Source of the DNA: a phage
Reading direction: 5' to 3' (one strand)
Length of the DNA: 44,581 nt
Sequence record: PZ445532.1
Shown here: piece by piece, positions 1 through 44,581 of the stretch
Layout of the letters: the number at the start of each line of letters is the position of its first letter
How positions within the stretch are numbered: the first letter of the stretch is position 1
The notes under the pieces: model-generated
Told to the model about the DNA's origin: nothing
Database searches by the model: none
Seen by the model: only the letters and a program-made list of their open reading frames with translations
Made by a program: the position numbers and the translations under genes

Positions 1-1386
1 ATGCGTAACTATGCGGCGGAACACCGCGCACTTGAACGAGAGATCGCAAAGCGCAACCGACCTCCACGCCCAACGCGCGTTGCGCAGGCCGTCCGCCTGT
101 ACCAGCCTGATTGCCTTCCGCACCAAGTGGAACTACTGCGGGACACGAAGACTAAAATCCTCGGCCTGTGTTCTGGCTTCGGTGGTGGAAAGTCATGGGT
201 CGCGGCGCGTAAGGTCATCCAGCTTCTGACACTGAACCCTGGGCATGACGGCATCGTGACCGAGCCGACTATCCCACTCCTGGTTAAAATCATGTATCCG
301 GAATTGGAGAAGGCTTTCGACGAGGCTGGCTTCCGGTGGAAGTTCAACAAGCAGGACAAGATCTATAGCGTTCTGGTGAAAGGCAAATGGACCCGCGTTA
401 TCTGCGAGTCAATGGAGAACTACACCCGCCTAATCGGGGTTAACGCCGCGTGGATTGTTGCCGACGAGTTCGACACCACGAAGCAAGACGTCGCAATGGC
501 GGCTTATCACAAATTGCTCGGTCGTCTGCGTGCGGGCTTCGTCCGCCAGTTCGTCATAGTATCCACGCCTGAAGGCTTCCGGGCGATGTATCAAATTTTC
601 GAGGTGGAGAAGGATAGCCAAAAGCGCCTGATCCGGGCGAAGACCACCGACAACCACCATTTACCGGCAGACTTTATCGACACGCTGCGCAGTCAGTACC
701 CGGCTAACCTGATCGACGCGTACCTGAACGGCCTATTTGTTAACCTTACGTCGGGCGCGGTGTATAAGATGTTCAACCGAGAGGAGAACGCCAGCACCGA
801 AGAAGTACAACCGGAAGACACGCTGATTATCGGAATGGACTTTAACGTCACGAAAATGGCGGCGGTCGTGTACGTCAGACGGCAGCGAGTCGCCGAGAAC
901 AAGGAGTTCCGCGACGAGATTCACGCGGTGGATGAATTTGTGGACCTGTTTGATACCCCGGCTATGATTGAGGCGATCGAGGAGCGCTACCCCGATCATT
1001 GTGCTGCCGGTCGTGTTGTCGTTTACCCGGATAGCAGCGGAAAATCCCGCAAAACGGTCAACGCGTCGTCGTCCGATATCGCGCAACTGGAAGATGCGGG
1101 CTTCGAGGTGGAGTATGACAGTGTTAACCCGCCTGTGAAAGACCGATTGATCGCGATGAATACGATGATGTGCAACTCGAAGGGTGTGCGCCAGTATTTT
1201 GTCAACCTGGATAAATGCCCTACACTAGCGAAATGTCTGGAACAGCAGGTGTACGACCTGAAGAAAGGCGAGCCGGATAAAACTGCCGGTGTGGACCACA
1301 TGAATGACGCAGCGGGCTACCCTATTGCGCACTTGTTCCCTGTGATTCGTCCGATCGCCGTTGTTCCTACCGTAGATTTCTACTAA
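1..1386 (+). CDS. terminase large subunit
   Basis: 461-aa ORF. Walker A-like GFGGGKSW and Walker B-like WIVADEFD motifs. Lies between the small-terminase candidate (which wraps across the window end) and the portal gene. Confidence 0.88.
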   Translation: MRNYAAEHRALEREIAKRNRPPRPTRVAQAVRLYQPDCLPHQVELLRDTKTKILGLCSGFGGGKSWVAARKVIQLLTLNPGHDGIVTEPTIPLLVKIMYPELEKAFDEAGFRWKFNKQDKIYSVLVKGKWTRVICESMENYTRLIGVNAAWIVADEFDTTKQDVAMAAYHKLLGRLRAGFVRQFVIVSTPEGFRAMYQIFEVEKDSQKRLIRAKTTDNHHLPADFIDTLRSQYPANLIDAYLNGLFVNLTSGAVYKMFNREENASTEEVQPEDTLIIGMDFNVTKMAAVVYVRRQRVAENKEFRDEIHAVDEFVDLFDTPAMIEAIEERYPDHCAAGRVVVYPDSSGKSRKTVNASSSDIAQLEDAGFEVEYDSVNPPVKDRLIAMNTMMCNSKGVRQYFVNLDKCPTLAKCLEQQVYDLKKGEPDKTAGVDHMNDAAGYPIAHLFPVIRPIAVVPTVDFY

Positions 1387-1397
1387 GGAAACCGACC

Positions 1398-2918
1398 ATG
1401 ACCGTTAACGTTGACAACCAGCACCCGCTCTATGCGCGCATCGCGCCAGAGTGGAAAATGATCCGTGACTGCGTAGCAGGGGAGCGCGCCGTGAAGGCGT
1501 GCGGCCCCTTGTACCTGCCACACCCCGCAAGCGGCGACACCACCGACCCGAAATCACGGGCACGGTATAAGGCATATAAGCAACGTGCTGTATTCCTGAA
1601 CGCCACCGCCCGCACACTGAATGCGCTGTTAGGGGTCGCCTTCGCCAAACCGGTGAGTATGGACCTTTCCGGGGCAATGGCTGACCTTATTGATGACGTT
1701 GACGGCAGCGGTATGCCGCTGGCGCAACTCCTGCGCGGTGCTATGTCTGAAGTTCTGCAATCAGGCCGTGCCGGGTTTATGGTCGACTACGACCGCCAGG
1801 CGCATTTTGACGAACTGGGTAACGTAGTACCGCAGACAGCCGCTGAAATGGCAGCACACCGCCCGCTTATCCGCCTGTATACGGCTGAACAGATCATTAA
1901 CTGGCGGCAGACCCACGGGGTCGACACGCTAATCGTGCTGAAGGAAACGGACGAAATCAGCACCGAAGACCCGGACGACTTCGCAAACCACGAGGTGACC
2001 ATCTGGACCGAGCTTCGCATGATTGAAGGCAAGGCACACGCCCGCCGCTGGTTTTACAATGCGGACACGTCAGAAGTGCAAATGGACTTGCCGCGGGGAT
2101 TCACCCGCACCGATCTTGTACCACTGGTGGATGCCTCCGGTAATGCGCTTACTCAACTGCCATTTTGCTGGTGTGGCGCGGTGGACAACAACGCGACACC
2201 GGACGCCGCACCACTGGCGGATATTGCATCCATCAACATTAAGCACTACAACGCCGAAGCAGACGTCGCCGAGATTGCGCACATCGTGGGTCAACCTACC
2301 CTCATTGCGACCGGCCTTACCCAGTCATGGGCGGACAAGAACCTGAAAGGCGGCATCGCGCTCGGGGCAACTAAGGGCGTTATCCTGGGCCAGAACATGG
2401 ACGCCAAACTGCTTCAGGCCGAAGAACGAAACCTATCGGTCGCACTGTGTGAACGCCGAGAGTTGCAAATGGCTAAACTGGGCGCGGCCCTTGTCGAGAA
2501 AGGGACCGCACCTAAGACGGCAACCGAGGCGGCTTATGATGCGCAGACTGATAACAGTATCCTGTCTCTGATTGCCGGTAACGTTGAGAAGGCTTTCAAC
2601 CGTGCGCTGCAAATTGTCCAGCTATTCACTGGTGACACCGCCGATCAGCGCGTAACGCTGAACAAGTTCTACACCGAAATCACGGTTGACGCGCAGCTTA
2701 TGACCGCAATGATGGCTGGTGTGCAGACCGGTACGGTCCGTCTGGCGGACTTTATCAAGTGGATGATGGCCCAGGGCGTTATTGACGACTCGCAAACCGT
2801 TGAGCAGGTGGAAGACGAATTGCGAAATCAGAATCCATTGCCTCAAATGTCCCCGGATGCGGTAGAATCTACCGAAGAAGACCCGGACAAGGTAGCGGAC
2901 AATGGCGAAGACAATTAA
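1398..2918 (+). CDS. portal protein
   Basis: 506-aa ORF directly after the large terminase. RBS AAGGAAA 6 nt upstream. Acidic C-terminus. Call rests on size and gene order. Confidence 0.8.
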   Translation: MTVNVDNQHPLYARIAPEWKMIRDCVAGERAVKACGPLYLPHPASGDTTDPKSRARYKAYKQRAVFLNATARTLNALLGVAFAKPVSMDLSGAMADLIDDVDGSGMPLAQLLRGAMSEVLQSGRAGFMVDYDRQAHFDELGNVVPQTAAEMAAHRPLIRLYTAEQIINWRQTHGVDTLIVLKETDEISTEDPDDFANHEVTIWTELRMIEGKAHARRWFYNADTSEVQMDLPRGFTRTDLVPLVDASGNALTQLPFCWCGAVDNNATPDAAPLADIASINIKHYNAEADVAEIAHIVGQPTLIATGLTQSWADKNLKGGIALGATKGVILGQNMDAKLLQAEERNLSVALCERRELQMAKLGAALVEKGTAPKTATEAAYDAQTDNSILSLIAGNVEKAFNRALQIVQLFTGDTADQRVTLNKFYTEITVDAQLMTAMMAGVQTGTVRLADFIKWMMAQGVIDDSQTVEQVEDELRNQNPLPQMSPDAVESTEEDPDKVADNGEDN

Positions 2919-4005
2919 TCAATATATGGCGGATCGAATGATCCGCCGACACATCTTCACCCAGCGCCTGAGCAATGACCAGGCGCGAAGGGTGCTGGCT
3001 ATGTGGGAGAAGTTCCGGCCTACGTTACTGGGAAAGCTGACTGAGTTGCTTGATGGCAAATCGTCAATGAACAACAAGGCACTTTCAACCCTGCTAACGC
3101 AACTCGACAAGACCGTTAAAACAGAACTGCGCACCGAGTTTAAGGCGTTGGCTGAAAGCCTTCAGGAGTTTGCCGACACCGAGGCCGATTATCTCGCCGA
3201 CACATTAACGGCAGCGATCCAGCCGGTGGTCGCCGTACCGGCGGTCGAGGTGGTTGGCGTAGTGACCGGTGCGCAGATCGCAGCGACGGCAATTAAAAAC
3301 CCGTTCCAGGGTAATACGATGATGCAATGGCCTGACTCACTTTCTGAGTGGACCAGGACGCAGATCGGCAATCAGGTGCGCGCCGGATTCATCCAGGGCA
3401 AGCCGACTATGGAAATTATTGCGGACGTGAGGCGCGCGCTCGGCGGTCGTAGTGCGCAAGCTATCTCGAGCGTTGTTAAATCCGCAGTAAACCACTATGC
3501 GGCGACTGCCCGCGAACTAATGGTAAAAGCAAATGACGATATTCTCGAAGGTCGCCAATGGTTATCTACATTGGACACGCATACTTCTCCCATGTGCCAG
3601 CTACGCGATCGCCTGTTTTATCCGGTTGATGTTACTCCCGACACCAAAGGAAAGCGCGGCGGGAAAGTGGTGGCTGGATCACAATATGGCGCTGGTCCAG
3701 GCAAGCTACATTATTGCTGCCGTTCGACGGAGACGTGGAAAGTCAAAGGTATGGAAGATTGGCCCAGTGGTAAGCGTCCGGCACTGAAGGCTGACGCGGG
3801 GCGATTGCTGAGTGAGCAGGTCGACGCGCAGACTGATTTCTTCTCATGGGTGCAGCGCCAGCCGCGCCATATCCTGGAGGAATTATACGGGGTGCAACGC
3901 GCCGACCAGATTATGCGCGGCGTGAAAGTCCCGAAGATGTTCACCGATTCCGGCGAACTAATGACTATCGCACAGCTTAAAAACCGGGGGTTATGGCGTG
4001 ATTAA
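2902..4005 (+). CDS. head morphogenesis protein (minor head protein, SPP1 gp7 / Mu F-like)
   Basis: 367-aa ORF overlapping the portal stop. Typical position after the portal gene. Confidence 0.6.
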   Translation: MAKTINQYMADRMIRRHIFTQRLSNDQARRVLAMWEKFRPTLLGKLTELLDGKSSMNNKALSTLLTQLDKTVKTELRTEFKALAESLQEFADTEADYLADTLTAAIQPVVAVPAVEVVGVVTGAQIAATAIKNPFQGNTMMQWPDSLSEWTRTQIGNQVRAGFIQGKPTMEIIADVRRALGGRSAQAISSVVKSAVNHYAATARELMVKANDDILEGRQWLSTLDTHTSPMCQLRDRLFYPVDVTPDTKGKRGGKVVAGSQYGAGPGKLHYCCRSTETWKVKGMEDWPSGKRPALKADAGRLLSEQVDAQTDFFSWVQRQPRHILEELYGVQRADQIMRGVKVPKMFTDSGELMTIAQLKNRGLWRD

Positions 4006-4327
4006 ATATGCGGCTATTGGACTGGTTATGGGTCTGGCGGTAGGATTCTGGCTAGGTGACTCCTACCGCGCTGGCGTAGTGGCGAAGGCGGCGCAAGAAG
4101 CGCAATCCCAAGCCCAACGGCAGCAAACTAAAGTAATTGAGCGCTCCGTGCAGGCAGAACAAGCCCGCGACGTGGAATACCGGACTATCACAAAAGAGGT
4201 TGTTAAATATGTTACGCGCCCTAACCGCCCTGATTGTAGTTTTGACGCTGAGCGCGTGCGGATCAAGCAGCGTGCCGTTGATGCCGCTAACGGAATCGGC
4301 ACTGCGACCGCCGTGCAAGTTCGATAA
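3998..4327 (+). CDS. i-spanin (Rz-like inner-membrane spanin component)
   Basis: GTG start. N-terminal transmembrane helix IGLVMGLAVGFWLG followed by a charged Gln/Ala-rich coiled-coil-like region. Overlapped in the +1 frame by a lipoprotein ORF. Confidence 0.6.
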   Translation: MIKYAAIGLVMGLAVGFWLGDSYRAGVVAKAAQEAQSQAQRQQTKVIERSVQAEQARDVEYRTITKEVVKYVTRPNRPDCSFDAERVRIKQRAVDAANGIGTATAVQVR

Positions 4328-4439
4328 CCCGTCTGCGGACCCCGACGAAGATTTGATGATTGACGTGAAAAATATGGAATGCGGGGCGAAGCTAAGGGCG
4401 CAGGTGCTGGAGTTGCAGCAAATAATTAAGGGGCCATAA
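4209..4439 (+). CDS. o-spanin (Rz1-like outer-membrane lipoprotein)
   Basis: 76-aa ORF in the +1 frame relative to the i-spanin. Signal peptide with lipobox LTLSAC|GSS, proline-rich mature part. RBS AAGAGG upstream. Confidence 0.62.
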   Translation: MLRALTALIVVLTLSACGSSSVPLMPLTESALRPPCKFDNPSADPDEDLMIDVKNMECGAKLRAQVLELQQIIKGP

Positions 4440-4451
4440 TGGCCCCTTTTT
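4430..4451. terminator. bidirectional rho-independent terminator
   Basis: GGGGCC-ATAAT-GGCCCC followed by TTTTT. The reverse complement is also followed by a T-rich tract. Sits between convergent genes. Confidence 0.7.
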
Positions 4452-4453
4452 CG

Positions 4454-5218
4454 TTAGCGCGGAATGCCGCAAATCTCGTTGAGTGTTTTCACATCCAGCG
4501 CCACCGCCGTGGATTTTGGCTTGTCCGGGTATGGGATGAATTGCTCAACTTCAGGCCATGCTTTAATCAGCTTCTTGTCAGTATTGTGCAGGTCCAGCAC
4601 ACCGGTAACGGTGAGTTTGAACGCGTCATACTTAGCACGCAACTCACGGCGGGCCTGGTCGTTACGGTCCAGGCGCTTACAGAAGTCATGGTCCGCAGGG
4701 TAATCTGCGCGACCGCGTGGGAGATATATCGGCAGCGCTTTCCCGTCCTCGTCCACTTCGCACACTGACGCGAGCATAACTGTCTCGAACCCCGGAACGA
4801 TATCGCCGAGATCAGGCGCGAGCTTATTCATATATTTCTCTTCCCAGTATCCGCGATGTACGCGGTATTGGTGACCGTCACCGCTCAAGGACAAGGTGCG
4901 AACATTTCCGCCTGCGTTGATTTCGAAAGTGGCGTCGTAAACGCTGCCGATACCTTTCGGGCGGTCGGTGTTATAACTATATGTCGCCTTGTTGGTATAT
5001 ACACTGACGCCGTACATCTGCGACGGGTCATCGACGATTGCGGCAATGCGCTCTAGTAGCTTGGCGAACGTGCGAATGCCTTCCGGCATACAGTCCAGCG
5101 TAATGGCATAAGCCAGGTCGCGCGAGTCCGTCATGATTTGTTTGGCTTCGGTTGCGATTTCGTGGTCGCGCAGGATGTTAGCCAGAATCTGATTTTTAAT
5201 GTCTTTAGTCAGTCTCAT
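4454..5218 (-). CDS. hypothetical protein (second gene of antisense cassette)
   Basis: 254-aa ORF. RBS GAGGA 7 nt upstream of the ATG. No recognisable motif. Co-oriented with the DnaN-like gene. Confidence 0.6.
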   Translation of the reverse strand: MRLTKDIKNQILANILRDHEIATEAKQIMTDSRDLAYAITLDCMPEGIRTFAKLLERIAAIVDDPSQMYGVSVYTNKATYSYNTDRPKGIGSVYDATFEINAGGNVRTLSLSGDGHQYRVHRGYWEEKYMNKLAPDLGDIVPGFETVMLASVCEVDEDGKALPIYLPRGRADYPADHDFCKRLDRNDQARRELRAKYDAFKLTVTGVLDLHNTDKKLIKAWPEVEQFIPYPDKPKSTAVALDVKTLNEICGIPR

Positions 5219-5299
5219 TTTTGTGTCCTCGTTGTTGGGGCTTTCGCCCCGTTTGGTTTAGTTAAACTTGATGTTGCCGCCAATAGGGTGCTTTGTTAG

Positions 5300-5818
5300 C
5301 TACAAACGCATCGGCATGATAACAAGGAAGGCACCGCCTTTGAACAGCACACGTGTCGCCTTGTCTACTCCCTGAAATTCCAGTTTTAAGCTATCAAACT
5401 TACGGTCGAACAATTTAGCAATTTTGCAGGCGTCGGACAGGTATACCCCGGCAAACCCTATAGCCTCCACTTTAGCGCTGTCGAAAGACGTAACACGACG
5501 CCAGTCTGGGAATCTGCCGTCTATGATCTCTACGGGTATGGTACCGATTAATACGTCTTTACTATCAAAGAACGCAGCGGATGTGCCGTCTATGTTGCAG
5601 TATTCGAATTTTGTAGGTAAGCGGCCTTTAATTGCTACTATTTTACTTTCACCTTCGGGAACAACCGCGGACCCGCAGAACAAACGATGACCGTCGGTGG
5701 CCACGATGAATCCTTTCTCGTCGAAAAATACACCATTCAGATAGTACCGCACGTCATTAGTTGCGGCGCACATCATAGCGGCTTTAAGATCGGCATAGTT
5801 AACTTTAATCATTGTCAT
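5300..5818 (-). CDS. truncated beta-sliding-clamp (DnaN) homologue, domain II plus C-terminal segment
   Basis: 172 aa from MTMIKVNY (internal start of the 5300..6259 ORF, RBS GAGGAA). Contains DVRYYLNGVFF, ATDGHRL, DGRFPDWRRV and C-terminal VIMPMRL. These match the conserved E. coli DnaN blocks DVRYYLNGMLF, ATDGHRLA, DGRFPDYRRV and C-terminal VVMPMRL (recalled from memory). Confidence 0.7.
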   Translation of the reverse strand: MTMIKVNYADLKAAMMCAATNDVRYYLNGVFFDEKGFIVATDGHRLFCGSAVVPEGESKIVAIKGRLPTKFEYCNIDGTSAAFFDSKDVLIGTIPVEIIDGRFPDWRRVTSFDSAKVEAIGFAGVYLSDACKIAKLFDRKFDSLKLEFQGVDKATRVLFKGGAFLVIMPMRL

Positions 5819-5960
5819 TTCCTCATGTTGGTGTGCAACCAATATACTGCAACCAACATACGCAATGCAAGCGAATTTTGCGATTATTTTTATCACTGAT
5901 AATATTAGAGGCGTGAAGTCGAGCGGGTGGCCCGCTCTGCCACAATCCCAGGGGGATAGC

Positions 5961-6662
5961 ATGAAACTTACTAAAGCAGAATATGACGCGTTGCCGGAAG
6001 GTATGAAGGCGCTTTTTGTCGCCGATGGTGATGGGTATAAATCAACGTTCATGACCGCCGAAGAAGTACAGGCGGAGATCAAGGGTCTGAAAGACAACAA
6101 CGCGAAGCTGGTTAGCGAGAAGAAAGCAGAAGCCGAACGCCGCGCCGAAGCTGAGCGCCTTGCGAAAGAGAAAGAGGAAGCCGCCGCGCGCAAAAATGGC
6201 GACCTCGAAGCGATCGACAAGTCCTGGAAAGATAAGTTTGCAAAACACGAAGCAGACACATCGGGAAAAATCGAAGCCTACCGCAAGCAGATCCACGATC
6301 TAACCATCGGCAGCGCTGCCAAAGACCTGGCGTCGAAGCTATTCGGTAAGAATGCGGGCATCATGCAACGCCACGTTATGGACCGCCTGACGCTGGAGGA
6401 CGGCGAAGACGGCAGCTTGAAGGTGCGCGTCCTGCAGGATGGCAAACCGTCCGCGCTAACTATGGAAGAGCTTGAAAAAGAGTTCCGTAATAACGCCGAT
6501 TTTGCATCCGTCCTGGCTGGCACGCCAGCCGGTGGTGCGCCGAGCAAACCGACGCATGTTGTCGAAGATGTGAAGTCGAAAATCTCTATGGGCCACAGCT
6601 TCGGCATCACCGATCTGACGAAACAGGCTGGTGAAATCATCGCTAAAATGGGCGACGAGTAA
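5961..6662 (+). CDS. head scaffolding protein (putative)
   Basis: 233 aa from MKLTKAEYD (RBS GGGGGA). Charged, Ala/Glu/Lys-rich coiled-coil-like sequence directly upstream of the major capsid gene. Confidence 0.55.
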   Translation: MKLTKAEYDALPEGMKALFVADGDGYKSTFMTAEEVQAEIKGLKDNNAKLVSEKKAEAERRAEAERLAKEKEEAAARKNGDLEAIDKSWKDKFAKHEADTSGKIEAYRKQIHDLTIGSAAKDLASKLFGKNAGIMQRHVMDRLTLEDGEDGSLKVRVLQDGKPSALTMEELEKEFRNNADFASVLAGTPAGGAPSKPTHVVEDVKSKISMGHSFGITDLTKQAGEIIAKMGDE

Positions 6663-6666
6663 GCAA

Positions 6667-6691
6667 ATTGCCCGCGAAAGCGGGCAATTTT
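6667..6691 (+). terminator. hairpin, possible attenuator between scaffold and capsid genes
   Basis: ATTGCCCGC-GAAA-GCGGGCAAT followed by TTTTG. Confidence 0.4.
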
Positions 6692-6759
6692 GCGAGCGCG
6701 TAAATCTAAGGTAACATTAACGGTACTGGGCGAATGCTCACAACTCAAAGGATTTCGAT

Positions 6760-7860
6760 ATGTCTTTAACAGTGTTCCAGCGTAAACTCGTCACCGCGGT
6801 TACGCAAATGATCCCCGACAACCTGAACGTGTTCAACGCTGCCGCTAACGGCGCTGTTGTTCTCGGCACGGGTGAAGTGCTGAAGGACGTTGTAGAAAAA
6901 ATGTCCGTAGGCTTGATCGCCAACCTCGTTACCGACCGTAACGCCTATGCCCCCGTCGGTACTCCGGCGACAGCAAAAGTGCTGGCGCGTATGCTGACCA
7001 ACTCCGTTAACCTGTCCGCGAAAGTGGGTCCGGTAGCAATCACTAAGGCTATGATGGCTAAAATCGAAACCAACGTTAACAGCGTTGCGGCTGAGATTGC
7101 GGCACAGGCTACTCAAGCGATTATGCTGCATTACCTGAAGGCTGGCATCGGCGCAAGTAAAGCGGCGATCGAGAGCAACGCAGCGGCAAAATACACCCAA
7201 CCGGCGCGCGTTGACGGCGTTGGCGGTCGTACCTTCCCGACCCTGGCAGACTTCCCGCTGGCGGCTTCTAAGTTCGGCGATCAGGCGTCTTTGATTAAGT
7301 CCTGGTTTATGGACGGCGTCACCTGGGCAAACTTCATTGCGTACCAGGCACTCCCTTCCGCTGAACAGGTATTCGCAATTGGCGATCTCCAGGTAATGGG
7401 TGATGGCCTGGGCCGTCGCTTCATTATCTCCGATGCCGCTGCCGATGCTATGGGCACGGGTAACATGCTGGGTCTGGTCCCTGGCGCGGTTGCAGTTACC
7501 ACCAACGGTCTTGATATGCTGGCGCAGGAGAAAGGCGGTAACGAGAACATCGAACGTTGGTGGCAGGGCGAGTTCGACTTCAACGTGGCGGTTAAAGGCT
7601 ATCGTCTGAAGGCGTCCGCACGTACTCCGGTCGAAGGTGTTCGCTCGTTCAAACTGTCCGACATCACCACTTCCGCTAACTGGGAACTGGACCAGGGCCA
7701 GGTAGACAACGCCCCTGCAACCGTGCAGGACGTTGGCGCTGTTGGTGATGGCGATACTAAAGGCCGTCGTAAGACCCAGGCCGCACAGGAAGTGCCGACC
7801 CGTCACATCAAGGAAACGGCGGGCGTACTGGTTACGCTGACTGCGACCAAAGCGTCCTGA
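6760..7860 (+). CDS. major capsid protein
   Basis: 366-aa ORF after the scaffold gene, followed by a strong terminator. RBS AAAGGA. Confidence 0.7.
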   Translation: MSLTVFQRKLVTAVTQMIPDNLNVFNAAANGAVVLGTGEVLKDVVEKMSVGLIANLVTDRNAYAPVGTPATAKVLARMLTNSVNLSAKVGPVAITKAMMAKIETNVNSVAAEIAAQATQAIMLHYLKAGIGASKAAIESNAAAKYTQPARVDGVGGRTFPTLADFPLAASKFGDQASLIKSWFMDGVTWANFIAYQALPSAEQVFAIGDLQVMGDGLGRRFIISDAAADAMGTGNMLGLVPGAVAVTTNGLDMLAQEKGGNENIERWWQGEFDFNVAVKGYRLKASARTPVEGVRSFKLSDITTSANWELDQGQVDNAPATVQDVGAVGDGDTKGRRKTQAAQEVPTRHIKETAGVLVTLTATKAS

Positions 7861-7878
7861 TCTACGCACATCCCAAAT

Positions 7879-7903
7879 GGGCGGGCTTATGCCCGCCTTT
7901 TTT
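7879..7903 (+). terminator. rho-independent terminator
   Basis: GGGCGGGC-TTAT-GCCCGCC followed by TTTTTT. Confidence 0.8.
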
Positions 7904-7918
7904 ATAGGAGCAAATAAG

Positions 7919-8419
7919 ATGTATGGCGACCCGCAAACATTTGTTGTTTATGCCGCGGCGCGAGGCGTTGAAATTACGCAGAGCGACGCAACGCGACACC
8001 TTACCATTGTTAATGACTTCCTTAACGGCATCGACTGGATCGGCGAACAAGCGGACCCGACCGGAATTGACGCATGGCCCCGCGTCAACTACCCGTCAGA
8101 CGGTAAGCCGGTGCAAAACACACTTACTGAAGATTTGACAGTAGTTCCGGCGGGGCAGATTGTAGACTTCGCATCAATCCCTGTTGCCGTTGAGCAAGCA
8201 GTTTACCGGCTGGCAATGTTGGTGGCGGACGATGTTGATATTTCTCCGGTCAGCGATGGTAAGGAGACTATCCGTGAAACGGTAGGCCCGATCACGATGG
8301 AGTATGACGCCGCGACGATTGGTAGCGGTGTATCTTTCCCGTGGTGGGATGGCTTGCTGGGCTACTGGGTGAATGTAGACGGCAACGCAGCGGGTAATTT
8401 TGACGTATTCCGGGGGTGA
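7919..8419 (+). CDS. structural protein, possible head-tail connector/adaptor
   Basis: 166 aa from MYGDPQTF (RBS AGGAG). The ORF-track start at 7877 lies inside the terminator. Function from position only. Confidence 0.5.
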   Translation: MYGDPQTFVVYAAARGVEITQSDATRHLTIVNDFLNGIDWIGEQADPTGIDAWPRVNYPSDGKPVQNTLTEDLTVVPAGQIVDFASIPVAVEQAVYRLAMLVADDVDISPVSDGKETIRETVGPITMEYDAATIGSGVSFPWWDGLLGYWVNVDGNAAGNFDVFRG

Positions 8420-8523
8420 TATGAATCCTGCATTACTGGCGGCTATTATCGCCGCAAATACTAAACGCCAACAAGAACCTGAACCAGCGCCAGAACCGGA
8501 ACCACCGGTGCAGGAGGATGAAA

Positions 8524-8877
8524 ATGGCGGGCATTAATTACGCGGGCTTAAAGCGGAAAGTCAATCAGCTGATTAAAAAGTACGGCATGACGACTAAGGT
8601 GATGCGTCCTGGTACAGTCGACCGCGTAGACGGCGACGAAGTGGTCACCCCGCCGACCTCGTTTGACGTCATCGGTCTTCGCGAGGAGTACAAGCCTAGC
8701 GAGATCGACGGAACGCGTATCGTTGCCGGTGATGTGAAGTTTTTATGTCGGGCGGTTGAGCAATTGCGGGTGGGCGACCTGGTTAACCTGAACGGCACTG
8801 ACTACCGGGTCATCAACCCTAACCCACTGCAACCGGCGGGAACTACCATGCTGTTTCAACTACAGCTAAGGGGCTAA
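8524..8877 (+). CDS. structural protein, possible head completion protein
   Basis: ORF 8518..8877. The second ATG at 8524 has better spacing from RBS AGGAGG. Confidence 0.5.
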   Translation: MAGINYAGLKRKVNQLIKKYGMTTKVMRPGTVDRVDGDEVVTPPTSFDVIGLREEYKPSEIDGTRIVAGDVKFLCRAVEQLRVGDLVNLNGTDYRVINPNPLQPAGTTMLFQLQLRG

Positions 8878-8878
8878 C

Positions 8879-9472
8879 GTGGCTGAAGTCTACTCATTCG
8901 CCGCCACTATTGCTACGTGGGTGGATAAGACGAAGGAGAACAACGACAAGGCGGTGCGGGCGTACGGTATGCAAATACTCGGACGCCTGATCGAGATCTC
9001 CCCGGTGGGGGATCCCCGCCGGTGGAAAATTAACAGGGCTTACGCGCTTGCCCGCCAGCACGCAAACAAGGTGAACGCCGCACAGCGTCGCAAGAATGGT
9101 GGCAAACTGAAGCGCGGGCAGAAGAAGCACGCCAGCGTGCTGGTATCATTCAAGACTAAAAACGGCAATGTGACATTCCGCCAGCGTGGCTGGGCCGCGA
9201 AGAATTACACCGGCGGACGCTTCCGGGGAAACTGGCAGGTTACGTTCGACCGACCGGCGGTTGGCGCTATAGACCGCGTGGACAAGGCCGGAACGGCAAC
9301 ATTAGCCGCGGGGCGTGAAGTGCTGGCGCATTACGATTCCAGTGAATACGGGTCGATCTGGTTTACTAACAACGTGCCATACGCGCAGCGACTTGAGTAT
9401 GGCTGGAGTAAACAAGCGCCCGCGGGGATTGTTCGCGTCGTAGCGGCAGAAATTAATTCGAAGGTGAAATAA
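8879..9472 (+). CDS. structural protein, possible neck / head-tail joining protein
   Basis: 197-aa ORF with GTG start, tightly packed in the head-to-tail joining region. Confidence 0.5.
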   Translation: MAEVYSFAATIATWVDKTKENNDKAVRAYGMQILGRLIEISPVGDPRRWKINRAYALARQHANKVNAAQRRKNGGKLKRGQKKHASVLVSFKTKNGNVTFRQRGWAAKNYTGGRFRGNWQVTFDRPAVGAIDRVDKAGTATLAAGREVLAHYDSSEYGSIWFTNNVPYAQRLEYGWSKQAPAGIVRVVAAEINSKVK

Positions 9473-9894
9473 TGAGCAATACCGCAATCCGCAAAGCGCT
9501 TAACAGCGTGGTTGATGAGTTATCGGCAAGCCTGAGCACAAGCCAGCGTCCGATTAGGGTTAACTGGGAGAACGTGAGCGGCGACCACGCAAACGGCAGC
9601 GGTGTCTACCTGGAGCCGTACCTGCTACCGGCCCCGACCCAGTTTGTGGGCTTACAGCAGAAGGGCCGGATCTATGCTGGCGTATATCAAGTTGCCGTGG
9701 TGTTCCCGGCTGGCACTGGCACACAGTACGCGAGCGAACTGGCGGACGCCATCGCTACGTCGGATAAGTGGTCGGCGGTGAAGATTTCCGGCGCGTCATT
9801 TCAGCTTCAGGACGCGCCATACACCAGTTCAGTGATTGAAGACGTTGATCGCGCCCGCATCGTGGTTACAGTCCCCTACACCTGTGGCGCCTGA
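9472..9894 (+). CDS. structural protein, possible tail completion/terminator protein
   Basis: 140-aa ORF. Its ATG overlaps the upstream stop (translational coupling). Confidence 0.5.
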   Translation: MSNTAIRKALNSVVDELSASLSTSQRPIRVNWENVSGDHANGSGVYLEPYLLPAPTQFVGLQQKGRIYAGVYQVAVVFPAGTGTQYASELADAIATSDKWSAVKISGASFQLQDAPYTSSVIEDVDRARIVVTVPYTCGA

Positions 9895-9955
9895 TTTGGC
9901 GCAATTCTGCGCGTGCTGTATCATTAAACCGTATATCTAAACAGGAGCTTTCATT

Positions 9956-10681
9956 ATGGGTTATCAACTTCCTAACGGATCAAGCGTCCAGATTGGGTCC
10001 GTACTGGGCAACGGCATCGCTGTTACGGCAGCTACCAACGCCGCCGCGTCGATCTCTGATCTTACGAAAGGTTGCGTTATCACCTGCGCGGCTTCTCATG
10101 GCCTGCGAGTTGGTGACGTGGTTATGTTCACTAAAACCCCGTGGGTCCGTGCGTTGAACCGCGCGTTTATCGTGGGTAAAGTGGCGACTAACGACGTTAC
10201 ACTGGCGCGCTTCGATACTAAAGACGTCACCAAATACCCTACCGGCGCTTTCAGCGTAGGCACACCGGGTGAGGTGGTGAAGGTGTCGAGCTTTGTCGAC
10301 TTCCCGTATATCACTAACGTTGCTGTGTCGGGTGGCGATCAGCAGACTACTACCTTCCAGCCGTTGCAGGTGAATACCGCGATTAGTCTGAACACCACGA
10401 AAAACCCGTTGGTCCAGACCTACACTTTCACCCACGACGAAGAAGACCCGATCCGCCCGATTCTGGAAGACCTGGACGACACACAGAAAACCACTGTGAT
10501 TAAGTTCACTAACCCGGCAGCGGCGAGCGGCAAAGGTGAGATCCGCATTTACCCGGCTAAGGTGTCTTTCCGGAAGATTCCATCGTCTGAAGTAAACAAC
10601 GTGGAAACGGTGGAGTCCACTCTGACCATGCAGTCTGATATGGTTATCTACCGTAAGGATCTGGTCGAGGCATTGTCTTGA
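9956..10681 (+). CDS. major tail (tube) protein
   Basis: 241-aa ORF followed by a strong terminator and then the chaperone and tape-measure genes. Candidate promoter upstream (TTGGCG-17-TATCAT, about 9901..9930). Confidence 0.65.
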   Translation: MGYQLPNGSSVQIGSVLGNGIAVTAATNAAASISDLTKGCVITCAASHGLRVGDVVMFTKTPWVRALNRAFIVGKVATNDVTLARFDTKDVTKYPTGAFSVGTPGEVVKVSSFVDFPYITNVAVSGGDQQTTTFQPLQVNTAISLNTTKNPLVQTYTFTHDEEDPIRPILEDLDDTQKTTVIKFTNPAAASGKGEIRIYPAKVSFRKIPSSEVNNVETVESTLTMQSDMVIYRKDLVEALS

Positions 10682-10711
10682 TTTGGTCGCTTAAATAGCG
10701 AGTGATAATAT

Positions 10712-10734
10712 GGGGCCAGCACGGCCCCTTTTTT
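10712..10734 (+). terminator. rho-independent terminator
   Basis: GGGGCC-AGCAC-GGCCCC followed by TTTTTT. Confidence 0.8.
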
Positions 10735-10735
10735 A

Positions 10736-11113
10736 TTGGAGAATACTACAATGGCTAAAGCACCACTCTTTACACTTGACCCTAAGCCTACCTTTAAGCT
10801 GCCGATTGAGATCCCGCGCCCAGGCGAAAACGAACCGGGCAAAATGACGTTTACCGTGCGCCACCGTCCGATCGACGAGTTTTCGCAGACCATGCAGGAT
10901 ACTGAGCGCAAGCTGTCGGAATATGACGACAACGACCCGGAAGGCTTTAACGTTATGGTCGAGGCCATAATGCACGTCGCTGAAGGCTGGAATCTGCCAG
11001 ATGAATTTAACGCGGAGAACGTCCGCCGCCTGGTGGTTAACTACCCTCGAGCGTTCGGTGTGTTCCACACGTCGTACTATCTCGAATTGATGGGGTTGCG
11101 TGAAAAAAACTAA
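10736..11113 (+). CDS. tail assembly chaperone (gpG-like)
   Basis: 125-aa acidic ORF two genes upstream of the tape measure. Ends REKN* on the slippery run GAAAAAAAC. Confidence 0.7.
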   Translation: MENTTMAKAPLFTLDPKPTFKLPIEIPRPGENEPGKMTFTVRHRPIDEFSQTMQDTERKLSEYDDNDPEGFNVMVEAIMHVAEGWNLPDEFNAENVRRLVVNYPRAFGVFHTSYYLELMGLREKN

Positions 11114-11427
11114 TTGAGGCGGCGCGACGCTTTTATGGCCCGCCGCCACCCTCCGAAGATTTAGCCGCGAGTTTATGGGGAGCGACCCCTGAAGACGTTT
11201 GCCCCCCGGTTGCACTATGGCCCGACAACGCGAAGGTAGTCGCAGTCTTCACAGATTGCTCCACGCAATGGCGCACCGGATTCGGTGGCGCATACGGCAT
11301 CGACTACGGCGTACTGGAATGGCTATTTAAGATGCACGGCATCGAAAACGCACAACGTGCGTTTAAAGATATCAAGCTAATGGAACGCGTTGCGCTGGAT
11401 GAAATGGCGCGGCAGAACCCCGCATAA
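10736..11427 (+). CDS. tail assembly chaperone, -1 frameshift fusion product (gpGT-like)
   Basis: Heptamer A_AAA_AAC at 11104..11110 sits just before the zero-frame stop. The -1 frame is open for 108 codons (LIEAARRFYGPPPP...ARQNPA*) to 11427 and has no start codon of its own. Confidence 0.6.
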
Positions 11428-11429
11428 CG

Positions 11430-11742
11430 AAGCGGGACAGGCGGGACGTCCCGTTTTGTCCCGCACCTCTAAAACTGCATATTTACCCACTTACATTGCA
11501 TAAATTAAAAGCGGGACAGGGTGCTGTCCCGATCTATCCCACCCTCAAAATGTGAATATCTATTCTGTTTTCGTGCATAAAGTAAGCGGGACAAAAAGCG
11601 GGACAAACAGGAGGCGGGACAAAGCGGGACAGCACCCTGTCCCCGCCAGTGCTGCCGCGGGTTTTAGCCGATCGGGACAGGCGGGACAAAGCCCAGTCTT
11701 TCAGACTAGACGGGGGTCAATGGCCCCCCTCGTCTGAGACTG
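11430..11742. repeat. non-coding module: GCGGGACA(G) repeat array, inverted repeats and 51-bp conserved hairpin element (copy A)
   Basis: At least 8 copies of GCGGGACA in a 380-bp gap, several paired with CTGTCCC as hairpins. Ends with a 51-bp sequence (11692..11742) identical to 39840..39890. Confidence 0.85.
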
Positions 11743-11810
11743 AATAAGGTTTGTTTTAAATTCGCTGATACAATAACCGACGGCAACTGCATAAAAAGGG
11801 GGACTGCATA

Positions 11811-14453
11811 ATGGCAGATCAGGCAGCGGGCATCACGCTCAAGGCGGATGTTGCACAAATCAGAACGGCGAATACTGTACTTGATTCATTCGCACAGAAA
11901 TCTGAGAACACAGAACAGAAAGTAAAGAAATTAAACGACACCCTCGGCAAGTCGAAAAAGGTTACTGGCGACGCCGCGGGCGGAATGGAAAAGTTAGCGA
12001 CTGAATCGCAGCGTGCCGCCGATGGCATGACGAAACAAGAGCGACTCGCCAGCCGACTAGGCATGTCAACCAAAAACCTGGGATTCGCATCGCGGAACGC
12101 GGCATTCCAGTTACAGGATATCGCGGTTACGCTTGAGATGGGTATGCCGGTGCACCGCGTTATGCTTCAGCAGCTACCACAGCTAACCGGCGCATTTGGC
12201 GGACTGGGTAACACGCTGCGATATGTTGCAGGCTTCCTCGGCCCAGTAGGGATCGGACTTGCTGCCGTAACGGCGACGTTAGGCGTGGGTGTGGCAATTA
12301 CGTCACGGGCAGAGAACCAAGTAGCCGCGCTTAATAAGACGCTGGCGCTGTCCGGTAATATCTCCGGCCTCACAGCTAACCAGATCCTGGTGCTGTCCGA
12401 GAACGCCGAGCGCATGGGCGGGTCTTTTCGCAAGACGCGTGACACAATCCAGGCACTGGCGGCGGCTGGTGTGAAAGCGGGTGGTGACTTCGGCGCATTG
12501 GCTAAGGTAGTTAATGACTTTGCGAAGGTGTCCAGCCAGCCGATCGAGGATGTGGTGGCGGCGGTGGCTAAGCTGTCAACCGACCCCGTTGGCGGACTGC
12601 GTGCGCTGGCGGATAAGTATCACGTCGTAAACGAAGCGCAGATCCAGCAGGTACAGTCGCTCGTTGATGCGGGTCGTGAGACAGACGCAGTTGCGTTGGC
12701 TAACAAAACAGCCGCTGCGTCGTTCACCAGCATGACCAATGAAATCAAGTCCAACATGGGTACGCTTGAGCGGTCGATGAACGTCGTCACATCGGCAGCT
12801 AAATCTATGTGGGATGCAATCCTGGATGTGGGCCGCGCGCAGTCCTCGAATGAGTCAGAGATGAAAGCGCGTGAGTCATTGCAGCGCATGACCACGGCTT
12901 ATTATGCCGAGATGAAAGCGGTAAACGCTGCCGGTGGGGTAATGACTGAAGCGCAGAAAGCACGTATTAACATGCTTTACAGCGAACTGGTCGCCCAGGA
13001 AAAAGTGGTGGCGTCGCTCACCCTGCGCAACCGCGCCGAGCGTGACAACGCCCGCGCCGCGGATGAATCAGCAAAGGCGAACGAGGAGGCCAACCGCACT
13101 GCCCGTGACCGCGCCGCGTTCGAGAAGGAATACGCCACCAACGCTAAGAAGCGCGCCGACGAGATCGCCCGCCTCAATTTGCTGAATAAGCGCGGCGTTA
13201 TTGATGAGAAAGAACTAGCCGAGGCGGTTAAGCAGGTCAACGAGCGCTACAAAGACCCCGCCCCGAAGAAGGCCGCGGCTGTTCGCGTGGATGCCGGTAT
13301 GAAAATGCTGGAAGTCGCACGGAGCGAACTGGCCCAGCTTCGAGAATCCGGCAAGCAGATCGAAGCCAACGCGTCTACGCAGACCCGCACGCAACGCGCT
13401 CAAGCGGCCTTAAACAAGCTGATCGCCGACAATGAGCAGTTAATCGCTGCGAGCAAAGAAAGAGCGCTAACGGCAGCAGAAAAGCAGCAATTAGTCGAGT
13501 TCGGGCGCGTGAAGGAAGTCCGCGAGCAGATCGTCGAAGAAGCCAAATTGCTGGATGCGAAAGAGCAGCAGGTTAAGGCGCACGCGCAGATCGATGCCTT
13601 CGTTAAGAACCAGAACGCCGAACTAAAAGCCACCGCCGCGGGGTATGCGCTTTCCACTCGCGAAGCGGCAAACCTGCGCGAAGAATTGCAGCTAATTGAC
13701 CGCCTGAAGCGGGTTGGCGCTAACGATACCGATATTGACAAGGCGGTGTCTAAGCTGCGCGAAGTGCAGGAAGCACAGACCGGCGCTAACGCCTCGCTAT
13801 GGGATGGCTTCAGCCGCGGGCTTAAGGATAGCGTGGATGAAATGGGTAACGGATATACGCAGATGGCGACGCTAACGAAATTCACGTTCAGCGCTATGCA
13901 AGACACGATGAACGAGTTTTTCGAGACTGGCAAGCTGAACGCAAAGGATATGGTTAAATCCATCCTGAGCGAACTAATCAAGCTGGCTACCTCGCAGGCG
14001 TTCAAGTCCATCGTTAGCGCTTTCGGTGGCGACGGCGGCAAAAACGGATTGTTCGGCGCTATCTTCTCTGGCCTCACTAAGAATGCGGACGGCGGAGCGT
14101 ACGCAGGAGGCAATCTCGCGGCCTATTCGGGTAAAGTGGTAAGCCAGCCTACCTTTTTCAGTTATGGCGTCCAGGCGTTCGCTAAGGGCGCAGGATTGAT
14201 GGGGGAGGCCGGACCCGAGGCCATCATGCCACTGAAGCGCGGGCCGGACGGGAAACTGGGCGTTGCCGCGTCTGGCGCAGGTGGTGGTATGGTCGTGACG
14301 ACTAACGTTTACACGGGGACCGGTAAAACGGATACCAGTGTCAGCGGGCCGGACCCCCGTACTGCGCAGGCGTTCGGCAAGCAAATCACCGAGGCGGTGA
14401 AATCCGAGATCGTGAAGGCGACGAAACCGGGTGGTGTACTTTACAAACGATGA
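11811..14453 (+). CDS. tail tape measure protein
   Basis: 880-aa ORF, Ala/Gln/Lys-rich with long predicted helical segments and a glycine-rich C-terminal part. Canonical position. Confidence 0.9.
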   Translation: MADQAAGITLKADVAQIRTANTVLDSFAQKSENTEQKVKKLNDTLGKSKKVTGDAAGGMEKLATESQRAADGMTKQERLASRLGMSTKNLGFASRNAAFQLQDIAVTLEMGMPVHRVMLQQLPQLTGAFGGLGNTLRYVAGFLGPVGIGLAAVTATLGVGVAITSRAENQVAALNKTLALSGNISGLTANQILVLSENAERMGGSFRKTRDTIQALAAAGVKAGGDFGALAKVVNDFAKVSSQPIEDVVAAVAKLSTDPVGGLRALADKYHVVNEAQIQQVQSLVDAGRETDAVALANKTAAASFTSMTNEIKSNMGTLERSMNVVTSAAKSMWDAILDVGRAQSSNESEMKARESLQRMTTAYYAEMKAVNAAGGVMTEAQKARINMLYSELVAQEKVVASLTLRNRAERDNARAADESAKANEEANRTARDRAAFEKEYATNAKKRADEIARLNLLNKRGVIDEKELAEAVKQVNERYKDPAPKKAAAVRVDAGMKMLEVARSELAQLRESGKQIEANASTQTRTQRAQAALNKLIADNEQLIAASKERALTAAEKQQLVEFGRVKEVREQIVEEAKLLDAKEQQVKAHAQIDAFVKNQNAELKATAAGYALSTREAANLREELQLIDRLKRVGANDTDIDKAVSKLREVQEAQTGANASLWDGFSRGLKDSVDEMGNGYTQMATLTKFTFSAMQDTMNEFFETGKLNAKDMVKSILSELIKLATSQAFKSIVSAFGGDGGKNGLFGAIFSGLTKNADGGAYAGGNLAAYSGKVVSQPTFFSYGVQAFAKGAGLMGEAGPEAIMPLKRGPDGKLGVAASGAGGGMVVTTNVYTGTGKTDTSVSGPDPRTAQAFGKQITEAVKSEIVKATKPGGVLYKR

Positions 14454-14460
14454 TAAAATG

Positions 14461-14489
14461 GCCCTCACATCCATCGTGGGGGCTTTTTT
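14461..14489 (+). terminator. putative terminator/attenuator
   Basis: GCCCTCAC-ATCCATC-GTGGGGGC (one mismatch) followed by TTTTTT immediately before the next ATG. Confidence 0.45.
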
Positions 14490-15089
14490 ATGTCACAAGG
14501 TACAATCACATTAACTAAGGGGAGTAAGACCGTTACGGGCGTGGGGACGGCGTTCCTTAGCGAGATCGGGAAGGTACGTGTATTCACCCGCATCGACGGC
14601 AACGACTACACCGGCAAAATTGCAGCATTCAACTCGAACACGGTCATTACACTGAAAGATAACTGGGCCGGTCCGACGAAATCCGGTGCGGCATATGAGC
14701 TAATCGAAGCACACGACCCGCGATCAAACGAATGGCCCTATTACTGGCACATGCAATTGCAGGGCGGTGGCGACGTGCAGTTGGCTTTCCGGTCCGAGGA
14801 ATTGCAATTCGGTAATGGCTACGGGCAGAACATCGCGGACGGCCCGAACGCCGAAACGAAACAATTCCCCGTGCAATTCGTCGGGCTAACTACTGATAAG
14901 TGGTGCGACCCCAAACTGGTTTATAACTTCCTTCGCGGGCACTTCGTCAAGCCGTTTGTCGTCACCGCGCCGGATGGCGAAACAGGTTTATTCGTGGTCG
15001 AGCGTTCGAGCTTGTCATACACGGACAACGGGCACTACACGGCAACGGTATCCGCCACCCTGAAAACTGCTATTGGATTCGTAAGATGA
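14490..15089 (+). CDS. minor tail protein (gpM position; shares N-terminal motif with side tail fiber)
   Basis: 199-aa ORF. N-terminus TLTKGSKTVTGVGTAF resembles the N-terminus of the 21974 tail fiber (SVTNNSKAVVGVGTTF). Confidence 0.55.
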   Translation: MSQGTITLTKGSKTVTGVGTAFLSEIGKVRVFTRIDGNDYTGKIAAFNSNTVITLKDNWAGPTKSGAAYELIEAHDPRSNEWPYYWHMQLQGGGDVQLAFRSEELQFGNGYGQNIADGPNAETKQFPVQFVGLTTDKWCDPKLVYNFLRGHFVKPFVVTAPDGETGLFVVERSSLSYTDNGHYTATVSATLKTAIGFVR

Positions 15090-15874
15090 ATAAACTCTAT
15101 CGTGAAGCGACGCGCTTTGACCCCTCTGGACGCGTTCGCCTGATTCACATTGACGCGCAGGACGTGGAACCCGGAGACGGCGCGATCGGCGCGGGCCACC
15201 ACTATTTTCATTACTGCTTCATCCCACACACTGCGGAGGATATCGCTGCCGCGGGTGGTGACGAGGATAAGCTAAAACCCAAATCAATCTTCTTCGGTGG
15301 GCAGGAGTTCGAATTTTGGCCCTTCGATTTGTCCGGCCTTAACTTTTCCACATCGACGGCAGCAGAACCGCAACTAACAATCGTCGATATTGGCGGCATA
15401 ATAACCCGGCTGTCACTGAATCACGACCAGCTACTGGGCGCGAAGGTTGAAATAATCGACACATTCGCGAAGTTCCTGGACAACGGGTCAGATCCAGACC
15501 CGACGCAGAAACGAGTTCAGGAGTATTACATCGACTCGCAGGTCGGGCGCAATCCAGGCAAGCAAATCACCTTCGCACTATCCTCCCCCGCGGATATGGA
15601 AGGGCAGGTCGTCCCCCGTCGCCAAATCATGAATATGTGCGAATGGGCGCTCAACGGGAAGTACGCCAGCGGGGACGGATGCACTTGGAACCGTGCGAAG
15701 CCTGGGATCAAGTATTACGACGAGCGAGGTAATGAAGTCATTGCGATGAATATGGACCGATGCGGCGGATGTTTGTCCGACTGCTATCTTCGTTTTGGGC
15801 AAGGGCTTGCGGACCCTAAAGCGGCGGTGCTGGACTTCGGCGGCTTTCCGGGGTCCAGATTAATTAAGGGGTAG
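15086..15874 (+). CDS. minor tail protein (lambda gpL-like)
   Basis: 262-aa ORF; cysteine cluster CGGCLSDC near the C-terminus. Gene order M-L-K-I-J. Confidence 0.6.
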   Translation: MNKLYREATRFDPSGRVRLIHIDAQDVEPGDGAIGAGHHYFHYCFIPHTAEDIAAAGGDEDKLKPKSIFFGGQEFEFWPFDLSGLNFSTSTAAEPQLTIVDIGGIITRLSLNHDQLLGAKVEIIDTFAKFLDNGSDPDPTQKRVQEYYIDSQVGRNPGKQITFALSSPADMEGQVVPRRQIMNMCEWALNGKYASGDGCTWNRAKPGIKYYDERGNEVIAMNMDRCGGCLSDCYLRFGQGLADPKAAVLDFGGFPGSRLIKG

Positions 15875-15876
15875 TT

Positions 15877-16617
15877 ATGTTAACGAAGAAGGTTAAAAGC
15901 GATATCGCCGCACACGTCGCGGCCTGTCTGCCGGAAGAAGCCTGTGGCCTGGTTGTCATGGCGGGTCGCAAGCAAGTGTTCGTCCCATGTATGAACGTAT
16001 TCGAAGACCCTACCGGCGTGCGCTCACGCAAAGACGCGTTTACCATTAGCGACACAGCCTGGATGGATGCCGAGGATATGGGCGACGTCGTTCGCGTAGT
16101 CCACTCACACCCGGGTCAGCGCGAGTTAACCCCCTCACTGGGCGACGTTAACGGATGCAACGGCAGCGGCGTCGTCTGGACCATCACTAACGAATATGGC
16201 GACTTTATCGAGATAGACCCGGAAGACCCGCCGCTGGTAGGCCGCCGATTTGTTCTCGGAATTACGGATTGTTATGGCCTCGTCATGGACTGGCACAAAA
16301 AGCAGGGAGTAAATTTGCCAGACTTCCGCGTGCCGTATAACTGGTGGGAGACAGGCGAAAATCTGTATATGGATAATTGGTACGGTGCTGGCTTCAGGGA
16401 ATGCGAGGAGAATACGCCGGGGGCGATGGTTATCATGCAGATCAGCGCGCCAGTACCTAACCATGCCGGGATATTCCTTCCGGGCAACCAACTACTCCAC
16501 CATATCTACGGCAGCCTGTCGAGCGTGATACCCTTCCGGTCAGGATTTTTCCGGGACAATGTGGTTAAATGGGTACGTCATAAAGACCTACCGGGGAATA
16601 TAACAGAATGGCAATGA
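15877..16617 (+). CDS. tail assembly protein (lambda gpK-like, JAMM/MPN plus NlpC/P60)
   Basis: EEACG...HSHPGQRELTPSLGD matches the JAMM motif (E, HxH, S, D). Downstream Cys/His region DCYGLV...H is consistent with NlpC/P60. Confidence 0.75.
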   Translation: MLTKKVKSDIAAHVAACLPEEACGLVVMAGRKQVFVPCMNVFEDPTGVRSRKDAFTISDTAWMDAEDMGDVVRVVHSHPGQRELTPSLGDVNGCNGSGVVWTITNEYGDFIEIDPEDPPLVGRRFVLGITDCYGLVMDWHKKQGVNLPDFRVPYNWWETGENLYMDNWYGAGFRECEENTPGAMVIMQISAPVPNHAGIFLPGNQLLHHIYGSLSSVIPFRSGFFRDNVVKWVRHKDLPGNITEWQ

Positions 16618-17225
16618 CCACATTTAAATTATACGGCGTTTTAGGGCGTCGATTCGGTAAAGTGCATAAGCTGGACTGCTTCACTCCGGGCGAGGGTATC
16701 ACCGGCCTGTGCGTGAAGTTACCCGGCTTACAGGACTTTCTAATGTCGGCCCACCTGAACAATATGATGTTCAAGGTGCGCAAAGGCGACCACACGATGA
16801 CCGGCTATGATGAGCTGGGCGAGTTCCACGGCAACCGCGTAGTTACCATCGCGCCGGTTATGACGGGCGCAAAAAGAGGGTTGGGACAATTGCTGGCGGG
16901 TGTCGCGATCGTTGTGGCGTCGTTCTATACGGGCGGACTTGCTACTGCCGCTTTCGGGGCTTCGGCGGCGACCGCTGCCGCTATCGGGACGGCGACGTTT
17001 TCGTTCGGGATGTCGATGGCGCTGGGTGGCGTTATGCAATTGCTGTCGCCACAACCGAAAGGATTGCAGACAAGGCAGGACGTGGATAACAAGGCGTCGT
17101 ATGCGTTCGGCGGGCCTGTAAACACGACCGCGCAAGGTACAGCACTTGGTGTATTATGGGGTGAGCGTGAGATCGGCGGCGCTATTATTTCAGCCGGAAT
17201 CGTAACCGAGGACTTGAACGAATGA
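16608..17225 (+). CDS. tail assembly protein (lambda gpI-like)
   Basis: 205-aa ORF with a hydrophobic Gly/Ala-rich C-terminal half, between the K-like and J-like genes. Confidence 0.6.
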   Translation: MAMTTFKLYGVLGRRFGKVHKLDCFTPGEGITGLCVKLPGLQDFLMSAHLNNMMFKVRKGDHTMTGYDELGEFHGNRVVTIAPVMTGAKRGLGQLLAGVAIVVASFYTGGLATAAFGASAATAAAIGTATFSFGMSMALGGVMQLLSPQPKGLQTRQDVDNKASYAFGGPVNTTAQGTALGVLWGEREIGGAIISAGIVTEDLNE

Positions 17226-20200
17226 CGATTATCTACGACGTCACAGGGCATAAAGGCGGCGGCGGCAAACAGCACACCCCACAGGAGACGCCAGACAGCC
17301 TGCATTCGCTGGCTAAAATCCGCATCTTGCTTGCGCTGGGGGAAGGGGAATTCGAAAGTATTACCAGCGCCAGCGAATTGCGGCAGCGTGTTTACTTGGA
17401 TGGAACGCCGATCCAGAACGCTGACCTGTCCGAAAACTTCCCTGGCGCGCGTGTGGAGTTCCGCCCCGGCACACAGCACCAGGATGTGATCCACGGATTT
17501 TCAGCGGTGGAAAGTGAGCAATCTGTCGGCGTAAAACTGGAAAACGGCACGCCGTGGGTGCGCCAGATTAACGACACCAGTTTGGACGCCGTGCGCATCC
17601 GAGTCGGCATACCAGCCCTGTACACTAACGAAGATAATGGCGACCTGGTGGGCGGGCGCATCGACTATAAAATCGTTGTGTATACGGATAATGCCGACCC
17701 GCGTGAGTTCAGATTCGCCGCCGTTGGTAAAACAATGTCGCTGTATGAGCGCGACCACCGCATCGAATTACCGCCGAACGTGAATACCGGCTGGCGAGTG
17801 GAGGTGCACCGCATAACGGCGGACTCCACATCGGCGAAAGTGGTTAATGATATCCGGGTGCAGTCCATCACTGAGATTATTGACGCCCGTCTGCGTTACC
17901 CGCTAACCGCGCTGTTGTTTGTGGAGTTCGACGCCAAAGCGTTCCAGAACATCCCGCGCGTGTCCATCAAGTGCAAAGGCCGCAAAGTTCTAATACCGAA
18001 CAACTACGACCCGATTAACCATACCTATTCCGGGGACTGGGACGGCACGTTTAAACGCGCATGGACGGATAACCCTGCGTGGCACTGGTACGATATTTGT
18101 ATTACTGAGCGCTTCGGCCTCGGTCGGCGTATCAAACCGCAAATGTTGAACCGGTACGCGCTCTACCAGATTGCGCAGCGCTGTGATCAGTTGGTCAGCG
18201 ACGGCAACGGTGGGCAAGAAATCCGCTTTAAGAATGATATGTACATCCAGTCGCAGACAGACGCCTGGACCGTGCTTAAGGATTTAGCCGCCATCTTCGC
18301 CGGAATGACCTGGTGGGGCAACCAGATGTTGAATATCGTCAGTGACCAACCGGTCGCAGCGGTGTCCCACACTATCACCAACGCATCGGTTATTGATGGG
18401 CGCTTCGACTACGCGTCCGGTAGCCAGAAAACTCGATACTCCACGTTCGCGGTAGCATACGGCAACCCGAAGAACCACTATGAAGATGCCATCGCAACGG
18501 GGCAACGTGTCGAACTGGTACGCCGCCATAAGATTAACCGTCTTGATATTACGGCGATCGGCTGTACGCGTGAATCTGAAGCGCAACGCCGCGGGCACTG
18601 GGCGTTAATTTCCAACCAGCTTGACCAGCAAGTTAGCTTTAAAGTTGGCATGGAAGGGTTATTCTTTATTCCTGGTAGCGTAGTCGCGATCGCAGATACT
18701 AATATTTCTGGCGGATTCGAGACTCGTGGCGGTCGACTGTTGTCAGACCCCGGAACGCGTACCGTGCTGAACACGGACAGCGAAATCACGTTCCGCCCTG
18801 GCGATAAGTTCCTGGTGCGCACCGATAGCGGTAATGTGGAGACTCGCGAGATCGCCAGCGTCAACGGCAACAAGGTTACGCTAAAAACTGCACTGGATGC
18901 CGACCCGATTCCAGACCAGCCGTTTTGCGTTGATGGCAACGATATCCAGTTGCAGAAGTTCCGCATAACCGACCTGGAATATGACGACTCTACCAGCACT
19001 TTTTCGGTGCGCGGGATTGAATACAACGATAGCAAATATGATGCCGTTGATAATGGCGCGCGCCTTGACCCAGGCATCTTTACGCAAGTGCCTGACGGCG
19101 TAATGAAGGGGCCGGAATCCGTGACCATAACCCCGTCGCAGATTTCATCGCAAGGCCAGCTAATCACCAACGTGGATATTGTTTTCCCGCCGGTGAAGGA
19201 CGCCGTGGTGTATGAAATACAGTGGCGGCGCACCAGCTTACAGAATATGGAAATCCAGTGGGGTAACGACTGGGTGAATATCCCACGCACGGCGTCGAAT
19301 GGGGCGCACATCCCCAACGTGTTCTCCGGTAACTATCAGGCACGCGTCCGCGCAATCGGTATGGGTGAAATCTCGTCCCCGTGGGTGTCATCCGCAATCA
19401 CGCCGGTGGAAGGTCGCCTCGGTGGGCTTAACGCACCAATCATCACCAACGCGATTTCGGGCCTACACCAAATTTTGTGGAAGTGGAACCACAACAACGC
19501 CGCTACTGATATCTCTTACACCGAGCTTGAAGTGCGCAAGACTGGTGAGACTGAATGGAAATTCCTTACCAACGTTCCATATCCGGGCGCGGAGTACGCG
19601 CAAACGTCGCTTGAGTTCGGCATCTACCAGCAGTTGCGCGCCCGTGTAGCAGATAAAATCGGCAACCTGTCGGACTGGTCGGCCCCGTTTGAAGGGCAGG
19701 TAAGTGACAACGTTGACGAGTACATGAAGGGGCTTGATAACGAGTTCTTGACTTCCGAGGATGGTAAACACTTCCAGGAAGCTATTAACACGATCCCGCA
19801 AGGCATTTATGAGTCAATGCTCACCGACGCCCAGCAGCTATTCAACGCCCGCGCCGAGTACAAAGGGATTTATGCGGAAATCAAGGTGGCGTATAACGTG
19901 GCGGCAGACGCCAACAAGGCGGTAGCACAACTGGAAACGTTGATCGGCACGCGCCTTGATGACGCTGAAGCATCAATCCACACGTTGCAGACTGCGCAAA
20001 GCACACATGAAAAAGCGTTCGCCCAGTACCAGCAGACTGTTGCCGCTAAGTTTTCGGAACAGGAAGCCGCCATCCAGCAGGTACAAACGGCAACGGCGGA
20101 CGTGGCTGGCGCACTGGCGGAGTACAAGACCCAGGTCGCGGCGCAGTTCGGTCAGCAGTCCGCCGCGATCGAGCAGAAGATGACGTCTTCGTTTAACCAT

Positions 20201-20641
20201 GCGGGTGGCAGCGCCACGTACAGTCTTAAGGCTGGCGTGACGTATAACGGGACTTACTATGACGCCGGTATGCAGCTTTCCGTCGTGACGTCGGGCAACG
20301 CGGTTAAATCCCGCATCGCATTCAAGGCGGATCAGTTCTACATTATGCACCCATCTAATGGGTCGCTTTCTTCCGCTTTTATCGTGGATGGCGGGCAGGT
20401 GTATATTGACACGGCACGCATCAAGGACGCGTCAATCAACTTTGCACAGATCACGGACACGCTGCAATCGAATAACTACGACGGCAGTACGCGTGGTTGG
20501 CGCTTAGGGAAAGACGGAACGTTTATCAACCTGGGGACTGGAAGCGGTGGTGGTACAAAGCAGACCAACACCAACTACAGCGTTAAAGACGAGAACGGTG
20601 TTTTACGCGTGCAAATTGGCGAGCTTACTGGTCGCTGGTAG
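17222..20641 (+). CDS. central tail fiber / host specificity protein (lambda gpJ-like)
   Basis: 1139-aa ORF, similar in size to lambda J (about 1130 aa). Follows the I-like gene and is followed by a terminator. Confidence 0.85.
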   Translation: MTIIYDVTGHKGGGGKQHTPQETPDSLHSLAKIRILLALGEGEFESITSASELRQRVYLDGTPIQNADLSENFPGARVEFRPGTQHQDVIHGFSAVESEQSVGVKLENGTPWVRQINDTSLDAVRIRVGIPALYTNEDNGDLVGGRIDYKIVVYTDNADPREFRFAAVGKTMSLYERDHRIELPPNVNTGWRVEVHRITADSTSAKVVNDIRVQSITEIIDARLRYPLTALLFVEFDAKAFQNIPRVSIKCKGRKVLIPNNYDPINHTYSGDWDGTFKRAWTDNPAWHWYDICITERFGLGRRIKPQMLNRYALYQIAQRCDQLVSDGNGGQEIRFKNDMYIQSQTDAWTVLKDLAAIFAGMTWWGNQMLNIVSDQPVAAVSHTITNASVIDGRFDYASGSQKTRYSTFAVAYGNPKNHYEDAIATGQRVELVRRHKINRLDITAIGCTRESEAQRRGHWALISNQLDQQVSFKVGMEGLFFIPGSVVAIADTNISGGFETRGGRLLSDPGTRTVLNTDSEITFRPGDKFLVRTDSGNVETREIASVNGNKVTLKTALDADPIPDQPFCVDGNDIQLQKFRITDLEYDDSTSTFSVRGIEYNDSKYDAVDNGARLDPGIFTQVPDGVMKGPESVTITPSQISSQGQLITNVDIVFPPVKDAVVYEIQWRRTSLQNMEIQWGNDWVNIPRTASNGAHIPNVFSGNYQARVRAIGMGEISSPWVSSAITPVEGRLGGLNAPIITNAISGLHQILWKWNHNNAATDISYTELEVRKTGETEWKFLTNVPYPGAEYAQTSLEFGIYQQLRARVADKIGNLSDWSAPFEGQVSDNVDEYMKGLDNEFLTSEDGKHFQEAINTIPQGIYESMLTDAQQLFNARAEYKGIYAEIKVAYNVAADANKAVAQLETLIGTRLDDAEASIHTLQTAQSTHEKAFAQYQQTVAAKFSEQEAAIQQVQTATADVAGALAEYKTQVAAQFGQQSAAIEQKMTSSFNHAGGSATYSLKAGVTYNGTYYDAGMQLSVVTSGNAVKSRIAFKADQFYIMHPSNGSLSSAFIVDGGQVYIDTARIKDASINFAQITDTLQSNNYDGSTRGWRLGKDGTFINLGTGSGGGTKQTNTNYSVKDENGVLRVQIGELTGRW

Positions 20642-20644
20642 TAT

Positions 20645-20664
20645 GGGGGCTTCGGCCCCTTTTT
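20645..20664 (+). terminator. rho-independent terminator
   Basis: GGGGGC-TTCG-GCCCC followed by TTTTT. Confidence 0.8.
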
Positions 20665-20677
20665 AACGAGGTTATTT

Positions 20678-20980
20678 ATGGCATTCGGTATCGCAACGTG
20701 GGACGCGCAAGGACGCCCAAACAACTACGGCATTAAACCGGTAAGCGTGATCGGAAGGATTCATCTTGCGGAAGGACAAAAATCAGGCGCATGGTCATTC
20801 CCTGTACCGGCGGGGATGAAGGTCGGATACGTGGTCGCACTGGATAAAGGCGCGGTCGGGCCAGGACGCAGAATAACCGCCAGCGGGAACACTATCACGG
20901 TTTCCGCGGCAAGTGAGGTTGGGGGCGGGGTTTACTCCGCATCTGAATGTGACGTTATTGTTTTTGTGGAGCGAGCATAA
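20678..20980 (+). CDS. hypothetical protein
   Basis: 100-aa ORF after the J-like gene. Confidence 0.5.
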   Translation: MAFGIATWDAQGRPNNYGIKPVSVIGRIHLAEGQKSGAWSFPVPAGMKVGYVVALDKGAVGPGRRITASGNTITVSAASEVGGGVYSASECDVIVFVERA

Positions 20981-21654
20981 TGGCTAATTACGGCGCGTTG
21001 ATTGACTTACCAAACGGCAACCCGTTTATCACGCCAGAATCGACGCCGTTTTGTCTATTCCGCCGTGTGGTTGTTGGGTCTTCGGCTAACGGCACTGCGC
21101 AGTCGGCGGCTGCCGATATTAATTTGGGCGGTGACTACCCTGCAATAGCGTTTGTGAAAACTACGCACACCGCCCAGCCGACCGTCGTAGGGTCTTCTCG
21201 CGTTGGTAATGTGGTGAAGGTGAGCGCCAGCAATCCATTCGGGCAAGGCTTCACGATGACGGCTTACATCTTTGCCATATTCCCACAGACCCTTCCGCGG
21301 TGGGGCTTCGCTATTTGGGATAAGACGGGGAAGCTAGTGCTTACTAATGAGAGTCGCGTACTAAGCGATTTAGTTACCGTCGGATCGCCAGGCGCTAACG
21401 GGGGGATTAACATTGACCAGACGCTAAATGGCAGCTACGCCGTCGCTCCTGGCATATTGGGGTCTACGCTGATCAGGTTTTTTGTGCAGGGCCAGCCGCA
21501 AGTAATATCGGTAACGGCGTACACGGGGGCCAGATTCGATGGGTCGCGAACGCGTATATCGGCAGCGTCGTCGGGGAACGCCACGGGGGATGTGGTGGGG
21601 TATACTAACAACGGCAACGCGATTATGGCGATTAACACTGCCAATTATGATTGA
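20980..21654 (+). CDS. hypothetical protein (tail-associated by position)
   Basis: 224-aa ORF. Its ATG overlaps the upstream stop. Confidence 0.5.
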   Translation: MANYGALIDLPNGNPFITPESTPFCLFRRVVVGSSANGTAQSAAADINLGGDYPAIAFVKTTHTAQPTVVGSSRVGNVVKVSASNPFGQGFTMTAYIFAIFPQTLPRWGFAIWDKTGKLVLTNESRVLSDLVTVGSPGANGGINIDQTLNGSYAVAPGILGSTLIRFFVQGQPQVISVTAYTGARFDGSRTRISAASSGNATGDVVGYTNNGNAIMAINTANYD

Positions 21655-21680
21655 AGAAAGCCCCTTTCGGGGCTTATTTA
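21655..21680. terminator. hairpin shared by convergent genes (weak terminator)
   Basis: AAGCCCC-TTTC-GGGGCTT. Modest T-tracts on both sides. Confidence 0.45.
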
Positions 21681-21892
21681 CAGGTTGTGCTTTTGAAGTG
21701 GTCAACCGACACATACTGGAAGTTGAAGGGGTATCCCGCCCGTAACATTTTATGACCGCTAACGTCTGCAACCCCAAACACAGGGACGGAATACTCCATA
21801 CCACTATTCATGTATGTTGCGTCGCAGATTTTAGACGGCATGTCGGCACAACCCGCCAACAGAACCGCACAAATCATAATTAAAGTTTTCAT
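21674..21892 (-). CDS. small lipoprotein, candidate superinfection-exclusion protein (Cor/Llp-like)
   Basis: 72 aa from MKTLIMICAVLLAGCADMP (RBS AGGAG). Lipobox LLAGC. Antisense between tail genes. Confidence 0.6.
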   Translation of the reverse strand: MKTLIMICAVLLAGCADMPSKICDATYMNSGMEYSVPVFGVADVSGHKMLRAGYPFNFQYVSVDHFKSTTCK

Positions 21893-21973
21893 GGTATCAT
21901 CTCCTATATTTGGTTGGGTTTTAGTATTGCACCGCTCAACCAAGAATGCAACCAATTTTATGAGGATTCAGCT

Positions 21974-23734
21974 ATGGCAGCGGGTACACTATCCGTAACG
22001 AATAACAGCAAGGCGGTTGTCGGGGTAGGCACGACGTTTACCGCATTTAAAGCTGGCGACTTCTTAACGCTGGTGGTGGGGCAAGTCCCTTACACTGTTG
22101 CTATCGCGTCCGTCGAAAGCGACACCGCGCTTACGCTGGTGCTGCCGTTCGACGGCCCCACGGCAACCGGCCTTGCCTGGGATGGCGTTGCGCGCGATAC
22201 CATGTCGCTGGCAACGATGGGCGTAACAGTCCAGGCCCAAAAAGCATTGCGCTTGCTGATTGCAGATGAAAACAACTGGCGTGCAATCTTCGGCGACGCT
22301 GAAGAAATCACAGTGACTTTACCTAACGGGCAAGTTATGCAGGGTATGTCTTGGGGATACCTGTCGTCTTTGCTGAAGGAAGTCGACCCCGTTGAGATGC
22401 GCAACCTGCAACAACAAGCCGCCGCATCTGAAGACGCCGCGCAAGGATTTCGCAATGAGGCCGAAGGATTCAAGAATGAGACGGCTGGTATTCGCGACGC
22501 CACCAATCAGATTAAGGCGGATACGCAGGCGATCCACGACGCCACCGATGCGATCAAGACGCAAACCAACCAGATTAAGACTGATACGCAGGCTATAAAA
22601 GACCAGACCAACCAGATTAAGACGGATACTGGCGCTATTCGAGATCAGGCCAATACGGCGAAGACGGAAGCGCAAGCTGCCCGTGACGCCGCGCAGGGGT
22701 ATCGGAACGAGGCCGAACAATTTAAGAATGAGATTGACCCGTCGAAATTTCTGGCTAAGTCCAGCAACCTTAGCGACGTTGCTGACCCGGCGGCAGCGCG
22801 CGGGCACTTAGGCATCGGGACGACGGACACCCTTAACGTGGGCGGTCTGGTAACGTCCGGCGGTATCTCCGCGGGTCGTAACTCATGGGATGGATCTAAC
22901 TGGGGCAGTAAGAGTATTCTCGCCTCATTCGCTATCATATCCCCCGACGGAATCTCAACCCCTGGCTTATACGTGCGTAAATCCAATGGCGAGGCCGGTT
23001 ATGCCTCTGACTGGTTGTATTTTGAAAGCACGAATGCATGGGCCACTAAATCCAGTATTATTGGCGATCAGTTCCGATCCACTAAAGGCGCGATGGGATA
23101 TAACCAACTATGGTCGGAGGCTGTTGTACGAGCGGACCCATACACCGCGCAGGCCTACGCGGAAAACTTTCAGTCGTTAATCGCCGGTGCGTGTAAAACA
23201 CAAGGCATAGGCTACGAGGGCGGTGTTTCGTTTGGGATGATGACCACCGGTAACGACAACTGGCCCTGGGCACAGATCTCGATCGGCACAGCGGACCGTG
23301 ACTACGCGGGGAATATGGCTTCGTATATGCACTTCCGCTTTGACGACCAGGGGCGGATTTCTTACAGCGGGCCTGCGGGTGTTGGGTCGTTCCAGAAAGT
23401 ACCTGCGTCGGATCGCAACCTGAAACATGATATTGAAGATGACTCCAGCAGCACCGCCTACGACAATATCAAGGCTTTGCGGTTCCGTACGTTCGTATTC
23501 AACAACGATGAACAGGAACGGCAGCGTCGCGGTATTATTGCGCAGGAAGCGGAAGAAATAGACCCGCTGTACGTGAAGCATCGCGTGTATAACAACCAGG
23601 AATTAAATGGGCCACTAGTGCACCAGTTAGAACTAGACCCGACGCCGCTGTTACTTGATACTATGCGCGCATTGCAAGATACGATTAAGCAGGTGGAGGC
23701 GTTGAAAGCCGAGATCGCGGCGCTGAAGCAATAA
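21974..23734 (+). CDS. side tail fiber with C-terminal intramolecular chaperone (peptidase S74-like) domain
   Basis: 586 aa from MAAGTLSV (RBS TGAGGA). Repeats of the type IRDATNQIKADTQAIHDATDAIKTQTNQIKTDTQAIKDQTNQIKTDT. C-terminal SDRNLKHDI block resembles the self-cleaving chaperone domain of T5 pb1 / endosialidases. Confidence 0.8.
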   Translation: MAAGTLSVTNNSKAVVGVGTTFTAFKAGDFLTLVVGQVPYTVAIASVESDTALTLVLPFDGPTATGLAWDGVARDTMSLATMGVTVQAQKALRLLIADENNWRAIFGDAEEITVTLPNGQVMQGMSWGYLSSLLKEVDPVEMRNLQQQAAASEDAAQGFRNEAEGFKNETAGIRDATNQIKADTQAIHDATDAIKTQTNQIKTDTQAIKDQTNQIKTDTGAIRDQANTAKTEAQAARDAAQGYRNEAEQFKNEIDPSKFLAKSSNLSDVADPAAARGHLGIGTTDTLNVGGLVTSGGISAGRNSWDGSNWGSKSILASFAIISPDGISTPGLYVRKSNGEAGYASDWLYFESTNAWATKSSIIGDQFRSTKGAMGYNQLWSEAVVRADPYTAQAYAENFQSLIAGACKTQGIGYEGGVSFGMMTTGNDNWPWAQISIGTADRDYAGNMASYMHFRFDDQGRISYSGPAGVGSFQKVPASDRNLKHDIEDDSSSTAYDNIKALRFRTFVFNNDEQERQRRGIIAQEAEEIDPLYVKHRVYNNQELNGPLVHQLELDPTPLLLDTMRALQDTIKQVEALKAEIAALKQ

Positions 23735-23740
23735 GGCTAA

Positions 23741-23761
23741 GGGGCCATACGGCCCCTTTTT
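23741..23761. terminator. rho-independent terminator between convergent genes
   Basis: GGGGCC-ATAC-GGCCCC followed by TTTTT. Confidence 0.8.
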
Positions 23762-24335
23762 AGTTTGAGTTTTCCCAGTCCATTTTGCGCCGCACCAGCG
23801 GGCTTTCGTAATATTCCTTCCCATCCACCTCCACTAAGGGCCAGTCATTAACGATGACGTAAGGCTCTGCGATATCCTCGATCACGCCGTGCGCGCTATG
23901 TTGTCCGAAATCTACGCCCACCAGGATAACCCCGGCAACGCGACGAGTGAGATACTCGCGAGCGCAACGTGCCTCGACCAGTCCTCGACGTATGCCGCTA
24001 GTGGCTTTAACCTCGTAGGTCCATACGGCATCGATCACATGCTCGCGGAAGTCGGGGCCGGATTTAGCCTTACGCTTTCCAACCATGATAATATCGCCGC
24101 GGTCGATAGTGTTAGCGCTAAACAGGCCGGTACGCATTAGCAAACCTTGCGGGATGCAACTACGCCCGCCTGCCTGCCCTTCGAGGTACATTCCTGCAAA
24201 CATTTCGCCCAGCACACCGACAAGGCGACTTTGCTTGCAAGCGTCGGACTTATACCTCCACTGGTCAAACTCGATGCTTGCGATCATTGCCGCAAGGTGG
24301 AATTGTTTACCGGTTATTTCATATTCGCCGTACAT
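23760..24335 (-). CDS. hypothetical protein (possible PD-(D/E)xK-like motif)
   Basis: 191-aa ORF, RBS GAGGGA. GDIIMVG ... TYEVKAT could be a D...ExK nuclease motif. Weak. Confidence 0.5.
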   Translation of the reverse strand: MYGEYEITGKQFHLAAMIASIEFDQWRYKSDACKQSRLVGVLGEMFAGMYLEGQAGGRSCIPQGLLMRTGLFSANTIDRGDIIMVGKRKAKSGPDFREHVIDAVWTYEVKATSGIRRGLVEARCAREYLTRRVAGVILVGVDFGQHSAHGVIEDIAEPYVIVNDWPLVEVDGKEYYESPLVRRKMDWENSN

Positions 24336-24377
24336 TGTGGGTCCCTCATTGCTGCGGGCCGAAGCCCGCGATTAGAA

Positions 24378-24932
24378 TTATTTAAGTGCGCCAGTCACCA
24401 GTGTTTTTTCCATGTTGCGGAAATCTTCCTGCGTCATGCAGATTTTCGATCCGTCTTCGCCGGTGAGCACGACCGTAGGCTGGAATTCTTGGCCTGCAAT
24501 GCCGAACTTAGCGGCTTTAACCATCTTGCCGAACGAGGCCACCGTATCTTCTGCAACGCGAATTGCGCTGTTATACGCATTAATCTCGCCGTCAAGACGC
24601 ACGGACAGATCTTTTAGGCTTTCAAACTGTTCTGCCGTTGTATCGATCTGAATCTCGTCATGCACGGTCATGTAAGACTCGCCCAGCAGGGCGGCATACG
24701 CTACCAGGTCAACGATGTTATCTTCCTGGTGCTTACGGTGCTGGCGCACCAGCTTCAGGCAGATCAGGAAGGTCCAGGCTTCTTGCTCGGACAGGTCGCG
24801 CCCGGTAAGCGCGTTAAACACGGCGGCGATCTGTTTAGCGCTGCGTTCTTCTTTCGCGTTGTCATAGCCGTTTTCTTTCCCGCGCTGTTCCATAGTGGTA
24901 GCGGCGTTTTTGCAGTATTCGTATGCTTTCAT
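24378..24932 (-). CDS. hypothetical protein
   Basis: 184-aa ORF. N-terminal block RGKENGY...IAAVFNALTGRDL...LKLVRQHR looks like a conserved phage domain of unknown function. Confidence 0.55.
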   Translation of the reverse strand: MKAYEYCKNAATTMEQRGKENGYDNAKEERSAKQIAAVFNALTGRDLSEQEAWTFLICLKLVRQHRKHQEDNIVDLVAYAALLGESYMTVHDEIQIDTTAEQFESLKDLSVRLDGEINAYNSAIRVAEDTVASFGKMVKAAKFGIAGQEFQPTVVLTGEDGSKICMTQEDFRNMEKTLVTGALK

Positions 24933-24996
24933 GATGTTTTCCTTTTTAGTGGGAGGCGGTATTGCCTCCCGATGTGGTTAAGATACTGCAACCAAC

Positions 24997-25467
24997 CTAT
25001 TGGTTGCAAGTGAATTTTGCAACGTTTATTGCGTAAATTTTCGGGACTAAATCGCCGCACGCCCGACGAATTGCCGCGATGTTCTTCGGACAGTCTTCAA
25101 TGATGACCAGTTCCGATACGTCCGCATAGCAGACCATTTTGAACACAGCGCACGCCTTAAACTCTGGCGGCGGGGTATCGTCCAGCATGTGGCGCATAAA
25201 CAACCGGCCTGTAGGGAATACTTCCAGTTGTTCGGCGGTGGTGTCCCAACATTCTCGCTGCCGGTTGGTCAGATACGCGATCTCGAAGCCTTGCTCTTTG
25301 TACATGGTCAGCAGCAGCAGCATATCCATGTTAAGGTCTTCGCGGACGTGCGCCTTGTGCCACTTCGCCCAGAAGGTGGATTTAGTTTTTATACCCGGCA
25401 CCAGGTCGGCACGCGCATCGCTTGAACCGTTAATAACTCCATCCAAATCGCAAATCAGTAATTTCAT
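24997..25467 (-). CDS. HAD-superfamily hydrolase (putative phosphatase/nucleotidase)
   Basis: N-terminal LICDLDGVI matches HAD motif I (DxDG). Confidence 0.55.
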   Translation of the reverse strand: MKLLICDLDGVINGSSDARADLVPGIKTKSTFWAKWHKAHVREDLNMDMLLLLTMYKEQGFEIAYLTNRQRECWDTTAEQLEVFPTGRLFMRHMLDDTPPPEFKACAVFKMVCYADVSELVIIEDCPKNIAAIRRACGDLVPKIYAINVAKFTCNQ

Positions 25468-25688
25468 TTTAGGCTCTCAATAAGGGTGGCTCGGGCGCTA
25501 CGCGCGGTGTAAGAGTTGCACACGAAATGACAACGTCGGGTCATGACAAGCCAACCGGTGAGGTCAAGGCCCAGGATGTATTCGGGGCGAGACGCGCGCA
25601 CCACACGATCGCGGCGTGGGTCGATGTTATAGTCTTTTTGCATTTGGTCTACGACCGCGTGGTTGCGGTCAACGATTAAGATATTCAC
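25464..25688 (-). CDS. hypothetical protein
   Basis: 74-aa ORF with overlapping start and stop relative to its neighbours. Confidence 0.45.
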   Translation of the reverse strand: MNILIVDRNHAVVDQMQKDYNIDPRRDRVVRASRPEYILGLDLTGWLVMTRRCHFVCNSYTARSARATLIESLK

Positions 25689-26154
25689 GTAGTTCTCCTT
25701 CGCTCATTATTTCAATTTGTGCGCTGCCGATGGGCGGCGCTTCGTCAAATATTATTAATTGCTGGCACTTGTTATTGCTCGGCCCGACTTCGCCGGTGAC
25801 GGCGTGAATGAATCTAATCCGCCAGTCCAGAAGAATTATCAGGTTTGCAGTCTTCCGGGCCAGCCTCGCCCACTTCGTCGACGTATCCTGATTCAGTAGC
25901 ATGACAGTCCGGCGTCCGTGCGCTGCGCACTCGACCCACGGCAGCGGATCGGAATACGGCGGGTTGCACCACTTCCACCCTTTCAACTCTGACCAGTCCA
26001 CCTCAAGCGCGCTGTGCTCTGCCGTGAAGTAACGCGGTAGCAGATGGTTGGCGTCGCTCGCCGCCATGTCGTAACGGAATCGGTACTTCCGACGAAGCGG
26101 TTTAAATAAAGCTGGCGGCGTGCACCAGCTATCCTTTTGCTCACTCTTCTGCAT
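25669..26154 (-). CDS. DNA N6-adenine methyltransferase (phage Dam family)
   Basis: WCTPP near the N-terminus and the catalytic NPPY motif (KWCNPPYSD). Confidence 0.8.
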   Translation of the reverse strand: MQKSEQKDSWCTPPALFKPLRRKYRFRYDMAASDANHLLPRYFTAEHSALEVDWSELKGWKWCNPPYSDPLPWVECAAHGRRTVMLLNQDTSTKWARLARKTANLIILLDWRIRFIHAVTGEVGPSNNKCQQLIIFDEAPPIGSAQIEIMSEGELREYLNR

Positions 26155-26599
26155 GATCTGGGTCTATCGCGTACAGGGCAATCTTTTTATTACTGTTTAG
26201 AACGCGTTGCACGCGCTTTGATTCCTCGGTGCCAAGCGGTCGGCAGTCGGAGTAGTAAGACCCGTTTGCACGCCACGCTATACGCACCAGTCCTTCCCGC
26301 GGGATCGAAGACTGGCGGCCTTTGGGGCGCACGTACTCCTCGGCGCGTTTACAATGTTCACGCAGACCTTCGGCAGTGATGCGGTTTAGTGCAACGCTGG
26401 TGGTGTATCCGGTGCGCTGCATAATCCCCATCAACTCGAAAAGCAGTTCGAAGCGTTCCTCTAACTCCATGCGACGCTTTTCTTCCGTTTCATAGCTTGA
26501 CAGGTAGGTATCTGCCAGCGCGTTCGCACGTTCGGCCTTTTCACGGGCTTCGAGGCATTGCGCGGCCCAGTATGCTTTTTCTTCTTGTAAAATTTTCAT
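26141..26599 (-). CDS. hypothetical protein
   Basis: 152-aa ORF, RBS GGAGA. Charged, coiled-coil-like N-terminus. Confidence 0.5.
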   Translation of the reverse strand: MKILQEEKAYWAAQCLEAREKAERANALADTYLSSYETEEKRRMELEERFELLFELMGIMQRTGYTTSVALNRITAEGLREHCKRAEEYVRPKGRQSSIPREGLVRIAWRANGSYYSDCRPLGTEESKRVQRVLNSNKKIALYAIDPDHAEE

Positions 26600-26680
26600 C
26601 GTGTCGTCTCCAGGTATTAAAAAGGGCGTCCAAACCGGACACCCTCAATATAATGCGACCAAGCCTATTATGCAACCAAA

Positions 26681-27493
26681 CTATTCATAGTGGCTAAACG
26701 CCTCGCACGACTCCGTACACGATCCGGTTTCATATTGTTTCATCGACCGCATTCGTGAGGCCAACTCGTCACGGCCTACTCCGTCGAATAAGGCTATAAC
26801 CTCGTTCAGTGTGTGCTTCCCTCGGTACATAGTTTGCACTTTCAGCCGGTTGTTGTTAGTGATTAACATGTTGATAAATTGGTCTTTTAGTGCCGGCTCG
26901 TCCATGCAAGCCAGCGCCACTTTCGGCAGCGACTTCTTAATACAGAACACGCAGTTGCCGAGGTGTTCTTGTATTCCTAAGTCGAACGGCTGGCCCGCCC
27001 ACCAGTCAAGAATATCTTGCTTTTCATAATCGCTAATGTCGGCCAGGTAGTGGAATCCATCCCGCGGCTTAATTCTTTTAGGCTCGTCCGCGCGCATACC
27101 TAACCAAGTTTCATAATTACCTTTGCCGTATCGCTCCTCGCAGTATTTAGTAAACGGGACGGTTTTCATGCGGTCGGTGCAGAACGCGCCCCCGACGTAT
27201 GGGTGCCCGTATTTGCGAACCATGCGCCGCCACGGCTCTAAATCTGGCCCGATTTGCTCCTCCGTTAGTACCTCATACCGCCCGGGCTTGCCCATTTCGG
27301 GGTCTGGCACTGCGCGTAGGAATGTTATGCGCCACCCCCAATGTTTGATTATGTCGCGCACAAACTGATATGTGGCAGGGTGTTCTGCGCCCGTATCCAT
27401 GAAAATAATTTCAGCGTGGGGATGGAGTTTAAGCACCTGTTTTGTCATGTAGGCGGATGTACGTCCGCCTGAAAAACTTATAATCTGTTTCAT
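26681..27493 (-). CDS. PAPS reductase-like / PP-loop ATP pyrophosphatase family protein
   Basis: N-terminal PP-loop ISFSGGRTSAYM (SGGxxS). C-terminal cysteines ETGSCTESCEAF. 270 aa. Confidence 0.7.
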   Translation of the reverse strand: MKQIISFSGGRTSAYMTKQVLKLHPHAEIIFMDTGAEHPATYQFVRDIIKHWGWRITFLRAVPDPEMGKPGRYEVLTEEQIGPDLEPWRRMVRKYGHPYVGGAFCTDRMKTVPFTKYCEERYGKGNYETWLGMRADEPKRIKPRDGFHYLADISDYEKQDILDWWAGQPFDLGIQEHLGNCVFCIKKSLPKVALACMDEPALKDQFINMLITNNNRLKVQTMYRGKHTLNEVIALFDGVGRDELASRMRSMKQYETGSCTESCEAFSHYE

Positions 27494-27500
27494 TATTGAT

Positions 27501-27824
27501 TTATCCGTAAAAATTCGGGTCGCGTGCGACGTCTACCAGATACAGGTTACTCATGCGATTGCCGTAGTGACCCGGTGTGCGCTGGCGGCACACAACGGCG
27601 AAGCCTGGAGGGATTGTATTGCCCGTCTCGATAATCCACGCCACGCGTGCGCCGGATAGCGTCTTGCCGTTGTATTCGATACGTGTTCCACCATCGGCAG
27701 TGTTAAGGTTGCCAATCTTGCATCCGGTGGACTTCAGACGGACGACTCCGGTTTTGCTGTCGTAGGTGAATAGCTGGTTAGTCATTGCGACCGAAAAATC
27801 GATTGGTTCGTATATAGCGTTCAT
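27501..27824 (-). CDS. hypothetical protein
   Basis: 107-aa ORF. Confidence 0.5.
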   Translation of the reverse strand: MNAIYEPIDFSVAMTNQLFTYDSKTGVVRLKSTGCKIGNLNTADGGTRIEYNGKTLSGARVAWIIETGNTIPPGFAVVCRQRTPGHYGNRMSNLYLVDVARDPNFYG

Positions 27825-28051
27825 TTTAAATTTTCCTCGTTAACCGCTATCGCGAAGCCGCGCGGAGTGAGCGACCGGATTAATTTTGTGCGGGCGGATT
27901 TGCCTCCGAGGCGACTATACTGTTTCGAGTACCCTTTTTCAACGAAAACAGGTTTCTTCTCTGGCATACGGGAGCCGTAGCACTTATGCCCCATCTCGGC
28001 AGCACGCTCAATCATCAAGCCGCTGCCGTCAAATAATGACCAGATAATCAT
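27821..28051 (-). CDS. hypothetical protein
   Basis: 76-aa ORF. Its ATG overlaps the helicase stop (ATGA). Confidence 0.45.
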   Translation of the reverse strand: MIIWSLFDGSGLMIERAAEMGHKCYGSRMPEKKPVFVEKGYSKQYSRLGGKSARTKLIRSLTPRGFAIAVNEENLK

Positions 28052-29472
28052 TTGCGCGCCTTTTTAGCTTTCATGTATTCCATCAAGTCGTCCTGAATAT
28101 CGCGCTTACTGTCGCGACGCTCGGCGACCAATTCATCCAGTGTGCCACGCGCCTGGATAATGTAGACGAATACCGGACGAGGGTGTCCGGCTTGCATCTG
28201 GCGAACCGGCCCGATACGCTCCACAATCTGCGAAAAATGCTCATAGTTCCAGGTGTCGGAGAAGATGGCAAGGTGGTGTCCGCCATCCTGCAAGTTAAGG
28301 CCGTGACCCGCCGATGCCGGGTGCGCGAACATGATGGGGATCTCGCCCCTGTTCCACGCCTCCATGTCTTTATTGCCCTGCTTACCTTTACCCAACGCAA
28401 CGCCGTGCGGAAATTTCTTCTTGAGACGCGCAAGATCATGCTTGTACTGGTACGCGACGAGCAACGGTGCGCCGTTCAACTCCTCCACGATACTTTCCAG
28501 CGCGTCCAGCTTAGCGTCGTGAATCTTCACCCATTCGTCGGTGCGCTCACCGTCTTCGTCCACCTTATACACGGCCCCGGAAGCAAGCTGAAGGCACTTG
28601 ATAGTCTTCGACGCAGCGTTCGCCGCCTCCACTGTTCCGCTTTCCAGTTCCGCAAATAGCTCCGCTTCGAACTGGTCATAAATCTTGCGGGCTTTCTTCG
28701 GCAGGTCCACAACAACCGGCGTATATATTGGCTTGTCACATCCGAAATATTCAGCCGCATCAACGGTTAGCGACACGTCTGACAGGCGTTGTTGTATTTC
28801 TTTCTCGGAGTTTTTTAGCGGGGCGTGCTGCATAGTGAAGCTACCAGGCTTAACAGGCTTGCTAATAAACCAGCGGTCTGTGAATGCCTTATAGCTACTG
28901 CCGAGGCGTTCGCCACCGTCGATAAACCACGTCTGACCCCATAGGTCTTTCAGTCCGTTTGGTGCGGGTGTGCCAGTTAGGTTAATCCAGCGCTTTACGC
29001 GCTTGTGTGCGATCGCGGCCAGGGCGCGGGCGCGCTTACTGCCCTGCTTGCTGCGGTAGCCTTTCAGCTTAGTGGATTCATCGGCAACAACGACCGTAAA
29101 GGGCCACTCGTCGCCGCAATACTCGACAAGCCACTCAACCACATCATAGTTAACGCAAACCACGTTAGCGTCGCTCTCGAGCGCCGCGATGCGGTCCTTC
29201 TCTGGCCCAGTGCCGTCTACTACCAGCAGGGCTGGGAAACGCCATTTCTCCTGCTCCGGGGGCCATGTACCGGACGCAACGCGAAGCGGGGCCAGCACCA
29301 GTACGCGGTCCTCCTGGCTGGACAGGATACCAGTCTGGAACATTTTATTCAGCGCCCACATAGTCGCGCCGGTTTTACCCGACCCCATTGTCGCCCATAT
29401 ATTGCATCGCTTATGCTTGAGTATGAACGCGGTTATCAACTTCTGATATTCGCGACGTCGGAAACGTGCCAT
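28048..29472 (-). CDS. SNF2/superfamily II DNA helicase
   Basis: 474 aa from MARFRRREYQ. Walker A ATMGSGKTG, DExx box VVVADESTKLK, C-terminal helicase-domain-like motifs. VRR-NUC gene close by, as is common in phages. Confidence 0.8.
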   Translation of the reverse strand: MARFRRREYQKLITAFILKHKRCNIWATMGSGKTGATMWALNKMFQTGILSSQEDRVLVLAPLRVASGTWPPEQEKWRFPALLVVDGTGPEKDRIAALESDANVVCVNYDVVEWLVEYCGDEWPFTVVVADESTKLKGYRSKQGSKRARALAAIAHKRVKRWINLTGTPAPNGLKDLWGQTWFIDGGERLGSSYKAFTDRWFISKPVKPGSFTMQHAPLKNSEKEIQQRLSDVSLTVDAAEYFGCDKPIYTPVVVDLPKKARKIYDQFEAELFAELESGTVEAANAASKTIKCLQLASGAVYKVDEDGERTDEWVKIHDAKLDALESIVEELNGAPLLVAYQYKHDLARLKKKFPHGVALGKGKQGNKDMEAWNRGEIPIMFAHPASAGHGLNLQDGGHHLAIFSDTWNYEHFSQIVERIGPVRQMQAGHPRPVFVYIIQARGTLDELVAERRDSKRDIQDDLMEYMKAKKARK

Positions 29473-29476
29473 ATCT

Positions 29477-29710
29477 TTATTCCGCCTTTTTCCAGACTTC
29501 GGTTTCACTGTTCCAGTTCCTTTTTGTGGCGTCGTAGTTGGTGCTGTGCCCGATGTGCACACCTGTCGCCCGGAAGCGCTTAAACTTCTGCCAGCACACC
29601 GTCAACGGCAGCGGGGAATTAATGCCAGCAATAAACCATACGCGATCGCCTGGTTTACATTCGCCCAGCTTGGTGAGTCGGTAATGTTCTTTCATCGTCA
29701 TGTCTCCCAA
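29477..29710 (-). CDS. hypothetical protein
   Basis: 77-aa ORF preceded by hairpin GGCGGG-ACAAG-CCCGCC. Confidence 0.45.
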   Translation of the reverse strand: MGDMTMKEHYRLTKLGECKPGDRVWFIAGINSPLPLTVCWQKFKRFRATGVHIGHSTNYDATKRNWNSETEVWKKAE

Positions 29711-29738
29711 AAATGGCGGGACAAGCCCGCCGTATTAA

Positions 29739-29912
29739 TTACTTTTGCTCTGCGCGGTAGCGGCGCTGCCGTTCGCGCTCTTTTTTATTGCGGCACGATT
29801 TGCACTCTGCCCGATACCCATCCGGGCTTCGCGCAGTCTTGCCGGTGTATTTGTGGAACTGGGATAGCGGTTTAACGCAGCCGCAATTACTGCAACGTTT
29901 TTCTTCAATCAT
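29739..29912 (-). CDS. small zinc-ribbon protein
   Basis: 57 aa from MIEEKRCSNCGC...CKSC (RBS GAGGA 9 nt upstream). Two CxxC pairs. Confidence 0.4.
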   Translation of the reverse strand: MIEEKRCSNCGCVKPLSQFHKYTGKTARSPDGYRAECKSCRNKKERERQRRYRAEQK

Positions 29913-29952
29913 TTCTAAAATCCTCGGTAGAGCTAACCTGCTCACTATACTG

Positions 29953-30231
29953 TTAAGCGACCAATTCAGCAACCAATAAATCACAGTCGGCTATGTTGTC
30001 GATGACGCGAACGTCAGCACCACGGCGGGCCATTCGCTCATGTTCTCGTACCTGGTGCGGCTTCGGTTTGCCACCAGGGCGCTTAACTTCGACGAAAACT
30101 ATCTTGCCGTTGATGATGATAATAAGATCGGGCGCACCTGCGCGCCCCTCCCAAGCCACTTTACGGCAGAATCCGCCGACGGCTTTCACCCGTCTCATCA
30201 AGAGACTTTGAATCTTGCCTTCTGGTGTCAT
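29953..30231 (-). CDS. VRR-NUC domain nuclease
   Basis: 92 aa. GAPDLIIIINGKIVFVEVKRPGGKPKPHQ matches the VRR-NUC PD-(D/E)xK core. Confidence 0.75.
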   Translation of the reverse strand: MTPEGKIQSLLMRRVKAVGGFCRKVAWEGRAGAPDLIIIINGKIVFVEVKRPGGKPKPHQVREHERMARRGADVRVIDNIADCDLLVAELVA

Positions 30232-30560
30232 TGTGCGTGCCTCATACGGACTATCTCACCTACGATATACCCGATTAAATACGTCATAACCTCTTGGTTG
30301 TTGAGGTCCGGCGCAATCCCACGATCCCGCATAAGATTCAGCGCGACGTGGGTAGCCTCATGCGCCACCGTGCTAATGCCCGCCGTGTGTGGCATCCAGA
30401 CGAGGCACGTACCTTTACCAAAAACGACGAAAGCATCTGCAATAAAGTCTTCGGGGCAAGGCTGATATCCGGTTATCCGCTTGCATTTAGCCGCCACCTC
30501 GTCAGCGCACGGTGAAACGAAAAACTCATAATTATAAACGTCTACTTTTACTTTTTTCAT
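30228..30560 (-). CDS. small HExxH-motif protein (putative zinc metallopeptidase-like)
   Basis: 110 aa with VAHEATHVAL (HExxH). Confidence 0.5.
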   Translation of the reverse strand: MKKVKVDVYNYEFFVSPCADEVAAKCKRITGYQPCPEDFIADAFVVFGKGTCLVWMPHTAGISTVAHEATHVALNLMRDRGIAPDLNNQEVMTYLIGYIVGEIVRMRHAQ

Positions 30561-30564
30561 AATA

Positions 30565-32856
30565 TTATTTCCTATACCTCATCATGCAATCTCCTTCCGC
30601 GGCAAGCGGGAAGCCTTTCGCCCAAACCGGCAGGTCGCACATCAGCGCGCACAACTCCTCGGTTGTGTAGTCGTCGGTATCCGGCACTTCGGTTATCAGT
30701 TCATCGTGTACGGACAGTACGATCTCATACCCTGCAGCTTCAACGCCCGGCATGGACCACGCGAGGATATCGCGACACAGCGCCTGTACGATGTTTTCCG
30801 TTAGTTTGCCGCCGTAGGTATACTGGAAGCCCCACTGGCGCGTAGTCTGATTCTCGCCCTGGTATTTGATGCGGGTGCTGGTGCGCTTCTTACCGGTGTC
30901 TTCGTCGATCTCGGTCGTGACAGACAGCGCGATGCCGGGATAGCTCATGATGCGCCCTGAAGGCAACTCAATTTTAAGCCACCACCCCGCCGCGTTCGGA
31001 TCGTCGCGCTCCTCGTCGAAGGTTGGGTCATGCTTCGCCTTCGTTCGCACTATCTTGAGCGCTTTCCTGCCATCCTGGCGAACGTTCGCGCCAGCCCAGT
31101 ATGCTTTGCCCGGATTGCGGATCGCGCAGAGCACCGCGTCTTCCAGTTCAGCCCAAAATGCTACCGTCTTCGGGTGAGCCTCACGCCACATACGTTTGAT
31201 CGCATCGCACGTCAGCCATACGTTTTTCGGCAGTATGTAAGTTGGGCGCTCGTCTTTCTTGCCAGGCTTCGGCGGGCGCTTAGCTTCGTTAATGCGGGCG
31301 TATTCATAGCCCCGTTTCGCCGCTGCCCAAATATGATCGGGGAATGTGCCCTTCATGACGTCCGCCATCGCATACAGGTCGAGGCCCAGGTTTTTAGCAA
31401 ACTGCAGGAACGCGGCAACGCCGCCACCATAACCCAGCCCCAATTCGCACGCCTTACCAATCTGGCGTAAGTCTTTGCGGTTGGCTTTGATGTATTCCGG
31501 GTCGAGGCCAAACATCTTACCGGCAGTTTCACAATAGATATCGCGACCCGCCCTAAACACCATTAGCGCGGTTTTCTCGCCAGCGATCCAGGCGAGGCCA
31601 CGCCCTTCCACGTTGGAATAGTCCGCTACGACAAACTTCTTGCCCTTAGCCGGAATAATGCACCCGCGAACGGTCGAGGCTGTTAACTTCGATATGTCAT
31701 ACGCCCAGTGTGCCGTCCCGCGTAACAGGGAATTGATGCCGTTGGTGAGCATGTGCGACCGGACCCAAAAAGAAACGTCGCTCTCGCCATCCCGGCGCTT
31801 AATCTTCCCTTCGTGGTCGTCGCTATACTCGCCGCGTGCCAGGTTTTGCGGCTGGAAGCCCTTACCGGCCCAGCGTAGCGTGCGCTTTGCCCCACCATAC
31901 TGAAGACAACCACGGCGGCGACCATCGGCAGACAGCCCATTTACGAGCGGATTGTACTTAGTCGATGCCGTTGATGACGCACCGAGGCGCATCTCGATAA
32001 GCACTTTGCCTTCGTCGGGGAAGTCCGGGTCTTCCAGCAGGTCGTTAAGTGTGGATTTCTGCGCGTTGTGGATTGTGAACGCAGGCGCAAGGTCGCGCAG
32101 CGCTGGCAGGAAGTCATTGCCGGTCAGCTTACCGCCGAAGCGCTCCCAGGCTTCTTCCTTCAGCTCTTCTTTATGCGCCTGCACCGCTTTGATCGCGGCG
32201 TTCGCCAGGTCAACGTCCACATAGAAGCCGCGGTCATTGATCAACTGGTCTATACGCAGGATTTCGTCTTCCTTCGGCGTGTTACCCCAGTCCGGTATGC
32301 GCCAGTAGACTTCCCTCATAGCTATAATATCCAGCGCGGCATAGCGCAGGAATTTAGCCCACTCCTCGGGGTGCGTCTCGCGCGTGTAGCGGCGGATTTT
32401 GTAGGTCTTAGGGGTTGGCTTACAGAATCGTTTGATCAGCGCCTTGCCCGCCTTATCCTTCGCGTGCTCTGCGTCAACGCCCAGCACCTGGCATTGCATA
32501 TCGAGGCTACCCGGCAGCGCGTGCCGAAAGGCCATAATCATGGTATCTTCGATCTGGCCTACCGGCAGGTCAATGCCCCACTTCTCGCGAATAACCAGGC
32601 GGTCAAACAGAAGGCCGTTAGCCATCACGATTTTTGCTTTCTTGCGGGATACCTGGCGGAGCGCCTTGCGCAGTTCACGCGGCATTGTAGGGGACTCGGT
32701 GCAATCCCATGTCTGCACGCGCCCCTCGTCGATGGCGTAGGTGCAAATCATAATCTCGGTTGTCGGGTGCTCCGCGTAGGCGTATGCGCCAACTTTCTTC
32801 AGGTCCACCCCGCTAAATGTCTCGGTATCGAGAAAAAGGCGTTCGAAGTCTTTCAT
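30565..32856 (-). CDS. DNA polymerase, family A, with N-terminal 3'-5' exonuclease
   Basis: 763 aa. Exo I motif FLDTET. Pol motif A VVADYSNVEGR, motif B RQIGKACELGLGYGGG, motif C LSVHDELITEV. Confidence 0.95.
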   Translation of the reverse strand: MKDFERLFLDTETFSGVDLKKVGAYAYAEHPTTEIMICTYAIDEGRVQTWDCTESPTMPRELRKALRQVSRKKAKIVMANGLLFDRLVIREKWGIDLPVGQIEDTMIMAFRHALPGSLDMQCQVLGVDAEHAKDKAGKALIKRFCKPTPKTYKIRRYTRETHPEEWAKFLRYAALDIIAMREVYWRIPDWGNTPKEDEILRIDQLINDRGFYVDVDLANAAIKAVQAHKEELKEEAWERFGGKLTGNDFLPALRDLAPAFTIHNAQKSTLNDLLEDPDFPDEGKVLIEMRLGASSTASTKYNPLVNGLSADGRRRGCLQYGGAKRTLRWAGKGFQPQNLARGEYSDDHEGKIKRRDGESDVSFWVRSHMLTNGINSLLRGTAHWAYDISKLTASTVRGCIIPAKGKKFVVADYSNVEGRGLAWIAGEKTALMVFRAGRDIYCETAGKMFGLDPEYIKANRKDLRQIGKACELGLGYGGGVAAFLQFAKNLGLDLYAMADVMKGTFPDHIWAAAKRGYEYARINEAKRPPKPGKKDERPTYILPKNVWLTCDAIKRMWREAHPKTVAFWAELEDAVLCAIRNPGKAYWAGANVRQDGRKALKIVRTKAKHDPTFDEERDDPNAAGWWLKIELPSGRIMSYPGIALSVTTEIDEDTGKKRTSTRIKYQGENQTTRQWGFQYTYGGKLTENIVQALCRDILAWSMPGVEAAGYEIVLSVHDELITEVPDTDDYTTEELCALMCDLPVWAKGFPLAAEGDCMMRYRK

Positions 32857-33023
32857 TGCTTAATCCTCACTACGGCGTCAGCGCTGCCGATCATGGAGAA
32901 TATACCGTCGGAAAGGGCTATCTCCTCGCCGTTGTTGCGGATCTCGGCAACTGTGAAATATTCCCCCAGTAGCTTGGACCATACTCGCATTCCGACTTTT
33001 ACTTCGCTGGCTTTAATGCGCAT
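32853..33023 (-). CDS. small hypothetical ORF translationally coupled to the DNA polymerase gene
   Basis: 56 codons (MRIKASEVKVGMRVW...VVRIKQ*). Its stop overlaps the polymerase ATG (ATGA). Not in the ORF track (below 60 aa). Confidence 0.3.
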   Translation of the reverse strand: MRIKASEVKVGMRVWSKLLGEYFTVAEIRNNGEEIALSDGIFSMIGSADAVVRIKQ

Positions 33024-33034
33024 TTTTCATTGTC

Positions 33035-33058
33035 CTATTAAAAAGCCCGCATTAAGCG
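33035..33058 (-). terminator. rho-independent terminator (minus strand)
   Basis: On the minus strand AGCCCGC-TTAAT-GCGGGCT followed by TTTTTAAT, directly after the SSB gene stop. Confidence 0.6.
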
Positions 33059-33081
33059 GGCTTGAATAGTGGGCTTTGCCC

Positions 33082-33807
33082 TTAGCGGCGGCGACGTTTG
33101 CGAGGTTTGTCGTCGTCGTCGTCGTCGTCCTCATCTTCGTCATCGCGTGGCTTACGACGTTTACGAGGTTTTTTATCTTCATCATCGTCATCGCGACGTT
33201 TTGACTTTTTGGACTTGCGCGGGCTTTCATCTTCGTCATCGTCGCCCAGGTCCTCGTCTGAGCAAGAAGATCCGCCACCGCCGAAGGCTTCGCCGTCGTC
33301 ACGGAATCGCAGACCCAGCAAGCCAGCCCCTAGACCCTTGCCGTTGGTATTGTTCCACGCCCAGATATCGAGGGACACGTTGCAATAACAACCTGAGTAG
33401 ATCTCCTGGCCTTCGATCTCGTCGCCTTCTACGGTCAGACCCTGTTCGGTCTGCTTCTCGCCTAGTGACGTTTGAATGTTTGGCTGTTTGAACGATTTAG
33501 CGTTGATGTACAACATGCCTTCGAATTCTTCGGTTACTTCGTCGCGCTCGTCACCGTCACGAACTGCGCATTCCTTAGAATCCTGGGCGTAGTGGCGGTC
33601 CATCCACTTATCGGCATTCTTCTCAGATTTCAGCTTGTCGGTGAGCACTGCGCGCGCTGCCGCTTCCACTTTGTCCACCTGCGGATCTTCTTTATCAAGA
33701 AGAATCACGGCGCGGTATGCCGGTTTTTGTCCATCCTGTTTAGGGGTATCACGTTCCCAAATTTTAAGGAAACATACACGCACATTTTTCAGGTTGACTT
33801 TAGCCAT
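33082..33807 (-). CDS. ssDNA-binding protein (T7 gp2.5-like) with mixed-charge low-complexity C-terminal tail
   Basis: 241 aa from MAKVNLKNVR (RBS GAGGAA). Core ...DIWAWNN...GLLGLRF...GEAFGGGG resembles the gp2.5 ...LQLESVMLVELATFGGG block. C-terminus alternates poly-Asp/Glu and Lys/Arg blocks, encoded by GAC/GTC triplet repeats. Confidence 0.65.
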   Translation of the reverse strand: MAKVNLKNVRVCFLKIWERDTPKQDGQKPAYRAVILLDKEDPQVDKVEAAARAVLTDKLKSEKNADKWMDRHYAQDSKECAVRDGDERDEVTEEFEGMLYINAKSFKQPNIQTSLGEKQTEQGLTVEGDEIEGQEIYSGCYCNVSLDIWAWNNTNGKGLGAGLLGLRFRDDGEAFGGGGSSCSDEDLGDDDEDESPRKSKKSKRRDDDDEDKKPRKRRKPRDDEDEDDDDDDDKPRKRRRR

Positions 33808-33897
33808 TTTCCAATTCCTCATTTTCACATGTATCGGGGTTATTGGAAGCCACCCCGTTCGGCTTGGTTGCTAATCTACTTGGTTGCGCCTGAGCGG

Positions 33898-34140
33898 TCA
33901 AGCATTTTCATTAAAAAGATTTCGGGTCACGTAGTTGGAGGCGTTCTCAATCCAGCTTAACGGCGGGCGATCGATGTTCTTACCCACCCAGTCGACGGCA
34001 GCTTCGCTATACCCGTTATCCAGCCAGCGGGTCGGATGGCGAATCATCCAGGCCACCATTAACACGCCTTGCACGCAATGCAGGATAAAGCCCAGCGCGC
34101 CGAGCAAAAACATCAATAAGATTGCGAATACTTTATTCAT
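33898..34140 (-). CDS. small membrane protein
   Basis: 80 aa. Hydrophobic helices AILLMFLLGALGFIL and VLMVAWMI. Confidence 0.5.
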   Translation of the reverse strand: MNKVFAILLMFLLGALGFILHCVQGVLMVAWMIRHPTRWLDNGYSEAAVDWVGKNIDRPPLSWIENASNYVTRNLFNENA

Positions 34141-35563
34141 TGCTTAAGTCCTCGTCAGTGGCCTCCGACCACGCAGGGCGCGGGTCGTCGATTGGGGCTA
34201 ACACCGGTTTGGCAGGTGCGCGCGTGATTTTATCACACAGCTTCGCCCACACTTTCGGTTTTTCGTCCTTCAGTACCTTTTCGGCATCTGTCGGGCTGAG
34301 CAATGTTTCTTTGTACATCACATCGCGCTTGATCCGGGCCTTCGTGAAGATTTCAATCACTTCGCTCTCGTCCGCCCACTTGCGGATTCCTTCCTTACCG
34401 GCAACCATCTTGAGGCCCAGCGATTCGCCATCGCCAGCCATAACCGCCTTGAATACCGCGGACTCGATAGCCTTGATGTGCTGGCGCATTGCGTCCAGGC
34501 CTTCATAAGCCTTGCGCAGTTCCGCCGCGCTCATAGCACCGGGGGCCGCTTCTTCCTTACCACGCTTCGCACGTCGTGCCGCCTTCCTGGCTTCGCGGGC
34601 CATATTGCGGTCATGGTTGGCGCATTCTTCCTCTGTCGCAATACTCACGTCGTCGCCCAGGTCTTCGTCGGTTGCCGTTGGGGGTGTCATCGTGTCGATT
34701 GCGGCCTTAGCGCGGACACTACACTGATCCGCAAATCGGCACCACTGGCACGCATCAACGCTGGGACGGAAGTCGGCACGGGTAAGTCCCTTCTTGCCTC
34801 GGGAATACGCCTCCAGTGCGGCAATAGCGCGCTTGGATGCAAACTTCGCGAATATCTCCAGCGCTTCTACCGAAATATCCCACTCCGACGCCCCGCCGCA
34901 ATACGGCTGGAAGATAACCAGGCGAACGGTAGTAATGTCGTACATGGTTTGCAGCTTGCGCAGCAGGCCGAGCGCGTACAACATAAGCTGTTTGTTTTCT
35001 TTCGCCTCGACCTTATGCCGCCCGGTCTTCAGGTCGCCAACAATCAGCATGTACGTCCCATCGGTCTTTTTCATGACCATGACCATATCGGCAGTACCGA
35101 ACGTTTTAATCCTGTTGCCGTCGATCTCGTAGCCTGAGTGAAGGACGCGGGTCAGATCGGCGCGCATCTCAAGCTGGACAAACTCCGCCACTTCGAGGAG
35201 CGGTCGCCAGTGGTCGATGTACGCGTCGCACTGTTTCACCATGTCGTCGTTGACCAGCACGCCGCCTTTCGGTGCTTTAGGGTGTGCCTTTACTGGCCCC
35301 TTGCCTTCGTTCTCGACGTAGCACCCTTTATACGTCTTCGCGGTTATCAGCTTCTCACCGGCGATAATGCGGTTTAGCACCACCTCAGATACTGTGTGCA
35401 TACTCGTACCGTTAATCGCGGCTTGCCCGGATTCGTTCGGGATATCTTTTTCCACCACCAGGGCAGCAGGGCAACCCATCCATTTTTTAGCACCGGATGG
35501 ACCAAGTAATGAGTGTTCCGTATTGCTACCGGATTGCGTTTTACGTTTTGGTTTAATCGCCAT
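34133..35563 (-). CDS. RecB-family / Cas4-like PD-(D/E)xK exonuclease with Fe-S cysteine cluster
   Basis: 476 aa. Nuclease core ...IVGDLKTG...QLMLYALGL. C-terminal cysteines CQWCRFADQC. Confidence 0.7.
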   Translation of the reverse strand: MAIKPKRKTQSGSNTEHSLLGPSGAKKWMGCPAALVVEKDIPNESGQAAINGTSMHTVSEVVLNRIIAGEKLITAKTYKGCYVENEGKGPVKAHPKAPKGGVLVNDDMVKQCDAYIDHWRPLLEVAEFVQLEMRADLTRVLHSGYEIDGNRIKTFGTADMVMVMKKTDGTYMLIVGDLKTGRHKVEAKENKQLMLYALGLLRKLQTMYDITTVRLVIFQPYCGGASEWDISVEALEIFAKFASKRAIAALEAYSRGKKGLTRADFRPSVDACQWCRFADQCSVRAKAAIDTMTPPTATDEDLGDDVSIATEEECANHDRNMAREARKAARRAKRGKEEAAPGAMSAAELRKAYEGLDAMRQHIKAIESAVFKAVMAGDGESLGLKMVAGKEGIRKWADESEVIEIFTKARIKRDVMYKETLLSPTDAEKVLKDEKPKVWAKLCDKITRAPAKPVLAPIDDPRPAWSEATDEDLSNE

Positions 35564-35751
35564 TATTCCACCCTTGAAAACTGAGCAATGTAATATTCAT
35601 GTTTAACCCCAGCCCGCTTCGCGGCTTCGTTCATGGTAGCCGCCAAACCTCTGGCTTGAGTCCAGCAGCAATTCCAGTTCTGATTCATAACGATTTCCGG
35701 TTGCTCATCGCCGGTAATACGGCAACGAAATAAAACAAAGAATATAGCCAT
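35563..35751 (-). CDS. hypothetical protein
   Basis: 62-aa ORF. Its stop overlaps the downstream start. Confidence 0.4.
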   Translation of the reverse strand: MAIFFVLFRCRITGDEQPEIVMNQNWNCCWTQARGLAATMNEAAKRAGVKHEYYIAQFSRVE

Positions 35752-36003
35752 TTATTTTGTCTCCCAGCGGTCAATAGTTCTTGCTTCGGACGCAACGGCG
35801 AAGCGAACATATTCCAGATTGGAGTCCGCCCAAATATAAAAGTCGGGGTTAGTAAAGGTGGTGCGCTTAATTTGCGCGGGGGTGTTACGTCGTTTATCTA
35901 TTACGGCAACTCGTGACTGAAAGCTGCCGATGCGTTCGAATAGCCAATAGTACGGGCGCTGGTCGCGGGAATCCACCGCCTCGATTAGCGTGAAGCGTGC
36001 CAT
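35752..36003 (-). CDS. hypothetical protein
   Basis: 83-aa ORF, RBS GAGGA, directly after a minus-strand terminator. Confidence 0.5.
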   Translation of the reverse strand: MARFTLIEAVDSRDQRPYYWLFERIGSFQSRVAVIDKRRNTPAQIKRTTFTNPDFYIWADSNLEYVRFAVASEARTIDRWETK

Positions 36004-36015
36004 TGTCTCGTCCTC

Positions 36016-36043
36016 TAAAAAGAGGCCCGCAGATTAGCGGGCC
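36016..36043 (-). terminator. rho-independent terminator (minus strand)
   Basis: On the minus strand GGCCCGC-TAATCT-GCGGGCC followed by TCTTTTT, directly after the stop of the acidic first gene. Confidence 0.6.
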
Positions 36044-36051
36044 GGATAATA

Positions 36052-36567
36052 TTAATCTTCCAGTTCGAAATAAGTTTCGACGATTTCTTTAAGATCTTTG
36101 TGGAAGTCTTCGACGTCTTCATCTTCCAGCTTGGCGATTGATTTGATCTCGAACGATTCCAGCAGGTCGTCAAATTCGTCGTTCGCGTCGTCGTCGTCAC
36201 CACCAGCGATAATAGCGGCATATTGTTTGATTTCGTCGCGCATCTCCGCCAGCGGATCGGCATCTTTCTTGCCTTTGCCTTTCGCCGGAGCTTTTTTACC
36301 CTTCGCTGGTTTTTCGTCTTCGGCTTCATCGTCGTCATCTTCTACGATTTCTTTTTTTGCCTTACCTTTCGCCGGTGCTTTTTTGGTTTTCGCCGGTTTT
36401 TCGTCTTCGGTTTCATCGTCGTCATCTTCTACGACTTCTTTTTTGGCCTTAGACGGCTTCTTGTCTTCCTGCTTACCAACGGCAGCGCCAACGGTTTCAT
36501 AATGTTTAGCGATGATTTCCAGTGCTACTACGCCGCGAGTGATCAGGTTTACGATTTGTTCAAACAT
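36052..36567 (-). CDS. highly acidic tandem-repeat protein, first gene of leftward operon
   Basis: 172 aa from MFEQIVNL (RBS GGAGA). Two near-identical units of about 30 aa (KKE[VI]VEDDDDE[TA]EDEKPAK[TG]KKAPAKGK). Acidic C-terminus. Confidence 0.65.
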   Translation of the reverse strand: MFEQIVNLITRGVVALEIIAKHYETVGAAVGKQEDKKPSKAKKEVVEDDDDETEDEKPAKTKKAPAKGKAKKEIVEDDDDEAEDEKPAKGKKAPAKGKGKKDADPLAEMRDEIKQYAAIIAGGDDDDANDEFDDLLESFEIKSIAKLEDEDVEDFHKDLKEIVETYFELED

Positions 36568-36908
36568 GGTATATCTCCGATTGGTTAAGTTTAGGTGTCG
36601 GCAGTTAACTTCGTCGGTGGCCTTAACATAGTGCCTGGTTACGCGTTCTCCCGTTCGGGTAGTGGACCAGGTTATATAATCACGGTTGGGAATCCTGACA
36701 CTTCGATCCGGCCCCTGCGTTGCCCCTCTCCAGTTTGCGTCCTGCATCCTGTCGACGGAGTGAATAATAGATTGGTTGCAGAAGGGAGTCAACAACTAAT
36801 TTAAAAAAAAAGCGCCGAGGCAAAATGCAACGGCGCTAACCAATAAGAGACAATGAGACGGGATTTATTATTACACGCGTGCGCGCCCGTTTCAATATTC
36901 CAGAGGAG

Positions 36909-36954
36909 TTGACACCCCGCGGTTTTAGGTGTAGTTTCGTTGGTCATTAACCAA
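36909..36954 (+). promoter_or_regulatory. sigma70-like promoter with palindromic operator in front of the HTH gene
   Basis: TTGACA (36909..36914), 17-bp spacer, TAGTTT (36932..36937). Palindrome TTGGT-CATTA-ACCAA (36940..36954) just upstream of SD GAGGG. Confidence 0.45.
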
Positions 36955-36968
36955 CTGAGGGCAGGGCA

Positions 36969-37298
36969 ATGAATATCAACGACGCAATCGAAATGTTAAC
37001 GAAGACTGTTTGCAGTGAGACAAGCCGGTCATGGGCGTATACCGATGCCGTGGGGGCGGTGCTATTTGAGATTGAACGTCTGCGCAGTGTAGAAAAAGAA
37101 TTACGCGCCAGGCTGGAATTGCTCAACGGTACGGCGGCGAGCAAGCTGCAGAAGCACAATGAAGAAATGGAAGAATACAAAAAGCAGGTTATACGTTTGC
37201 GCGCCGAGGGAAAATCCTGGGCGATGATTGCCGAGTTGACTGGGATTAATCAGAGCACAGTGCGCTCCTGGGTACGCAATAATAAAACTTCTAAGTAA
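36969..37298 (+). CDS. HTH DNA-binding protein (putative transcriptional regulator)
   Basis: 109 aa. C-terminal helix-turn-helix-like KSWAMIAELTGINQSTVRSWVRN. Confidence 0.6.
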   Translation: MNINDAIEMLTKTVCSETSRSWAYTDAVGAVLFEIERLRSVEKELRARLELLNGTAASKLQKHNEEMEEYKKQVIRLRAEGKSWAMIAELTGINQSTVRSWVRNNKTSK

Positions 37299-37308
37299 GG
37301 CCACGGCA

Positions 37309-39573
37309 ATGAGCTTAATTAAATTCGCTGTAACAAGGCCCGCTAAAAAAGGCGAAAAAGCCAGGGCGGAAAACTTCCAGATGACCACCGATGAATTTTT
37401 CGAATTTATCAAAGATGCGAAAGAAATATCCTCGGTGCACATCAACAAGACGGAAGATAAAGCCGAGTATGCGCGCCGCAAGCGTAAGGCCGACGGCATC
37501 GTGGCGTATACCAGTGACGGATTGCGTCGTAAGACCAGTGCGGTGGACCGCTCGATCCTGTTCTTCGATATTGACCGCACCGACACCCGCACCCTACGCC
37601 GCTGCCGTAAGGCGTTCACTGACGCGGGGCTGGAACACGTATTCCACACCACAACCGGCGACCGTCACCCATTGAAAGGCGGCACGCGTTGCGCTCGATT
37701 CCTGGTGCTCACTGACAAGCCTGTACCGGCTGAAGACCTGGGCCGCGTCCAGTATGCACTATTACACCAACTGGGTCTGTCAGATGTGGACTTCGACGAT
37801 TGCACGAAAGACACAAACCGCCTGATGTACCTGCCACACCAGCAGTCTGTTATTAAGTGCCACTATGGCAAGCGCGCACGCGTACGTCGTCTGCTCCGCC
37901 TGGCTGACAAGCTGGGAGTTGAGAAAGAGGAAGTCCGTCGCGAACTGACCCCGGGCGACGACGCAGTGGCAGACGGCATTCTGGACTGGTGCTTCCAGGC
38001 AGGATTCGAGGAGTTATCTTCCGGGCGGGGCTATGAAGTGCCGTGCCCGAACGAACATCTGCACAGCGGCGAAGGGTCCACCGCTATTATGGTCAAGGAT
38101 GGCGAGATCCGTTTCAAGTGTATGCACACCGGCAACGAGTGTTGCTCGGAACTGAATAGACACCAGCACCTGGCGCTGCGTCTTATCGGGATCCCGGACC
38201 ACCTGAACGTCGAGCCACACAATATGTCCCGTAAGCAAATCGCCGCCATCCTTCCGGGGCTGGACGACGAGGAAGTCGAATCCTTATATGAACATATTGT
38301 TGATGCGGTTGGCGACGGCGAAGAATACGGCGTGTGCACCGATGCGGATCTGGATAACGAGCCGGTTGCGCTGTTCAGTAAGCACGACCCGATTATCGAG
38401 GGGTTGATTAACTTTAAATCGACCTGGTACATGGCGGGTGAGTCGAATATCGGTAAGTCTTTCTACGTGCTGGGCCAGATGGGCGCGGTTGCCGCGGGTA
38501 TTCCGTTTGGTGGCGCGAAGGTCGTCCAGTCTCATTGCTTCTATTTCGACGCGGAAGGTGGCGAAGCCTCCAACCAGCGTAAAGAAGCATTGCAGATTAA
38601 ATATGAGCACGACCTGGACAAGCTGCACATTATCGATCTGCAGTCACGCGGCTGGGATATCACCAGCAAATCGGGCTTGCGCGAAGTTATCAGCTTTATC
38701 AACCGCACCGCTAACGGCGAACCGGTTGGCCTGGTGGCGTTCGACTCACTAAACCAGACTGTTGCGTTGCGGTCCGCCGAGGCTAAACCGTTCGACGAGA
38801 ACAACGCCAGCGATATGGGTGAAGTGGTCAAAGCGCTGAAGGCCATCGCGGAAAATACAGGTGGCAGTGCGGGCGTCATCCACCACCCGGCTAAAGGTGC
38901 AAACGGCAGCAGAACGCCACGCGGGTCCGGCGCGCTGCATGGTGCTGTCGATTCTGCGTTCTTCCTGGAACAGCCGGACGACAACCAGCCCGGACAATTG
39001 AACCTGTATCACGAAAAGTCACGTAACGGCATCAAGCAAGCGCCGCGCGGCTTCGTCCTGCTCAAGTGCAAGGTGAAGGTGGATCTCCGCAAGTCAGAAG
39101 CGTTCGAGGCGCACCAGTCCACCAGCACCGGGCCAGACTTCGGCGACGTGGTTGCCGGATGGGACGTCAAGCCGATTGCCTCCACGCCACGCGACGAGAC
39201 TCTCTACCTCGTACCGGTTGCCCTGGCACCGTTCGCTATTGAACAGGCGAAGGCGGCGGGCAAGGCCGCGGTTAAGGAAGAGAACACCGCCGGACCGCGC
39301 AACGAAAAAGAGAAAGTGCTTTATGCGGCACTGGAAAAACTGATGGAAGATAACCCGTACCATACTGGATTCAGTAAATCGGCAATTGTCCGCCAGGCGG
39401 GACTCGCAAAAGGTGGCACTTCGACGAAGGCAATCGACGATATGGTGGAGCGCGGGGTAATAGGTTTTTATACAGATCCGCACACCGGGGCCATCTATGG
39501 GTCTTCTAATTTGGTCATCAAATCGGATATCCCTATCACGCTTTCCGCGACCGATGACGATTTAAAAGATTAA
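37309..39573 (+). CDS. DNA primase-helicase (primase domain fused to RecA-like NTPase)
   Basis: 754 aa. Cys/His-rich segment CPNEHLHSGEG...FKCMHTGNECC. Walker A GESNIGKS and Walker B-like LVAFDSLNQ in the C-terminal half. Confidence 0.8.
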   Translation: MSLIKFAVTRPAKKGEKARAENFQMTTDEFFEFIKDAKEISSVHINKTEDKAEYARRKRKADGIVAYTSDGLRRKTSAVDRSILFFDIDRTDTRTLRRCRKAFTDAGLEHVFHTTTGDRHPLKGGTRCARFLVLTDKPVPAEDLGRVQYALLHQLGLSDVDFDDCTKDTNRLMYLPHQQSVIKCHYGKRARVRRLLRLADKLGVEKEEVRRELTPGDDAVADGILDWCFQAGFEELSSGRGYEVPCPNEHLHSGEGSTAIMVKDGEIRFKCMHTGNECCSELNRHQHLALRLIGIPDHLNVEPHNMSRKQIAAILPGLDDEEVESLYEHIVDAVGDGEEYGVCTDADLDNEPVALFSKHDPIIEGLINFKSTWYMAGESNIGKSFYVLGQMGAVAAGIPFGGAKVVQSHCFYFDAEGGEASNQRKEALQIKYEHDLDKLHIIDLQSRGWDITSKSGLREVISFINRTANGEPVGLVAFDSLNQTVALRSAEAKPFDENNASDMGEVVKALKAIAENTGGSAGVIHHPAKGANGSRTPRGSGALHGAVDSAFFLEQPDDNQPGQLNLYHEKSRNGIKQAPRGFVLLKCKVKVDLRKSEAFEAHQSTSTGPDFGDVVAGWDVKPIASTPRDETLYLVPVALAPFAIEQAKAAGKAAVKEENTAGPRNEKEKVLYAALEKLMEDNPYHTGFSKSAIVRQAGLAKGGTSTKAIDDMVERGVIGFYTDPHTGAIYGSSNLVIKSDIPITLSATDDDLKD

Positions 39574-39690
39574 ATTCTGCGCGCATTGGTTGCCGATATG
39601 GTAATTCCCATATCGGTGAATGATTAAATTTTGCGCGCATTGGTTGCCATTTTGAGTGTTTTTACCTGGTCGTATTGGTTGCCGTGTAGT
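39574..39690. repeat. three direct repeats of GCGCATTGGTTGCC plus a perfect 9-bp inverted repeat
   Basis: TTGGTTGCC at 39586, 39640 and 39675. The first two copies sit in a 23-bp direct repeat TAAATT[CT]TGCGCGCATTGGTTGCC. Inverted repeat CCGATATGG-TAATTC-CCATATCGG at 39593..39616. Confidence 0.8.
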
Positions 39691-39724
39691 GTAAATATAG
39701 TGAATAGTTATGCAATAAAACTGC

Positions 39725-39890
39725 ATAAAGTAAGCGGGACAGAAAGCGGGACAGACCAGGGGCGGGACAAAGCGGGACAGCACCCCTGTCCCGCCCCGGA
39801 TGACGCGGCCTGGCGAGGAGCGGGACAGCGGGACAGCACCCCAGTCTTTCAGACTAGACGGGGGTCAATGGCCCCCCTCGTCTGAGACTG
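39725..39890. repeat. non-coding module: GCGGGACA(G) repeat array and 51-bp conserved hairpin element (copy B)
   Basis: AGCGGGACAG repeated at least 6 times. Hairpin GGGACAG-CACC-CCTGTCCC. The terminal 51 bp (39840..39890) are identical to 11692..11742. Confidence 0.85.
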
Positions 39891-40105
39891 CATAAAATCC
39901 AGGATGCACGACGCACGGCAGCATGATGCAAATTGCGGTCGTCGATGAACTAGGCAACCAATGCGAGTTGCAGAATGGTGGGTGGAAAATGCAGTTTGCA
40001 GTCACAGCAGATAGCGATCGACTTTTTCATGCGCGTGATTAATATTGGTTGCATTCGCCCTGGCACACTGCTATATTGGTTGCACACCAACATGAGGACT
40101 GAACA

Positions 40106-40411
40106 ATGAAAGCATTAATCTGGAATTACACAATGGCGGTGGCGAAGCTGTACGAAGCGAAGCACACAAACGGCAACGCAGACGACGCGCGCCAGGTTGT
40201 TATCCTGGCCCAGCAGGGAATCATGAACGCGTTCGACGATATGTTTGCCAGCCTGGACGAACTGGAACCGCTGCGCGTGGCAATCTGCGAATATGCGATG
40301 GCTTTTGCCCGCGAGCGCCTGGCGTATCGCTTCGGGATCGGTGAGACGGCAGTGACAAACGTCGCTCGTATTAAAGCCCAGCGCGAACTATTCGCCCAGC
40401 TTGCAAAATAA
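40106..40411 (+). CDS. hypothetical protein
   Basis: 101-aa ORF preceded by the 27-bp leader shared with the DnaN-like gene. Confidence 0.55.
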   Translation: MKALIWNYTMAVAKLYEAKHTNGNADDARQVVILAQQGIMNAFDDMFASLDELEPLRVAICEYAMAFARERLAYRFGIGETAVTNVARIKAQRELFAQLAK

Positions 40412-40420
40412 GGGGCCAAA

Positions 40421-40690
40421 ATGGACCGCAGACGCGCAAAACGCCTTTCGTGGAGCATCCCACTGCATTGCATACGAATATGGGCTAAGAATGCGAATGA
40501 GGGCGATTCTGTGTTCTGGTGCTACCGCGATGATGTGAAGCCATTAACGCAGACTCGATACTTGCACCAGTTCGCAGCACAACATGATTTCAGGGTGCGG
40601 ACTTCCTTGCAACCAATGGGAATACGTATTACATTACGCCGGAAGCCCGCCGTTGAGCGGGTAGGCAAACACTGGAGACTGAGCAAATGA
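40421..40690 (+). CDS. hypothetical protein
   Basis: 89-aa basic ORF. Confidence 0.5.
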   Translation: MDRRRAKRLSWSIPLHCIRIWAKNANEGDSVFWCYRDDVKPLTQTRYLHQFAAQHDFRVRTSLQPMGIRITLRRKPAVERVGKHWRLSK

Positions 40691-40829
40691 CACCAGCACT
40701 AATGGCAGGATTCTCGCAGAAGTTTATTTCTGTCGATGCCTGCTTAGCAGATTATGAGATTGACGGCATAGCTACGGTATGCGATGGCGACACGAAAACT
40801 GCCGATGAGATCGAGGAGACAGAGCAATG
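40687..40829 (+). CDS. small hypothetical ORF (47 aa)
   Basis: Start overlaps the upstream stop and its stop overlaps the downstream ATG. Acidic. Confidence 0.3.
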
Positions 40830-41450
40830 AAATTACTATTCCGCCGCAACCACGACGGCTGTATCGTGGATCCGGTCCAGGTAAGGGCCTTGACTAAGAA
40901 CGTGCTCCTATGCCGCCAGGCAAGCGGCAAAGTATTCAGCACGCTGCCGCAGTTCTTCACAGTCCACACCCACGATATTGAGCGCGGCGATGTGCTGCGT
41001 GATATTCGCGACGGGCAACTGTGGGTAGTCGAGTACACCTCCAAGCACGGCTTGCGTATGCAGACCCGCAAGGGCGGCGTAGTGGGTAGCGTTCAGAGGG
41101 GTATGACGTACTTCGGGCTGGTCAACTACGAGCGCGTAGGCCGCAAATACTGCCTGCGCGACCGCCAGCCGCATGAGCGCGCGATCGCCATAGCGGATGC
41201 CGTTAACCGCGTAACGCATGATGTGGCGCAGAAGTGCGCGGAGTTCCGCAAGTCACAGCCCGCCTATGCGACCTACGACGCGAGCAAAGTGATGGATCCG
41301 ATACGCCAGGCGACGCATGAGATTATTAATCGCTTCGATGCCGTGACGATCGCCCAGCGCCAGGCTAAGGAGTACGGCGTGGGCTTCATCCGGGTCGAAC
41401 CAGACGGCAACATGACCGCCATCGACCCGCGCTCGGTAATACTGAAATGA
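40827..41450 (+). CDS. hypothetical protein
   Basis: 207-aa ORF. Confidence 0.55.
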   Translation: MKLLFRRNHDGCIVDPVQVRALTKNVLLCRQASGKVFSTLPQFFTVHTHDIERGDVLRDIRDGQLWVVEYTSKHGLRMQTRKGGVVGSVQRGMTYFGLVNYERVGRKYCLRDRQPHERAIAIADAVNRVTHDVAQKCAEFRKSQPAYATYDASKVMDPIRQATHEIINRFDAVTIAQRQAKEYGVGFIRVEPDGNMTAIDPRSVILK

Positions 41451-41593
41451 GCGCAACTATCCGCGATATGCTCATGCATAACCGCTTTGAGATAGGCGGG
41501 CGAGTATTCCGCAATTACTTCGTGGCGCGTGCATGGGCGCGCCATATTGGCAAACCGGAAGGGGCAATTCGATGCTATACGTCTTCGCGGTAG
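41447..41593 (+). CDS. small hypothetical ORF (48 aa)
   Basis: ATG overlaps the upstream stop (ATGA). Overlaps the 41572 peptide ORF in another frame, so only one of the two may be real. Confidence 0.25.
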   Translation: MSATIRDMLMHNRFEIGGRVFRNYFVARAWARHIGKPEGAIRCYTSSR

Positions 41594-41673
41594 TATGTGG
41601 CGGTAGTCTGGCGGCCCTGGTGCTGTTGGCGTCGGTTATTAGTCTGGTTAAATACCTATGGGGCAGATTATGA
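41572..41673 (+). CDS. hydrophobic micropeptide (33 aa, single predicted TM helix)
   Basis: MLYVFAVVCGGSLAALVLLASVISLVKYLWGRL. RBS GGAAGGGG 8 nt upstream. Stop overlaps the next ATG. Confidence 0.35.
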   Translation: MLYVFAVVCGGSLAALVLLASVISLVKYLWGRL

Positions 41674-41957
41674 TTCATGATGTGATTTATTGGTTTGGTA
41701 TGGCAAGCATATTATGCCTGGTTACGGGAGCGCTGGGCGCGATATGGGTATTCCTGGTATGGCCCGCCGTGGAAGCCGCCAGCATTACCCGCATGACGTT
41801 CGAGGTATACAAGCGCCGTGGAATCACGGAGCACCCGACCAGGTTGCGCATGTGGTGGCTGTGGTATCGGGATATGATTGGGGGCCGGATGTTCGAGGCC
41901 GTCAGATCGGAAGGATGGGAGTGGAAAGGCGTCGGCAAGTGGTCCGTTTTCGATTAA
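41670..41957 (+). CDS. membrane protein
   Basis: 95 aa from MIHDVIYWFGMASILCLVTGALGAIWVFLVW. One N-terminal TM helix, Trp/Arg-rich tail. Confidence 0.5.
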   Translation: MIHDVIYWFGMASILCLVTGALGAIWVFLVWPAVEAASITRMTFEVYKRRGITEHPTRLRMWWLWYRDMIGGRMFEAVRSEGWEWKGVGKWSVFD

Positions 41958-41974
41958 TTATGCAAGCGTGATAT

Positions 41975-42009
41975 AGTCCCAGTGAGATAAAACTTACTGG
42001 GACTTTTTT
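41975..42009 (+). terminator. rho-independent terminator
   Basis: AGTCCCAGT-(12-nt loop)-ACTGGGACT followed by TTTTT. Confidence 0.7.
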
Positions 42010-42300
42010 ATGGATAAGCTAAACGAGTGGTTATTCGCCCTTGCGTGTCTTGCTGGTGGCTTCGTCGGCGCACGCATTCATGGCGAGGCAACGAAAGGGC
42101 CGTTGAACTTCGTTTTATATATCGTGGTTGGCTTCCTGTGTGCCATATTTGGTGCGCCAGCTATTGCCGAGTGGTCTGGTTTGTCTGGTGAGCGCACTGT
42201 TGCCGGTTTGGGCTTCGTAACTGCCATCTTCTGGATGCCAATAGCGGACCGGATCCGGGAGACTATTGCGTCGTTCCGACTTCCAGGGGGTGCAAAATGA
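42010..42300 (+). CDS. holin-like membrane protein
   Basis: 96 aa with 2-3 hydrophobic helices, immediately upstream of the endolysin block. Confidence 0.6.
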   Translation: MDKLNEWLFALACLAGGFVGARIHGEATKGPLNFVLYIVVGFLCAIFGAPAIAEWSGLSGERTVAGLGFVTAIFWMPIADRIRETIASFRLPGGAK

Positions 42301-42542
42301 TTATCTCCGTCCTGTTGTTTGTTATCATAGGGGCTTCGTCCCTGTTTAACGTGTATGCGCCGTCCGTTCAGGATGGCATCTTAGGCCGGGTGCTGTATCT
42401 GTTAACGGCAATGATCTGTCTTATCGGATTGCTGCAAACAGGAGACGTATCGGATACCACCTGGACCGCGTTAATCTGGCTGTTTGCATTGCGCACACTG
42501 CGTAATGCTGTTTTAAATGGGGTAAAACATGCGATTCAGTGA
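42297..42542 (+). CDS. second holin/antiholin-like membrane protein
   Basis: 81 aa with hydrophobic helices. Start and stop overlap the neighbouring genes. Confidence 0.5.
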   Translation: MIISVLLFVIIGASSLFNVYAPSVQDGILGRVLYLLTAMICLIGLLQTGDVSDTTWTALIWLFALRTLRNAVLNGVKHAIQ

Positions 42543-43020
42543 TAACGGTCTACGATTTACGGCAGCATGGGAGGCTTTCAGCCCAGTGCCGTATTTCGCG
42601 ACCAAGAAAGAGCAGGCCCGCGGCCTGTACACCTGGGGTTATGGGCACACCGGCACTAATCCGCCACGAAGCATTACCCGTGCGGAAGCGCTGGAACTGC
42701 TCAAGCGAGATGTGGCGTATGCCGAGGACTGGGTGAACAAATACGCACATCCGAGCATTAACCAGGCGCAATTCGACGCGCTGGTGGACCTGGTAATCAA
42801 TGCCGGTCAGGGTCCGATCGTACCGGATGACGTCGCGAATGATTTCGACGATGCGGTCCGCCTGGGCGACTGGGCGAAGGTCCGTGCTACACTGCCGCAG
42901 TTCCGCAAGCAAGGCGGGGAAGTGCTTAAGGGTCTGGTGCGCCGTGCAATCGGTAGACAGGCGTTGTTTGATGGTAAGCAGTGGGACGTTGCCGAGAAAA
43001 TCGGGCGTAACGCAGCATAA
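42529..43020 (+). CDS. endolysin (GH24 lysozyme-like)
   Basis: 163 aa with the lysozyme-like block YTWGYGHTG and surrounding conserved acidic residues. Confidence 0.85.
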   Translation: MRFSDNGLRFTAAWEAFSPVPYFATKKEQARGLYTWGYGHTGTNPPRSITRAEALELLKRDVAYAEDWVNKYAHPSINQAQFDALVDLVINAGQGPIVPDDVANDFDDAVRLGDWAKVRATLPQFRKQGGEVLKGLVRRAIGRQALFDGKQWDVAEKIGRNAA

Positions 43021-43035
43021 TACGAGGAACACAAT

Positions 43036-43449
43036 ATGTTAAAAAGCATTCTTGATCATAACGCCGACGCACTTGCTGCACTGGCTAAAACCGAAGACCC
43101 TGGCGCACGCGCTATCATCGCGGACACTATCAGCCATGCAGGCGTCTTTGACGCGAAGCTGCCGAGTGTGCCGGAAAGAAAGCCCGTGGCAAGTGCGACC
43201 GTAACCATCACCCCAGTGTCAGCCGCAGTTGGTGCGAAGGCCACCGCTTCTGTTGCCGTCCTGCCATCCGACGCAACTAACAAGGCCGGGAAGTGGGTGT
43301 CCGCAAACCCTGACTGCGCGGCAGTCAACCAGACTACCGGCGAAATCACAGCAAAATCGGAGGGTGGCGTCCACATCTTTTGGGTGGCATCCGATGGAGG
43401 CGGGGCGATGGCGTCCGCCATCTTCACCGTAACGGGAGCAGGAAAATAA
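43036..43449 (+). CDS. Ig-like (Big_2-like) domain protein
   Basis: 137 aa. C-terminal half resembles bacterial Ig-like domains (...ITAKSEGGVHIFWVASDGGG...FTVT). Confidence 0.55.
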   Translation: MLKSILDHNADALAALAKTEDPGARAIIADTISHAGVFDAKLPSVPERKPVASATVTITPVSAAVGAKATASVAVLPSDATNKAGKWVSANPDCAAVNQTTGEITAKSEGGVHIFWVASDGGGAMASAIFTVTGAGK

Positions 43450-43455
43450 AACCAC

Positions 43456-43481
43456 AAGCCCGGTTAATTCCGGGCTTTTTA
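43456..43481 (+). terminator. rho-independent terminator
   Basis: AAGCCCGG-TTAATT-CCGGGCTT followed by TTTTTA. Confidence 0.75.
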
Positions 43482-43545
43482 TTGCTTGACTTGCAACCAA
43501 CTATCAGACCATACTGCTACCAATCGACGAGAGGAGTATTACACT

Positions 43546-43632
43546 ATGGCACGTAATGATATTTTGGTGTTGGCAATATGGTCCACTGCGGCATTCATTG
43601 GTATGGTTATTTGTCAGGTGATAAATGGCTGA
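43546..43632 (+). CDS. hydrophobic micropeptide (28 aa)
   Basis: MARNDILVLAIWSTAAFIGMVICQVING. Strong RBS GAGAGGAG 7 nt upstream. TGCAACCAA motif at 43492. Not in the ORF track (below 60 aa). Confidence 0.35.
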   Translation: MARNDILVLAIWSTAAFIGMVICQVING

Positions 43633-43700
43633 GTTAATCCGCCTTATGGCGCGAGATGAACACGTAAAAGTCACATTCTACGATGGTGGGAAGTGTTGAG

Positions 43701-43913
43701 ATGATTAGACAAGTATTCATGAGCACGCAGGCCACACGCCTGAAAGAGCTACGCAAACAACTCGAAGGCTTGCGCCGATTCGAACGAACGGCAACGGCAA
43801 TAGGCATGTCAATCAGTGAGCGGATCGAGATACTATCTCAAATACGCTACACAGAAGGCGCCATACGCGAAGTAGAAAGCATGTTAACCCGATACTACGG
43901 TCGTGCCGTTTAA
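43701..43913 (+). CDS. hypothetical protein
   Basis: ORF track 43683..43913. The internal ATG at 43701 (MIRQVF...) has better RBS spacing. Charged, helical-looking. Confidence 0.45.
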   Translation: MIRQVFMSTQATRLKELRKQLEGLRRFERTATAIGMSISERIEILSQIRYTEGAIREVESMLTRYYGRAV

Positions 43914-43940
43914 CCCTCCCAGCCCGCCGATTTGGTGGGC

Positions 43941-43966
43941 TTTTTTGTGCCTGTTATAATCCCCCT
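43941..43966 (+). terminator. rho-independent terminator
   Basis: AGCCCGCC-GATTT-GGTGGGCT (one G-U pair) followed by TTTTTT. Confidence 0.6.
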
Positions 43967-43971
43967 TAGAT

Positions 43972-43980
43972 GGCAGGGCC
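43972..43980 (+). promoter_or_regulatory. extended -10 promoter element upstream of the small-terminase candidate
   Basis: TGtTATAAT is a perfect extended -10, about 50 bp upstream of the ATG at 44031. Confidence 0.45.
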
Positions 43981-44030
43981 GTCTCCTATGTTGCCGATGG
44001 TCGGCGCATATGCACAAAAGGGCTTAAATC

Positions 44031-44581
44031 ATGGCAGAAATCAAAGTTAAGGGCCGTCGCGCCAAACTGGACGGTAGAGTGGCAGTTACCCCGCGCCGTA
44101 AACCAGGCGAGCAAACCGAACATACCAATCTCGGACCTGAGATCGAATATGGCAAGCGTCGTAAAGGCGGCAAATGTGGGCGCCCGACAGACTACCGCAC
44201 TGTGTATTGTGACCAGCTTCGTCGCTATTTCGCCGATGCCGTAGCCTGGCAGATCAACTACTCCGACAAGGGGGCTGCGCAGGTAATCCCTCGCAACAAA
44301 ATGCCAACCTTCGGCAGATTTGCCGCGGAAATCGGTGTGGGCGTCGCTTGCCTGTATCGCTGGGCGCGCGCACATGAGGAGTTCGCCGAGGCGATGGCGG
44401 ACGCTATGGAATTGCAGAAAACTTTCCTGATGGAAGCTGGCGGCGTAACCATCGCGGCGGGCTTCGCTACGTTCCTGCTTAAAGCCAACCACGGAGTCCG
44501 CGACGATATCCCACTGGATGACGACGAAGATGATAACGGCGACGTCGTTGTTGAGCCTACCGGCAAAGGTCAGGGTGAGTA
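44031..44581 (+). CDS. terminase small subunit (putative), 3' end runs off the window
   Basis: ATG at 44031 with RBS AAAAGGG. 183 codons open to the last base, acidic C-terminus. Final bases ...GAG TA plus window base 1 (A) make a TAA stop overlapping the large-terminase ATG. Missing from the ORF track. Confidence 0.65.
   Translation, partial: MAEIKVKGRRAKLDGRVAVTPRRKPGEQTEHTNLGPEIEYGKRRKGGKCGRPTDYRTVYCDQLRRYFADAVAWQINYSDKGAAQVIPRNKMPTFGRFAAEIGVGVACLYRWARAHEEFAEAMADAMELQKTFLMEAGGVTIAAGFATFLLKANHGVRDDIPLDDDEDDNGDVVVEPTGKGQGE

What the first reader, a model, noticed from the sequence alone, without database searches (positions are those of the whole stretch)
24338..29730. Stem-loops placed immediately upstream of ribosome-binding sites in the leftward operon
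Several minus-strand genes are preceded by a GC-rich hairpin just 5' of their SD: 24340..24357 before the 24335 gene, 24940..24960 before 24932, 26619..26643 before 26599 (here followed by a T-tract, so terminator-like), and 29712..29730 before 29710 (this one contains a GCGGGACA unit). The repeated arrangement suggests mRNA processing or stabilising elements, or attenuators that set the relative expression of distal genes.
Basis: seen in the sequence. Interest (0 to 1): 0.35.

Follow-up and report, generated by a model that had tools for sequence, protein, structure and literature searches.

The report
Phage operon terminators and mRNA hairpins
The four short GC-rich stem-loops between genes of this E. 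coli phage's replication operon are real and evolutionarily conserved, but they are ordinary gene-expression punctuation: two look like leaky transcription terminators and two like mRNA-protecting hairpins, and two of the four sit directly behind internal promoters.

Summary
The window is a Dhillonvirus (HK578-like E. coli siphophage). All four hairpins exist on the minus strand, but two sit 10-12 nt from the coordinates given. True positions are hp1 24369..24354, hp2 24970..24951, hp3 26644..26624 plus U5, and hp4 29731..29715 plus AU5. They are not chance. 13 of 30 strong perfect hairpins lie in the 5% of the genome that is non-coding (P=6e-10). Across about 29 related genomes the stems vary far less than loops or flanks (P about 6e-8). 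A more distant relative keeps hairpins at the hp2 and hp3 positions with different stem sequences. The set is mixed. hp3 and hp4 are intrinsic-terminator-like, as are two more at 33063 and 36043. hp1 and hp2 have no U-tract. hp2 and hp3 directly follow conserved sigma70-like promoters carrying a TTGGTTGCA motif. The predicted start site puts hp2 at the 5' end of its transcript, like a stabiliser. For hp3 the predicted start falls inside the terminator's 5' arm. hp4 ends a promoter-gene-terminator "moron" (Lar-like gene). Hairpin-to-start spacing of 13-24 nt reflects tight gene packing. No transcript data exist. The elements are new members of known kinds, of modest interest.

The parts
24354..24369 (-). 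hp1: GCGGGC-uucg-GCCCGC, a 6-bp all-GC stem with a UUCG loop and no U-tract. It lies 8 nt after the stop of the DUF6378 gene and 18 nt before ATG 24335.
   Evidence: -13.6 kcal/mol in context. The stem is invariant in 28 of 29 relatives while the loop (TTCG/TCTG/CGAA) and flanks vary. It is absent in L028, where the two genes overlap by ATGA.
24951..24970 (-). hp2: GGGAGGC-aauacc-GCCUCCC, a 7-bp stem with no U-tract, 18 nt before ATG 24932. It begins about 3 nt after the transcription start predicted for promoter P24987.
   Evidence: -15.4 kcal/mol, z=-4.45 for the transcript from 24973. A hairpin is present in all 21 sequence variants, with stems of 5-7 bp. One pair covaries (GC 14, AU 3, GU 1). 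L028 has a different stem, CGGGGCGG/CCGCCCCG, at the same place.
24980..25009 (-). P24987, a sigma70-like promoter: -35 TTGCAA (25009..25004), 18-nt spacer, -10 TATCTT (24985..24980). It contains the inverted repeat TGCAACCAA-tagg-TTGGTTGCA.
   Evidence: Sequence. The motif is conserved in relatives and in L028. It falls below the threshold of the consensus scanner, so this is a prediction only.
26619..26644 (-). hp3: GGGUGUCC-gguuu-GGACGCCC plus U5, an intrinsic-terminator-like element 24 nt before ATG 26599.
   Evidence: RNAalifold gives 11 pairs. Two show compensatory changes, all one-sided changes are G.U-compatible on this strand, and no core pair is broken. The T-tract is 5-10 nt in all relatives.
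26647..26679 (-). P26671, a sigma70-like promoter: -35 TTGCAT (26675..26670), 17-nt spacer, -10 TATATT (26652..26647). It is built from two direct copies, TTGGTTGCA and TTGGTCGCA. The predicted start, about 26640, lies inside the 5' arm of hp3.
   Evidence: Sequence. Invariant in relatives whatever genes flank it. The same layout occurs in L028 with another stem sequence. A transcript starting at 26640 folds to only -5.6 kcal/mol. Not flagged by the scanner.
29709..29731 (-). hp4: GGCGGG-cuugu-CCCGCC plus AUUUUU, a weak intrinsic-terminator-like element. It lies 3 nt after the stop of the Lar-like gene and 13-19 nt before the next start (ATG 29701 or 29695).
   Evidence: Flagged as terminator-like. 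Stem invariant, with one loop change. d-score -21, that is weak.
29944..29972 (-). P29968, a sigma70-like promoter: TTGCTG, 17-nt spacer, TATAGT. It carries TTGGTTGCT/TTGGTCGCT repeats and drives the Lar-like gene (29912..29735). Together with hp4 it forms a promoter-gene-terminator unit.
   Evidence: conserved in 15 sequence variants. The Bas84 record calls the gene a 'Lar-like restriction alleviation protein; moron'.
It follows the gp2.5-like SSB/annealing gene and lies 19 nt before ATG 33023, the small gene ahead of the DNA polymerase gene.
   Evidence: (z=-4.56). A terminator at the same gene junction occurs in other genera: L030, L032, L033, L056 and L039.
   Evidence: (z=-3.23), and (d=+11.9).
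36803..36836 (-). A further terminator-like hairpin, GCGCCG...CGGCGC plus U9, just upstream of early promoter P36792 (TTGACT-17-TATTAT).
23739..23758 (.). Hairpin AAGGGGCC-n4-GGCCCCTT between the convergent leftward operon and the tail-fibre gene. It reads as a terminator on the plus strand and marks the end of the leftward operon.
   Evidence: An equivalent element is present in L028.

Best explanation
The four elements are RNA stem-loops that punctuate a 13-kb early/replication operon (about 36950 down to 23760) of a Dhillonvirus transcribed by host RNA polymerase. They belong to two known classes.

(1) hp3 and hp4, with hp5 (33063) and hp6 (36043), are weak-to-moderate Rho-independent terminators.
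- They stop part of the incoming transcription and so step expression down along the operon. For example, many transcripts would cover the gp2.5-like SSB gene and fewer the DNA polymerase gene behind hp5.
- The stem left at each RNA 3' end would also protect the upstream message.
- hp4 closes a one-gene unit: promoter P29968, the Lar-like gene, then the terminator.
- Its stem starts only 3 nt after the stop codon, so a terminating ribosome should interfere with it. That would make termination leaky when the upstream gene is translated.

(2) hp2 and hp1 have no U-tract and should not terminate.
- hp2 begins about 3 nt after the start site predicted for the conserved internal promoter P24987. 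It would therefore be a 5'-terminal stem-loop that shields the transcript from 5'-end-dependent decay (RppH/RNase E), as in ompA.
- hp1 is a very stable cUUCGg hairpin between the last two genes. It most likely acts as an intercistronic barrier to 3' exonucleases, or as a processing boundary, favouring the upstream DUF6378 message.

hp3 is a composite. The -10 hexamer of promoter P26671 ends 2 nt before the stem. Readthrough RNA therefore forms the full terminator. RNA started at the promoter, at about 26640, lacks the three basal G-C pairs and should read on into the next genes.

The closeness of every hairpin to the next SD (13-24 nt to the start codon, SD left unpaired) is a consequence of tight packing.

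Shown: the structures, their conservation, the covariation and their placement. Inferred: promoter activity, start sites, termination efficiencies and effects on stability.
For: - Identity and operon map.
- Hairpins and their energies.
- Intergenic enrichment, P=6e-10.
- Stems conserved relative to loops and flanks, P about 6e-8.
- hp3 has compensatory and G.U-only changes with no broken core pair.
- hp2 has one covarying pair, and a hairpin is kept in 21 of 21 sequence variants.
- L028 (helicase 80% identical) keeps promoter-plus-hairpin modules at the hp2 and hp3 positions with unrelated stem sequences.
- U-tracts are present at hp3 and hp4 and absent at hp1 and hp2 in all relatives.
- Terminator scores: hp3 +19.5, hp6 +11.9, hp5 about 0, hp4 -21, hp1 -43, hp2 -44. 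The post-capsid and post-tail terminators score +49 and +40.
- A terminator after the SSB/annealing gene is conserved in other genera.
- The promoter motifs are invariant although the genes on either side of hp3 differ between genomes.
- TTGGTTGCA occurs 11 times exactly, nearly always in promoter-like contexts.
- A transcript starting at 26640 folds to only -5.6 kcal/mol.
- Established knowledge, from memory: -10-to-start spacing of 6-8 nt; 5'-terminal stem-loops stabilise E. coli mRNA (Emory, Bouvet & Belasco 1992); REP hairpins stabilise upstream mRNA (Newbury et al. 1987).
Against: - No transcript-end or half-life data exist for any Dhillonvirus.
- The three internal promoters match the sigma70 consensus at only 8/12 to 9/12 positions. 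The consensus scanner did not list them.
- Start sites are inferred from spacing alone. A shift of a few nt would alter the hp2 and hp3 arguments.
- hp4 scores as a poor terminator. hp3 and hp5 are missed by the scanner, probably because its stem extension consumes part of the T-tract.
- hp1, hp4, hp5 and hp6 stems are nearly invariant, so they give no covariation. A conserved DNA palindrome would look the same.
- hp1 is dispensable in L028.
- The d-score formula was recalled from memory and used with modern energy parameters.
Confidence: 0.6

Rival explanations
1. All of the hairpins, including hp1 and hp2, are simply intrinsic terminators of graded strength that divide the operon into nested transcripts. 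Nothing is specific to 5' ends or to stability.
For: Same stem type (GCGGGC/GCCCGC cores) and same position relative to stop and start codons for all six. The operon clearly contains several canonical terminators.
Against: hp1 is followed by AGCAAUGAGG and hp2 by ACUAAAAAGG in every genome. Tail scores are 0.06 and 0.29, against 2.0-3.9 for the others. E. coli RNA polymerase normally needs the U-tract.
Confidence: 0.12
2. The conserved inverted repeats act at the DNA level. They could be palindromic binding sites for a phage or host protein, or recombination and module-boundary sequences, rather than RNA structures.
For: Arms are invariant while the centres vary, and several centres are exactly inverted between genomes (hp1 in StarDew, hp5 in L035, hp6 in L006/L035/L025). 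This shows the palindromes are active in DNA metabolism. hp3 sits at a mosaic junction where both flanking genes differ between genomes.
Against: - The six stems differ in sequence, so a single binding protein is unlikely.
- hp3 carries a conserved U.G pair, and all its one-sided changes give G.U on the transcribed strand only. These would be A.C mismatches in the other strand or in a DNA palindrome.
- L028 keeps the structures but not the sequences.
- U-tracts follow only on the transcribed strand.
Confidence: 0.08
3. The hairpins mainly serve translation. By locking up the sequence just upstream of each SD, they insulate the ribosome-binding site from pairing with upstream coding RNA, or they serve as operators for an RNA-binding translational repressor. 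This would set the translation rates of the downstream genes.
For: Constant spacing of 13-24 nt between hairpin base and start codon, with the SD always left unpaired in predicted folds. The same layout occurs in distant relatives.
Against: The spacing is equally explained by genome compaction. Four of the six have terminator U-tracts. No conserved loop sequence exists that a protein could read.
Confidence: 0.12
4. The terminators are targets of a phage antitermination system of the lambda N/Q type. They would block delayed-early genes until an early protein modifies RNA polymerase, giving temporal rather than stoichiometric control.
For: DNA polymerase and helicase lie behind terminators with no promoter in between. 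Small early genes of unknown function precede hp6.
Against: No N-, Q- or put/nut-like element was recognised (Rfam: no hits; Pfam: no hits for the early small proteins). The terminators score weak enough to be leaky by themselves.
Confidence: 0.08

Closest known systems
Leaky Rho-independent terminators inside phage operons (phiX174 TJ/TF/TG/TH; lambda tR1/tL1; terminators after major capsid and tail genes of siphophages)
   Same: A GC-rich 6-8 bp stem, a 4-6 nt loop and a U-tract, placed between cistrons of one operon. They are expected to grade transcript abundance and leave a protective 3' hairpin. This applies to hp3, hp4, hp5 and hp6.
   Different: Efficiencies here are unmeasured. hp3 overlaps a promoter. 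No antitermination factor is known for this phage.
5'-terminal stabiliser stem-loops (E. coli ompA 5' UTR; Emory, Bouvet & Belasco 1992, from memory; reviewed in PMC3997798, found but not read)
   Same: hp2 is a stable hairpin predicted to begin within about 3 nt of the transcript's 5' end, followed by an unstructured SD.
   Different: The 5' end is only predicted from a promoter motif. hp2 is also present inside readthrough transcripts coming from upstream.
Intercistronic stabilising hairpins (REP in malE-malF, Newbury et al. 1987; puf operon hairpins) - from memory
   Same: hp1 is a stable hairpin without a U-tract between two cistrons. It could block 3'-5' exonucleases and raise the upstream message relative to the downstream one.
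   Different: hp1 is 16 nt and unrelated in sequence to REP. It is a single copy, and no decay data exist.
Phage morons (promoter-gene-terminator cassettes of lambdoid phages, Juhala/Hendrix 2000, from memory)
   Same: P29968, the Lar-like gene and hp4 form a one-gene unit with its own promoter and terminator, inserted between replication genes. The Bas84 record labels the gene a moron.
   Different: The phage appears virulent, the promoter carries the phage's own TTGGTTGCA motif, and the cassette is fixed across the genus.
Coupled or overlapping promoter-terminator elements (bioRxiv 10.64898/2026.08.19.745784, 'Widespread coupling of promoters and terminators of transcription in bacteria'; only title and abstract start seen)
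   Same: At hp3 a terminator and a promoter occupy the same 60 bp at a gene boundary.
   Different: Here the promoter lies upstream of the terminator stem, and the predicted start falls inside the stem. I could not read the paper to compare geometries.
T7 early-region RNase III processing sites
   Same: Stem-loops between cistrons, just upstream of ribosome-binding sites in a phage early operon.
   Different: T7 sites are about 20-bp irregular duplexes, whereas these stems are 6-8 bp. That is too short for RNase III.

Membership tests
Intrinsic (Rho-independent) terminator | GC-rich stem of about 5-14 bp with a 3-8 nt loop on the transcribed strand, downstream of a stop codon | tested here: met
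   All of hp1-hp6 meet this.
Intrinsic (Rho-independent) terminator | A U-tract (at least 4-5 U within about 8 nt) directly abutting the 3' arm | tested here: met
   Met for hp3 (U5, up to U10 in relatives), hp4 (AU5), hp5 (U5 counting the stem end) and hp6 (UCU5). For hp1 and hp2 see the next row.
Intrinsic (Rho-independent) terminator (hp1 and hp2 only) | A U-tract directly abutting the 3' arm | tested here: not met
   The tails are AGCAAUGAGG and ACUAAAAAGG in all relatives. Tail scores are 0.06 and 0.29.
Intrinsic (Rho-independent) terminator | RNA 3' ends produced at the U-tract in vivo or in vitro | not testable with these tools
   No transcript data were found for the genus.
5'-terminal stabiliser stem-loop (ompA type) | The hairpin starts within about 0-4 nt of a primary transcript 5' end | tested here: inconclusive
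   A conserved promoter-like motif places the start at about 24973, 3 nt before hp2. L028 has the same geometry. The promoter falls below the scanner threshold and no 5'-end data exist.
5'-terminal stabiliser stem-loop (ompA type) | The hairpin lengthens mRNA half-life in an RNase E/RppH-dependent way | not testable with these tools
   Needs a rifampicin chase with stem mutants.
RNase III processing site (T7 type) | A duplex of about two helical turns (roughly 20 bp or more) | tested here: not met
   The stems are 6-8 bp, or 10-11 bp with weak terminal pairs for hp3.
Curated RNA families (Rfam: riboswitches, leaders, known phage RNA elements, REP-like) | A covariance-model match at gathering score | tested here: not met
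   No match anywhere in the window.
Leader-peptide or riboswitch attenuator | An alternative antiterminator pairing or a leader ORF upstream of the terminator | tested here: not met
   The gaps between stop and start codons are only 39-81 nt. Predicted folds show a single hairpin with no competing helix.
Moron (promoter-gene-terminator cassette) | A single gene flanked by its own promoter and terminator inside an operon | tested here: met
   P29968 (TTGCTG-17-TATAGT), the Lar-like gene 29912..29735 and hp4, conserved in relatives. The Bas84 record labels the gene a moron. Promoter activity itself was not tested.

The most novel reading that the evidence does not exclude
hp3 and hp2 would be parts of a portable, bifunctional boundary cassette, laid out as TTGGTTGCA repeats, then the -10 hexamer, then the hairpin. 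At hp3 the -10 hexamer abuts the terminator stem, so one element would do two jobs. It would terminate incoming transcription, and it would launch transcripts that lack the base of the stem and so escape termination while keeping a small 5'-terminal hairpin. The TTGGTTGCA repeats would be operators for the phage's sigma-region-4-like HTH protein (36969..37298). That would make these insulated, phage-controlled restart points, and they would also serve as recombination joints between gene modules.
Probability: 0.3. Interest if true: 0.45.

Novelty: new member of a known kind. Interest (0 to 1): 0.22.

Why it matters
If the predictions hold, they give a first transcription map for Dhillonviruses. 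This is a common E. coli phage genus in therapy collections and in the BASEL set. The map comprises seven or so promoter-like sites sharing a phage-specific motif, a series of leaky terminators that would set the ratio of SSB to polymerase to helicase, and two stabilising hairpins. The hp3 cassette would be a compact natural part that insulates and restarts transcription, which is useful for synthetic operon design. None of this changes current understanding of bacterial gene expression.

Tried and rejected
- Rfam scan of the whole window: no family matched.
- RNase III sites: rejected because the stems are too short.
- Classical attenuators with alternative pairing or a leader peptide: rejected because the gaps are only 39-81 nt and hold a single helix.
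- A link between hp4 and the GCGGGACA repeats: rejected. hp4 holds one isolated copy, which is within chance expectation, and the real arrays lie elsewhere.
- Single-sequence folding z-scores: uninformative for hp1, hp3 in context and hp4 (z about -1). Significance comes from placement and conservation instead.
- A promoter upstream of hp1: a GTGACT-16-TCTAAT match exists in the window, but its -35 is destroyed in Sloth, Zumzum and bov22_1. Rejected.
- A conserved 5'-UTR hairpin after P29968: present as 4 bp in the window but not kept in relatives. Rejected.
- The consensus scanner's hit at 26696..26667 (TAGCCA-18-CATAAT): its -35 is not conserved in relatives. I preferred TTGCAT-17-TATATT.
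- IMG/VR pattern search around hp2: only 6 loci. The helicase-based locus search was more useful.
- Literature: no description of Dhillonvirus promoters, terminators or transcriptomes. The 2026 preprint on promoter-terminator coupling could not be opened.
- Pfam scan of the small early proteins for an antiterminator: no hits.

Full report
**What the window is**

A 6.2-kb stretch around the finding matches 163 phage records. 128 of them match over at least 80% of its length, at 80-93% identity. Nearly all are Escherichia or Shigella phages of the genus Dhillonvirus (HK578/SSL-2009a-like siphophages).

Mapping the annotated proteins of phage Bas84 onto the window shows the layout:
- a rightward structural operon;
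- a leftward operon of about 13 kb (about 36950 down to 23760);
- a second rightward block starting at 36969.

The leftward operon encodes, in order:
- small unknowns, a PD-(D/E)XK exonuclease and a gp2.5-like SSB/annealing protein;
- DNA polymerase and a VRR-NUC nuclease;
- a Lar-like protein and an SNF2-type helicase;
- methyltransferase remnants and an HNH endonuclease;
- a PAPS-reductase-like protein and a 'ligase-like' protein;
- Dam, a HAD phosphatase/PNK-like protein, a DUF6378 protein and one more unknown.

The phage encodes no RNA polymerase in these annotations, so host polymerase is assumed.

**Checking the observation**

Reading the minus strand and folding each gap from stop to start codon confirms four stem-loops.

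| Element | Sequence | Position | What follows |
|---|---|---|---|
| hp1 | GCGGGC-uucg-GCCCGC | 24369..24354 | AGCAAUGAGGGACCCACA-AUG (24335) |
| hp2 | GGGAGGC-aauacc-GCCUCCC | 24970..24951 | ACUAAAAAGGAAAACAUC-AUG (24932) |
| hp3 | GGGUGUCC-gguuu-GGACGCCC | 26644..26624 | U5, then the SD GGAG and AUG 26599 |
| hp4 | GGCGGG-cuugu-CCCGCC | 29731..29715 | AUUUUU, then the SD GGGAGA and AUG 29701/29695 |

The other two are essentially right.

hp5 (33063..33043) and hp6 (36043..36024) each carry a U-tract. It also occurs behind the major capsid gene (7880) and the major tail gene (10712) on the other strand.

**Is it more than chance?**

- Single-sequence thermodynamics are weak evidence. hp1 and hp4 give z about -1, while hp2, hp5 and hp6 give z of -3.2 to -4.6.
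- The total number of strong perfect hairpins (at least 6 bp, at least 5 GC pairs) is 30, against 22 +/- 4 in dinucleotide shuffles.
- 13 of the 30 lie in the 5.0% of the window that is non-coding (binomial P=6e-10).
- I collected about 29 Dhillonvirus genomes or contigs and aligned six hairpin regions.
- 16 of 84 stem columns vary, and 11 of those 16 are in hp2. By comparison, 23 of 31 loop columns and 104 of 211 other intergenic columns vary (Fisher P about 6e-8 and 7e-8).

The hairpins are therefore selected features.

**Evidence that RNA structure is what is selected**

- hp3 contains a conserved U.G pair.
- Across eight distinct hp3 variants, RNAalifold finds 11 pairs. Two show compensatory double changes (C-G to U-A; G.U to C-G).
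- The one-sided changes are U-A to U.G three times, U.G to C-G once and G-C to G.U twice. All keep pairing on the transcribed strand only, and no core pair is broken.
- hp2 keeps a 5-7 bp hairpin in all 21 sequence variants. One pair covaries, with GC 14, AU 3 and GU 1, although three sequences break it.
- Contig L028 has a helicase 80% identical to the window's and the same gene order.
- L028 has hairpins at the hp2 and hp3 positions with unrelated stem sequences: CGGGGCGG/CCGCCCCG and AAGGCGUUCCA/UGGAGCGCCUU followed by AAUUUU.
- hp1, hp4, hp5 and hp6 stems are almost invariant, so they say nothing about covariation. L028 lacks hp1 altogether, because the two genes overlap there by ATGA.
- A terminator between the SSB/annealing gene and the polymerase block (the hp5 position) recurs in other genera whose polymerases are 37-65% identical. 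These are L030, L032, L033, L056 and L039, and the L039 stem differs in sequence.

**Two classes of hairpin**

hp3, hp4, hp5 and hp6 are followed by U-tracts in every genome. hp1 and hp2 never are.

I applied a d'Aubenton-Carafa-type score. The formula was recalled from memory and used with modern energy parameters, so it is only indicative.

| Element | Score |
|---|---|
| hp3 | +19.5 |
| hp6 | +11.9 |
| hp5 | about 0 (higher if the A-U end pairs are counted as tail) |
| hp4 | -21 |
| hp1 | -43 |
| hp2 | -44 |
| 7880 (late) | +49 |
| 10712 (late) | +40 |

The consensus scanner lists hp4 and hp6 but not hp3 or hp5. This is probably because its maximal stem extension uses up part of the T-tract.

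No promoter-like sequence lies between hp5 and the polymerase gene, or between hp4 and the helicase gene. Those genes must therefore be expressed by readthrough. This fits leaky terminators that grade expression. Antitermination is a less likely alternative, because no such factor or RNA was recognised.

**Promoters fused to hp2 and hp3**

Upstream of both hairpins lies a sequence that is invariant across the genus:
- TTGCAA-18-TATCTT (25009..24980) before hp2;
- TTGCAT-17-TATATT (26675..26647) before hp3.

Both are built around the 9-mer TTGGTTGCA. That 9-mer occurs 11 times exactly in the window and 25 times with one mismatch or fewer, against 11.4 +/- 3.2 expected. Almost every copy lies in a promoter-like context, in either orientation.

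These contexts include P29968 (TTGCTG-17-TATAGT, ahead of the Lar-like gene), P33901 (TTGACC-17-TAGATT, ahead of the SSB gene) and P36792 (TTGACT-17-TATTAT). All three are conserved in relatives.

Caution is needed. The three internal promoters match the sigma70 consensus at only 8-9 of 12 positions. The scanner did not flag them, and their activity is unproven.

Taking the usual spacing, with the start at about the 7th nt after the -10 hexamer (established knowledge):
- P24987 would start at A 24973, 3 nt before hp2. That transcript folds into hp2 alone (-15.4 kcal/mol, z=-4.45). This is the architecture of an ompA-type 5' stabiliser.
- P26671 would start at G 26640, inside the 5' arm of hp3 (26644..26637).
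- Such a transcript has lost the three basal G-C pairs and folds to only -5.6 kcal/mol (z=+0.6). It should not terminate.
- RNA arriving from upstream forms the full terminator.
- L028 shows the same abutment, with the -10 TAACTT one nt before the stem.

The hp3 module is kept intact although the genes on both sides differ among genomes. Upstream is HNH or the PAPS-reductase-like gene. Downstream is the 'ligase-like' gene or an extra small gene. It therefore marks a mosaic junction.

**hp4 and hp1**

P29968, the 59-codon Lar-like gene (29912..29735) and hp4 form a one-gene promoter-gene-terminator unit. The Bas84 record itself labels this gene a moron. hp4 begins 3 nt after the stop codon. A ribosome terminating there should cover the 5' arm, which would make termination translation-sensitive. 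This is an inference.

hp1 has the extra-stable C(UUCG)G loop. It lies in the last intergenic gap of the operon, with no promoter and no U-tract. An intercistronic barrier to 3' exonucleases, or a processing boundary, is the best available reading. It is also the least secure.

**Why the hairpins sit next to the SD**

The distance from hairpin base to start codon is 18-24 nt for most promoter-distal and promoter-proximal hairpins on both strands. For hp4 it is 13-19 nt, depending on the start codon chosen. The scaffold-capsid hairpin at 6665 is the exception, at 69 nt. The SD is unpaired in all folds. With 95% coding density, this is most simply explained by compaction. An added role in insulating the ribosome-binding site cannot be excluded.

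**Comparison with known systems and verdict**

The elements work like well-known devices:
- leaky intra-operon terminators (phiX174, lambda);
- 5'-terminal and intercistronic stabiliser hairpins (ompA, REP/malEF);
- a moron cassette.

They fail the tests for RNase III sites, Rfam families and classical attenuators. See the membership table for details.

I found no publication describing promoters, terminators or transcript maps for Dhillonviruses. These are therefore new members of known kinds.

The one mildly unusual point is the promoter-inside-terminator geometry at hp3. A 2026 preprint reports widespread promoter-terminator coupling in bacteria. I could not open it to judge how similar it is.

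The finding is of modest interest.

Noticed in passing
window 5834-5856, 21947-21955, 24987-25008, 26654-26679, 29959-29976, 33864-33888, 36772-36780, 40045-40084, 40608-40616, 43492-43523; TTGGTTGCC variants at 39586-39683 and 39953: The 9-mer TTGGTTGCA (or its complement TGCAACCAA) occurs 11 times exactly. Copies usually come in pairs 11-31 bp apart and sit inside -35/spacer regions of promoter-like sequences on both strands. It looks like a phage-specific promoter or operator motif.
   Followed up: partly
window 36969-37298 (+): This is the first gene of the rightward block. It is variously annotated in relatives as transposase, resolvase or Gam. It has a C-terminal helix-turn-helix matching HTH_23 and sigma-70 region 4. 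It is a candidate binder of the TTGGTTGCA motif.
   Followed up: no
window 11432-11688 and 39734-39835: There are two arrays of GCGGGACA(G) units, 8 and 7 copies, some forming hairpins such as GCGGGACAGcacccCTGTCCCGC. Both regions also match the same small Bas84 proteins (hyp19/hyp54), so they are paralogous segments. They could be iterons or an origin.
   Followed up: partly
relatives: L004 (hp1), L035 (hp5), L006/L035/L025 (hp6), compared with window 24360-24363, 33051-33055, 36031-36036: In some genomes the hairpin loop is the exact reverse complement of the loop in the window (TTCG to CGAA; TTAAT to ATTAA; TAATCT to AGATTA), with the stems unchanged. This is the signature of loop inversion by intrastrand template switching at inverted repeats.
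   Followed up: partly
window 26681-27493 and 27821-28051 (-): The window carries a PAPS-reductase-domain gene between HNH and the hp3 module, which Bas84 and UHP65 lack. Its C5-cytosine methyltransferase is reduced to a 76-codon remnant that matches only the two ends of the relatives' gene.
   Followed up: partly
window about 5810-5850 (-) and about 40065-40100 (+): An identical 27-nt promoter/5'-UTR segment, TATATTGGTTGCACACCAACATGAGGA, precedes two different genes on opposite strands. The minus-strand one drives an ORF (about 5790..5300) that is absent from Bas84.
   Followed up: no
window 36803-36836 (-): A strong terminator-like hairpin (GCGCCG...CGGCGC plus T9) overlaps the last codons of the annotated 48-codon ORF 36947..36801. 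It lies immediately upstream of early promoter P36792. This casts some doubt on that ORF, or it marks a very short first transcription unit.
   Followed up: no
window 33835-33857 (-): A conserved hairpin, CGGGGU-11 nt-ACCCCG, lies about 12-15 nt downstream of the start predicted for P33901, ahead of the SSB/annealing gene. Its loop varies among relatives while the stem does not. This is a third promoter-then-hairpin case.
   Followed up: partly
L028 4438-4506: In the more distant relative, a 22-codon hydrophobic mini-ORF (MPYWLAILITTVAVLGTSYVGY) lies between the hp2-like hairpin and the DUF6378 gene.
   Followed up: no

What the first reader, a model, noticed from the sequence alone, without database searches (positions are those of the whole stretch)
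29953..30560. Small HExxH protein paired with a VRR-NUC nuclease next to the SNF2 helicase
A 110-aa protein with a single HExxH motif (VAHEATHVAL) overlaps the start of a 92-aa VRR-NUC nuclease. A minimal metallopeptidase-like protein in a replication and recombination operon is unusual. It could process a phage or host protein, or it could be a non-peptidase zinc-binding fold.
Basis: partly seen in the sequence, partly recalled or inferred. Interest (0 to 1): 0.35.

Follow-up and report, generated by a model that had tools for sequence, protein, structure and literature searches.

The report
Swappable mini zinc-protease gene in phage
The 110-residue HExxH protein is a real, conserved member of a large, unstudied phage family of miniature zinc-protease-like enzymes, but here it is an optional gene cassette dropped between the DNA polymerase and nuclease genes, not a partner of the nuclease.

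Summary
The ORFs are as described. A 110-aa HExxH protein (30228-30560, minus strand) ends in an ATGA overlap with a 92-aa VRR-NUC nuclease. The window is an HK578-like Dhillonvirus.

The small protein belongs to PHROG 1365 (function unknown) and has no significant Pfam, NCBIfam, PADLOC or PDB match. Across 287 relatives (median 25% identity) H67, E68, H71, E90 and Y94 are essentially invariant. This gives HExxH-x18-E-xxx-Y, a gluzincin-type zinc-site signature. AlphaFold2 is confident (pLDDT 95.5) and shows a beta-sheet followed by two long helices. Covariation places the E90 end of helix 2 against the HExxH part of helix 1.

The "pairing" with VRR-NUC is not functional:
- The gene is a cassette inserted exactly between the polA stop and the VRR-NUC start.
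- Of 158 related phage records only HK578 has it. Others have an empty slot or an unrelated 63-aa ORF.
- A near-identical Salmonella phage pair differs by a deletion of the gene.
- Distant relatives sit next to helicase, portal or lysis genes.

Best reading: a dispensable, soluble mini zinc metallopeptidase. An accessory host-takeover or counter-defence role is inferred, not shown. Interest is moderate to low.

The parts
30228..30560 (-). 110-aa stand-alone mini-gluzincin-like protein (PHROG 1365 family), the accessory cassette gene
   Evidence: ORF. PHROG 1365 at E 5.2e-20. 83% aa identity to HK578 gp37. dN/dS 0.14. AF2 pLDDT 95.5.
30348..30362 (-). HExxH codons (H67 E68 A69 T70 H71): two predicted Zn ligands and the general-base Glu
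   Evidence: Read directly (CAT GAG GCT ACC CAC). H67 is kept in 286/287, E68 in 287/287 and H71 in 287/287 sequences. The motif lies in predicted helix 62-80.
30279..30293 (-). E90-V-M-T-Y94 codons: predicted third Zn ligand (E90) and the invariant Tyr one turn later, at the start of helix 90-109
   Evidence: E90 is kept in 285/287 and Y94 in 285/287 sequences. The H71-to-E90 spacing is 18 residues in 258/287. Covariation pairs 74-89, 73-92, 70-92/93/96.
30228..30231 (-). ATGA stop/start overlap with VRR-NUC (right junction of the cassette)
   Evidence: The same junction is used by the unrelated 63-aa cassette of SSL-2009a. In the empty slot of EK99P-1 it becomes a TAATG polA/VRR-NUC overlap.
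30561..30567 (-). Left junction: polA stop TAA plus the 4-nt spacer TATT before the cassette ATG
   Evidence: Alignment of four slot states.
29953..30231 (-). 92-aa VRR-NUC / PD-(D/E)xK nuclease (core replication-module gene, not a dedicated partner)
   Evidence: Pfam VRR_NUC 26.9 bits, above GA 23.8. PHROG 93 at 1e-30 and PHROG 5702 'Holliday junction resolvase' at 6e-12. Present in Dhillonviruses that lack the HExxH gene.
30565..32856 (-). Family A DNA polymerase, directly upstream
   Evidence: Pfam DNA_pol_A at 2.2e-16 and PHROG 17 at 8.6e-131.
29739..29912 (-). 57-aa CxxC...CxxC zinc-ribbon protein annotated 'Lar-like restriction alleviation' (ORF listing extends it to a GTG at 29984)
   Evidence: PHROG 5558 at 1.1e-18. 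HK578 gp35 annotation.
28048..29472 (-). SNF2-family helicase (ORF listing extends it to a GTG at 29562)
   Evidence: Pfam SNF2-rel_dom at 5.2e-11 and PHROG 62 at 1.6e-157. HK578 gp33 is 474 aa.

Best explanation
The 110-aa ORF encodes a soluble, cytoplasmic, single-domain zinc metallohydrolase of the gluzincin type. H67 and H71 on helix 1 and E90 at the start of helix 2 are predicted to hold the metal. E68 would act as the general base. Y94, one turn after E90, would point into the site. It belongs to a very large, uncharacterised phage family (PHROG 1365). In this Dhillonvirus it is a dispensable cassette inserted precisely between the polA stop codon and the VRR-NUC start codon. It is therefore made with the replication genes and is translationally coupled to whatever flanks it. 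It does not work with VRR-NUC. The most likely role is an accessory peptidase that cuts one or a few specific host proteins, or proteins of a competing element, during infection (host takeover or counter-defence). Shown: the gene is real and under purifying selection; the active-site signature is invariant; the slot is swappable; the gene is dispensable and patchily distributed. Inferred: zinc binding, peptidase activity, and the counter-defence target. Sub-confidences: real catalytic metallohydrolase about 0.7; accessory cassette not coupled to VRR-NUC about 0.9; host-takeover or counter-defence role about 0.35.
For: Motif conservation: HExxH-x18-E-xxx-Y is kept in 285-287 of 287 sequences at a median 25% identity. 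Two confident AF2 models were obtained: the window protein at pLDDT 95.5 and a distant head-module member at pLDDT 90.4 with the same order of elements. In both, HExxH lies in a long helix and the Glu lies at the start of the next helix. This matches the zincin core described by Iyer et al. 2017 (PMC5512222). Covariation gives an antiparallel helix-helix register (74-89, 77-92, 73-92, 70-92/93/96, 62-100/104) that puts E90 about one turn from H71. dN/dS is 0.14. Cassette nature: only HK578 among 158 related records carries the gene. The slot alignment shows empty, 63-aa-ORF and HExxH states sharing the same junctions. dS of the cassette is 0.71, against 0.31-0.35 for its flanks. Dispensability: Salmonella phages SE1 and PSP2-22 are 100% identical on both sides of a 301-bp deletion that removes the RBS and about 76 codons, including HExxH. 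About 36 Klebsiella phage records carry the gene, against 249 records matching the Drulisvirus polymerase region. Contexts across phages are varied. One member lies about 1 kb from a Tad3 anti-Thoeris gene. The family is acidic (median pI 5.9) with no TM segment.
Confidence: 0.5

Rival explanations
1. Replication-linked protease. Like SprT/Wss1/Spartan, it would remove proteins trapped on DNA (DNA-protein crosslinks or stalled complexes), or trim a host factor used by the phage polymerase. That would explain why it sits against the polymerase gene.
For: The gene is directly adjacent to a family A DNA polymerase in Dhillonvirus/Guernseyvirinae (downstream) and in Drulisvirus (upstream, overlapping). 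It is next to a D5/VapE-like helicase in LoVEphage. A few members give sub-threshold Pfam SprT-like hits, with a best E of 4e-4. One BFVD structural neighbour is labelled SprT-like.
Against: There is no conserved third His; at most 46/287 sequences have His at any position from 72 to 89. hhalign against E. coli SprT/YggI gives probability 6% over 25 columns. The family is acidic and has no DNA-binding extension or zinc ribbon. Many members lie in head, lysis-end or early regions. The gene is absent from most phages that share the same replication module.
Confidence: 0.1
2. Processing protease for a phage protein, for example maturation of the polymerase, of VRR-NUC or, in the portal-adjacent subfamily, of a virion or ejected protein.
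For: The gene is tightly, translationally coupled to its neighbours. Three distant members lie next to portal genes. Iyer et al. 2017 propose that zincin-like domains process packaged polyvalent proteins.
Against: polA and VRR-NUC orthologs work in about 150 Dhillonviruses without the gene. SE1 and PSP2-22 differ only by its deletion. No co-varying partner gene was seen.
Confidence: 0.1
3. Not a peptidase. It would be either a zincin-like fold that hydrolyses another substrate (a nucleic acid, as YbeY does, or a small molecule or signalling nucleotide) or a metal-binding adaptor without catalysis.
For: There is no significant fold match to any solved peptidase. The protein is very small and lacks an obvious lower subdomain to form a substrate cleft. 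Zincin-like folds with non-peptidase functions exist (YbeY, from my own knowledge).
Against: The general-base Glu of HExxH is kept in 287/287 sequences, which argues for catalysis. The H-H-E plus Tyr arrangement and the strand immediately before the HExxH helix are the peptidase pattern. All weak Pfam hits are peptidase families: M4, SprT-like, DUF5700, DA1-like and astacin.
Confidence: 0.15
4. One reading: a dedicated two-gene module in which the HExxH protein acts with, or on, the VRR-NUC nuclease.
For: The two genes share a 4-nt ATGA overlap. The order polA - HExxH - VRR-NUC recurs in Guernseyvirinae and a metagenomic relative.
Against: The same ATGA junction serves an unrelated 63-aa ORF, and in the empty state the VRR-NUC ATG overlaps the polA stop. 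VRR-NUC is present without the HExxH gene in nearly all Dhillonviruses. The HExxH gene is present without VRR-NUC in Drulisvirus and most other contexts.
Confidence: 0.04

Closest known systems
Gluzincin metallopeptidases (MEROPS clan MA(E): thermolysin M4, aminopeptidase N M1)
   Same: HExxH lies on a helix and a Glu lies on the next helix. The 18-residue spacing equals that of family M1 and is one less than in thermolysin (my knowledge of those families; spacing measured). The residue four after the Glu is invariant (Y94 here; Asp170 in thermolysin, from memory). The weak best Pfam/PDB hits are to thermolysin.
   Different: The protein has 110 residues instead of 300 or more, and no lower subdomain. 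No significant sequence or fold match was found (Pfam E 0.23; PDB phmmer E 0.6; Foldseek none).
Mini-zincins and mini-Glu-zincins (Acel_2062, PDB 3e11; proabylysin, MEROPS M95, PDB 4jiu; Trame et al. 2014, PMC3890501)
Zincin-like MPTase domains of phage and plasmid polyvalent proteins, including ArdC (Iyer et al. 2017, PMC5512222)
   Same: The described core is the same: a small sheet, an N-terminal helix, then the HEXXH helix and a Glu-bearing helix. Both have a phage conflict-related setting. One BFVD structural neighbour is annotated 'PolyVal metallopeptidase' (E 3.2e-4, TM 0.65). Some family members lie beside portal/minor-capsid genes.
   Different: This family is always a stand-alone protein of about 100-150 aa rather than a domain of a giant protein. 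No Pfam MPTase-PolyVal hit was obtained.
SprT/Wss1/Spartan DNA-protein-crosslink proteases
   Same: Both are small HExxH domains, and this gene has a replication-module setting in this genome.
   Different: The third ligand there is His, while here it is Glu. hhalign probability is 6%. No DNA-binding region is present and the family is acidic.

Membership tests
Zincin / gluzincin metallopeptidases (clan MA(E)) | HExxH motif located on an alpha-helix | tested here: met
   H67-E68-x-x-H71 lies in predicted helix 62-80 and is kept in 286-287 of 287 sequences.
Zincin / gluzincin metallopeptidases (clan MA(E)) | Third zinc ligand is a Glu on the following helix, 18 or more residues after the second His | tested here: met
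   E90 is kept in 285/287 sequences. The spacing is 18 residues in 258/287. E90 is the first residue of helix 90-109. The same holds in a distant member (E105 at the start of helix 104-122).
Zincin / gluzincin metallopeptidases (clan MA(E)) | The three ligands converge on one metal site in 3D | tested here: inconclusive
Covariation (MI-APC, Neff 242) couples 74-89, 73-92, 70-92/93/96 and 77-92. This places E90 within about one helical turn of H71, which is compatible with a metal site but is not proof.
Zincin / gluzincin metallopeptidases (clan MA(E)) | Significant sequence or fold similarity to a recognised peptidase family | tested here: not met
Zincin / gluzincin metallopeptidases (clan MA(E)) | Zinc-dependent peptide-bond hydrolysis | not testable with these tools
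   This requires biochemistry.
SprT / Wss1 / Spartan | HExxH followed by a third His ligand a few residues downstream | tested here: not met
   No position from 72 to 89 has His in more than 46/287 sequences.
SprT / Wss1 / Spartan | Profile similarity to SprT-like proteins | tested here: not met
   Pfam SprT-like gives a best E of 4e-4 in 2 of 64 members, below threshold. hhalign against E. coli YggI/SprT gives probability 6.2%.
Mini-zincin (Acel_2062 family) | HEXXHXXGXXD motif (Asp third ligand) | tested here: not met
   Position 74 is Gly in 7/287 sequences and position 77 is Asp in 0/287. The motif is as given in PMC3890501.
Metzincins | HExxHxxGxxH plus a Met-turn | tested here: not met
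   Gly at +3 and His at +6 are both absent.
MPTase domain of polyvalent proteins | Embedded in a multidomain polyvalent protein | tested here: not met
   Nearly all of the best 150 representatives are 100-153 aa with one matched stretch that covers the protein. The exceptions are a few fragments of 73-87 aa, one 216-aa protein with an N-terminal extension, and one spurious 658-aa repeat protein. The median length of the 287 aligned sequences is 119 aa.
ImmA/IrrE (M78) repressor-cleaving proteases | Peptidase_M78 profile match and an adjacent HTH repressor gene | tested here: not met
   No M78 hit was obtained. The neighbours are polA and VRR-NUC.
VRR-NUC nucleases (the neighbouring gene) | Pfam VRR_NUC above the gathering score and an intact PD-(D/E)xK motif | tested here: met
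   26.9 bits against 23.8. D35 and E48-V-K50 are read from the translation.
PHROG 1365 | Full-length profile match | tested here: met
   E 5.2e-20 over residues 1-108. Ten distant relatives also map to PHROG 1365. The family is annotated 'unknown function'.

The most novel reading that the evidence does not exclude
PHROG 1365 would be a previously unrecognised, very widespread family (more than 4,500 clusters at 50% identity) of about 110-residue stand-alone HExxH-x18-E-xxx-Y enzymes, among the smallest metallopeptidase scaffolds, with no solved structural relative. Diverse phages would deploy them as mobile counter-defence or host-takeover proteases: expressed with the replication genes here, and possibly virion-delivered in the portal-adjacent subfamily. 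Each would cleave a specific host immune or housekeeping protein.
Probability: 0.25. Interest if true: 0.65.

Novelty: new variant of a known kind. Interest (0 to 1): 0.35.

Why it matters
If the family is an active protease, it adds a compact, widely distributed and entirely uncharacterised enzyme class to the phage accessory repertoire. It has thousands of sequence clusters and no Pfam family or structure. It would also be a tractable candidate for a proteolytic counter-defence or host-takeover factor, because natural with/without phage pairs already exist (HK578 vs other Dhillonviruses; SE1 vs PSP2-22). The precisely bounded slot between polA and VRR-NUC shows how small genes are exchanged without disturbing translational coupling in a replication operon. 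For this particular window the finding is modest: a plausible enzyme of unknown target, not a new nuclease-protease system.

Tried and rejected
- Pfam, NCBIfam and PADLOC scans of the protein and of 50-64 relatives gave nothing above threshold.
- PDB searches by sequence (single protein and profile) gave only chance-level hits.
- The afdb50 library was unavailable.
- The search for related loci with the broad alignment failed for lack of a conserved stretch. With the close alignment it gave only 8 viral loci and nothing in 185,579 bacterial and archaeal genomes.
- There is no match in 5,426 complete E. coli genomes. Only weak partial hits exist, on Aeromonas plasmids.
- Two published Dhillonvirus accessory proteins were considered and rejected. 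Anti-Tmn has a different predicted architecture (rod-shaped, with N-terminal helices followed by a C-terminal three-stranded sheet; PMC11846954). Ksap1 is 74 aa and lies between the methyltransferase and phosphatase genes (PMC11564622).
- Literature searches for PHROG 1365, or for a characterised phage mini-metalloprotease of this type, found nothing.
- The promoter/terminator scan showed nothing above shuffled expectation, so there is no evidence that the cassette has its own promoter.
- Fusion partners were sought in the rare longer members (P0084, P0253). No informative domain was found.

Full report
**What is in the sequence**

On the minus strand the window carries a tightly packed replication operon:
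- a family A DNA polymerase (30565-32856);
- a 110-aa ORF (30228-30560);
- a 92-aa VRR-NUC nuclease (29953-30231);
- a small Lar-like zinc-ribbon protein (29739-29912);
- a PHROG 9291 protein;
- an SNF2 helicase (28048-29472).

The 110-aa ORF starts 4 nt after the polA stop. Its TGA overlaps the VRR-NUC ATG as ATGA at 30228-30231. It has one HExxH (VAHEATHVAL), encoded at 30348-30362.

The region is 90% identical to Escherichia phage HK578 and 92-94% identical to many other Dhillonviruses. The window is a near-complete Dhillonvirus genome.

**Is the gene real and is the motif meaningful**

The protein is 83% identical to HK578 gp37, annotated as a hypothetical protein. dN/dS between the two is 0.14.

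It matches PHROG 1365 (unknown function) at 5e-20. It has no significant Pfam, NCBIfam, PADLOC or PDB-sequence match. The best are thermolysin-type hits at E 0.2-0.6.

A profile search of 1.84 billion representative proteins found 4,541 relatives at E<=1e-3 and 181 at E<=1e-10. Nearly all of the best 150 are stand-alone proteins of 100-150 aa.

I aligned 287 of them, with a median identity of 25% to the query. The conserved positions are:

| Position | Sequences that keep it (of 287) |
|---|---|
| H67 | 286 |
| E68 | 287 |
| H71 | 287 |
| E90 | 285 |
| Y94 | 285 |
| Y9, N88, L95, G97 | 226-267 |

- The H71-E90 spacing is 18 residues in 258 sequences.
- There is no conserved third His, no Gly at +3 and no Asp at +6.
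- The site is therefore of the gluzincin type (His, His, Glu), not SprT/Wss1, metzincin or mini-zincin (Asp-zincin).
- The x18 spacing equals that of family M1. The invariant residue four after the Glu recalls thermolysin's Glu166/Asp170 pair. Both points come from my own knowledge of those families.

**Structure**

AlphaFold2 with a 50-sequence alignment gives pLDDT 95.5 and pTM 0.88. The order of elements is:
- two strands;
- two helices;
- two strands;
- a long helix 62-80 that carries HExxH;
- a loop;
- a helix 90-109 that begins with E90.

A distant member from a head-packaging context (P0248) gives pLDDT 90.4 with broadly the same order of elements, plus one short extra strand. Its Glu lies at the second residue of the last helix. 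This is the zincin core as described by Iyer et al. 2017: a small sheet, an N-terminal helix, the HEXXH helix and a Glu-bearing helix (PMC5512222).

The fold has no convincing solved relative:
- Foldseek against the PDB finds nothing below E 1.
- Against predicted viral structures there are 24 hits at E<1e-3. All are uncharacterised phage proteins from very different phages. A few are labelled PolyVal metallopeptidase, SprT-like or metalloprotease.

As a substitute I computed covariation (MI with APC, Neff 242).
- The top long-range pairs form a clean antiparallel register between the two helices: 74-89, 77-92, 73-92, 70-92/93/96, 62-100/104.
- They also recover the N-terminal hairpin.
- This places E90 within about one helical turn of H71.
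- That is compatible with a shared metal site but does not prove it.

**The 'pairing' with VRR-NUC**

Among 158 phage records matching this region, only HK578 covers the whole query. Most of the listed rows cover about 82% in two pieces spanning 1,467 bp instead of 1,801 bp. tblastn finds the protein in no other Escherichia phage.

Aligning four slot states shows the following:
- In EK99P-1 the polA stop and the VRR-NUC start overlap directly (TAATG).
- In SSL-2009a an unrelated 63-aa ORF occupies the slot.
- In HK578 and the window the HExxH gene does.
- The two cassettes use the same left junction (TAATATTATGAAA).
- All four states share the right-hand AATGACACC that contains the VRR-NUC start.

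The ATGA overlap is thus a property of the slot, not of this gene. The cassette's dS (0.71) is twice that of its flanks (0.31-0.35), as expected if it has a separate history.

Homologues of 36-45% identity occur at the same position in Guernseyvirinae (SE1, Tsm2, Pantoea AH01). A 50%-identical metagenomic relative lies in the same module, two small ORFs downstream of polA. In Drulisvirus podophages the gene sits directly upstream of, and overlapping, the DNA polymerase, with no VRR-NUC.

It is accessory in those lineages too:
- About 36 Klebsiella phage records carry it, against 249 that match the polymerase region.
- Salmonella phages SE1 and PSP2-22 are 100% identical on both sides of a 301-bp deletion. 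The deletion removes the ribosome-binding site and about 76 codons, including HExxH.

**Wider context**

More distant PHROG 1365 members lie in many settings:
- next to a D5/VapE-type helicase (LoVEphage);
- between portal and minor-capsid genes (Porphyromonas phage005a; a JGI contig);
- between terminase and portal;
- after the lysis cassette (Ralstonia Anchaing, Serratia Eta);
- among small early ORFs;
- once about 1 kb from a Tad3 anti-Thoeris gene.

No partner gene is conserved. Close relatives were not found in 185,579 bacterial and archaeal species genomes or in 5,426 E. coli genomes. The family is mildly acidic (median pI 5.9) and has no membrane segment.

**Most likely mechanism**

The invariant His-Glu-x-x-His, the Glu and the Tyr, the confident helix-loop-helix and the purifying selection point to an active zinc hydrolase. 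It is most probably a peptidase, because all weak profile hits are to peptidase families and the strand-then-HExxH-helix pattern is the peptidase arrangement.

The gene shows these accessory features:
- patchy presence among near-identical phages;
- a swappable slot;
- natural knock-outs;
- wandering genomic positions.

These are the marks of an accessory conflict gene rather than a core replication or maturation factor. I therefore favour a soluble mini-metallopeptidase that cleaves a specific host protein, or a protein of a competing element, during the replication phase. Catalysis, metal binding and the target are inferred, not shown.

Rivals:
- **SprT/Wss1-like crosslink or replication-linked protease.** It is supported only by polymerase adjacency in two lineages. 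It is contradicted by the ligand type, hhalign probability 6% against E. coli SprT, acidity and the lack of any DNA-binding part.
- **Processing protease for phage proteins.** It is contradicted by dispensability.
- **Non-peptidase or non-catalytic zincin-like protein.** It is not excluded, given the lack of a fold match.

**Comparison and novelty**

It works like a gluzincin and resembles the mini-zincin and mini-Glu-zincin idea (about 110-aa minimal scaffolds; Trame et al. 2014, PMC3890501). It also resembles the zincin-like MPTase domains of phage polyvalent proteins. It fails the specific membership tests for each of these families.

The family is catalogued (PHROG 1365; GenBank 'hypothetical protein', occasionally auto-named 'thermolysin catalytic domain' or 'protein DA1'). 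I found no characterisation of it in the literature.

I rate it a new variant of a known kind, of moderate to low interest. It is a credible, widespread but functionally blank phage mini-metallohydrolase. The specific claim of a nuclease-protease pair is not supported.

Noticed in passing
window 30561-30567 and 30228-30231; L001-L003: The polA/VRR-NUC boundary is a precisely delimited cassette slot with at least four states among Dhillonviruses: empty with a TAATG overlap, a 63-aa ORF, the 110-aa HExxH gene, and a larger insert in Shigella phage 1b. The two cassettes share the left junction (TAATATTATGAAA), and all aligned states share the right-hand AATGACACC with the VRR-NUC start, so translational coupling is preserved.
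   Followed up: partly
L005 3927-4227 vs L027: Salmonella phages SE1 and PSP2-22 are 100% identical across 1.5 kb except for a 301-bp deletion. The deletion removes the start and the HExxH half of the homologous gene, which makes a natural knock-out pair.
   Followed up: yes
window 26681-27493 (-): A 270-aa PAPS-reductase-like protein (Pfam 4.3e-8; PADLOC SspD 3.8e-11, BrxP 1e-6) lies downstream of the SNF2 helicase, where HK578 encodes a DNA methyltransferase. This looks like a second variable slot, possibly for DNA modification.
   Followed up: no
L017 3995-4369; L031 4001-4381; L025 5001-5378: Distant family members recur immediately beside portal genes: portal-X-minor capsid in two cases and terminase-X-portal in one. 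This hints that one subfamily may be virion-associated.
   Followed up: partly
L032 4001-4360 and 5370-5699: One family member lies about 1 kb from a gene with a Pfam Tad3 (anti-Thoeris) hit. This is a single weak pointer to an anti-defence neighbourhood.
   Followed up: no
window 29715-29731 (-): A GC-rich hairpin followed by a T-run lies just after the Lar-like zinc-ribbon gene. It may terminate the polA-to-Lar transcript ahead of the helicase, but the scan found no more terminator-like sites than in shuffled sequence.
   Followed up: no
window 29739-29984 and 28048-29562 (-): the ORF listing extends the Lar-like ORF and the SNF2 ORF to upstream GTG starts. Internal ATGs at 29912 and 29472 match the HK578 annotation and avoid a 32-nt overlap with VRR-NUC.
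   Followed up: partly
L004 3986-4342: In Drulisvirus the homologue overlaps the start of the T7-like DNA polymerase by 11 nt. Adjacency to a family A polymerase in two unrelated phage architectures is unexplained.
   Followed up: partly

What the first reader, a model, noticed from the sequence alone, without database searches (positions are those of the whole stretch)
33082..33240. SSB-like protein with an alternating acidic/basic tail encoded by triplet repeats
The gp2.5-like SSB ends in DDDEDESPRKSKKSKRRDDDDEDKKPRKRRKPRDDEDEDDDDDDDKPRKRRRR. gp2.5-type SSBs normally end in a purely acidic tail that contacts the polymerase and helicase. Here, polybasic blocks are interleaved. The region is encoded by GAC/GTC triplet runs, which are prone to slippage, so tail length may vary between isolates.
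Basis: seen in the sequence. Interest (0 to 1): 0.45.

Follow-up and report, generated by a model that had tools for sequence, protein, structure and literature searches.

The report
Phage SSB with alternating-charge repeat tail
The DNA-coating protein of this E. coli phage ends in a floppy tail of alternating acidic and basic blocks whose copy number differs between closely related phages. Just before the repeats lies a short acidic motif that the phage's helicase-primase and exonuclease also carry at their ends.

Summary
Window 33082..33807 (-) encodes a 241-aa Enc34/DUF2815-type, T7 gp2.5-like SSB of a Dhillonvirus-like E. coli phage. After the OB fold and a GGGG linker come 62 residues that are 79% charged. 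They form three [acidic run]-x-P-R-[basic run] units and end in PRKRRRR. Charge segregation far exceeds chance (kappa 0.56 against 0.10 in shuffles), and AF2 predicts disorder.

The predicted length variation holds. Twenty-two close relatives have tails of 39-85 aa in five unit architectures. The variation is mostly gain or loss of whole 16-20-aa units, not GAC slippage alone. Indels stay in frame and synonymous changes dominate, so the peptide is under selection.

This tail is not a one-off. Every sampled member of the window's SSB clade has it, whereas most of the family has short acidic tails ending in a hydrophobic residue.

One new point emerged. The motif S/T-D-E/D-D-L, just before the repeats, also ends the helicase-primase and the DUF2800 exonuclease, here and in six relatives at 41-55% identity. 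Enc34 likewise shares DEDEV between primase, exonuclease and SSB.

I read this motif as the docking element, as in T7 gp2.5 and gp4. The near-neutral repeats would be an electrostatic add-on. That function is inferred, not shown.

The parts
33082..33807 (-). SSB gene, 241 aa plus stop. The open frame extends upstream to GTG 33828.
   Evidence: PF10991 E 1.4e-31; phrog_112 E 7e-58. GAGGA lies 8 nt before ATG 33807. Translation checked.
33298..33804 (-). OB-fold ssDNA-binding domain of the Enc34 ORF6 / T7 gp2.5 type.
   Evidence: AF2 pLDDT is above 90 over this stretch. Foldseek hits: 4klk 7.8e-13, 5odl 3.6e-12, 1je5 5.4e-7. phmmer against PDB sequences finds 4klk, 4jg2 and 5odj.
33271..33282 (-). 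GGGG linker between the OB fold and the tail.
   Evidence: Translation. AF2 pLDDT drops below 60 from here onward.
33247..33261 (-). SDEDL, an acidic-hydrophobic short linear motif within SSCSDEDLGDD (33238-33270). Proposed partner-docking element.
   Evidence: Its position aligns with the family-wide proximal tail motif (DDFxDL in short-tailed members). The same motif ends the helicase-primase and the exonuclease in the window and in six relatives. [ST]D[DE]DL occurs 4 times in the window proteome against 0.05 expected.
33193..33246 (-). Repeat unit 1, GDDDEDE-SPRKSKKSKRR (type A basic block).
   Evidence: This unit is duplicated in most relatives (architecture AABC).
33145..33192 (-). Repeat unit 2, DDDDED-KKPRKRRKPR (type B basic block).
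   Evidence: The unit is absent in relatives with AC or AAC architecture.
33085..33144 (-). Repeat unit 3, DDEDEDDDDDDD-KPRKRRRR (type C, the C-terminal poly-Arg end). It contains the perfect (GAC)7 run at 33109-33129.
   Evidence: PRKRRRR is the C-terminus in all 22 close relatives. The last six residues are basic in 71 of 76 clade members.
33040..33063 (-). Terminator-like hairpin, AAGCCCGC-TTAAT-GCGGGCTT followed by TTT, 19 nt after the SSB stop codon.
   Evidence: Read directly from the sequence. Some relatives annotate it as 'terminator' (H91 and H95). The consensus scan did not call it because its T-run rule is not met.
39544..39570 (+). C-terminus of the helicase-primase (gene 37309..39573), SATDDDLKD. 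This is the same motif as in the SSB.
   Evidence: phrog_3228, replicative helicase-primase, E = 0. The motif ends the protein in 5 relatives at 45-49% identity.
34136..34168 (-). C-terminus of the DUF2800 / PD-(D/E)XK exonuclease (gene 34133..35563), SEATDEDLSNE. Same motif.
   Evidence: PF10926 E 1.3e-65. The motif ends the protein in 6 relatives at 41-55% identity.
34649..34678 (-). Second, internal copy of the motif in the exonuclease, TATDEDLGDD. Seven residues are identical to the SSB copy.
   Evidence: It is absent from three of the distant relatives checked, L019-L021.

Best explanation
The region is the intrinsically disordered C-terminal tail of the phage's replicative SSB (Enc34/DUF2815 family, T7 gp2.5-like fold).

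Shown here, the tail has four layers:
1. A Gly linker.
2. A conserved acidic-hydrophobic motif, S-D-E-D-L. The helicase-primase and the DUF2800 exonuclease of the same phage carry it at their own C-termini.
3. Two to four (here three) near-charge-neutral units of the form [5-15 D/E]-x-P-R-[6-9 K/R/S].
4. An invariant poly-Arg end.

The units are gained and lost by recombination or slippage between the repeated coding DNA. The changes are nearly always in frame. The peptide is under purifying selection, and the net tail charge stays about as negative as in ordinary short acidic SSB tails.

Inferred: SDEDL is the functional counterpart of the acidic C-terminal tips of T7 gp2.5 and gp4. It would dock SSB, helicase-primase and exonuclease in turn on one common basic site, most likely on the DNA polymerase. 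The block-polyampholyte extension would be an electrostatic add-on specific to the very abundant SSB. In this reading its acidic blocks mimic DNA and can occupy the OB cleft or partner basic patches. Its xPRK-type basic blocks and Arg end pair with acidic blocks, in cis or on neighbouring SSBs, or touch DNA. That would tune SSB-SSB cooperativity or clustering on ssDNA and control how exposed the docking motif is.
For: Family and fold.

Disorder: AF2 pLDDT is 50-62 with no secondary structure from the Gly linker onward (residues ~181-248 of the 248-aa ORF that was modelled).

Non-random blockiness: 5 sign changes against 24.3 +/- 3.4; kappa 0.56 against 0.10.

Clade-wide conservation: all 76 sampled members of the window's SSB clade, down to about 50% identity, have alternating tails, and 71 of 76 end basic. 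By contrast, 140 of 238 sampled family members have short tails (median 26.5 aa) that are acidic with a hydrophobic end.

Charge: net tail charge is -6.4 +/- 3.1 in the clade and -8.3 +/- 3.2 for short tails. The correlation with length is only r = -0.21.

Unit boundary: Pro lies within 3 residues after the acidic run at 153 of 160 transitions, although tails are only 6% Pro overall.

Copy-number variation: five architectures in 22 close relatives, and a perfect 54-nt tandem duplicate in L017.

Selection on the peptide: 33 of 36 GenBank length differences are multiples of 3. In equal-length pairs the tail shows 69 synonymous to 24 non-synonymous codon differences.

Shared motif. It occurs 4 times against 0.05 expected, all in the three replication proteins. 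In Enc34, the primase, exonuclease and SSB all end in DEDEV or DDEV.

T7 precedent: the gp4 tail peptide bound to gp5 was used as the template for the gp2.5 tail (PMC12339929). The gp2.5 tail contacts polymerase and primase-helicase (PMC5686142).

Enc34 ORF6: removing the acidic tail gives dsDNA binding equal to ssDNA binding (PMC5686142).
Against: No binding, genetic or structural data exist for this tail or for the shared motif, so the docking partner is a guess by analogy.

AF2 does not dock any part of the tail on the OB fold.

In the SSB the motif is internal, whereas in the helicase-primase and exonuclease it sits 1-3 residues from the C-terminus. The binding mode may therefore differ.

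Tails as short as two units occur (P0002, net charge -1). Three records have frameshifted tails: P0005 and P0009 and L017. If these are not sequencing or assembly errors, much of the extension is dispensable for plaque formation.

Escape mutations in Dhillonvirus SSBs seen in the parts of the supplement read map to the OB fold, not the tail.
Confidence: 0.6

Rival explanations
1. Neutral low-complexity expansion. The repeats are slippage or recombination debris, tolerated because each unit is nearly charge-neutral. Only the upstream acidic motif matters.
For: Copy number turns over quickly, with five architectures among phages about 90% identical. Two-unit tails exist. Frameshifted tails occur in deposited isolates. 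Net charge is nearly independent of length.
Against: The alternating tail is kept in all 76 sampled clade members, down to about 50% identity. A basic end is kept in 71 of 76. The Pro at 96% of acid-to-basic boundaries is conserved. Synonymous changes outnumber non-synonymous ones 69 to 24 in the tail. Length changes are almost always in frame. Similar repeats occur in other branches of the family.
Confidence: 0.15
2. Contingency locus for immune evasion. The slippage-prone repeats let the phage vary the SSB tail quickly to escape host systems that sense SSB (Retron-Eco8, Hachiman, ShosTA, AbpAB).
For: The SSB of the Dhillonvirus phages SECphi4/6/18 triggers Retron-Eco8. The tail is the most variable part of the protein among isolates.
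Against: The escape mutations seen in these phages lie in the OB fold or the promoter (T56P, F106V, N152H). Deleting the T7 SSB C-tail does not affect Retron-Eco8 activation (PMC13402713). The only perfect triplet run is 7 repeats long, so hypermutability should be modest.
Confidence: 0.1
3. The repeats act at the DNA level, as iterons of a replication origin or as a regulatory site embedded in the gene, in the way lambda ori lies inside gene O.
For: Direct DNA repeats with 54-nt spacing lie inside a replication gene.
Against: Synonymous divergence per codon is the same in the tail (0.13) as in the OB-coding part (0.12), so there is no extra constraint on the DNA. Relatives at about 50% identity keep the charge pattern while the peptide sequence differs. 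Indels respect the reading frame.
Confidence: 0.03
4. Programmed frameshifting in the repeat region produces a second SSB isoform with the alternative-frame tail (..MTKMK..AHYSSPLNAGFLIGQ).
For: The alternative frame is open for 91 codons through the tail and the terminator. Three database proteins are fused to it.
Against: The open frame follows from the GAY/GAR/AAR/CGY codon composition, and the third frame is full of stops. The three frameshift points are all different. In L017 the shift lies at a deletion junction, not at a slippery site.
Confidence: 0.02

Closest known systems
Enc34 ORF6 SSB (PF10991/DUF2815; PDB 5odj, 5odk, 5odl)
   Same: Same Pfam family and fold. Same replication module of DUF2800 exonuclease, SSB and family-A polymerase. 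Both have a disordered C-terminal tail after the OB fold. In both phages the tail motif is shared with the exonuclease and the primase or helicase-primase.
   Different: The ORF6 tail is short (about 29 aa, 16 of them D/E), purely acidic, and ends in ..WDEDEV. The window protein has 62 residues with three basic blocks and ends in RRRR. Its shared motif is internal rather than C-terminal.
T7 gp2.5, together with the gp4 helicase-primase acidic C-terminal tail
   Same: Same fold class (1je5, E 5.4e-7). In T7, SSB and helicase-primase carry similar acidic tails used to contact the polymerase. The window phage shows the same logic with SDEDL, TDDDL and TDEDL.
   Different: Sequence identity is only 12-14%. 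The gp2.5 tail has 22 acidic and 3 basic residues and ends in an essential C-terminal Phe (sequence; role of the Phe from titles cited). Here the tail has near-equal acidic and basic blocks and no hydrophobic end. In addition, a third protein, the exonuclease, carries the motif.
T4 gp32 (basic N-terminal 'LAST' segment plus acidic C-terminal domain)
   Same: From my own knowledge, not tested here: gp32 is an SSB that uses both a basic and an acidic disordered segment. The basic one drives cooperative SSB-SSB binding. The acidic one handles autoinhibition and partner contacts.
   Different: Unrelated sequence and fold family. In gp32 the two segments lie at opposite ends of the protein and are single, not tandemly repeated and not variable in copy number.
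E. coli SSB intrinsically disordered linker plus acidic tip (DDDIPF)
   Same: From my own knowledge: a long low-complexity spacer between the OB fold and a docking motif, which tunes cooperativity and condensate formation. Some distant PF10991 members with alternating repeats even end in DDDIPF (P0081).
   Different: The E. coli linker is rich in Gly, Gln and Pro and uncharged. Its docking tip comes after the linker. In the window protein the motif precedes the charged repeats, and there is no acidic tip at the end.
SPKK / xPRK-type basic DNA-binding turns of histone H1 and H2B tails
   Same: From memory only, so a lead and not a test. The basic blocks start with S/A/K-P-R-K, which resembles the S-P-K-K minor-groove-binding unit.
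   Different: No homology is implied. Here the basic units alternate with long acidic runs and sit on an ssDNA-binding protein.

Membership tests
PF10991 Enc34_ssDNA-bd (DUF2815) SSB family | Match to the family HMM above the curated cut-off | tested here: met
   110 bits against a cut-off of 26, E 1.4e-31, covering profile positions 2-172 of 176.
PF10991 Enc34_ssDNA-bd (DUF2815) SSB family | gp2.5-like OB fold | tested here: met
   The AF2 model has pLDDT above 90 over residues 9-177 of the 248-aa ORF. Foldseek hits: 4klk 7.8e-13, 5odl 3.6e-12.
PF10991 Enc34_ssDNA-bd (DUF2815) SSB family | Conserved ssDNA-contact residues of ORF6 (aromatic stacks, Lys46, Arg112, Asn154) | not tested
   Only near-invariant columns were noted: D91, Y144 and G146 in the 248-aa numbering. 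No residue-by-residue mapping onto 5odl was done.
PF10991 Enc34_ssDNA-bd (DUF2815) SSB family | Replication-module context (DUF2800 exonuclease upstream, family-A DNA polymerase downstream) | tested here: met
   for the window; for relatives; for Enc34.
PF10991 Enc34_ssDNA-bd (DUF2815) SSB family | Short, purely acidic C-terminal tail ending in a hydrophobic residue (typical of the family, not part of the HMM) | tested here: not met
   The tail has 27 acidic and 22 basic residues and ends in RRRR. The typical state is seen in 140 of 238 sampled members.
T7 gp2.5-type SSB (functional class) | Structural similarity to gp2.5 | tested here: met
   1je5, E 5.4e-7, probability 1.00, 12-14% identity.
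T7 gp2.5-type SSB (functional class) | Acidic tail with a C-terminal aromatic residue that docks on the polymerase | tested here: not met
   The C-terminus is KPRKRRRR. A possible substitute, the internal SDEDL, exists but its binding has not been tested.
T7 gp2.5-type SSB (functional class) | ssDNA binding, strand annealing and interaction with polymerase and helicase | not testable with these tools
   Needs biochemistry.
Bacterial SSB family (PF00436, E. coli SSB type) | Match to the SSB HMM, with a Gly/Pro-rich linker and a DDDIPF tip | tested here: not met
   PF10991 was the only Pfam hit. The tail composition is D/E/K/R-rich, not Gly/Pro-rich, and the protein does not end in DDDIPF.
Strong block polyampholyte disordered region (descriptive class) | Fraction of charged residues above 0.35, low net charge per residue, high charge segregation, predicted disorder | tested here: met
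   FCR 0.79, NCPR -0.08, kappa 0.56 against 0.10 +/- 0.05 in shuffles. AF2 pLDDT 50-62 with no secondary structure.

The most novel reading that the evidence does not exclude
Phages with this replication module would use a lineage-specific 'tip code'. One short acidic-hydrophobic peptide (TDEDL in Dhillonvirus-like phages, DEDEV in Enc34) is placed on SSB, helicase-primase and exonuclease, so that all three compete for a single hub site. In the Dhillonvirus clade the SSB has added a copy-number-tunable block-polyampholyte tail. That tail would gate this motif, or drive SSB clustering or condensation on ssDNA, by pairing acidic with basic blocks. It would be an electrostatic switch not described for any SSB.
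Probability: 0.25. Interest if true: 0.7.

Novelty: new variant of a known kind. Interest (0 to 1): 0.5.

Why it matters
SSB tails are the hubs that organise replisomes, and the accepted picture is an acidic tail with a hydrophobic tip. This work shows a whole clade of gp2.5-like phage SSBs with a different design. That clade includes model coliphages such as HK578 and SECphi4/18, whose SSB triggers Retron-Eco8. In these proteins the acidic docking motif is internal, and it is followed by near-neutral acidic/basic repeats and a poly-Arg end. Natural variants with 2, 3 and 4 units are already available.

The same motif on the helicase-primase and exonuclease, and the parallel DEDEV sharing in Enc34, gives a concrete hypothesis that can be tested cheaply. 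It concerns how replisomes of this module are wired, and how an abundant SSB avoids out-competing scarcer partners. The repeats also explain why SSB gene length and annotation are inconsistent across more than 150 deposited Dhillonvirus genomes.

Tried and rejected
Literature. Searches on Enc34 plus SSB, DUF2815, 'alternating / acidic and basic / C-terminal tail', SECphi18 plus SSB, and Retron-Eco8 plus SECphi4 found no description of the alternating tail or of the shared motif. The Enc34 structure paper discusses only an acidic tail.

DNA-level role. An iteron or origin function was rejected because synonymous divergence is equal in the tail and the OB-coding parts.

Programmed frameshift. 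This was rejected because the open alternative frame follows from codon composition and the frameshift points differ between records.

Escape mutations. I looked for tail mutations in the Stokar-Avihail supplement. The SSB changes seen (T56P, F106V, N152H, and the promoter) lie outside the tail. Only some parts of the file were read.

Structure. AF2 gave no confident docking of the tail on the OB fold.

Terminator. The consensus scan did not report the hairpin after the gene, because its T-run rule fails by one T.

Method notes. A first regex-based tail definition was too crude, and an alignment-based one replaced it. One search timed out and was rerun. A weak C-terminal TEDLNE in the tail-assembly protein (16608..17225) was judged a chance match.

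Independent origins. The idea that alternating tails arose several times rests only on a neighbour-joining tree of 156 columns. It is left open.
Full report
WHAT IS THERE

The window is a Dhillonvirus-like E. coli siphophage. The region 32800-34200 is about 94-95% identical in DNA to phages UHP65, EK99P-1, phiEco273 and SSL-2009a, and 155 phage records match it. The finding lies at the 3' end of a minus-strand ORF, 33082..33828.

The likely start is ATG 33807, which has GAGGA 8 nt upstream. This gives 241 aa beginning MAKVNLK, as annotated in relatives. A sigma-70-like promoter match lies at 33901-33873. A hairpin followed by a T-run lies at 33040-33063, just after the stop codon.

The protein matches Pfam PF10991 (Enc34_ssDNA-bd, formerly DUF2815; 110 bits against a cut-off of 26) and PHROG 112, 'Gp2.5-like ssDNA binding and annealing protein'. 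Its nearest solved relatives by sequence are 4klk, 4jg2 and Enc34 ORF6 (5odj, 5odk), and they cover only the first ~200 residues of the ORF. An AF2 model built from 55 homologues has pLDDT above 90 for residues 9-177 of the 248-aa ORF. Foldseek places this model next to the DUF2815 structures (E about 1e-12) and T7 gp2.5 (1je5, E 5.4e-7).

The neighbouring genes are a DUF2800 / PD-(D/E)XK exonuclease upstream, and a 56-aa gene plus a family-A DNA polymerase downstream. A helicase-primase lies at 37309..39573 on the other strand.

CHECK OF THE OBSERVATION

The quoted peptide is correct apart from one residue at the start of the coordinates. After FGGGG the tail reads SSCSDEDL | GDDDEDE-SPRKSKKSKRR | DDDDED-KKPRKRRKPR | DDEDEDDDDDDD-KPRKRRRR.

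Of its 62 residues, 49 are charged: 27 acidic and 22 basic. There are only 5 changes of charge sign along the chain, against 24.3 +/- 3.4 in shuffles, and none of 100,000 shuffles reached 5. The charge-segregation parameter kappa is 0.56, against 0.10 +/- 0.05 for shuffles. AF2 gives pLDDT 50-62 and no secondary structure from the Gly linker to the end.

Only the last acidic block is a perfect triplet run, (GAC)7 at 33109-33129. The other blocks use mixed codons. The main DNA periodicity is 54-63 nt, which is one protein unit.

DOES THE LENGTH VARY?

Yes. I collected 22 close relatives: 13 intact IMG/VR loci, two GenBank loci, three database proteins, SECphi4 and SECphi18 from a paper's supplement, and the window itself. 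Their tails after GGGG are 39-85 aa long.

I classified units by their basic block: A = PRKSKKSKRR, B = PRKRRKPR, C = terminal PRKRRRR. The architectures are AABC (11, plus SECphi18), ABC (4, including the window), AC (3), AAC (2) and BC (1). The acidic runs range from 5 to 15 residues.

In a spread sample of GenBank records, the span across the tail differs from the window by -15, -3, 0, +3, +6, +9, +51, +54, +57, +60 or +69 nt. Of 36 differences, 33 are multiples of three.

One relative, vB_EcoS-101114B2, carries a perfect 54-nt tandem duplicate of unit A. Either duplication there is recent, or the assembly collapsed across the repeats. The same record has an out-of-frame deletion junction in an acidic run.

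The main mode, however, is gain or loss of whole units between repeats, with codon-level changes in the acidic runs added on top.

IS THE PEPTIDE SELECTED?

In pairs of relatives with tails of equal length, the tail shows 69 synonymous and 24 non-synonymous codon differences. The OB fold shows 134 and 22. Synonymous differences per codon are the same in both parts, 0.13 and 0.12.

The amino-acid sequence of the tail is therefore under purifying selection, though weaker than on the OB fold. There is no sign of extra constraint on the DNA itself. This argues against an iteron or origin role for the repeats.

HOW UNUSUAL IS IT IN THE FAMILY?

A search of 1.84 billion representative proteins with the OB domain alone gave 2,354 relatives, 294 of them at E <= 1e-10. 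Most of the best 150 are 175-205 aa long. They have short tails of the type ..DDFEDL..DDDLI, acidic with a hydrophobic end.

I aligned 238 family members and cut each at the end of the OB fold. This gave three groups:
- 140 have short acidic tails, median 26.5 aa, net charge -8.3 +/- 3.2.
- 76 form one neighbour-joining clade that includes the window. All 76 have alternating tails, and in 71 of them the last six residues are basic (PRRRRR, RRRSRR, RRRNRD).
- 22 more have alternating repeats (3-8 basic blocks) but end in a classical tip such as DDDDI, DDDIPF or DDDDF. They are scattered among short-tailed members. This hints at repeated origins, but a neighbour-joining tree of 156 columns cannot settle it.

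The word-based search is biased towards alternating tails, because tail words seed its hits. The sample is the fairer one, and by eye only a small minority of its sequences (very roughly 7%) have alternating tails.

In the window's clade the net tail charge is -6.4 +/- 3.1 and barely depends on length (r = -0.21). The units are thus near-neutral modules. They lengthen the tail while leaving it about as negative as an ordinary short tail.

At 153 of 160 acid-to-basic transitions in the clade, a proline lies within three residues after the acidic run. The figure is 64 of 74 in the other alternating group. Tails are only 4-6% proline overall. The unit therefore has a conserved form, [D/E]n-x-P-R/K.., and is not merely a stretch of charge.

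A SHARED MOTIF

I scanned the window for D-[ED]-D-[LF]. The segment just before the repeats, SSCSDEDLGDD, recurs in the exonuclease both internally (TATDEDLGDD) and at its C-terminus (SEATDEDLSNE*). It also recurs at the C-terminus of the helicase-primase (SATDDDLKD*).

In a crude proteome of 66 ORFs (14,316 aa), [ST]D[DE]DL occurs four times, all in these three proteins. The expectation is 0.05, and none of 3,000 shuffles reached three.

I fetched six contigs whose SSBs are about 50% identical to the window's. Their helicase-primases are 45-49% identical and their exonucleases 41-55% identical. In every case both proteins end in the motif, although the preceding residues differ. The SSB has the motif right after its Gly linker:

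| Contig | Helicase-primase end | Exonuclease end | SSB, after linker |
|---|---|---|---|
| L019 | VASDEDLNS* | QASDEDLS* | RANDDDLDD |
| L025 | AASDEDLE* | SATDEDLE* | TATDDDLED |
| L026 | KATHEDLE* | AASDDDLA* | RATDDDLDG |
| L020 | LDDSDLEN* | AVKDDLGD* | ADDNDLNDD |
| L021 | ANAEDLE* | VSTDDLS* | ASADDLDDN |
| L027 | gene not on the contig | AASDEDLS* | SAEDEDLED |

Two more distant members show a looser version. In L022 the exonuclease ends SDDFDDLDNE*, while the SSB has EDDFDEDI and a DDDDF* tip. In L024 the exonuclease ends ..DDDLFGEDPLSDLI*, while the SSB ends ..EDEDDEMFA*. A third, L023, does not show it clearly.

In phage Enc34 itself, the primase ends FDDEDEV*, the exonuclease ends DDEDEDDDEV*, and the SSB (ORF6) ends EWDEDEV*. 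The Enc34 structure paper does not mention this.

The pattern matches the T7 precedent. There, gp2.5 and the gp4 helicase-primase both carry acidic C-terminal tails used to contact the polymerase. A gp4 tail peptide bound to gp5 (PDB 6P7E) has served as the template for placing the gp2.5 tail (PMC12339929; PMC5686142).

HOW IT MOST LIKELY WORKS

Shown:
- A gp2.5-like SSB with a disordered tail.
- A conserved acidic-hydrophobic motif shared with two other replication proteins.
- A variable number of near-neutral [acidic]-xPR-[basic] units under peptide-level selection.
- A basic C-terminus that is conserved in the clade.

Inferred: SDEDL is the docking element that corresponds to the gp2.5 and gp4 tips, and the polymerase is the most likely hub. 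The repeats would be an SSB-specific electrostatic module. Their acidic blocks can act like the DNA-mimicking acidic tail of gp2.5 or Enc34 ORF6; removing the ORF6 tail makes it bind dsDNA as well as ssDNA (PMC5686142). Their basic blocks and Arg end can pair with acidic blocks, in cis or on neighbouring SSBs, or contact DNA. A strongly segregated polyampholyte of this kind is expected to fold back on itself and to self-associate (general polymer-physics knowledge, not tested here).

The outcome I favour is tuning of SSB-SSB cooperativity or clustering on ssDNA, together with control of how exposed the docking motif is. That would keep the abundant SSB from simply out-competing the helicase-primase and exonuclease. 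I put about 0.6 on the overall reading: a disordered tail made of a docking motif plus a selected polyampholyte extension. I put considerably less on the specific gating or cooperativity mechanism.

RIVALS

- Neutral low-complexity drift (0.15). It fits the fast turnover, the two-unit tails and the frameshifted records. It is hard to square with clade-wide retention, the conserved Pro boundary, the conserved basic end and the synonymous excess.
- A contingency locus for evading SSB-sensing defences (0.10). It is attractive because the SSB of SECphi4/6/18 triggers Retron-Eco8. However, the escape mutations seen are in the OB fold or the promoter, and the T7 C-tail is dispensable for Retron-Eco8 activation (PMC13402713).
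- A DNA-level element (0.03) and a programmed frameshift (0.02). Both are disfavoured for the reasons given above.

NOVELTY AND VERDICT

The gene and its family are known, and the sequences sit in more than 150 deposited genomes. Neither the alternating tail nor the motif shared by SSB, helicase-primase and exonuclease appears in any paper I could find. One study of the homologous SECphi4 SSB simply left out the 'flexible C-terminal residues'.

I rate this a new variant of a known kind. It is a real, selected and naturally polymorphic variant of the SSB C-terminal tail, with a plausible but untested mechanism and direct experimental handles. Interest is about 0.5.

Noticed in passing
window 33040-33063 (-); L008, L010 and L017 at the equivalent site: The loop of the hairpin between the SSB stop and the 56-aa gene differs among relatives (TTAAT, ATTAA, TTATT). 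In the Stokar-Avihail supplement, in what appears to be the Borvo block of the escaper table, SECphi4 escapers carry changes in this same intergenic region: an ATTAA->TTAAT loop inversion, +TT, and G->T. This suggests that read-through into the 56-aa gene and the polymerase matters.
   Followed up: partly
window 32853-33023 (-): A conserved 56-aa gene of unknown function (phrog_10102) lies between the SSB and the DNA polymerase. Its SECphi18 homologue is frameshifted (E21fs) in a defence-escape mutant listed in the same supplement. The rows read nearby concern DNA-polymerase escapers, so the defence system is probably Borvo, but its name was not seen in the parts read.
   Followed up: partly
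L016 (PQ843332.1 Escherichia phage P-GXEC-L2P5), locus about 560-850: The last part of the SSB gene plus the terminator (..DDDEDEAPRKRRRR*GQSPLFKPA*) appears about three times in tandem, in different frames, after the annotated stop. The record is 88.6 kb, twice the usual genome size, so this may be an assembly artefact.
   Followed up: no
P0005 (vB_EcoS-22664B1), P0009, L017 (vB_EcoS-101114B2, MZ234014.1): These deposited or assembled SSBs run into the alternative frame within the tail (..MTKMK..AHYSSPLIAGFLLGQ). The shift point differs in each record. In L017 it lies at a deletion junction next to a perfect 54-nt duplication. It is unclear whether these are real variants or errors from assembling repeats.
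   Followed up: partly
window 33807-33828 (-): The open frame starts at GTG 33828, but the ribosome-binding site (GAGGA) fits ATG 33807. Deposited relatives disagree on the start (MAKVNLK against MRNEEMKMAKVNLK).
   Followed up: yes
relatives (for example Pubbukkers, PS2, P-GXEC-L2P5); L019 and L026: Some relatives have a DNA polymerase gene of 3189 nt, against 2292 nt here. One is annotated as intein-containing. L019 and L026 have an HNH endonuclease gene inserted between the SSB and the polymerase.
   Followed up: no
window 36969-37298 (+): A 109-aa protein just upstream of the helicase-primase matches a PHROG labelled 'transposase' (phrog_9366) and, weakly, HTH DNA-binding families. In relatives a small HTH_3 protein lies beside the helicase-primase gene, so this is more likely a regulator than a transposase.
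   Followed up: no
hits H23 and others: Records named Campylobacter phage A144, an Acinetobacter phage, a Salmonella phage and Sodalis phage SO-1 match this E. coli Dhillonvirus region at about 92% identity. The unexpected host labels may reflect contamination or mislabelling. SO-1 is a known relative.
   Followed up: no
L028 (Enc34, NC_019524) ORF9, locus 8856-10334: The SNF2-type helicase of Enc34 also ends in an acidic stretch (..SVIWDDEED*) that resembles the DEDEV tips of its primase, exonuclease and SSB. The SNF2 helicases checked in three window-clade relatives (L019-L021) end basic or neutral and lack the motif.
   Followed up: partly

What the first reader, a model, noticed from the sequence alone, without database searches (positions are those of the whole stretch)
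39725..39890. Second copy of the GCGGGACA array and 51-bp hairpin element, downstream of the primase-helicase gene
This copy has the same architecture as 11430..11742, with at least 6 AGCGGGACAG units, the hairpin GGGACAG-CACC-CCTGTCCC and the identical 51-bp terminal element. It lies in a 530-bp non-coding region after the primase-helicase gene, which is a common place for phage replication origins. The two spurious ORFs in the track (11552..11737 and 39631..39885) share a C-terminus only because of this duplicated DNA.
Basis: seen in the sequence. Interest (0 to 1): 0.75.

Follow-up and report, generated by a model that had tools for sequence, protein, structure and literature searches.

The report
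Probable iteron-type phage replication origin
A cluster of short DNA repeats plus a conserved hairpin just after a coliphage's primase-helicase gene is most likely where that enzyme binds to start copying the phage genome: a familiar kind of element, but not previously described for this phage group.

Summary
The window is a complete Dhillonvirus (HK578-like) genome. GCGGGACA occurs 17 times against 2.1 expected, and 15 of these lie in two clusters. Each cluster ends in an identical 51-bp hairpin element (39840-39890 and 11692-11742). All 159 Dhillonvirus records carry the element, nearly always twice.

The copy after the primase-helicase gene is the ancestral one. Relatives whose primase-helicase is only 43-69% identical keep the same layout at the same place: an AT-rich leader, about 6 direct units plus an inverted unit, then two adjacent units and a terminal hairpin. 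Each lineage uses its own unit: CGGACAA, CCGACA, GGGGAGA, GTGGCAA, GTGCCAA, GGTGCCA or TTGCGAGT.

The unit type tracks the C-terminal winged-helix domain of the primase-helicase, not its core. Some cores are 96-99% identical while their C-terminal domains are 43-49% identical and their units differ.

Best reading (about 0.6): an iteron-type origin read by a self-loading primase-helicase. It works like SaPI Rep/ori, P4 alpha or RSF1010 oriV. The copy in the tail operon resembles SPP1 oriR.

No RNA family, promoter, intrinsic terminator or conserved ORF fits. Origin activity itself is untested.

The parts
37309..39573 (+). Primase-helicase gene (754 aa), the proposed initiator. It has a RepA/DnaB-like AAA_25 helicase core at residues 357-531.
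   Evidence: Pfam AAA_25, E 2e-19. PHROG 3228 'replicative helicase-primase'. The weak best PDB sequence hit is RSF1010 RepA.
39310..39570 (+). C-terminal winged-helix domain (about residues 668-754), the proposed reader of the repeat unit.
   Evidence: The AF2 model with a 45-sequence MSA shows H1-b-H2-H3-wing at pLDDT 77-91. All Foldseek top hits are winged-helix DNA binders (MarR/PcaV, MepR, LexA DBD, H1, ORC WH), but E >= 3e-3. This domain diverges with the unit type while the core stays 96-99% identical.
39585..39683 (+). Three ATTGGTTGCC motifs (39585, 39639, 39674) upstream of the leader. This is the promoter-associated motif of this phage, not the iteron.
   Evidence: The same 9-mer sits at the -35 position of sigma70-like sites in many intergenic regions. 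Relatives carry ATGTTGGCTG at the same place.
39685..39733 (.). AT-rich leader (GC 0.30-0.35) with two 14-nt boxes 21 nt apart: GTGAATAGTTATGC at 39700-39713 and (A)CTGCATAAAGTAAGC at 39720-39735. Candidate DNA-unwinding region.
   Evidence: Composition profile. The boxes are conserved in phiEap-2, Cornellvirus and the 67-69% clade.
39734..39835 (+). Iteron array. Direct GCGGGACA units at 39734, 39746, 39762, 39772, 39820 and 39828, and an inverted unit at 39787-39794 that forms the GGGACAG/CTGTCCC hairpin.
   Evidence: Across 37 distinct Dhillonvirus copies, direct units are 0.92 conserved, spacers 0.76 and the inverted unit 0.66.
39840..39890 (.). 51-bp terminal hairpin element, identical to 11692-11742. 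It has an outer stem CAGTCT/AGACTG, a middle stem AGACG/CGTCT and an apical stem G5/C6 with loop TCAATGG. Proposed single-strand loading or priming hairpin of the origin.
   Evidence: Stems are 0.99 conserved and the loop 0.74. The structure is kept through compensatory changes across lineages, and in most lineages the apical part carries that lineage's inverted unit.
39914..39923 (+). CACGGCAGCA motif downstream of the hairpin, conserved as ACGGCA(A/G)CA in every lineage examined.
   Evidence: Function unknown.
40049..40077 (+). Promoter-like site TTGCAT-17 nt-TATATT for the downstream genes. It marks the right-hand limit of the module.
   Evidence: Read from the sequence. The consensus scan did not call it. 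Identity between cassette-swapped relatives returns here.
11430..11742 (+). Copy A, the duplicated module in the gap between the tail assembly chaperone and the tape measure gene. Units in both orientations lie at 11432-11531. An AT-rich leader follows at 11545-11585, then an array at 11586-11688 and the 51-bp hairpin at 11692-11742.
   Evidence: It is absent from phiEap-2. In most genomes checked its hairpin loop matches that of copy B in the same genome.

Best explanation
The region 39685-39890 is the ancestral replication origin of this Dhillonvirus. It comprises the AT-rich leader, the GCGGGACA array and the 51-bp hairpin, and it sits directly 3' of the gene for its initiator.

Proposed mechanism:
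1. The C-terminal winged-helix domains of the hexameric primase-helicase bind the 7-8-bp iterons: about six direct units, plus an inverted unit in the array. In most related lineages a further inverted unit sits at the tip of the terminal hairpin; in this window that match is weak (5 of 7 bases).
2. Binding melts the adjacent AT-rich leader, and the RepA/DnaB-like helicase loads itself.
3. Unwinding lets the conserved 51-bp palindrome fold as a single-strand hairpin. The hairpin serves as a loading or priming signal for the N-terminal primase domain.

Copy A (11430-11742) is a duplicate that the same protein binds. It acts either as a second origin or as a bound roadblock, as proposed for SPP1 oriR.

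Shown:
- the repeats are real and conserved;
- the architecture is conserved in distant relatives;
- the unit co-varies with the C-terminal domain;
- that domain has a winged-helix fold.

Inferred:
- physical binding;
- melting;
- priming at the hairpin;
- origin activity;
- the role of copy A.
For: - Clustering. Units cluster far beyond chance. Direct units are better conserved than spacers across 37 distinct copies, 0.92 against 0.76.
- Same place, different unit. Relatives with a 43-69% identical primase-helicase keep the leader, array and hairpin in the same place but use different units: CGGACAA, CCGACA, GGGGAGA, TTGCGAGT, GTGGCAA, GTGCCAA and GGTGCCA.
- Unit type follows the C-terminal domain, not the core. 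L039/L054 against L045/L048 have cores 96-98% identical, C-terminal domains 43-45% identical, and different units. L052 against L049/L050 have cores 98-99% identical and C-terminal domains 49% identical. Same-unit pairs keep similar C-terminal domains.
- Bounded cassette. The divergent DNA block starts at the domain boundary. In L052 against L050, identity returns to 88% at the next promoter.
The Cro-like HTH protein upstream is identical in lineages with three different units.
- Fold. The C-terminal domain models as a winged helix and matches only winged-helix DNA binders.
- AT-rich stretch. An AT-rich stretch abuts the GC-rich array. In relatives and in copy A, units flank this leader on both sides.
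- Published systems with this logic. SaPI Rep/PriRep5 has a C-terminal WHD, 6-12 short iterons immediately after rep and an AT-rich centre (PMC9371898). RSF1010 has iterons, the RepA helicase and ssi hairpins for the primase (PMC8567376). pRN1 ORF904 has an essential stem-loop 3' of its gene (PMC4234260). SPP1 has oriL plus oriR in the late region (PMC6316719).
- Nothing else fits. No Rfam family, tRNA, consensus promoter, intrinsic terminator or conserved ORF explains the element.
Against: - No experimental or coverage data show initiation here.
- The C-terminal coding region and the array are adjacent. Part of the co-variation could therefore be plain linkage in mosaic recombination.
- Within the 67-69% clade, two CGGGACA phages share only 59% of the winged-helix segment, so the 'code' is loose.
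- Foldseek E-values are weak, 3e-3 at best.
- The N-terminal 'primase' has no Pfam or PDB match. Its identity rests on PHROG naming alone.
- In copy B, iterons lie on only one side of the AT-rich leader.
- Five related contigs with a similar C-terminal domain have no array within 2.5 kb.
- The near-total sequence conservation of the hairpin stems (0.99) is more than a generic hairpin needs and is not explained in detail.
- Both copies point in the direction of transcription, which an RNA-level role would also predict.
Confidence: 0.62

Rival explanations
1. The array is bound by the primase-helicase winged-helix domain but is not an origin. It would be an autoregulatory operator, a replication-fork or transcription roadblock, or a genome-organising site.
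For: The same co-variation evidence applies. Copy A sits inside the late operon, where a bound roadblock is the published role proposed for SPP1 oriR. Copy B lies at the boundary between the early primase-helicase operon and the late genes.
Against: Known multi-iteron arrays with an adjacent AT-rich stretch right after an initiator-helicase gene are origins. No promoter of the primase-helicase gene lies here, because the array is 3' of the gene. This reading does not explain the conserved hairpin.
Confidence: 0.13
2. The element acts at the transcript level. It would be a structured leader or 3' element, such as a U-tract-less terminator at the early/late boundary, a processing site, or a nut/put-like antitermination signal, with the repeats read by an RNA-binding factor.
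For: Both copies lie on the transcribed strand of the + strand gene series. The 181-nt region folds better than shuffles, z = -2.7. The terminal hairpin is kept through compensatory changes across lineages. In some relatives the hairpin is followed by TTTTATT (L045).
Against: No Rfam match. No terminator-like site on the + strand and no consensus promoter. The window's hairpin is followed by GCATAAAATCC, not by a U-tract. The small internal hairpin is poorly conserved, with its inverted unit at 0.66. In the TTGCGAGT lineage, units occur in both orientations, as expected for duplex DNA sites. In 9 of 12 lineages the minus-strand fold is the more stable one. Relatives have one copy, not a pair downstream of two promoters.
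Confidence: 0.12
3. The region encodes a small non-coding RNA whose repeated motif titrates a host RNA-binding protein, a CsrB-like sponge for CsrA.
For: The units of three lineages contain GGA: CGGGACA, CGGACAA and GGGGAGA. The layout is a multi-repeat one.
Against: The units GTGGCAA, GTGCCAA, GGTGCCA and TTGCGAGT lack GGA. A conserved host protein would not call for lineage-specific units that track a phage DNA-binding domain. No promoter or terminator brackets the region.
Confidence: 0.03
4. It is a selfish or slippage-generated repeat (MITE-like) with no function, copied to a second site by chance. The flanking ACTGCATAAA direct repeats suggested a target-site duplication.
For: A 10-bp direct repeat, ACTGCATAAA, flanks copy B at 39720 and 39887. 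There are two copies per genome.
Against: The module is fixed at the same position across genera with 43% identical flanking proteins. Its units are under stronger constraint than its spacers. The 5' 'TSD' is homologous to the second leader box GTGAATAAATAAGC of relatives, so it is part of the element. Copy A is flanked by GTGCATAAA and ACTGAATAAG, which do not match each other.
Confidence: 0.03

Closest known systems
SaPI Rep / PriRep5 and the SaPI ori (Staphylococcus pathogenicity islands)
   Same: An initiator-helicase, fused to a primase in PriRep5, with a C-terminal winged-helix domain. There are 6-12 short iterons immediately downstream of its ORF and an AT-rich region. Specificity is cognate between the C-terminal domain and the iterons. 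The helicase loads itself (PMC9371898).
   Different: SaPI Reps are AAA+ helicases with 3'-5' polarity. The helicase here has a RecA-like AAA_25 (RepA/DnaB-type) core. No sequence homology was detected. Units here are 7-8 bp rather than 5-6 bp. In copy B iterons lie on one side of the AT-rich stretch only. A conserved 51-bp hairpin is added.
IncQ plasmid RSF1010 oriV with RepC, RepA and RepB'
   Same: The helicase belongs to the RepA family (Pfam AAA_25; the weak best PDB hit is RepA 1g8y). The origin combines iterons, an AT-rich stretch and conserved hairpins that the plasmid primase uses as single-strand initiation sites (PMC8567376; PMC4234260).
   Different: In RSF1010 the three activities are separate proteins, the iterons are 20 bp, and there are two ssi hairpins on opposite strands. 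Here one polypeptide appears to carry all three functions and there is one palindromic hairpin. Use of the hairpin by the primase is only inferred.
Satellite phage P4 alpha protein with ori and crr
   Same: A primase-helicase with a C-terminal winged-helix origin-binding domain that reads octamer repeats at two separate loci (own knowledge; summarised in PMC4234260).
   Different: P4 alpha has a Toprim primase and an SF3 helicase. Whether copy A is needed in cis, as crr is, is unknown. Relatives manage with one locus.
Bacillus phage SPP1 oriL / oriR
   Same: Two origin-like sites of similar build (direct repeats plus an AT-rich DUE), one at the initiator gene and one interrupting the late virion-assembly genes. 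Protein bound at the late site is proposed to stall forks and trigger the theta-to-sigma switch (PMC6316719).
   Different: The SPP1 initiator gp38 is a separate origin-binding protein that works with a loader and a DnaB-type helicase. There is no homology to the proteins here. oriL lies inside gene 38, not after it.
pRN1 ORF904 and related phage replication proteins
   Same: A primase + helicase + C-terminal winged-helix protein whose origin lies just 3' of its own gene and requires a conserved stem-loop. The same arrangement has been noted in some bacteriophages (PMC4234260).
   Different: pRN1 has a prim-pol and an SF3 helicase, a 100-bp stem-loop and no iterons. The element here has both iterons and a hairpin.

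Membership tests
Iteron-type origin read by a self-loading initiator-helicase (SaPI Rep/ori type) | Array of short repeats immediately downstream of the initiator-helicase ORF | tested here: met
   The first unit lies 161 bp after the stop codon. There are 7 units in 102 bp. Relatives have their arrays at the same position.
Iteron-type origin read by a self-loading initiator-helicase (SaPI Rep/ori type) | Initiator carries a C-terminal winged-helix DNA-binding domain | tested here: met
   The AF2 model shows H1-b-H2-H3-wing at pLDDT 77-91. All Foldseek hits are winged-helix DNA binders, but their E-values are weak.
Iteron-type origin read by a self-loading initiator-helicase (SaPI Rep/ori type) | Cognate specificity: the iteron sequence changes together with the C-terminal domain | tested here: met
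   There are eight unit types. The C-terminal domain tracks the unit type while cores stay 96-99% identical. Caveat: the two are physically linked.
Iteron-type origin read by a self-loading initiator-helicase (SaPI Rep/ori type) | AT-rich region with iterons on both sides, in opposite orientations | tested here: inconclusive
   An AT-rich leader is present. Units flank it on both sides in copy A and in relatives, but only on one side in copy B.
Iteron-type origin read by a self-loading initiator-helicase (SaPI Rep/ori type) | Helicase of the SaPI Rep AAA+ clade with 3'-5' polarity | tested here: not met
   The core is Pfam AAA_25, RepA/DnaB-like. It has no sequence match to the solved Rep structures. 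So this element works like the SaPI system but is not a homologue of it.
Iteron-type origin read by a self-loading initiator-helicase (SaPI Rep/ori type) | Binding, melting and origin activity | not testable with these tools
   This needs EMSA or footprinting, a plasmid replication assay, or marker-frequency analysis.
IncQ (RSF1010) oriV | RepA-family hexameric helicase | tested here: met
   Pfam AAA_25, E 2e-19. RepA 1g8y is the top PDB sequence hit, but at E 0.47.
IncQ (RSF1010) oriV | Separate RepC initiator binding 20-bp iterons | tested here: not met
IncQ (RSF1010) oriV | Conserved ssi hairpins used by the element's own primase | tested here: inconclusive
   There is one conserved hairpin, with stems 0.99 identical, and its structure is kept across lineages. 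Priming at it cannot be tested here. The primase domain has no Pfam or PDB match.
Intrinsic (rho-independent) terminator | GC-rich hairpin followed by a U-tract on the transcribed strand | tested here: not met
   The scan finds none on the + strand in either copy. The hairpin is followed by GCATAAAATCC.
Known structured RNA families (Rfam 15) | Covariance-model match at the gathering score | tested here: not met
   There are 0 matches in the whole window. In E-value mode only chance miRNA hits appear, at E 0.26 and 4.8.
CsrB-like protein-sponge RNA | Many GGA motifs, as required for CsrA binding | tested here: not met
   The homologous arrays of related lineages use GTGGCAA, GTGCCAA, GGTGCCA or TTGCGAGT, none of which contains GGA.
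nut/put-type antitermination sites | Paired sites just downstream of early promoters, with a sequence conserved for a conserved factor or for RNA polymerase | tested here: not met
   Relatives have a single copy. No consensus promoter lies upstream. The unit sequence differs between lineages.

The most novel reading that the evidence does not exclude
These virulent enterobacterial siphophages (Dhillonvirus, Cornellvirus, phiEap-2-like) replicate with a single-polypeptide, self-loading initiator: a primase, a RecA-type RepA/DnaB-like helicase and a winged-helix domain. Its specificity module is exchanged as a cassette between otherwise near-identical phages. The cassette comprises the winged-helix domain, its 7-8-bp iterons, and a hairpin that in most lineages displays an inverted iteron at its tip. 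This exchange would create replicon specificity groups among lytic phages. In Dhillonvirus a second copy placed in the tail operon would act as an SPP1-oriR-like barrier or second origin. The helix-turn-helix of the reader domain shares the G[FY]SxS[DE]I[IV]K[IA]AGxxGG motif with TALE-like (BurrH) repeats, hinting at a possible evolutionary link.
Probability: 0.25. Interest if true: 0.65.

Novelty: new variant of a known kind. Interest (0 to 1): 0.45.

Why it matters
No replication origin has been described for Dhillonvirus or its Guernseyvirinae-like relatives in the literature I could search. These phages are common in E. coli collections such as BASEL and SECphi and are used in defence-system studies.

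If the reading holds, it supplies three things. It gives a defined ori and its reader domain for these phages. It gives a natural set of at least eight matched pairs of winged-helix domain and iteron, which makes protein-DNA specificity and replicon compatibility in lytic phages directly testable. It also gives a second example, after SPP1, of an origin-like site placed inside the late structural operon. In addition, it is a practical handle for building phage-dependent amplifiable plasmids.

It is not a new principle. Iteron origins next to initiator genes are textbook biology.

Tried and rejected
- Rfam at gathering score found nothing, and in E-value mode only chance miRNA hits. ARAGORN found no tRNA or tmRNA.
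- Consensus promoter and terminator scans of both copies and of two relatives found nothing on the + strand. They returned only weak minus-strand terminator-like hits made of the unit hairpins themselves.
- RNAalifold on a MAFFT alignment of terminal hairpins from four lineages failed because length differences misaligned the 3' halves. I compared the structures from individual folds instead.
- A single-sequence AF2 model of the C-terminal domain was too poor to use, pLDDT 42. It was repeated with an MSA.
- A homology search with the C-terminal 134 aa alone returned 2 fragments.
- A tblastn search of plasmids for an autonomous replicon with this gene found only one 44-kb record at 34% identity, which looks like a phage genome deposited as a plasmid (not checked), plus helicase-core-only matches.
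- Target-site duplication idea: rejected, because the upstream ACTGCATAAA is the second leader box conserved in relatives.
- CsrA-sponge idea: rejected because related lineages use units without GGA.
- Small HTH protein upstream as the unit reader: rejected, because it is identical in lineages with three different units.
- DnaA-box reading of the leader (TGTGAATAG against TGTGNAWAA): not pursued. The TGTG part varies (AGTG, AATG) while GAATAGTTATGC is the conserved part.
- 'Third copy' in some records: an assembly overlap, not biology.
- I tried to learn whether the 68%-identity lineage has a copy A. The tail-chaperone query did not reach that contig, so this is unresolved.
- Literature searches for this element in Dhillonvirus/HK578 found nothing.
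Full report
**What the window is.** The 44,581-bp window is a complete genome of a Dhillonvirus, an HK578-like virulent siphophage of E. coli and Shigella. The 1-kb stretch around the finding matches 159 phage records; the best is Shigella phage StarDew at 94.6%.

Using the JL1 annotation and Pfam, the map is as follows.
- TerL is at 1-1386, followed by head and tail genes on the + strand.
- The tail tube gene is at 9956-10681.
- The tail assembly chaperone is at 10736-11113. Its -1 frame stays open to 11427.
- Copy A follows, then the tape measure gene at 11811-14453 and tail genes to about 23.7 kb.
- A block of replication genes lies on the minus strand from 23.8 to 36.8 kb.
- On the + strand again come a small HTH protein (36969-37298), the 754-aa primase-helicase (37309-39573), the finding, small genes, lysis genes and TerS.

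**Check of the observation.** GCGGGACA occurs 17 times against 2.14 expected, and 0 of 100 shuffles reach 17.
- Seven copies lie at 39734-39835, six direct and one inverted at 39787-39794.
- Eight copies lie at 11432-11688.
- The two regions align at 82% over about 260 bp, with the same unit spacing of 12/16/10.
- Both end in an identical 51-bp stretch, at 39840-39890 and 11692-11742.
- The gap between the primase-helicase stop and the next gene is 532 bp.
The stop-to-stop frames over the array differ between Dhillonviruses because of indels, so they are not genes.

**Conservation within the genus.** The 53-bp query around the hairpin is found in all 159 Dhillonvirus-like records at >=90% identity. 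There are 325 places in total, so nearly every genome has two. I compared 37 distinct copies, 17 of type A and 20 of type B.

| Part of the element | Fraction identical to the window's copy B |
|---|---|
| Direct CGGGACA units | 0.92 |
| Spacers between units | 0.76 |
| Inverted unit of the small hairpin | 0.66 |
| Stems of the 51-bp element | 0.99 |
| Apical loop | 0.74 |

So the direct units and the hairpin stems are under the tightest constraint. Pairing in the small internal hairpin is not.

The two copies in one genome usually carry the same loop variant.

| Genome | Loop in copy A and copy B |
|---|---|
| Window | TCAATGG in both |
| JL1 | TCTGTCA in both |
| rolling | TCAGTTGG in both |
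| Maverick | TCAACGG in both |
| bob | differs by one base between the copies |

This points to gene conversion or to co-selection. The 'third copy' reported for some records is a terminal overlap of the record inside copy A, that is, an assembly artefact.

**Which copy came first.** Enterobacter phage phiEap-2 and Cornellvirus PhiSTP1 have primase-helicases 43-44% identical to the window's. Directly after that gene's stop codon they carry a module with the same layout:
- a promoter-associated motif (ATGTTGGCTG, the counterpart of ATTGGTTGC);
- two 14-nt leader boxes 21 nt apart (GTGAATAGTTATGC ... GTGAATA(A/G)(A/T)TA...);
- about four direct units plus an inverted unit;
- a linker with a GGGTTT island;
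- two adjacent units;
- a long hairpin, followed by TGCATAA/TTATTCA.

In phiEap-2 this is the only cluster in the genome. Seven of its 13 CGGACAA sites lie in 39911-40062, and its chaperone/tape-measure junction is coding. The copy studied here is therefore the ancestral one, and 11430-11742 is a duplication specific to Dhillonvirus.

**The repeat unit is lineage-specific and follows the C-terminal domain.** I fetched 38 loci from IMG/VR with a primase-helicase alignment and four more from metagenome assemblies. Downstream of the gene the same architecture carries different units.

| Lineage | Unit |
|---|---|
| Dhillonvirus, and a lineage at 68% identity | CGGGACA |
| phiEap-2-like | CGGACAA |
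| L043 / L052 / L055 | CCGACA(A/G) |
| Cornellvirus | GGGGAGA |
| L093 / L095 | GTGGCAA |
| L094 | GTGCCAA |
| L096 | GGTGCCA |
| A group at 49% identity (both orientations, AT-rich spacers) | TTGCGAGT / ACTCGCAA |

Five contigs have no array within 2.5 kb.

I compared the protein core (residues 1-640) with the last about 87 residues.
- L039/L054 (GGGGAGA) against L045/L048 (CGGACAA): core 96-98% identical, C-terminus 43-45%.
- L052 (CCGACA) against L049/L050 (CGGACAA): core 98-99% identical, C-terminus 49%.
- L043 against L055 (both CCGACA): core 78%, C-terminus 80%.

At the DNA level the divergent block begins at the start of the C-terminal domain. It runs through the array and the hairpin. 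In L052 against L050, identity is back to 88% at the next promoter.

Inside this block the leader boxes stay almost identical while units on both sides of them change. The small Cro-like HTH protein encoded just upstream is identical in lineages with three different units, so it is not the unit reader.

Within the 67-69% clade the correlation is looser but points the same way.
- The GTGGCAA pair shares 82% of the winged-helix segment.
- Pairs with different units share 43-61%.
- The two CGGGACA lineages share only 59% of the segment, but both have KGGT.T.AI at the start of helix 3.

**What the C-terminal domain is.** With a 45-sequence alignment, AlphaFold gives H1-strand-H2-H3-beta-hairpin at pLDDT 77-91 over residues 40-120 of the fragment. 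All Foldseek hits in the PDB are winged-helix DNA-binding domains: PcaV, MepR and MarR, the LexA DNA-binding domain, histone H1 and ORC winged helices. Their E-values are weak, 3e-3 at best.

The helicase core is Pfam AAA_25, and its weak best PDB sequence hit is RSF1010 RepA. The N-terminal 340 residues match nothing in Pfam or the PDB, so 'primase' rests on PHROG naming only.

**The terminal hairpin.** The 51-bp element folds as a three-part hairpin. Across lineages the small 5' stem changes in a fully compensatory way.

| Lineage | 5' stem |
|---|---|
| Dhillonvirus, phiEap-2 | AGTCT / AGACT |
| CCGACA group | CATC / GATG |
| Cornellvirus | CTCCT / AGGAG |

Its loop is 3 or 4 nt long. A G-rich/C-rich apical stem is always present.

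In most lineages the apical loop and 3' arm contain the reverse complement of that lineage's own unit.

| Lineage | Apical sequence |
|---|---|
| CCGACA group | TCTGTCGGA |
| phiEap-2 | TCTGTCCGA |
| L045 | TTGTCC |
| L030 | TTGTCCCC |
| L093 | TTTGGCCAC |
| L094 | CTTGCAC |

The match is weak in the window itself (TGGCCCC against TGTCCCG). The minus-strand fold is 2-7 kcal/mol more stable than the plus-strand fold in 9 of 12 lineages. This argues against a plus-strand RNA and is compatible with a single-stranded DNA hairpin.

There is no U-tract after the hairpin, no consensus promoter before the array, and no Rfam match.

**Mechanism proposed.** A 49-bp AT-rich leader (GC 0.30-0.35) abuts a GC-rich array (GC 0.65-0.78).

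The most economical reading is an iteron-type origin. The winged-helix domains of the hexameric primase-helicase bind the units. The AT-rich leader melts, and the RepA/DnaB-like ring loads itself. The exposed palindrome then folds and serves as a loading or priming signal.

Every step after 'the units co-vary with a winged-helix domain' is inference. Four published systems support the logic.
- SaPI Rep/PriRep5 have a C-terminal winged-helix domain that reads 6-12 short iterons placed immediately after the rep ORF, around an AT-rich centre, and they load themselves (PMC9371898).
- RSF1010 combines iterons, the RepA helicase and the ssiA/ssiB hairpins that its primase needs (PMC8567376).
- pRN1 ORF904 (primase + helicase + winged helix) needs a stem-loop just 3' of its gene, and a similar stem-loop lies 3' of the replication-protein gene in some phages (PMC4234260).
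- SPP1 has a second origin-like site, oriR, inside the late assembly genes. The bound initiator there is proposed to stall forks and trigger the switch to concatemer synthesis (PMC6316719). This is a ready model for copy A.

**Membership versus analogy.** The element works like these systems but is not a homologue of them. The helicase here is RecA-type (AAA_25), not the AAA+ helicase of SaPI Rep or the SF3 helicase of pRN1 ORF904 and, from my own knowledge, P4 alpha. The iterons are far shorter than RSF1010's. That combination, plus the iteron-bearing hairpin and the duplicated copy in the tail operon, is why I rate it a new variant of a known kind.

**Rivals.**
- A non-origin role for the same protein-DNA interaction (operator, roadblock) cannot be excluded, about 0.13.
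- A transcript-level role, about 0.12, is favoured by the shared orientation with transcription and by the conserved hairpin. It is weakened by the lack of promoter, terminator or Rfam signals, by the poor conservation of the small hairpin, by units in both orientations in one lineage, and by the strand asymmetry of folding.
- A CsrB-like sponge is rejected, because four lineages use units without GGA.
- A MITE-like repeat is rejected by positional conservation across genera and by unit-level constraint.

**Caveats.**
- The C-terminal coding region and the array are neighbours, so mosaic recombination alone produces some co-variation. The bounded cassette in L052/L050 and the repeated independent pairings argue for co-adaptation but do not prove it.
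- Structural matches are weak.
- No data on binding, replication intermediates or transcripts were available.
- The searchable literature holds nothing on this element.

Noticed in passing
window 5835(-), 5849(-), 21948(-), 24999(+), 26672(-), 29969(-), 36771(+), 39585, 39639, 39674, 39954(-), 40044, 40075, 40609(-), 43493(-): The motif (A)TTGGTTGC recurs in intergenic regions. Its TTGC(A/T/C)N end usually sits 17 nt upstream of a TATATT/TATAGT-like hexamer. It looks like the phage's own promoter or regulator signature. Relatives carry ATGTTGGCTG at the same places. A near-identical module, TATATTGGTTGCACACCAACATGAGGA, precedes two different genes, at 5842(-) and 40072(+).
   Followed up: partly
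window 39394-39480 (primase-helicase residues about 696-724): A profile of the C-terminal domains matches the TALE-like repeat protein BurrH (PDB 4cja/4cj9) with a summed E of 3e-31. This comes from about 20 individually weak repeat matches, with per-repeat independent E-values (i-Evalue) from about 1 to several thousand. The shared motif is G[FY]SxS[DE]I[IV]K[IA]AGxxGG, covering helix 2, the turn and the start of helix 3. It could be a generic helix-turn-helix resemblance or a real link to TALE-like repeats.
   Followed up: partly
window 11104-11427 and 11428-11810: The tail assembly chaperone has a -1 frame open to 11427, the usual G/GT frameshift product. It is followed by an unusual 380-bp non-coding gap before the tape measure gene. 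This gap is where copy A sits.
   Followed up: partly
window 11786-11811: ACTGCATAA occurs twice, 17 nt apart, at 11786 and 11803. The second overlaps the tape measure start codon, and the sequence AAGGGGG, read here as the likely ribosome-binding site, lies between them. The same 9-mer flanks the array-hairpin unit at 39720 and 39887. A possible translational or DNA-binding site.
   Followed up: no
window 39914-39923; L014, L015, L031, L034 and other loci downstream of the hairpin: A short motif, ACGGCA(A/G)CA, lies 20-40 nt after the terminal hairpin in every lineage. This includes the TTGCGAGT group, which lacks the leader boxes. Function unknown.
   Followed up: no
L056 (Maverick NC_073077.1) 1-127 and 42498-42624; also records HH3, PTXU06, Zar3M, PNS1: Several deposited Dhillonvirus records begin or end at or inside this repeat, and Maverick has a roughly 125-bp (not counted exactly) overlap of its two ends within copy A. 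Most likely short-read assemblies break or circularise at the duplicated 170-bp element. These are probably not physical genome ends.
   Followed up: partly
L040, L041, L042, L046, L047 (IMG/VR contigs): These relatives have a primase-helicase with a similar C-terminal domain (GPGGGRRPAL). Downstream of the gene they have terminators and convergent genes, and no array within 2.5 kb. Their binding sites, if any, must lie elsewhere.
   Followed up: partly
L054, L045, L048, L055 upstream of the primase-helicase: An identical Cro-like HTH protein (MKPQPTEFSTRLRETMRAKGIMQIEMAQRCGVTQSAISHLCCGR...) is encoded upstream in lineages with three different iteron types. In a Kagunavirus-like phage (L016), TGTGAATAGT lies in the spacer of a perfect TTGACA-17-TATAGT promoter next to a gene that looks like a divergently transcribed repressor (not annotated as one). 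The conserved leader boxes may therefore be an operator for such a protein.
   Followed up: no
window 138-145 and 29716-29723: Two isolated GCGGGACA copies lie outside the clusters, one inside TerL and one near an intergenic site. The number matches chance expectation (about 2).
   Followed up: no

Follow-up and report, generated by a model that had tools for sequence, protein, structure and literature searches.

Introduction

Holins and antiholins are phage-encoded inner-membrane proteins with genes near that of the endolysin, and the known holin classes range from about 60 to 220 aa. Morons, or accessory mini-cassettes, consist of a promoter and a small gene inserted between conserved genes, as in lambdoid phages. 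Type I toxins (TisB, IbsC, ShoB, DinQ, Ldr, Hok) are small hydrophobic peptides with a single helix. In bacteria, too, larger membrane proteins can be under the control of small ones, among them MgrB, AcrZ, MgtS, KdpF and CydX (PMC12648545). Several Dhillonvirus genomes have hypothetical proteins that are the same genes as the two short open reading frames (ORFs) described here, pep1 and pep2; identity is 94-100% for pep1 and 72-93% for the core of pep2. These annotated versions carry no function, and several have longer upstream starts (46 to 49 aa).

Like the bacterial regulators, pep1 and pep2 have fewer than 50 aa, one predicted transmembrane helix and short polar ends; they differ in that there is no sequence similarity and in being phage-encoded and known from sequence alone. 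They share with holins and antiholins a predicted inner-membrane location and a gene near the endolysin, but at 33 and 28 aa they are smaller, and they lie outside the lysis transcription unit. The likeness to type I toxins is that of small hydrophobic single-helix peptides, but pep1 and pep2 have neither a family match nor a convincing antisense RNA gene; the phage that carries them is virulent, and E. coli genomes do not contain them. The pep2 unit resembles a moron in having its own promoter, in sitting between a terminator and the next gene, and in being present or absent among relatives. It differs in being in a virulent phage, in a coding part of 26 to 29 codons, and in having no terminator of its own at the end of the unit. 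On balance, we lean towards reading pep1 and pep2 as genuine translated accessory genes of Dhillonvirus, encoding membrane-helix peptides outside the lysis unit that would act as modulators.

Results

Two hydrophobic ORFs in a Dhillonvirus genome

The window, by which we mean the whole stretch of DNA analysed, is the complete 44.6-kb genome of a Dhillonvirus (HK578-like) coliphage. Table 1 collects the features around the two ORFs. An initial annotation made from this sequence had proposed both, and its placements prove exact when coordinates, lengths and ribosome-binding sites are re-read. The overlap it described between the pep1 stop and the next start is also present, with the ATG at 41670-41672 running into the TGA. 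The single-helix hydrophobic character that it attributed to both peptides is borne out as a prediction by a strong overall hydrophobicity (GRAVY 1.79 for pep1 and 1.33 for pep2) and by best 19-aa Kyte-Doolittle windows of 2.45 and 2.14, long enough to cross a membrane. Both fit the general class of single-pass small membrane proteins, which stay below 50 aa and contain one hydrophobic stretch at least about 19 residues long; the most likely product of each ORF is a peptide with a single transmembrane helix that would insert into the host inner membrane. In pep2, a polar N-terminus (MARND) is followed by about 20 hydrophobic residues. The orientation of pep1 would be N-out/C-in, judging from K27 and R32 at its C-terminal end, and that of pep2 is predicted to be N-in/C-out.

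Table 1. Features of the pep1 and pep2 regions, in positions of the window.
Feature	Position	Strand	Details
48-aa gene (phrog_13628)	41447..41593	+	directly 5' of pep1; CDS annotated in relatives
Shine-Dalgarno-like GGAAGGGG	41557..41564	+	7 nt before the pep1 ATG
pep1	41572..41673	+	ATG 41572, TGA 41671-41673; 33 aa, MLYVFAVVCGGSLAALVLLASVISLVKYLWGRL; predicted single transmembrane helix
98-nt indel, putative origin of pep1	41582..41679	+	from comparison with relatives; flanking-gene positions in 25 loci
95-aa membrane protein gene (phrog_2531)	41670..41957	+	ATG overlaps the pep1 stop (ATGA)
Intrinsic terminator	41975..42004	+	between the pep1 operon and the first holin; annotated in PTXU06 and CS16
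Lysis cassette	42010..43020	+	holin 42010-42300, holin 42297-42542, endolysin 42529-43020
Intrinsic terminator	43456..43477	+	closes the lysis cassette and Ig-like gene; annotated in PTXU06
pep2 operon promoter, sigma-70-like (predicted)	43486..43523	+	TTGACT 43486-43491, 18-nt spacer, CATACT 43510-43515
Shine-Dalgarno GAGAGGAG	43529..43536	+	9 nt before the pep2 ATG
pep2	43546..43632	+	ATG 43546, TGA 43630-43632; 28 aa, MARNDILVLAIWSTAAFIGMVICQVING
24-aa remnant ORF	43625..43699	+	ATG overlaps the pep2 end (ATGGCTGA)
70-aa gene (phrog_20931)	43701..43913	+	final cistron of the pep2 operon
Intrinsic terminator	43921..43941	+	ends the pep2 operon, 5' of the small terminase gene

A filter for ORFs of 19-50 aa with a Shine-Dalgarno-like motif and a hydrophobic stretch of 17 aa with a score of 2.0 or more returns only pep1 and pep2 from both strands of the window. 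Genomes simulated with a second-order Markov model contain 0.52 qualifying ORFs each versus the two observed, and 7 of 60 runs produce two or more, so the sequence features alone are not beyond chance. The case for coding is made by the comparison with relatives. There, both ORFs are intact, with start codons and ribosome-binding sites kept and an excess of synonymous changes in the proposed frame. The exceptions among all fetched carrier loci are a deletion in SO-1 and a lost stop codon in HH3.

The proposal that size filters miss such genes holds for most records, which have no annotation for either ORF, and fails for a few. For pep1, a hypothetical protein has been called in Oekolampad (bas18_0059), Zumzum (CDS0038) and EE09 (EE09_45, a 46-aa call), and nothing in slur05, Sponge, JLBYU37, SECphi4, welsh, JL1 and CS16. 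For pep2, 40 of the 60 tblastn matches listed have no annotated feature beneath them, and Opt212 has it annotated (Opt212_5) in an extended 49-aa form. Neither ORF is mentioned in the BASEL paper or in the P78 paper.

pep2 and its operon

Of about 153 records from related phages, tblastn detects pep2 in 111, with 72-89% identity. The conserved core is the first 24 codons, MAR[NK]DIWVLAIW..AAFIGMVICE, and the last 2-5 codons vary with the downstream gene module. The copy in the window, with this 24-residue core and a GAGAGGAG site and located 3' of the lysis-cassette terminator, falls in the same family as Opt212_5. An ATG and a Shine-Dalgarno site of the GAGAGGAG type are present in all 24 distinct versions of pep2. 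Among 22 distinct nucleotide versions, third codon positions account for 17 of the 30 variable sites in codons 1-24. The minimum number of events is 20 synonymous and 19 non-synonymous, which corresponds to a dN/dS of about 0.25 (P = 3e-5). In the other two sense frames the ratio is 1.0 and 1.6, and in the stop-free antisense frame 0.95. From this pattern of substitution, pep2 is very probably coding. It stays intact in front of three different downstream modules, and it has been lost through at least three different deletions. Some alleles have charged residues inside the helix, as in W12R (L008) and G19D (EP23).

pep2 would be the first of three cistrons in a short self-contained operon, followed by the 24-aa remnant, the 70-aa gene and the terminator. 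The lysis cassette lies on one side of this operon and the small terminase gene on the other, and its predicted promoter carries two TGCAACCAA-type sites. The motif that had been noted upstream of pep2 is TGCAACCAA itself, found at 43492-43500 within the spacer of the predicted promoter. The second copy, TGCTACCAA, is at 43515-43523, just past the -10 element. The 24-aa remnant derives from a 56-aa Cys-rich gene, intact in KarlBarth and L018, that has been cut by a 91-nt deletion.

pep1 and the 98-nt insertion

pep1 is present in 52 records with at least 94% identity, and it is missing from about two thirds of the relatives. It is identical (100%) to its homologue in Oekolampad, where the gene order also matches, and its near-identical 33 aa at the same position between the 48-aa and 95-aa genes place it in the bas18_0059-like family. 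In 19 fetched loci, there are 0 frameshifts or stops. The same 19 loci give 8 synonymous and 5 non-synonymous events, only 13 in all, for a dN/dS of about 0.23 (P = 0.009); the neighbouring genes give ratios of 0.17 and 0.40, and one stop-free antisense frame of pep1 is nearly as low (0.29, P = 0.026). Every amino-acid replacement exchanges one small or polar residue for another (S, G, A, N). Synonymous diversity in pep1, at 0.30 events per site, is about three times below the values of its flanks (0.81 and 1.13). We consider pep1 likely to be coding, with somewhat less assurance than pep2. Proteomics of the Dhillonvirus EE09 did not have the pep1 homologue among the detected proteins, in a data set where lysates yielded just 24 phage proteins and infected cells 4 (PMC10673088).

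In relatives that are free of the insertion, the site homologous to the pep1 Shine-Dalgarno and ATG is the annotated start of the 95-aa gene; therefore, ribosomes starting there must translate pep1. The alignment points to a scenario in which pep1 would have arisen when 98 nt entered the 95-aa membrane-protein gene three codons from its start. The ribosome-binding site and ATG that once served this gene would now be those of pep1, and translation of the 95-aa protein would restart at a repeat of the start region, with coupling to pep1 via the ATGA overlap. The edges of the indel are ambiguous by a few nt because its flanks repeat (GGGGCAATTCGATGCTATACGAT and GGGGCAGATTATGATTCATGAT). The 48-aa gene shares its final 22 nt with the start of pep1. 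A GGGG at 41660-41663 may be a weak Shine-Dalgarno site for the 95-aa gene. An AlphaFold2 model of the 95-aa protein has a mean pLDDT of 68.7 and is confident only in the transmembrane helix. That transmembrane segment is strongly variable whether pep1 is present or not, whereas pep1 is nearly invariant, which argues against a specific pairing of the two.

Alternative explanations

Both ORFs could be translated to no end of their own. pep1 would then be a coupling leader that sets the level of the 95-aa protein, as its place at that gene's original start and its terminal ATGA overlap allow, and the pep2 ORF would be incidental to a regulated promoter. In relatives, the indel that carries pep2 brings the TGCAACCAA promoter as well, and in the types of this phage and of Opt212 pep2 overlaps the next start codon. 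Purifying selection on the amino acids in the proposed frames is unexpected if only the act of translation mattered. Moreover, pep2 is uncoupled in most relatives, with 62 nt to the next gene, and L008 and L019 keep it as a second cistron although an inserted 75-aa gene separates it from the promoter. We regard translation without function as unlikely, if the best placed of the alternatives.

The suggestion in the initial annotation that such peptides modulate lysis finds no support in the arrangement of the locus. As antiholin-like factors or helpers, pep1 and pep2 would tune holin triggering or lysis timing. They do flank the holin-holin-endolysin cassette, each at less than 1 kb, they are predicted single-helix membrane peptides, and holins work in the same membrane. 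The two holin genes encode 96 and 81 aa and match phrog_2359 and phrog_2508. However, the pep1 operon ends 5' of the first holin gene and pep2 lies 3' of the terminator that closes the cassette, with a promoter of its own. The terminators at both ends set the peptides apart from the cassette and therefore leave a role in lysis without positional support. A holin or antiholin would sit inside the cassette, co-transcribed with the endolysin, and neither peptide does. pep1, pep2 or both are missing from relatives that share the two holins and have endolysins of 95-99% identity, and so neither can be a required part of the lysis machinery. Neither peptide matches a holin, spanin or other lysis family in PHROG or Pfam, where the neighbouring holins do match. 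A lysis role is, in our estimate, slightly less probable again than translation without function. As for a spanin identity, the lipobox [LVI][ASTVI][GAS]C is not fitted by AVVC at residues 6-9 of pep1 or by MVIC at residues 20-23 of pep2, and the N-region of pep1 has no positive charge before AVVC.

Searches of Pfam, PHROG, NCBIfam and PDB sequences give no match to pep1 or pep2. With upstream-extended ORFs as queries against a large protein database, pep1 retrieves only two Dhillonvirus clusters and pep2 none. In an exhaustive HMMER search with the 48-aa extended form of pep2 against 1.84 billion representatives, the genuine matches are two clusters, of 29 and 47 aa; a third match is repetitive and spurious. 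The anti-Tmn gene of Dhillonvirus is a different and larger protein, ORF35 (PMC11846954).

In a further reading, the peptides would be membrane-damaging toxins of the TisB, IbsC and ShoB kind that depolarise the host membrane, perhaps checked by an antisense RNA. Their size and layout, with a short polar end and one helix, do resemble type I toxins (reviewed in PMC12648545), positions 43585-43556, antisense to pep2, weakly resemble a promoter, and the terminator upstream also scores on the minus strand. The promoter-like site has only a 9/12 match, and shuffled sequence yields 3.7 such sites in the region. No type I toxin family (Hok, Ldr, Ibs, ShoB, TisB and others) matches in Pfam or NCBIfam at E-values up to 10, an addiction module has no obvious use for a virulent phage, and 5,426 E. 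coli genomes contain no match from which the pep1 or pep2 segment could originate. We hold toxins of this type to be improbable.

Least probable are chance ORFs within conserved non-coding or regulatory DNA, for which the simulations above and the scant variation and unusually low synonymous diversity of pep1 (which could reflect nucleotide-level constraint) would speak, but against which stand the frame-specific substitutions of pep2, the near-complete retention of both ORFs in carriers, the start of pep1 at a proven gene start, and the lack of any RNA signal in the pep2 region (Rfam matches all below gathering thresholds and located on terminators; folding stability z = 0.57).

Discussion

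The reading we prefer, of pep1 and pep2 as translated accessory genes, comes with a mechanism in which each peptide would bind and modulate a conserved inner-membrane protein, with a host partner more likely than a phage partner. The analogy with the small bacterial membrane regulators makes this mechanism a tentative proposal, to which we would give slightly less than even chances. The broader suggestion of the initial annotation, modulation of host membrane proteins, is plausible. As far as genome comparison goes, pep1 and pep2 are dispensable, and because both genes are often absent, any benefit from the peptides would be conditional.

pep1 is possibly a recently born gene: the 98-nt insertion would have taken over the start signals of the 95-aa gene (ribosome-binding site and ATG) and provided that gene with a second start. 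We think this origin rather doubtful. The new gene may then have reached about a third of the genus through recombination, with the low synonymous diversity counted as support. The inserted 98 nt may have begun as a copy of the stretch at the start of the 95-aa gene that encodes its transmembrane segment, and have diverged since. This idea is weakly supported: against one type of 95-aa N-terminus, only 7 of 2000 composition-preserving shuffles align to pep1 as well as the real sequence, a figure uncorrected for 12 comparisons, and a nucleotide-level comparison of pep1 with the start of the 95-aa gene gives no duplication signal.

Duplicated start modules likewise flank the 75-aa gene inserted before pep2 in L008 and L019. 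Together with the pattern of the pep1 insertion, these suggest recombination at start-region repeats as a general route by which these phages gain small genes.

Many short phage ORFs go unannotated and few are backed by evidence; pep1 and pep2 are two concrete candidates, limited to one genus. For coding, the evolutionary evidence is good in the case of pep2 and moderate in that of pep1. The sequenced relatives already offer natural knock-outs, and the public BASEL collection has carriers in Oekolampad (both peptides) and KarlBarth (pep2, with the module type of this phage), so function is directly testable. The result is an ordinary one, of modest interest, and its practical consequence is small for now: annotation of these phages should take in both genes. 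Should the peptides turn out to act on host envelope proteins, they would be additions to the short list of phage-encoded micropeptide regulators.

Two conserved hydrophobic small ORFs

The 33-aa ORF (pep1) and the 28-aa ORF (pep2) are conserved, frame-specific and start-competent small ORFs that each encode one hydrophobic helix, and each belongs to a compact operon that is separate from the lysis unit. The coordinates, sequences, ribosome-binding sites, ATGA stop/start overlap and TGCAACCAA motif of the initial annotation are all correct on re-checking, and the hydrophobic character that it described is strong in both peptides. No other ORF of 19-50 aa in the genome has both a Shine-Dalgarno-like site and a hydrophobic stretch of 17 residues. 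Second-order Markov simulations produce 0.52 such ORFs per genome (two or more in 7/60 runs), so the sequence features alone are only suggestive. Neither peptide has a match in Pfam, PHROGs, NCBIfam, PDB sequences, Rfam or E. coli genomes, and the large protein collections hold no copies outside Dhillonvirus. A lipobox, also looked for, is absent from both. The expectation that annotation misses such ORFs holds in part: pep2 is rarely annotated, and pep1 is already a hypothetical protein in a few genomes.

Genomic context

The region has many relatives at ~90% identity among the Escherichia phages of the genus Dhillonvirus (HK578-like siphophages), with 153 matching records. The window covers an entire genome, with its first base at the large terminase ATG and its last within the small terminase gene. 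The last four genes of the pep1 operon encode, in order, proteins of 207 aa and 48 aa, pep1 and a 95-aa membrane protein; a terminator follows. Next is the lysis cassette, made up of two holin genes and one for an endolysin, then an Ig-like gene and another terminator, 3' of which lies a short operon with pep2 as first gene. This operon runs promoter, pep2, 24-aa ORF, 70-aa gene (phrog_20931), terminator. Its promoter is TTGACT-18-CATACT; TGCAACCAA lies within the spacer, and TGCTACCAA immediately follows the -10 element.

TGCAACCAA has 12 exact copies in 44.6 kb, where ~0.3 are expected for a 9-mer. The copies are usually paired at promoter-like sites: the first follows TTGAC(T/C) within the spacer, and the other stands immediately 3' of the -10 element. 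One site is a perfect inverted repeat, TGCAACCAAcctaTTGGTTGCA. TGCAACCAA resembles an operator through which a regulator encoded by the phage would control a set of promoters, that of pep2 included.

Coordinates of the features, in the window and in loci of relatives
Feature	Sequence	Positions
pep1	window	41572..41673
95-aa protein (phrog_2531), N-terminal transmembrane segment	window	41670-41760
pep2	window	43546..43632
24-aa ORF	window	43625-43699
Site lacking the phosphoesterase gene	window	43633-43700
Phosphoesterase gene region	L001	2649-3800
Conserved TGGTATATT	L001	2610-2650
75-aa gene insertion	L008	3496-3740
Extended pep2 ORF	L047 (phage HH3)	401-559
TGCAACCAA sites	window	5834-5856, 24987-25008 (inverted repeat), 26654-26679, 33864-33888, 36772-36780, 40045-40084, 43492-43523

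Conservation and coding of pep2

The conservation and Ka/Ks comparison with relatives that had been proposed as a check was run for both ORFs. A tblastn search places pep2 in 111 phage records with identities of 72-89%; every one is a Dhillonvirus, Sodalis phage SO-1 among them. We collected 30 carrier loci from GenBank phages, IMG/VR and metagenomes, which give 24 distinct DNA versions, 22 of them used for the core. Conservation covers codons 1-24, where third positions account for 17/30 variable sites. On 15.2 synonymous and 56.8 non-synonymous sites, a tree-free minimum count finds 20 and 19 events, respectively, a dN/dS of ~0.25 (binomial P = 3e-5). Ratios in the two remaining sense frames are 1.0 and 1.6, and the stop-free antisense ORF has 0.95; an antisense frame with the same third positions has 0.39, but is interrupted by a stop. 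No version has lost the ATG or a GAGAGGAG-type Shine-Dalgarno site, and a few alleles have a charged residue within the helix. Nothing points to a structured RNA in this region, which has no RNA family match and no unusually good fold.

The last 2-5 codons vary with the gene downstream. Where a 1143-nt phosphoesterase gene follows, the tail is ELI or ELL; with a 56-aa Cys-rich gene next it is EVING, and with a 57-aa gene EVMYG-like. Across Dhillonvirus, the slot after pep2 holds at least three alternative gene modules. The phosphoesterase gene (calcineurin-like, DNA repair exonuclease) is present directly 3' of pep2 in most of these phages and absent from the window. Here the 24-aa ORF, which overlaps the end of pep2 with its ATG, is the remnant of the 56-aa Cys-rich gene (...GGKCCRVECCDRGVKMQFEGY...) after a 91-nt deletion. 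That gene is intact in phage KarlBarth and locus L018, and metagenome contig L031 has the same deletion. In phage HH3 the pep2 stop codon is gone, and the ORF extends to 52 aa, overlaps the phosphoesterase start and carries a hypothetical-protein annotation.

The gene is dispensable: promoter and pep2 are missing exactly from one group of relatives, the deletion in locus L027 has another junction, and SO-1 has an internal 53-nt deletion. In phosphoesterase-type relatives, the stretch from pep2 to the phosphoesterase gene contains a conserved, extended -10-like TGGTATATT; this sequence persists where the pep2 cassette is lost, and so may be a second promoter, for the phosphoesterase gene. In loci L008 and L019, a 75-aa gene is inserted between promoter and pep2, 3' of the pep2 ribosome-binding site, flanked by duplicated start modules GAGAGGAGTATTACACTATGG and GAGATGGAGTTACACTATGG; pep2 is retained with a rebuilt ribosome-binding site.

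Origin and coding of pep1

pep1 is found in 52 records at 94-100% identity. The alignment of relatives has two forms at this locus. PTXU06, HK578, SO-1 and the more distant locus L023 have the short form, where the 95-aa gene has GGGGCAATACGATGCTACACGAT as its ribosome-binding site and start, in agreement with the annotation. The long form has 98 additional nucleotides after the third codon, and the old ribosome-binding site and ATG of the 95-aa gene now open pep1. At its end the insertion carries another, similar start region (GGGGCAGATTATGATTCATGAT), from which the 95-aa gene opens anew; the ATG there overlaps the stop of pep1. If the short-form start is in use, as implied by its annotation and conservation, then pep1 must be translated in the long form. 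The short form is the one in the most distant relatives, an indication that the insertion is derived.

Among 19 loci there are eight distinct versions of pep1, none disrupted. The 8 synonymous and 5 non-synonymous events give a ratio of 0.23 (P = 0.009), on few events and with one antisense frame at 0.29. Replacements are confined to S, G, A and N. In the same loci the ratio is 0.17 for the 48-aa gene and 0.40 for the 95-aa gene. Synonymous diversity is 0.30 events per site in pep1 versus 0.81 and 1.13 in the flanks, which fits a younger segment spread by recombination, or added nucleotide-level constraint.

The transmembrane segment of the 95-aa protein is very variable among close relatives, and the protein is nearly invariant from WPAVEAASITRMTF onward; its AlphaFold2 model is confident for the helix only. 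A specific pairing of this helix with that of pep1 is unlikely, because pep1 is nearly invariant while the segment occurs in several very different types, each with and without pep1.

Discussion

Of the initial proposal, the coding and membrane part is well supported for pep2 and moderately for pep1; the link to lysis is not supported, both ORFs lying outside the lysis unit. Pure translational coupling, to which the stop/start overlaps of both ORFs lend themselves, is a less likely role next to the low amino acid replacement ratios. Size and layout resemble both bacterial small membrane proteins and type I toxins (PMC12648545); toxin action we consider less likely, and the evidence for an antisense RNA gene is a background-level promoter match only. 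A role in lysis timing is also less likely, and in size, family and position neither peptide fits a holin. Chance ORFs, which the simulated genomes do yield, are a less likely explanation of reading frames and starts conserved in this way.

We favor insertion of both peptides into the inner membrane, pep1 probably with the basic C-terminus facing the cytoplasm and pep2 with its MAR(N/K)D end inside. There they would modulate a conserved membrane protein, probably of the host, and give the phage a conditional advantage. How pep1 arose is the more interesting side issue. The 98-nt insertion and that of the 75-aa gene share one pattern, which suggests gene gain by recombination at start-region repeats.
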